DNA of 10,688 nucleotides from contig JAWXBZ010000050.1 in assembly GCA_034440375.1 (NCBI GenBank), forward strand, positions 1-10,688, in the 5' to 3' direction. This document shows positions 1-10,688 of the stretch, one piece after another. The DNA comes from Candidatus Eiseniibacteriota bacterium. GTDB taxonomy: Bacteria; Eisenbacteria; RBG-16-71-46; JABDJR01; JAWXBZ01. Below the pieces are notes generated by a model. It made no database searches. It was not told where the DNA came from and worked only from the letters and a program-made list of their open reading frames with translations. The translations under genes were made by a program, and so were the position numbers. Numbering within the stretch: position 1 is the first letter of the stretch; every line of letters starts with the position of its first letter.

Positions 1-33
1 CTCAGCGCTGACCACGGGACTTCCCTCAGTCAT
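1..33 (-). CDS. Possible N-terminus of a gene running off the left edge (MTEGSPVVSAE...), product unknown
   Basis: ATG at 33-31 on the minus strand opens a stop-free frame to the window edge, and the sequence becomes AT-richer and intergenic-like to its right. Only 11 codons are visible and there is no clear SD. Confidence 0.35.
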   Translation of the reverse strand, partial: MTEGSPVVSAE

Positions 34-47
34 GATCCATGAGGTTC

Positions 48-156
48 TGTAAACAAAAGGCGACTCCAGTGTCAACTAATGCTTGATCCAGCAAGGCACT
101 GAAATTTATAGAGTTGTCGCGTTGACGTGAGCTTTCTGTCAACAATGATTGTCAAT
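48..156. promoter_or_regulatory. Cluster of TGTCAA-like boxes, candidate upstream activator sequences for a sigma54 EBP
   Basis: TGTAAAC 48-54, TGTCAAC 70-76 (22 bp apart), GTTGAC 121-126 and GTCAAC 138-143 (perfect inverted repeat, 11-bp spacer), TGTCAAT 150-156. They lie about 100-200 bp upstream of a -24/-12 motif. Confidence 0.5.
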
Positions 157-200
157 CATCCTGGCGCCTGAGAAGATTCTGACTGTTTGTCCCTCCAGCA

Positions 201-223
201 AATCAAGTCGTGATAATGAGTTA
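201..223 (+). promoter_or_regulatory. IHF-like binding site(s)
   Basis: AATCAAGTCGTGA (201-213) and TGATAATGAGTTA (211-223) partly match WATCAANNNNTTR. They sit between the putative UAS and the sigma54 promoter, which is the canonical position. Confidence 0.35.
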
Positions 224-251
224 GCAGAATCGGGGGCAGATCACCCACGTA

Positions 252-267
252 TGGCATATTGCCTGCT
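252..267 (+). promoter_or_regulatory. sigma54 (RpoN) -24/-12 promoter
   Basis: TGGCATATTGCCTGCT has GG at 253-254 and GC at 265-266 with exact N10 spacing, close to the consensus TGGCACGNNNNTTGCW. It is next to a sigma54 EBP gene. Predicted TSS is about 277-279. Confidence 0.75.
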
Positions 268-328
268 TTGCATGGGTTGCGACGCTGGACCAGTTGGTTC
301 AGGACAACTGAGTGAAGGGGGTGACGCA

Positions 329-403
329 ATGCATCGACTGGTTTTAGTGGGTCTCACAGCGATTGCCTTGATCAGCGGCCTTGGTGGAAAGGCTGGCTGG
401 TAA
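329..403 (+). CDS. 24-aa hydrophobic small protein MHRLVLVGLTAIALISGLGGKAGW
   Basis: SD AAGGGGGTGA (315-324) precedes ATG 329, and the stop TAA is at 401-403. It is bracketed by the sigma54 promoter and an intrinsic terminator. It has a basic N-terminus, a hydrophobic core and a GG-KAGW tail. It is the 3' part of ORF 149..403. Confidence 0.65.
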   Translation: MHRLVLVGLTAIALISGLGGKAGW

Positions 404-437
404 GGGGTAGCGATTCGCGAGATCTCGGGAAAGGGCA

Positions 438-469
438 GACGGCCACCTTCGGGTGGCCGTCGTTTTTTT
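438..469 (+). terminator. Rho-independent terminator of the small-peptide transcript
   Basis: Perfect 10-bp stem GACGGCCACC/GGTGGCCGTC with a cTTCGg tetraloop, followed by G and T7. Confidence 0.9.
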
Positions 470-526
470 GACAAAGCGCCATTTCGGGCACTTGAATGGC
501 ATGTTGTGGGACAATTGACAAAAAAA

Positions 527-556
527 TTGCAGGGACGACAACGTCCGGTTTATACT
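527..556 (+). promoter_or_regulatory. Putative sigma70-type promoter of the EBP gene
   Basis: TTGCAG (527-532)-N18-TATACT (551-556), downstream of the terminator and upstream of the CDS. Confidence 0.4.
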
Positions 557-586
557 ATGGATATTCGTTCTACTGATTGATTTTTA

Positions 587-2290
587 ATGACTTACAGGTT
601 TTTCGGAGGTGCCTTGGAATCTGGATTCGAACGGAACGAGGAGTCGCCTAAACCTGACAGTGATGACGATTTTTTTAACACCATCGAGGCAAACCTAAAC
701 GGCCGTGCCGACGAGCGTTCCGCGTTGCTCGATGATCGGGCGAGGTTGGATGAGCGCCTGCGTAATTTGACGGAAGAGAGATCCCGCCTTCGACTTCTGC
801 TCGATGTTTCCGGACGAATCAACTCAGTCCTCTGCACGAGAGATGTCCTCGATCGCGTCATGGATGCGGTCATTCAGGTTGCCGGTGCGCAGCGCGGGTT
901 CCTGGTCCTCCTCGACTCGCAACGCGAGCCGCATCTCGAGATCAGCCGAAATCTTGACGGCACCGAGCATGGGGCTGAGGAAACGTATCAAATCAGTCGC
1001 ACCATCCTGAATCGGGCCATCCAGAGCGGGCGGACCATTTTCGAAAACGATGCGATGAACAATCCTGCGTTCACCGGCTACAAGAGCGTTCGCGATCTCT
1101 CGCTTCGGACGGTGATCTGCCTTCCGCTGAGAATTGACCAGCGAGATCTCGGCGCCATCTACCTGGATAGCCGTAACGTGTCCGACATCATGACCCCGGA
1201 GGGTCAGGAACTGCTCGAGGCTTTTGCCTCGCAGGCATCCGTCGCCATTGCGAATGCCCTGGCGCACGATACGCTCAAGACATTTCAGAGCCGCCTTGAG
1301 GTTGAGAACCGCAGCTTGAAGCGCGCCCTCCGGTCCGAATTTTCGTTCGATTCGATTCTCGGACAGAGTGAGGCCATCCGCCGAATATTTGAAGTTCTCG
1401 GCAAGGTGGCCGACACCACGGTCACGGTTCTGATCCAGGGCGAAACCGGTACCGGCAAGGAAATGGTAGCCCGCGCCATTCATAACGCCAGCCCGCGCCG
1501 AGCCGCGCCATTCGTGCCGATCAACTGCGCGGCCATTCCCGACGCGCTGCTGGAGGGCGAACTGTTCGGCTACCGGCGAGGCGCTTTTACCGGCGCCACC
1601 GAGGACAAGGTCGGCCTGATCGAGACGGCCCACGGGGGTACCGTCCTGCTCGACGAAATCGGCGATATGCCGTTGACGCTGCAGACCAAGATTCTTCGCG
1701 TGGTTCAGGACAAGGAACTGCAGCGGCTCGGCGAATCATCGCCCCGAAAGGTAGATGTTCGCTGGCTCGCTGCCACGAACCGCGACCTGGACAAGGACAT
1801 TCAGACCGGGCGATTCCGCCAGGACCTCTACTACCGGCTGAATGTCGTCAGCATGGTCATGCCCCCGCTTCGGGATCGCCCCGAAGACATTCTGCTGCTC
1901 GCCGACCATTTCCTCCGGCAGTCGTCCGCCCGAATGAAGCGCGACAAGGTCTACCTCACGGCAGAGGGGCGCAGCTGTCTCCTGGCTTACGCATGGCCCG
2001 GCAATGTCCGCGAACTGGAAAACGCCCTCGAACGCGCCTGTGCACTGACCACGGAAGGACCCATCACCAAGGAGCTCCTCGTGCCGGCCGCTGCGGCAGC
2101 CATGGCGGACGAGTCAGCCGGTGGAACTTTGAAGGACAGGCTTCTTCGAGCCGAGCGCGTTGCCATCGATGCGGCGCTGCGCCGCAGCCAGGGAAACATC
2201 TCCCGGGCCGCGCAGGCACTCAGCGTGAGCCGCCAGCACCTGCACAACCGAATTCGCAAGCTCGAGATCGGCACGCCCGGCCGAATCTGA
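587..2290 (+). CDS. sigma54-dependent enhancer-binding protein (coiled coil-GAF-AAA+-Fis-type HTH; NifA/FhlA-like architecture)
   Basis: Walker A GETGTGKE, INCAAIP, ELFG..GAFTGA (1580-1597), Walker B LLDEIG, FRQDLYYRLNV, WPGNVRELEN and a C-terminal HTH (GNISRAAQALSVSRQHLHNRIRK). The N-terminal GAF includes ICLPLRIDQRDLGAIYLD. An alternative start is TTG 614 after GGAGGT at 605-610. Confidence 0.95.
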   Translation: MTYRFFGGALESGFERNEESPKPDSDDDFFNTIEANLNGRADERSALLDDRARLDERLRNLTEERSRLRLLLDVSGRINSVLCTRDVLDRVMDAVIQVAGAQRGFLVLLDSQREPHLEISRNLDGTEHGAEETYQISRTILNRAIQSGRTIFENDAMNNPAFTGYKSVRDLSLRTVICLPLRIDQRDLGAIYLDSRNVSDIMTPEGQELLEAFASQASVAIANALAHDTLKTFQSRLEVENRSLKRALRSEFSFDSILGQSEAIRRIFEVLGKVADTTVTVLIQGETGTGKEMVARAIHNASPRRAAPFVPINCAAIPDALLEGELFGYRRGAFTGATEDKVGLIETAHGGTVLLDEIGDMPLTLQTKILRVVQDKELQRLGESSPRKVDVRWLAATNRDLDKDIQTGRFRQDLYYRLNVVSMVMPPLRDRPEDILLLADHFLRQSSARMKRDKVYLTAEGRSCLLAYAWPGNVRELENALERACALTTEGPITKELLVPAAAAAMADESAGGTLKDRLLRAERVAIDAALRRSQGNISRAAQALSVSRQHLHNRIRKLEIGTPGRI

Positions 2291-2307
2291 TTGCCCCCGA
2301 TCCGGTC

Positions 2308-2345
2308 AAAAAAGAAGGGCGTCCCGGTTTCCCGGGACGCCCTTT
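2308..2345. terminator. Intrinsic terminator between convergent genes, strongest for the minus strand
   Basis: 13-bp stem AAGGGCGTCCCGG (2315-2327)/CCGGGACGCCCTT (2332-2344). An A-run at 2308-2313 gives a U tract on the minus strand, and there is a short TTT on the plus strand. Confidence 0.85.
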
Positions 2346-2363
2346 CCAATGATGCTGTTTGAA

Positions 2364-3038
2364 TTATTCGCCGATCAGTGTCTTGATACCGGACCAGGTT
2401 GACGGGGCGACTGCCGTCGGGGCGCCGCAGGGGTTGTAGCCCGCTGCGCCGGCGAAGCCGGCCACGCCGAGGTGGGACGGAACCGCGAACGTGAGGTCGT
2501 CTTCACGTGACGAACAATCCGCAACCTTGGCGCGACCCGACACCGGGCGCGGGGTGACAAACATCTGCGAGGGGCCGTAGGCACCCATGTAGAAGTAGCC
2601 ACCGATCGCGATGACCGTGCGGGGCACGGCCGGTTCGGAACGGTCATTGTTGCAGTTGGCCAGCGTCCAGGTCAGCAGGTTGCTGCCACCTGAGTTCGGC
2701 CAGATGCCATCCGGGAACTGAAGATTGGCGCAGGAAACCCAGTTATAAACCTGGATCGACGTGGGGTACTGGATGCCCATTTCCATGCCGGCAATGCCGG
2801 TGGAGTCGGAGCCGTTGCAGGTGAGCAGATAGGTCCAGAAGAAATTGGCGGGGCTTGATTGGGGCGTCTGGTAGACCAGCGTCGGAGCCGTGACGCCCGG
2901 GTTACAAGGCGGCGAGGCGGCGCCGGGCGGCGTGATGTGCAGGGCGATACCGGCCTGCTTGTTGTCAAATGCCGCGGCGGAGCCGGTGAGGCCCATGACC
3001 AAGGCACCGAGAAGAACAGTCGAGACAAAACCCTTCAT
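2364..3038 (-). CDS. Secreted hypothetical protein (paralog 1), 224 aa, with C-terminal STWSGIKTLI tail
   Basis: Perfect SD TAAGGAGGT (3053-3045), Sec signal peptide MKGFVSTVLLGALVMGLTGSAAA, 6 Cys in the mature part, and clear similarity to 3338..3991. Confidence 0.9.
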   Translation of the reverse strand: MKGFVSTVLLGALVMGLTGSAAAFDNKQAGIALHITPPGAASPPCNPGVTAPTLVYQTPQSSPANFFWTYLLTCNGSDSTGIAGMEMGIQYPTSIQVYNWVSCANLQFPDGIWPNSGGSNLLTWTLANCNNDRSEPAVPRTVIAIGGYFYMGAYGPSQMFVTPRPVSGRAKVADCSSREDDLTFAVPSHLGVAGFAGAAGYNPCGAPTAVAPSTWSGIKTLIGE

Positions 3039-3198
3039 TGTGTTACCTCCTTAGCGAACGACAGGCTGTGGGATCGAAATGCAGTGACGGTTGTCTACTC
3101 GGGGAAGTAACAACCCGGTCACGGTGGTAACGAACTCTCGAGTTGCGATCACCTCCCGGGCTCAGGGCGCAAGTTCCAGTGGTGTAAAGGCTAATGAA

Positions 3199-3228
3199 AT
3201 TATAGGGGCCGGGCAGAATGAGGGTCAA
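3199..3228 (-). promoter_or_regulatory. sigma70-type promoter for paralog 1
   Basis: Minus strand TTGACC (3228-3223)-N18-TATAAT (3204-3199), implying a 5' leader of about 150 nt. Confidence 0.65.
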
Positions 3229-3252
3229 TGCAAAATTGGATTTGAAGGGAAC

Positions 3253-3316
3253 AGAACCGGGCAGTATGGTGGACGGCGGGGCGCCAAATTTGAGACGCCC
3301 CGCCGACCGTGGTTCT
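3253..3316 (-). terminator. GC-rich hairpin downstream of paralog 2 (terminator or RNA-stability element)
   Basis: 10-bp core stem CGGCGGGGCG (3274-3283)/CGCCCCGCCG (3296-3305), extendable by AGAACC (3253-3258)/GGTTCT (3311-3316). There is no clear U tract. Confidence 0.5.
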
Positions 3317-3337
3317 AAGTATATATAATATAAGATC

Positions 3338-3991
3338 TTATCGGATCAGCGACTTGACGGCGCTCCAGGTGGCGTTTGCGACCGGTACGATGGTCGAGCA
3401 GGGGTTGTAACCCGGGCCGGTCCCGAAATCGATGTATCCGAGGGGCGAAGGGGTCTGACCCGTCAGGTCATCCTCCACCGAAAGGCAGCTGGCTACCTTG
3501 GCCCGCCCGTCTCCGGGCCTCGGAATCAGGGCAATGCGATCGGGGGTATAGGCACCGAGGTAGAAAAAACCCGCTACCGCCGGGTTGGGGCCCAGCTGGC
3601 AGTTGGAGACCGGGTCCCATGTGACCAGATTGCCACTATTGTTGAGCGGCCAGTTGTTCGAGGCAAATTCGAGGGTGGCGCACAGAGTCCAGTTGAAGAT
3701 GTCGACCCCGGCACTGGAAGCATCGTTGTACTGGATTCCGAACTGGCAGCCGGCGACTCCGACCGAGTCCGAAAAATTGCCCACACCGACATAGGCATGG
3801 TAGAACGAGCCGACGTTGCCGGCAACGCTGGCGTTGCGGCAGTCGGTCGGAACCTGCGTGCAGCCGTTCTTGGCCACAACCGGGCCGACGTGCATGAAGA
3901 TCTTGGCGTTTTGGTTGAGTCCCGCGAAGGACGGGCTGGCCACCAGCACAAGGCCGGCGGCGAACAGGAAGCTCCGGATCACCAGTTTCAT
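3338..3991 (-). CDS. Secreted hypothetical protein (paralog 2), 217 aa, with C-terminal ATWSAVKSLI tail
   Basis: Start reassigned from 4126 to ATG 3991 because SD GGAGG lies at 4005-4001 and the signal peptide MKLVIRSFLFAAGLVLVASPSFA begins there. It shares GIQY, NWxxCAxLxF, NLxTW, GxFYxGAYxP, GRAKVAxCxSxEDDLT and GYNPC with paralog 1. Confidence 0.9.
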   Translation of the reverse strand: MKLVIRSFLFAAGLVLVASPSFAGLNQNAKIFMHVGPVVAKNGCTQVPTDCRNASVAGNVGSFYHAYVGVGNFSDSVGVAGCQFGIQYNDASSAGVDIFNWTLCATLEFASNNWPLNNSGNLVTWDPVSNCQLGPNPAVAGFFYLGAYTPDRIALIPRPGDGRAKVASCLSVEDDLTGQTPSPLGYIDFGTGPGYNPCSTIVPVANATWSAVKSLIR

Positions 3992-4160
3992 TTCTTGATT
4001 CCTCCACCGTCGACACCGGCCGCATGACACGTACCGACTGCCTTGGTTCATGCCGGCAGGCCTGGTCGATCCAGTTCCCGGCACTCCATGGGTATCGGCG
4101 GTGAACTGGGGATTCTTTACCGTCACAAGGGCGGGCCGGGTCAGATGACCCGAAGTGCCG

Positions 4161-4169
4161 TGCTATACT
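4161..4169 (+). promoter_or_regulatory. Extended -10 promoter for proS
   Basis: TGCTATACT (TGn-TATACT) about 70 bp upstream of the proS ATG, with SD AAGGAG at 4226-4231. Confidence 0.5.
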
Positions 4170-4239
4170 TCTCGATTCTAATTTCAGTGCATTCTGCAAT
4201 CCGACCGCCCGCGGGCGGTCCTCCCAAGGAGTTCGTTCA

Positions 4240-5670
4240 ATGGCCAAAAACATTACGCCGCGGGCGAACGACTACTCCCGCTGGTACAACGACGTCATCG
4301 CGCAGGCCCAGCTGGCGGAGCATGCGCCGGTAAAGGGGTGCATGGTGATCTGGCCGAACGGCTATGCCATCTGGGAGTGCATTCAGCAGACGCTCGACCG
4401 GATGTTCAAGGAGACGGGACACGTTAACGCCTACTTCCCGATGTTCATTCCGGAGTCGTTCATCAAGAAGGAAGCGCAGCACGTCGAGGGATTCTCGCCG
4501 GAACTGGCGGTGGTGACCCATGCCGGCGGTTCCAAGCTTGAGGAGCCACTGGTCGTCCGGCCAACATCGGAAACGATCATCTGGCACACCTACCGAAACT
4601 GGATCCAGTCATACCGTGATCTGCCACTGCTCATCAATCAGTGGGCCAATGTTGTTCGATGGGAGTTGCGCACACGCCTATTTCTCCGAACGACCGAGTT
4701 TCTGTGGCAGGAGGGGCACACCGCCCACGCCACCGCTCTTGAGGCACACGAGGAAACGATTCGGATGCTGAACGTGTATGCCACGTTTGCCGAGGAGTAC
4801 ATGGCGATGCCGGTACTCATGGGTCCGAAGACCGACTCTGAAAAATTTGCCGGGGCGGTTCGAACGTATTCGATCGAGGCCATGATGCAGGATCGCCGGG
4901 CACTCCAGGCCGGTACATCACACGACCTGGGCCAGAATTTTGCGAAGGCGTTCGACGTCACTTTCCAGGATGCCGAGGGGAAACGGGAGCATGTGTGGGC
5001 CACGAGCTGGGGCGTCAGCACGCGACTCGTTGGTGCGCTGATCATGTGCCACAGCGATGATGACGGGCTCGTGCTCCCGCCGCGGTTGGCCCCAATTCAG
5101 TGCGTGATCGTGCCGATCTGGATGAAGGATGAGCAGAAGGCCGAAATGACCGCTGTCGCGGAGGCGATTCGGGTCGAGCTTTCGGGTGCGGCCTCCGTAA
5201 AGGTCGACGCGCGCGACCAGTACAAGCCGGGGTGGAAGTTCGCCGAATGGGAATTGAGGGGCGTACCGATTCGAATCGAGGTGGGCCCGCGCGACCTGGC
5301 GGCAGGGCAGGTGACCCTGGTTCGGCGCGACACGAAGGTCAAGGAAACCGTTCCCCGCGAGGCCGTCCGCGAGCGCGTGCCGAAGTTGCTCGAGGAGATC
5401 CAGTCCGCCTTGTTCGAGCGGGCCCGGTCCTTCCGGGAGGCCAATTCGCACCGGCTCGACGATTACGAACTGTTCAAGTCACAGGTTGACGAACCGGGCG
5501 GATTCTACTGGTTGCCCTGGTGCGGATCGTCAGCGTGCGAGGCCCGCGTCAAGGAAGACACGAAGGCAACGATACGCTGCCTGCCGTTTGACGCACCGGA
5601 AGAGAAGGGCAGCTGCATCGTTTGCGGCGGCGCCTCCGAGCGGCGCGCTGTCTGGGCGAAGGCCTATTGA
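4240..5670 (+). CDS. proS: Proline--tRNA ligase, archaeal/eukaryotic type (no INS editing domain)
   Basis: Class II motifs [65 protein letters not shown]. It has an anticodon-binding domain ([12 protein letters not shown]), C-terminal Zn-binding cysteines (WCGSSAC...CIVC) and a terminal KAY. Confidence 0.98.
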
Positions 5671-5674
5671 TCGA

Positions 5675-7798
5675 TCAGGGAGGCGGTACTCCGGCCCGCA
5701 CCTGATTCAGCGTGATCAGGTAGTCCTTGGCGCGTGGGTCCATCGCGACCGCCCTTTCAAGGAAAGGCAGCGCCTCGCTCAGGCGGTTGGCCCGGCCGAG
5801 GAATCGGCCCAGGAAGAAGTAGTGGTCGGGTGAATTCTTGTCGAGCTCCAGGGCCTTCCGATAGGCCGTTTCGGCCGGATTGGCCAATCGCCCCTGTTCA
5901 CAGGCCCAGCCAAGCAACAGAAAGGACTTGGCCCGACCCGGATCGAGCTCCGTGGCCTGAACCAGCAGTTCAATCGCCTCCTTGATCTCCAGCTTCCGCA
6001 AATGTGCAATCGCGTCCCGTGTCCGCTCATCCACCAACCGCCTGGAAGCCTCATCCCCCGAGAGTCGCGTCAGCTGGTACTTTCGATTCTCGTCAAGTTC
6101 GAGGAGATAGGGAGCCCGGTCAGCCATCCTCTCGATGATTGCGCGATTGTCGGCGCCACGGTCGCGGACATAGAGAACCTGCCGTTCCGGTTCCGGCACG
6201 TTGTTTGGCGGTGAAAAGACCCATGAGTCAAATGGATGGCGCTGCAACGCCCCGGTGAAGATCAGGAGCTTCTGATCCGACGGAAGGCCGGCGACCCGGC
6301 GATAAGGTTCCTGAATGCGGTCGCTGAGTCGATGCAGTTCGATCGCCTGGACGCGACCGAATCCCACCCAGCCGACGAGTGTCAGTGCGACCACGAGCGC
6401 GGGCGTCAGCGACGAGAGGCCCGGCCGGCCCCCCCGGCCGATCCGTTCGTGGAGGCTCCGGGCACCGGCGACGGTGAGCAGGATGATGACCGGGAGGATT
6501 TCGTAGTACTTGACCGGACCGGTATCGCTGACGCCGAGCGAAAAATAAAACACGCTGCCGAGCGCCGTGACGATGAGGACGGCCCAGAGCGGTGCCAGGT
6601 CGCGGCGGCGGCTCCACAGAAGTGCCGCCACGACGAAGAGCCACGAGAGCGGCCACCCCAGCGACCAGAAATTGAGTCGGACCAGCGTTTGAAACACGTT
6701 CAGAAGGCCCGAGAGGGGTGTGCGCTCGGGCTGCCCCGGGACAGCCTCGCCGAAACCGAGGACACGGCCGCGATCGCCCTGGATCTCTGAGTATCCCGTC
6801 TTCAGGGGATTTCCCGTCAGCACCTGATTGACGCCGAGCAGAATGACCAGGAACAGGGAGGCCACGCCGAGTGCCGTTAACCAGGGTTTCAACGATTGGC
6901 CACGTCGGCGGAGCGCAAGAAACCAGGCGGCGGCGATCGGCAGGCCGATCATGAGACCGGTGTAGGGACGAATCAGGAAGGCCATGCCGGCGGCGAGGCC
7001 GGCAATCAATGCCGCGGAACTCCCTGTGAGCGAGCGATGGACGCAATAGGCGAAGAGAAGCAGCATCGTCAGGCAACTGGTATGCGACAGGAGCGTGGCT
7101 CCCGTGAATAGAAAGAACGGGGAGAGCAGCAGGAGCAGGGCCGCGGCGCGTGCCAGCCGCCTGGAGAAGTAAAATCCGGCCAGCCGGTAGACCAGGAGGA
7201 GATTGATCGCGGCCAGGACCGCCGGCACGAGTCGGGGCCACCCGGCCACGATTCCCGGGACGAGGAACAGCGGGTGGCCCGGAGGATATTTTCCGTACCA
7301 CTTGCCATTGTTGATGATGGAGACATTGTCGAAGAACTCGCGCAGTGGCTGCGAGTCGAGGAAGAGTCGGCCCCGCGAGAGCAGATCGGCCTGGAAGAGA
7401 TAGACGCGTTCGTCGTCGGTGAGCGGCTGATTCTGGAGGATGAGGTGACCGATGGCCAGAACGAGGCCCGCCCCGGCAATCAGGAGCCCGACGACGAATA
7501 ACCGTTCTGGAACGGCCTCGAGGACCTCGAGTCGGCGCCTCCAGAAGTCGGCGCCGAAGAGGTAAGCCAGCCCTAGCCCGACGAGGATGGCTGCCGGCAG
7601 GGCCAGTGCCAGGTATCGAAGATAAAAGGCCGCCTCGCCGCGCGGGAGACGGAAGAGAAACTCCAGTTCGTACTGGTGAAACGCGGAGGCACCCGCGCTC
7701 GCGCGTTCGAGCCAGAGAAATGCAGCGATGAAGGCGGCGCCGGCAAGGAGGAGCAGGGCGCCCAGACCCGGTCGTCGGTCAGCAGTTTGAGTCATCAT
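5675..7798 (-). CDS. GT-C fold (PMT/ArnT-like) polytopic membrane glycosyltransferase with C-terminal TPRs
   Basis: Many TM segments, an acidic TDDERVY motif in an early extramembrane loop, KYPPGHP and LIRPYT, and about 3 TPR-like repeats at the C-terminus (AETAYRKALELD, ALPFLERAVAMDP). The start overlaps the upstream stop (ATGA, 7798-7795). Confidence 0.8.
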   Translation of the reverse strand: MMTQTADRRPGLGALLLLAGAAFIAAFLWLERASAGASAFHQYELEFLFRLPRGEAAFYLRYLALALPAAILVGLGLAYLFGADFWRRRLEVLEAVPERLFVVGLLIAGAGLVLAIGHLILQNQPLTDDERVYLFQADLLSRGRLFLDSQPLREFFDNVSIINNGKWYGKYPPGHPLFLVPGIVAGWPRLVPAVLAAINLLLVYRLAGFYFSRRLARAAALLLLLSPFFLFTGATLLSHTSCLTMLLLFAYCVHRSLTGSSAALIAGLAAGMAFLIRPYTGLMIGLPIAAAWFLALRRRGQSLKPWLTALGVASLFLVILLGVNQVLTGNPLKTGYSEIQGDRGRVLGFGEAVPGQPERTPLSGLLNVFQTLVRLNFWSLGWPLSWLFVVAALLWSRRRDLAPLWAVLIVTALGSVFYFSLGVSDTGPVKYYEILPVIILLTVAGARSLHERIGRGGRPGLSSLTPALVVALTLVGWVGFGRVQAIELHRLSDRIQEPYRRVAGLPSDQKLLIFTGALQRHPFDSWVFSPPNNVPEPERQVLYVRDRGADNRAIIERMADRAPYLLELDENRKYQLTRLSGDEASRRLVDERTRDAIAHLRKLEIKEAIELLVQATELDPGRAKSFLLLGWACEQGRLANPAETAYRKALELDKNSPDHYFFLGRFLGRANRLSEALPFLERAVAMDPRAKDYLITLNQVRAGVPPP

Positions 7799-9906
7799 CG
7801 ATTTGCGTCGTTGGTTCCTTTGGGTGAAATTGAACCGGTGGCTCCGGTCCGTCCTAGAACAAGGGACCGTTCCCGCGCCCGGGACAATTCGGGTTCGGAG
7901 CCGCCCAGGGCCACCGCTCGACGATAGAGGGCCAGCGCGGCAGGATAGTCACCGATTCGTTCGGTCACAAGTGCCAGATTGTAAACCGTCGTAAAGTGAT
8001 TCGGCGAAAGCGCCGCGGCCGTCTCCAGATGTCGTCGGGAGTCTTCGTACCGCCCGGCCGCGGCGGCCATCGTGCCGAGCGCTGCCCAGGCGCCGGCCAG
8101 GTCGGGTTTCACCGTCACCGCGCGACGGAGCGCCGCTCCGGCCGCCGTGGTGTCCCCGAGCGCCTGCCAGGATAGACCTCGGCGGTAGGCAAGGGCTCCG
8201 GCGAATGACTCGCGTACCCCCGGAACCCGCTGTTCCATCTCCTCGAGCAGGCCGAGGGCGGCCCGCCATTGGCGACGGGAACGCTCGATCTCCTCCAGGT
8301 TGAACCAGGCCTCGGGGCGCCGCGGGTCAAGAGTCACGGCGCGTCGAAACCAGGATTCAGCCCCCGCGGCGTCCCCGGCATTGAGTGCGAGCCGACCCAG
8401 GTTGTTGGCCGGCTCCGCCAGGTTGGGCGCGATGGCGACGGCCTCCTCGAACTCACGACGGGCGAGGCTGGCTTCGCCACGCTTGTAATGAATGGTTCCG
8501 ACGAGGTTATGCATGTGCGCCCGGGAGGGCGTCGTATCGATCAGCGGAAAGGCGGCGAGCACCAGAAAGGATGCCACGACCATGATTGCAGGGAGCGCGG
8601 CGGTGAGAGGACGCCGGCGCGCCACGTTCATGAGGTCGGCAAGGCCCACGCCGGCCGCCGGCAACAGGACGGCCACGAGCGGCAGCCGGTAGCGGTCGGT
8701 GACGAAGAAAAACGCCACCGAGAGGATGAGGGCGGCGGCGACGGCGATCAGCAGACGGCCGGCCGGTTCACGCCCGCGCCGCAGAAATCCCCATGCCGCC
8801 AGGGGAAGTATCAGAAGAAAACCCGGAAGAATGCGCAGGATGGGAACACGCGCCCGAAACCAGGCCTGGTCATAATGATTGGGGATCTCGAGATCATTCA
8901 GGACATAGAGAATTTTGCGTGCCGTAAGGGCGGCGGCGTCAATCGGCGCAGCGGCCCACCAGGAGAGGCCGCGGTTCTGCCAGTAGCTCGACGCCGCGGC
9001 CGGTCCGGCCGGCCGGCCGAGCCCCCTGGATGCCATCTCGCGGGCGCTGACCACGAGCCCGTCGGGATCATTGAGCAGTGGCTCGCCGGGCGGAAGGTGA
9101 AAGGTGCCGTCGGCCAGCGCGTTGTTGCCGATGAAGAAGTTGATCCCGCCATTGGCCGAGATCAAGACCCAATCGCCCGACTCGGCCCGATTGCGCAGCG
9201 TGATCGGAAGGATCACCAACGAAAGGCCAAGCGCGAACGCCAGCGCGCCCCGCCGGGCCGAGGGCGGGGTGCGGCCGGTCAGCACGAGGAAGACCAGCGC
9301 CGCCAGTCCGGCCAGAAGTGTATTCGGCTGTGCCAGCGCAGCGAAGCCGGCGAACGATCCCGCCATGCCGGCCACCATGGCATCGTTCTTGCCGGTGGGC
9401 GAGGACATCCGCGCAACGAGTAGCCATAGCATCCCCTGGATAAAGAGCAGCGACCAGGCGATCGAAAGCAATTCCCCCTCGAAAAAGACGCGGGGACCAT
9501 ATCCGGCAGCAAGGAGTCCGGCGGCGAGGCCGGCGGTGCTTCCGGCCAGCCGCCGTGCCGTGTCCCAGGCCAGGAGAGCCCCAATCGCGCCGGCCATGAA
9601 CTGAATCCATCGGGCCAGTTCAAGCTGGCCGATTTCCGCGCCCACCAGGGCCAGGTAGGCGGAGTACAGGGGAGCCTGGAAGTAGGCCTCTCCGCGTGGC
9701 GCCAACCACCCGTCGAGACGCAGTCTCCCGGCCAGTTCAAGGTACTGCGCGGCATCCCCGGTCAGTTCGTTGAAGAGGACGAGGTCGCCGGCCTGCCGGA
9801 CGTACAACCAGCGGATGGCCACGGCGAGCAGGGCCACGAGTGCGGGCACCCAGAGCGGGATTCGAGTGGTGTCCGCCGGCTCGCCGGTTCCGGATGGCTT
9901 GGTCAT
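7795..9906 (-). CDS. GT-C fold (PMT/ArnT-like) membrane glycosyltransferase with extended C-terminal TPR region, about 703 aa
   Basis: Start reassigned to ATG 9906 (MTKPSGTG...), because the upstream 219 codons overlap xdhC on the other strand. Motifs include GDAAQY, YFQAPLY, QPN, NGGINFFIGNN, DRYRLP and about 5-6 TPR-like repeats (AEPANNLG, PEAWFNL, AGAWAALG, TVYNLA). Confidence 0.82.
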   Translation of the reverse strand: MTKPSGTGEPADTTRIPLWVPALVALLAVAIRWLYVRQAGDLVLFNELTGDAAQYLELAGRLRLDGWLAPRGEAYFQAPLYSAYLALVGAEIGQLELARWIQFMAGAIGALLAWDTARRLAGSTAGLAAGLLAAGYGPRVFFEGELLSIAWSLLFIQGMLWLLVARMSSPTGKNDAMVAGMAGSFAGFAALAQPNTLLAGLAALVFLVLTGRTPPSARRGALAFALGLSLVILPITLRNRAESGDWVLISANGGINFFIGNNALADGTFHLPPGEPLLNDPDGLVVSAREMASRGLGRPAGPAAASSYWQNRGLSWWAAAPIDAAALTARKILYVLNDLEIPNHYDQAWFRARVPILRILPGFLLILPLAAWGFLRRGREPAGRLLIAVAAALILSVAFFFVTDRYRLPLVAVLLPAAGVGLADLMNVARRRPLTAALPAIMVVASFLVLAAFPLIDTTPSRAHMHNLVGTIHYKRGEASLARREFEEAVAIAPNLAEPANNLGRLALNAGDAAGAESWFRRAVTLDPRRPEAWFNLEEIERSRRQWRAALGLLEEMEQRVPGVRESFAGALAYRRGLSWQALGDTTAAGAALRRAVTVKPDLAGAWAALGTMAAAAGRYEDSRRHLETAAALSPNHFTTVYNLALVTERIGDYPAALALYRRAVALGGSEPELSRARERSLVLGRTGATGSISPKGTNDANR

Positions 9907-9917
9907 GAGATGTGGTG

Positions 9918-9947
9918 AGTATAGAAATCGCCCCCGCCGAGGGTCAA
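9918..9947 (-). promoter_or_regulatory. sigma70-type promoter for the glycosyltransferase operon
   Basis: Minus strand TTGACC (9947-9942)-N18-TATACT (9923-9918), with only 11 nt between the -10 box and ATG 9906. Confidence 0.6.
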
Positions 9948-10026
9948 ACGGCAGGCCGTCCCCTGGGTTAGAATTTGCGCCGTGTGTCGCGCTCGGCGGT
10001 GACCAGTTCAACCAGGAATCGATTTC

Positions 10027-10688
10027 ATGCTTGAATTTCATCGCACGCTGCTGACGCTGCTCGAAGGTGGGCAACGCGTGGCGGTGGCCACCATCGTCGA
10101 GGCGCGTGGCTCGACGCCCCAGCGCGAGGGGGGGCGGATCATCGTGGCCGAGGATGGCCGCACCTGGTTCACCATCGGCGGTGGTGCCTTCGAGGCGCTG
10201 GTCATCGATGATGCGAGGACCTGCCTCCGTGAAAGCAAATCCGAACTCAAGACCTACTCGCTTCACGAGTCCGGCGAGGAAGCGTTGGGGATGGCCTGCG
10301 GCGGGCGAGCCCAGGTGTTCATCGAGGTGTCGGGACTTGTCGAAAATCTGCTCGTCTTCGGTGCGGGTCATGTCGGCCGGGCGCTCGCCCGGTTGGCCGC
10401 CGGGGTCGGCTTCGGCATCACCGTGGTCGATGACCGTTCCGCCATGCTGGATGCGCCGGCATTTCCAGCCGGAACGCGTCTCGTCGAAACCGATCGACTC
10501 TTTCGCGAGGCGCTGCCGCCGATTGACGATCACTCCTATGTCGTCCTGGTCACCCGATGTCACGACACCGATGAGGCAGCTCTTCGGGCGCTGGCCGGCC
10601 AGCCATGGCGGTACCTTGGCATGATCGGCAGCCGCCGAAAGGTTCGCGTCGTGCTCGATCGACTACTGGAACAGGGGGTGCCGGCCGC
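10027..10688 (+). CDS. xdhC: XdhC/CoxF-family molybdenum-hydroxylase accessory protein (partial, runs off the right edge)
   Basis: Manual translation from ATG 10027 gives MLEFHRTLL...VAVATIVEARGSTPQREGGRIIV...TIGGGAFE...LGMACGG...LLVFGAGHVGRALARLA...VVDDR...VLVTRCHDTD...YLGMIGSRRK. AGGA lies at 10014-10017. It is absent from the ORF track because no stop occurs in the window. Confidence 0.93.
   Translation, partial: MLEFHRTLLTLLEGGQRVAVATIVEARGSTPQREGGRIIVAEDGRTWFTIGGGAFEALVIDDARTCLRESKSELKTYSLHESGEEALGMACGGRAQVFIEVSGLVENLLVFGAGHVGRALARLAAGVGFGITVVDDRSAMLDAPAFPAGTRLVETDRLFREALPPIDDHSYVVLVTRCHDTDEAALRALAGQPWRYLGMIGSRRKVRVVLDRLLEQGVPA

Follow-up and report, generated by a model that had tools for sequence, protein, structure and literature searches.

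The peptide gene and the neighbouring activator

We analyzed a stretch of 10,688 nucleotides (the window) from a genome of Candidatus Eiseniibacteriota, here G000; f1, f2, f5, f9, f10, f14 and f15 denote genome families of the same class. Near the start of the window, a 24-codon ORF with a sigma54-type promoter precedes the gene of a sigma54 enhancer-binding protein (EBP). The features are listed below, with box scores from the PWM described in a later section.

48–65, + strand: distal 18-bp palindromic box, candidate EBP site (PWM score 7.2)
70–87, + strand: weak box with one good half-site (PWM score 3.0)
137–154, + strand: main EBP-type box, with the -24 element 115 nt further on (PWM score 17.0)
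201–213, + strand: IHF-like site, putative binding, matching the IHF consensus at 12 of 13 positions
252–267, + strand: sigma54 -24/-12 promoter TGGCATATTGCCTGCT, GG 253–254 and GC 265–266 (sequence, conservation)
near 278, + strand: predicted transcription start (from the promoter position)
315–324, + strand: Shine-Dalgarno (SD) sequence AAGGGGGTGA
329–403, + strand: peptide gene of 24 codons, GKAGW tail codons at 386–400
438–469, + strand: intrinsic terminator, a 10-pair UUCG hairpin (438–461) followed by a T run (U run in the transcript)
469–486, + strand: EBP-type box covering the promoter region of the EBP gene itself, putative role (PWM score 8.6)
516–533, + strand: weaker copy of the EBP-type box (PWM score 4.5)
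551–556, + strand: TATACT, in the EBP's own promoter region
614–2290, + strand: GAF-AAA+-HTH sigma54 EBP, 558 aa from TTG 614
1580–1597, + strand: GAFTGA of the EBP
2228–2251, + strand: EBP recognition helix SRQHLHNR

The three upstream boxes (48–65, 70–87 and 137–154) are imperfect palindromes of 18 bp. The initial annotation had named boxes, an IHF-like site, a promoter, an SD, an ORF, a UUCG terminator and a GAF-AAA+-HTH EBP with an intact GAFTGA, and each of these is present where it had placed them. The unit thus carries the -24/-12 element and upstream activator boxes of a sigma54 unit, and RpoN and two IHF/HU-family proteins are encoded in G000.

The EBP consists of GAF, Sigma54_activat (PF00158, E 1e-69), lid and HTH_8 (PF02954) domains; the GAFTGA motif in its AAA+ domain and the Fis-type HTH place it among the sigma54 EBPs. 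Its frame is open from ATG 587, a start that was rejected in favour of TTG 614, where the database protein and the orthologues begin. It resembles NifA, NorR and FhlA in its GAF-AAA+-HTH layout, GAFTGA and palindromic upstream sites. It differs from them in its whole-protein scores, which fall below all NCBIfam cut-offs (371 vs 529 for NifA and 364 vs 476 for NorR; FhlA also below), in its own recognition helix, and in its predicted target, a micro-ORF. The EBPs linked to peptide cassettes share the helix SRQHLH, which was absent from the other EBP rows of G000, a genome with roughly 19 sigma54 activators, and from the five best EBP matches in f10. In f14, f15 and f5 a gene for a Ser/Thr kinase-TPR protein adjoins that of the EBP, and this protein may act as a partner in the EBP's GAF input; one query did not find it in G000.

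Conservation and coding of the peptide cassette

The full cassette, consisting of a sigma54 promoter, an SD and a short ORF ending in G[KR][AS]GW, was found in 38 of 201 genomes of the class, and the reversed-pattern control gave 0. Promoter, SD and short ORF alone can be a chance arrangement, because 5 of the 44 strict sigma54-like sites in G000 are followed by an SD and an ORF of 12–45 aa; the window unit was judged real because it is conserved. When only promoter and SD were searched for, with no regard to the peptide, 5 of the 30 loci obtained encoded 22–24 aa peptides ending in G[KR]AGW. The 16 nt preceding the peptide start codon are identical in the window and in genome G001. No cassette was found in f10 (0/85) or in f2 (0/8), though f2 keeps the EBP in 7/8, and the strict box-plus-promoter pattern occurred in 0/5 f2 genomes. 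Plasmids searched by blastn gave no match, and tblastn of the peptide against G000 returned low-complexity noise only.

The peptide gene is tiny and unannotated. Its product has a hydrophobic core (11-residue Kyte-Doolittle maximum 2.85) and ends in Gly-Lys-Ala-Gly-Trp; it matched no Pfam or NCBIfam family and so showed no homology to a known pheromone family there. The tail pattern gave 154 matches in 86 of the 201 genomes, vs 3 for reversed controls. The codon-level conservation called for in the initial annotation was borne out at 18 loci collected from EBP, promoter or MASE9 anchors: third codon positions of the tail vary and Lys and Arg interchange (AAG vs CGC, up to three bases altered), in a comparison where the regular expression itself fixed K/R, A/S, G and W. 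The peptide thus has the form of a pheromone-type precursor: it is short, and coding constraint acts on the conserved core at its end. Sequence and conservation together establish the window ORF as a real protein-coding transcription unit of the predicted sigma54 type. We do not take the 84-codon frame that opens at TTG 149 to be the gene, since relatives keep only its SD-led last 16–28 codons; residues 61–84 of this open frame had a best score of 0.84 in the ESM Atlas, which we treat as a lead only.

Could the transcript rather than the peptide be the functional product? A cis-acting leader or attenuator peptide (Trp-sensing, like TrpL or TnaC) or a structured small RNA, with the peptide product irrelevant, would be consistent with the terminal Trp codon, with a predicted transcript whose fold is better than that of shuffled sequences (z -4.4 including the terminator and -2.3 excluding it), and with the micro-ORF copies upstream of MASE9 genes, which sit in a structured leader. 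We consider it quite improbable: the Lys/Arg swaps change up to three bases, no Rfam model reached the gathering score in the window and 11 related loci, the EBP lies upstream in f14/f15 and downstream genes vary between families, copies occur in tandem, and the tail is also found on lipoproteins of 160–240 aa.

The hydrophobic core is present in all 31 cassette peptides compared. Lys and Arg are missing from the first five residues in 29 of the 31, and in one of the remaining two the start was called too far upstream; a loose signal-peptidase-like site was seen in 20/31, a count that has no control for comparison. The window peptide is one member of a large family by its tail, which also ends lipoproteins and multi-core precursors. 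Two such precursors, L189 and L244, hold two to three tail copies each and, together with the lipoprotein carriers, show at sequence level that the tail is portable. The repeated K-x-x-W cores of L189 resemble streptide precursors, which would suit a RiPP-like precursor with a Lys-Trp cross-link as in streptide. Type I toxins are short hydrophobic ORFs, and the window ORF is likewise short and hydrophobic. Both identities seem to us highly improbable: no CxxxCxxC radical-SAM motif was found in any ORF of at least 250 aa at the 33 loci scanned and the Lys is replaced by Arg or absent, while an activator-dependent sigma54 promoter and lipoprotein carriers are unsuited to type I toxins.

The EBP as the likely activator of the peptide gene

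In f1 the EBP adjoins the cassette in 2/2 genomes, and in f14/f15 it lies directly upstream, 223–258 nt away, in all five cassette-bearing genomes, so that adjacency recurs in three families and in both gene orders. The expectation of the initial annotation, that a short ORF and a -24/-12 motif would be conserved beside orthologous EBPs, therefore held in f1, f14 and f15 but not in f2, where the EBP stands without a detected cassette, nor in f9, where EBP and cassette are unlinked (5/5 EBP loci). In the EBP tree, the f14/f15 proteins were not resolved into the f1/f2/f5/f9 clade; this tree lacks the five f10 rows, whose Walker A motif did not pass the filter. The f14/f15 proteins, later found by a profile search, had escaped a query with the N-terminal part of the EBP at E 1e-30, and blanks from that query were therefore not read as absence. 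When the EBP alignment was run against metagenome and genome contigs, generic EBPs dominated the matches (best segments 34–56% identity) and no usable orthologue loci emerged.

The box PWM was built from 12 training sites in f2 and f9 EBP promoters without an adjacent peptide, and a similar box precedes 12 EBP orthologues of these two families. It ranked the window promoter first of 381, with a score of 24.2 vs 13.5 for the second. A box at the matching offset (117–118 nt) was found in most f1 and f9 cassettes. Boxes scored above shuffles at p<=0.05 in 11/18 cassettes vs 3/25 other sigma54 promoters (Fisher 0.001, overstated because related genomes are not independent). From these sequence patterns, the neighbouring EBP very probably binds the 18-bp palindromes and, with IHF bending, opens the promoter. 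The earlier claim that the EBP activates the peptide gene is thus upheld as far as a likely activator, from adjacency in both orders and the shared palindromic site. The word "dedicated" probably goes too far, because f2 has the EBP with no cassette found. The box over the EBP's own promoter region suggests possible autoregulation.

If the peptide were real and its position beside the EBP incidental, another of the G000 sigma54 activators would drive it. The many EBPs of this genome, the f2 EBPs lacking a detected cassette and the unlinked f9 loci point that way; against it stand the shared box, the joint absence of EBP and cassette in f10, and the three families in which the two adjoin, in both gene orders, and we give this reading only a slim chance.

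Tail-bearing ORFs, MASE9 sensors and the proposed signal

The same tail ends lipoproteins of ZU5/GAIN fold (ankyrin ZU5 E 8e-5, CD97 E 5e-4), and 45 of 56 lipoprotein homologues end in [KR][APS]GW. HF[S/T] stands immediately before the tail, so that these carriers combine the fold with the H-F/L-S/T motif of ZU5/GAIN proteins. Bacterial ZU5 autopeptidases have been described (PMC3482391).

The tail is also tied, by gene context, to MASE9 membrane sensors. Among 30 tail-anchored loci, a MASE9 gene follows 22/22 micro-ORFs and 3/8 lipoproteins, and the neighbouring proteins score above the Pfam cut-off (PF20972). From MASE9 anchors, a tail-bearing ORF precedes 8/8 HD-GYP genes and 5/7 stand-alone MASE9 genes; at MASE9-kinase loci an upstream peptide was found in only 1/15. 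In a second phylum a peptide ORF precedes MASE9-HD-GYP in 16 of 19 loci; two loci there have a micro-ORF without any Trp, and in one the Trp lies six residues from the end. A Natranaerobius (Bacillota) record holds the whole peptide-MASE9-HD-GYP module, so that tail and MASE9 occur together in three phyla. Five single genomes of other phyla gave no MASE9 match. Thermus thermophilus and Thermotoga maritima, used as controls for MASE9 detection, were both recognized. The likeness to MASE9-HD-GYP phosphodiesterases (PF20972; TM1467, HdgA) is that MASE9 genes adjoin tail-bearing ORFs.

G000 itself encodes three MASE9 proteins: in one the domain is joined to an HD-GYP c-di-GMP phosphodiesterase, in another to a histidine kinase, and in the third it stands alone. 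The fold of the MASE9 model is that of an ECF S-component (Z 11–14.8; unrelated rows 5.9 or less); Foldseek returned nothing at E<=0.001, and its top ten rows were ECF S-components. MASE9 has been described as a sensor predicted to bind its ligand within the membrane (Galperin and Chou, 10.1101/2021.11.05.467447); the passages on MASE9 in that paper name no ligand and bring up neither kinases with this domain nor stand-alone forms, and the word "peptide" is absent from the main text. Literature searches, including broader topic searches at title level, found no account of a GKAGW peptide or of such a system, and DUF5317 gave no literature match. No MASE9 gene lies in the flanks (about 4–6 kb) of the 13 sigma54 cassettes checked (L217–L235, L343–L347), so the window peptide is linked to MASE9 by tail identity only.

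A signalling role is, from the sequence evidence, the best reading of the window peptide. Since relatives encode the same tail beside MASE9, the peptide is probably the signal of an undescribed peptide-communication system, and we lean towards an EBP that switches on an exported Trp-tailed peptide signalling via MASE9 sensors, including the c-di-GMP phosphodiesterase. The ORF would be the signal-producing part of this system. The EBP would bind the palindromes 115–200 nt upstream, IHF would bend the DNA and the promoter would open, with the EBP probably also binding the box over its own promoter. The hydrophobic N-terminus may insert the peptide in the inner membrane or carry it across; the C-terminal G-K/R-A-G-W tail would then be exposed at the outer face or be released there by cleavage. 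Gene context and fold suggest that the tail is the ligand of MASE9 sensors; it would also come from the micro-ORF ahead of the MASE9-HD-GYP gene and from the ZU5/GAIN-fold lipoproteins, in which the tail comes after the HF|S motif, an arrangement like that of a tethered agonist. Further ligand would then be supplied inducibly by the sigma54 cassette.

An EBP-induced single-pass small membrane protein could instead act intact on a non-MASE9 partner, or GKAGW could be a sorting, processing or protease-recognition tag (e.g. for Lon), with no intercellular signal. A hydrophobic core lacking a charged n-region and cassettes that do not lie beside MASE9 are in keeping with this; Lon follows the cassette in several f9 loci, and the lipoprotein tail could serve sorting. 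Lon is no neighbour in f1, f14 or f15, however, the L189 and L244 precursors suit released cores better than a terminal tag, and tail and MASE9 are linked in three phyla. We consider this alternative unlikely.

The preferred reading, an exported peptide signal, can be compared with known systems. In Bacillota, ComC/ComD, AgrD/AgrC and ComX/ComP each pair a peptide pheromone with a membrane receptor. In the proposed system, as in these, the precursor is short, its N-terminus is hydrophobic or helical and its conserved core spans few residues; the putative membrane receptor carries a kinase or enzyme, and an induction loop is possible. They differ in that here sigma54 and a GAF-EBP replace the response regulator, the putative receptor is MASE9 with its S-component fold and a c-di-GMP phosphodiesterase output, the core also occurs on lipoproteins, and no dedicated exporter or processing gene was seen beside the cassettes. 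The Phr/PapR and SHP/ComS (RRNPP) precursors are 20–45 aa long, with 5–8 conserved C-terminal residues and a cytoplasmic TPR regulator as receptor; the small precursor and conserved C-terminus are alike, whereas the receptor proposed here is a membrane sensor and the neighbour a sigma54 EBP. The lipoprotein carriers resemble adhesion-GPCR GAIN/Stachel and ZU5/FIIND proteins in the ZU5/GAIN fold with HF[S/T] before the tail, but the putative ligand and receptor are separate genes, carrier cleavage is only putative, and the window peptide, unlike ZU5/FIIND, has no ZU5 domain.

A wider scheme, which we advance tentatively and hold to be somewhat doubtful, would make MASE9 a class of receptors that derives from S-components and responds to short peptides with a Trp tail. 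This would be a cross-phylum peptide-to-c-di-GMP and peptide-to-kinase system fed by leader micro-ORFs, Stachel-like ZU5/GAIN lipoprotein tails, Trp-repeat tails of secreted proteases and the inducible sigma54 cassette, and a quorum-type circuit of uncultured diderm bacteria that parallels adhesion-GPCR tethered agonism. If true, c-di-GMP turnover would be under peptide control via a transporter-derived fold, a peptide signal would be under sigma54 control, and GAIN/Stachel signalling would have a counterpart in bacteria. Should the ligand idea fail, a likely activator and its predicted binding site are still named for a widespread unannotated microprotein family. The tail is a candidate ligand for an orphan sensor domain of several phyla, and since MASE9 also occurs in the cultured Thermus thermophilus, Thermotoga maritima and Natranaerobius, the hypothesis is testable with synthetic 6–10-mers.

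Conservation of the sigma54 peptide gene

The promoter, Shine-Dalgarno sequence (SD), 24-codon ORF and terminator were found in the window as the initial annotation had described them, together with the gene for a GAF-AAA+-HTH enhancer-binding protein (EBP), whose start codon is most likely TTG 614. The window comprises contig C50 of the source genome, G000, in full, and RpoN and IHF/HU genes are present in this genome.

Features of the window
252-267, plus strand: sigma54 promoter
315-324, plus strand: SD
329-403, plus strand: peptide ORF of 24 codons
438-469, plus strand: terminator
2315-2344: 13-pair hairpin with A and T runs on its flanks, where the EBP gene and a secreted-protein gene converge; a probable bidirectional terminator
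2364-3038 and 3338-4126, minus strand: two paralogous secreted proteins with a C-terminal TW(S/G)xxKxL motif and no Pfam match
4240-10688: prolyl-tRNA synthetase, two PMT/TPR membrane glycosyltransferase-like genes and an XdhC gene; ordinary

In G001, a genome of the same family and another genus, one of the two secreted proteins is syntenic with the EBP and prolyl-tRNA synthetase genes. At the EBP orthologue of G001, the 16 nt 5' of the peptide start are identical to the window and the ORF encodes a hydrophobic 22-aa peptide ending in GKAGW; the contig begins too near this ORF to cover the promoter. Searching with the back-translated GKAGW-type tail and stop codon gave 154 matches in 86 of 201 class genomes, and the reversed control gave 3. 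A peptide-blind search with promoter and SD only returned 30 loci, of which 5 encode hydrophobic ORFs of 22-24 aa ending in G[KR]AGW, and picked up families f14 and f15, both missed by the first pattern. The complete cassette (sigma54 promoter, SD and short ORF ending in G[KR][AS]GW) was present in 38 of 201 class genomes (control, 0), namely 32/41 in f9, 4/6 in f14, 1/13 in f15 and G000, and was not found in f10 (0/85) or f2 (0/8). Tandem peptide copies lie behind one promoter in f9 and on G001 contig C5.

Codon-level comparison bore out the proposed ORF: at 18 independently anchored loci, third positions of the tail vary and Lys and Arg interchange, which, the residue classes having been preset by the regular expression, indicates synonymous freedom and not invariance. 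Comparison of the loci showed that the peptide gene is a conserved coding micro-gene with sigma54 architecture. Set beside this codon variation, a role as leader peptide or RNA is improbable; the Rfam scan of the window gave no match, and no Pfam or NCBIfam family covers the peptide in profile scans.

Association with one type of enhancer-binding protein

The expected position of promoter and ORF beside EBP orthologues held in f1, where the EBP lies downstream of the peptide (2/2), and in f14/f15, where it lies 223-258 nt upstream of the promoter (5/5 genomes, picked for having the cassette). It did not hold in f9 (5 loci), f2 (7) and f5, where the two are unlinked. The recognition helix SRQHLH is common to all these EBPs (f1, f2, f5, f9, f14, f15), and is absent from the other EBPs tabulated for G000 and from the best 5 f10 EBP matches. 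The f1, f2, f5 and f9 proteins form one clade (95/96), relative to which the tree places neither the f14 clade nor the f15 protein.

An 18-bp palindrome precedes the start of 12 f2/f9 EBP genes, none adjoining a peptide. A matrix built from these 12 palindromes alone ranked the window promoter first among 381 sigma54-like sites in G000 (24.2 vs 13.5 for the runner-up) and matched 11 of 18 cassettes vs 3 of 25 other sigma54 promoters (p<=0.05 against shuffles). These sequence data show that the association of the peptide gene with a single type of EBP, and with the candidate site of that EBP, is conserved, and the EBP is likely to activate the gene. That the adjacency is incidental is very improbable beside the matrix result, even counting the unlinked families. 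Activation dedicated to the peptide, as initially proposed, is spoken against by f2, which has the EBP while no cassette was found.

A protein of 1,080-1,200 aa precedes the EBP in f14/f15 (L343-L347) and follows it in genome G012 (L272); the two f14 examples and the G012 protein scanned were Ser/Thr kinase-TPR proteins (3/3), and one query found no such partner in G000. A short lipoprotein-like gene lies 3' of the cassette in 4 of 5 f14/f15 loci; three have HFS and none a GW tail.

Tail carriers and the MASE9 sensor

The tail occurs on sigma54 cassettes, micro-ORFs and lipoproteins, all of which are present in G000 (contigs C50, C16, C108 and C127; the C127 carrier extends C-terminally beyond the motif). 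Micro-ORFs encode 16-47 aa and follow a conserved ~250-aa gene and a AGCGAAGC-repeat leader; in some (L189, L244) the tail occurs two or three times. Lipoproteins end in HFSxY-x(2-6)-GKAGW; 45 of 56 homologues end in [KR][APS]GW, the search profile itself including the tail. The lipoprotein model, with a pLDDT of 82.7, matches the ZU5 domain of ankyrin and the GAIN domains of adhesion GPCRs.

In G000, the gene 3' of the C16 micro-ORF encodes the membrane sensor domain MASE9 fused to HD-GYP. Among 30 tail-anchored loci, MASE9 followed 22/22 micro-ORFs and 3/8 lipoproteins. Conversely, MASE9 matches numbered 86 (54/61 genomes); among 30 of these, with types partly sorted by eye, a peptide with a GKAGW-like tail preceded 8/8 HD-GYP genes and a tailed lipoprotein 5/7 stand-alone genes, while a peptide preceded only 1/15 kinases. 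At L236 and L267, the kinase gene is instead followed by one for a ZU5-like lipoprotein. All 20 MASE9 matches in the phylum of G201 were taken, 19 with upstream DNA: in 16/19, an SD-led hydrophobic ORF carries Trp within the last two residues, in one the Trp lies six residues before the end, and in two the ORF lacks Trp. The gene-leader-peptide-MASE9/HD-GYP order recurs in a Natranaerobius record, with Trp near the peptide end. These gene orders show a portable tail associated with MASE9 in three phyla. Since the flanks examined around sigma54 cassettes contained no MASE9 gene, the link to the window peptide consists of the identical tail and three MASE9 genes elsewhere in G000.

The MASE9 model (m1289dc23f36c, pLDDT 93.9) adopts the ECF S-component fold: its best match is NikM (Z 14.8, 3.4 A over 189 residues), and FolT, RibU, BioY and ThiT match at Z 11-13.5. 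S-components bind small ligands in an outward pocket; the modelled likeness is one of fold only, which does not demonstrate function. MASE9 was predicted to be an intramembrane ligand binder, with no ligand named in the parts consulted (Galperin and Chou, 10.1101/2021.11.05.467447). The S-component fold is not stated in the portions of the MASE9 literature consulted.

We propose that the EBP would turn on the peptide gene, that the peptide would be exported or displayed at the surface, and that its tail would bind MASE9 and control c-di-GMP or kinase output. This scheme as a whole is slightly favoured; export is its weakest step, because most cassette peptides have no charged n-region. A small membrane regulator or tag is a rather unlikely alternative for these hydrophobic peptides, and a RiPP or toxin a highly improbable one, the 33 loci scanned containing no radical-SAM motif. 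The proposed scheme may resemble peptide pheromone systems in working principle, whereas no part of the system belongs to any known pheromone family. It had not been recognised initially as a described system, and no description was found in the openly accessible literature searched.

Further observations at micro-ORF and MASE9 loci

At micro-ORF loci (L188, G000:C16:17282-19660; L192-L216; L298; L355-L374), the conserved, Pfam-less upstream gene of 220-250 aa is named LeuA-allosteric-like in the Atlas. Besides its AGCGAAGC repeats, the leader has an anti-SD and shows pairing across the micro-ORF; MASE9-HD-GYP comes next. The upstream gene may encode an RNA-binding protein that targets the leader; Rfam gave no match at the 11 related loci scanned. 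The Natranaerobius MASE9/HD-GYP gene is frameshift-split in the plasmid record (L298:2298-3589), its peptide ORF (~2167-2253) is unannotated, and DUF5317 lies next.

Separate sigma54-like promoters serve stand-alone MASE9 genes and one gene for a tailed lipoprotein (G000:C215:6984-7817; L249; L266; G000:C127:7347), but fall outside the top 25 EBP-matrix matches. Of 14 MASE9 loci in the phylum of G202, four (L301, L302, L307, L310) come after ORFs with terminal Trp repeats (NIVWG, VIWTD, CVVWG), subtilisin-like by eye and possibly a further delivery route for a Trp peptide; two loci add a short separate Trp ORF. At L228, three tailed lipoproteins (GKAGW, GKAGW, GKPGW) surround one stand-alone MASE9 gene.
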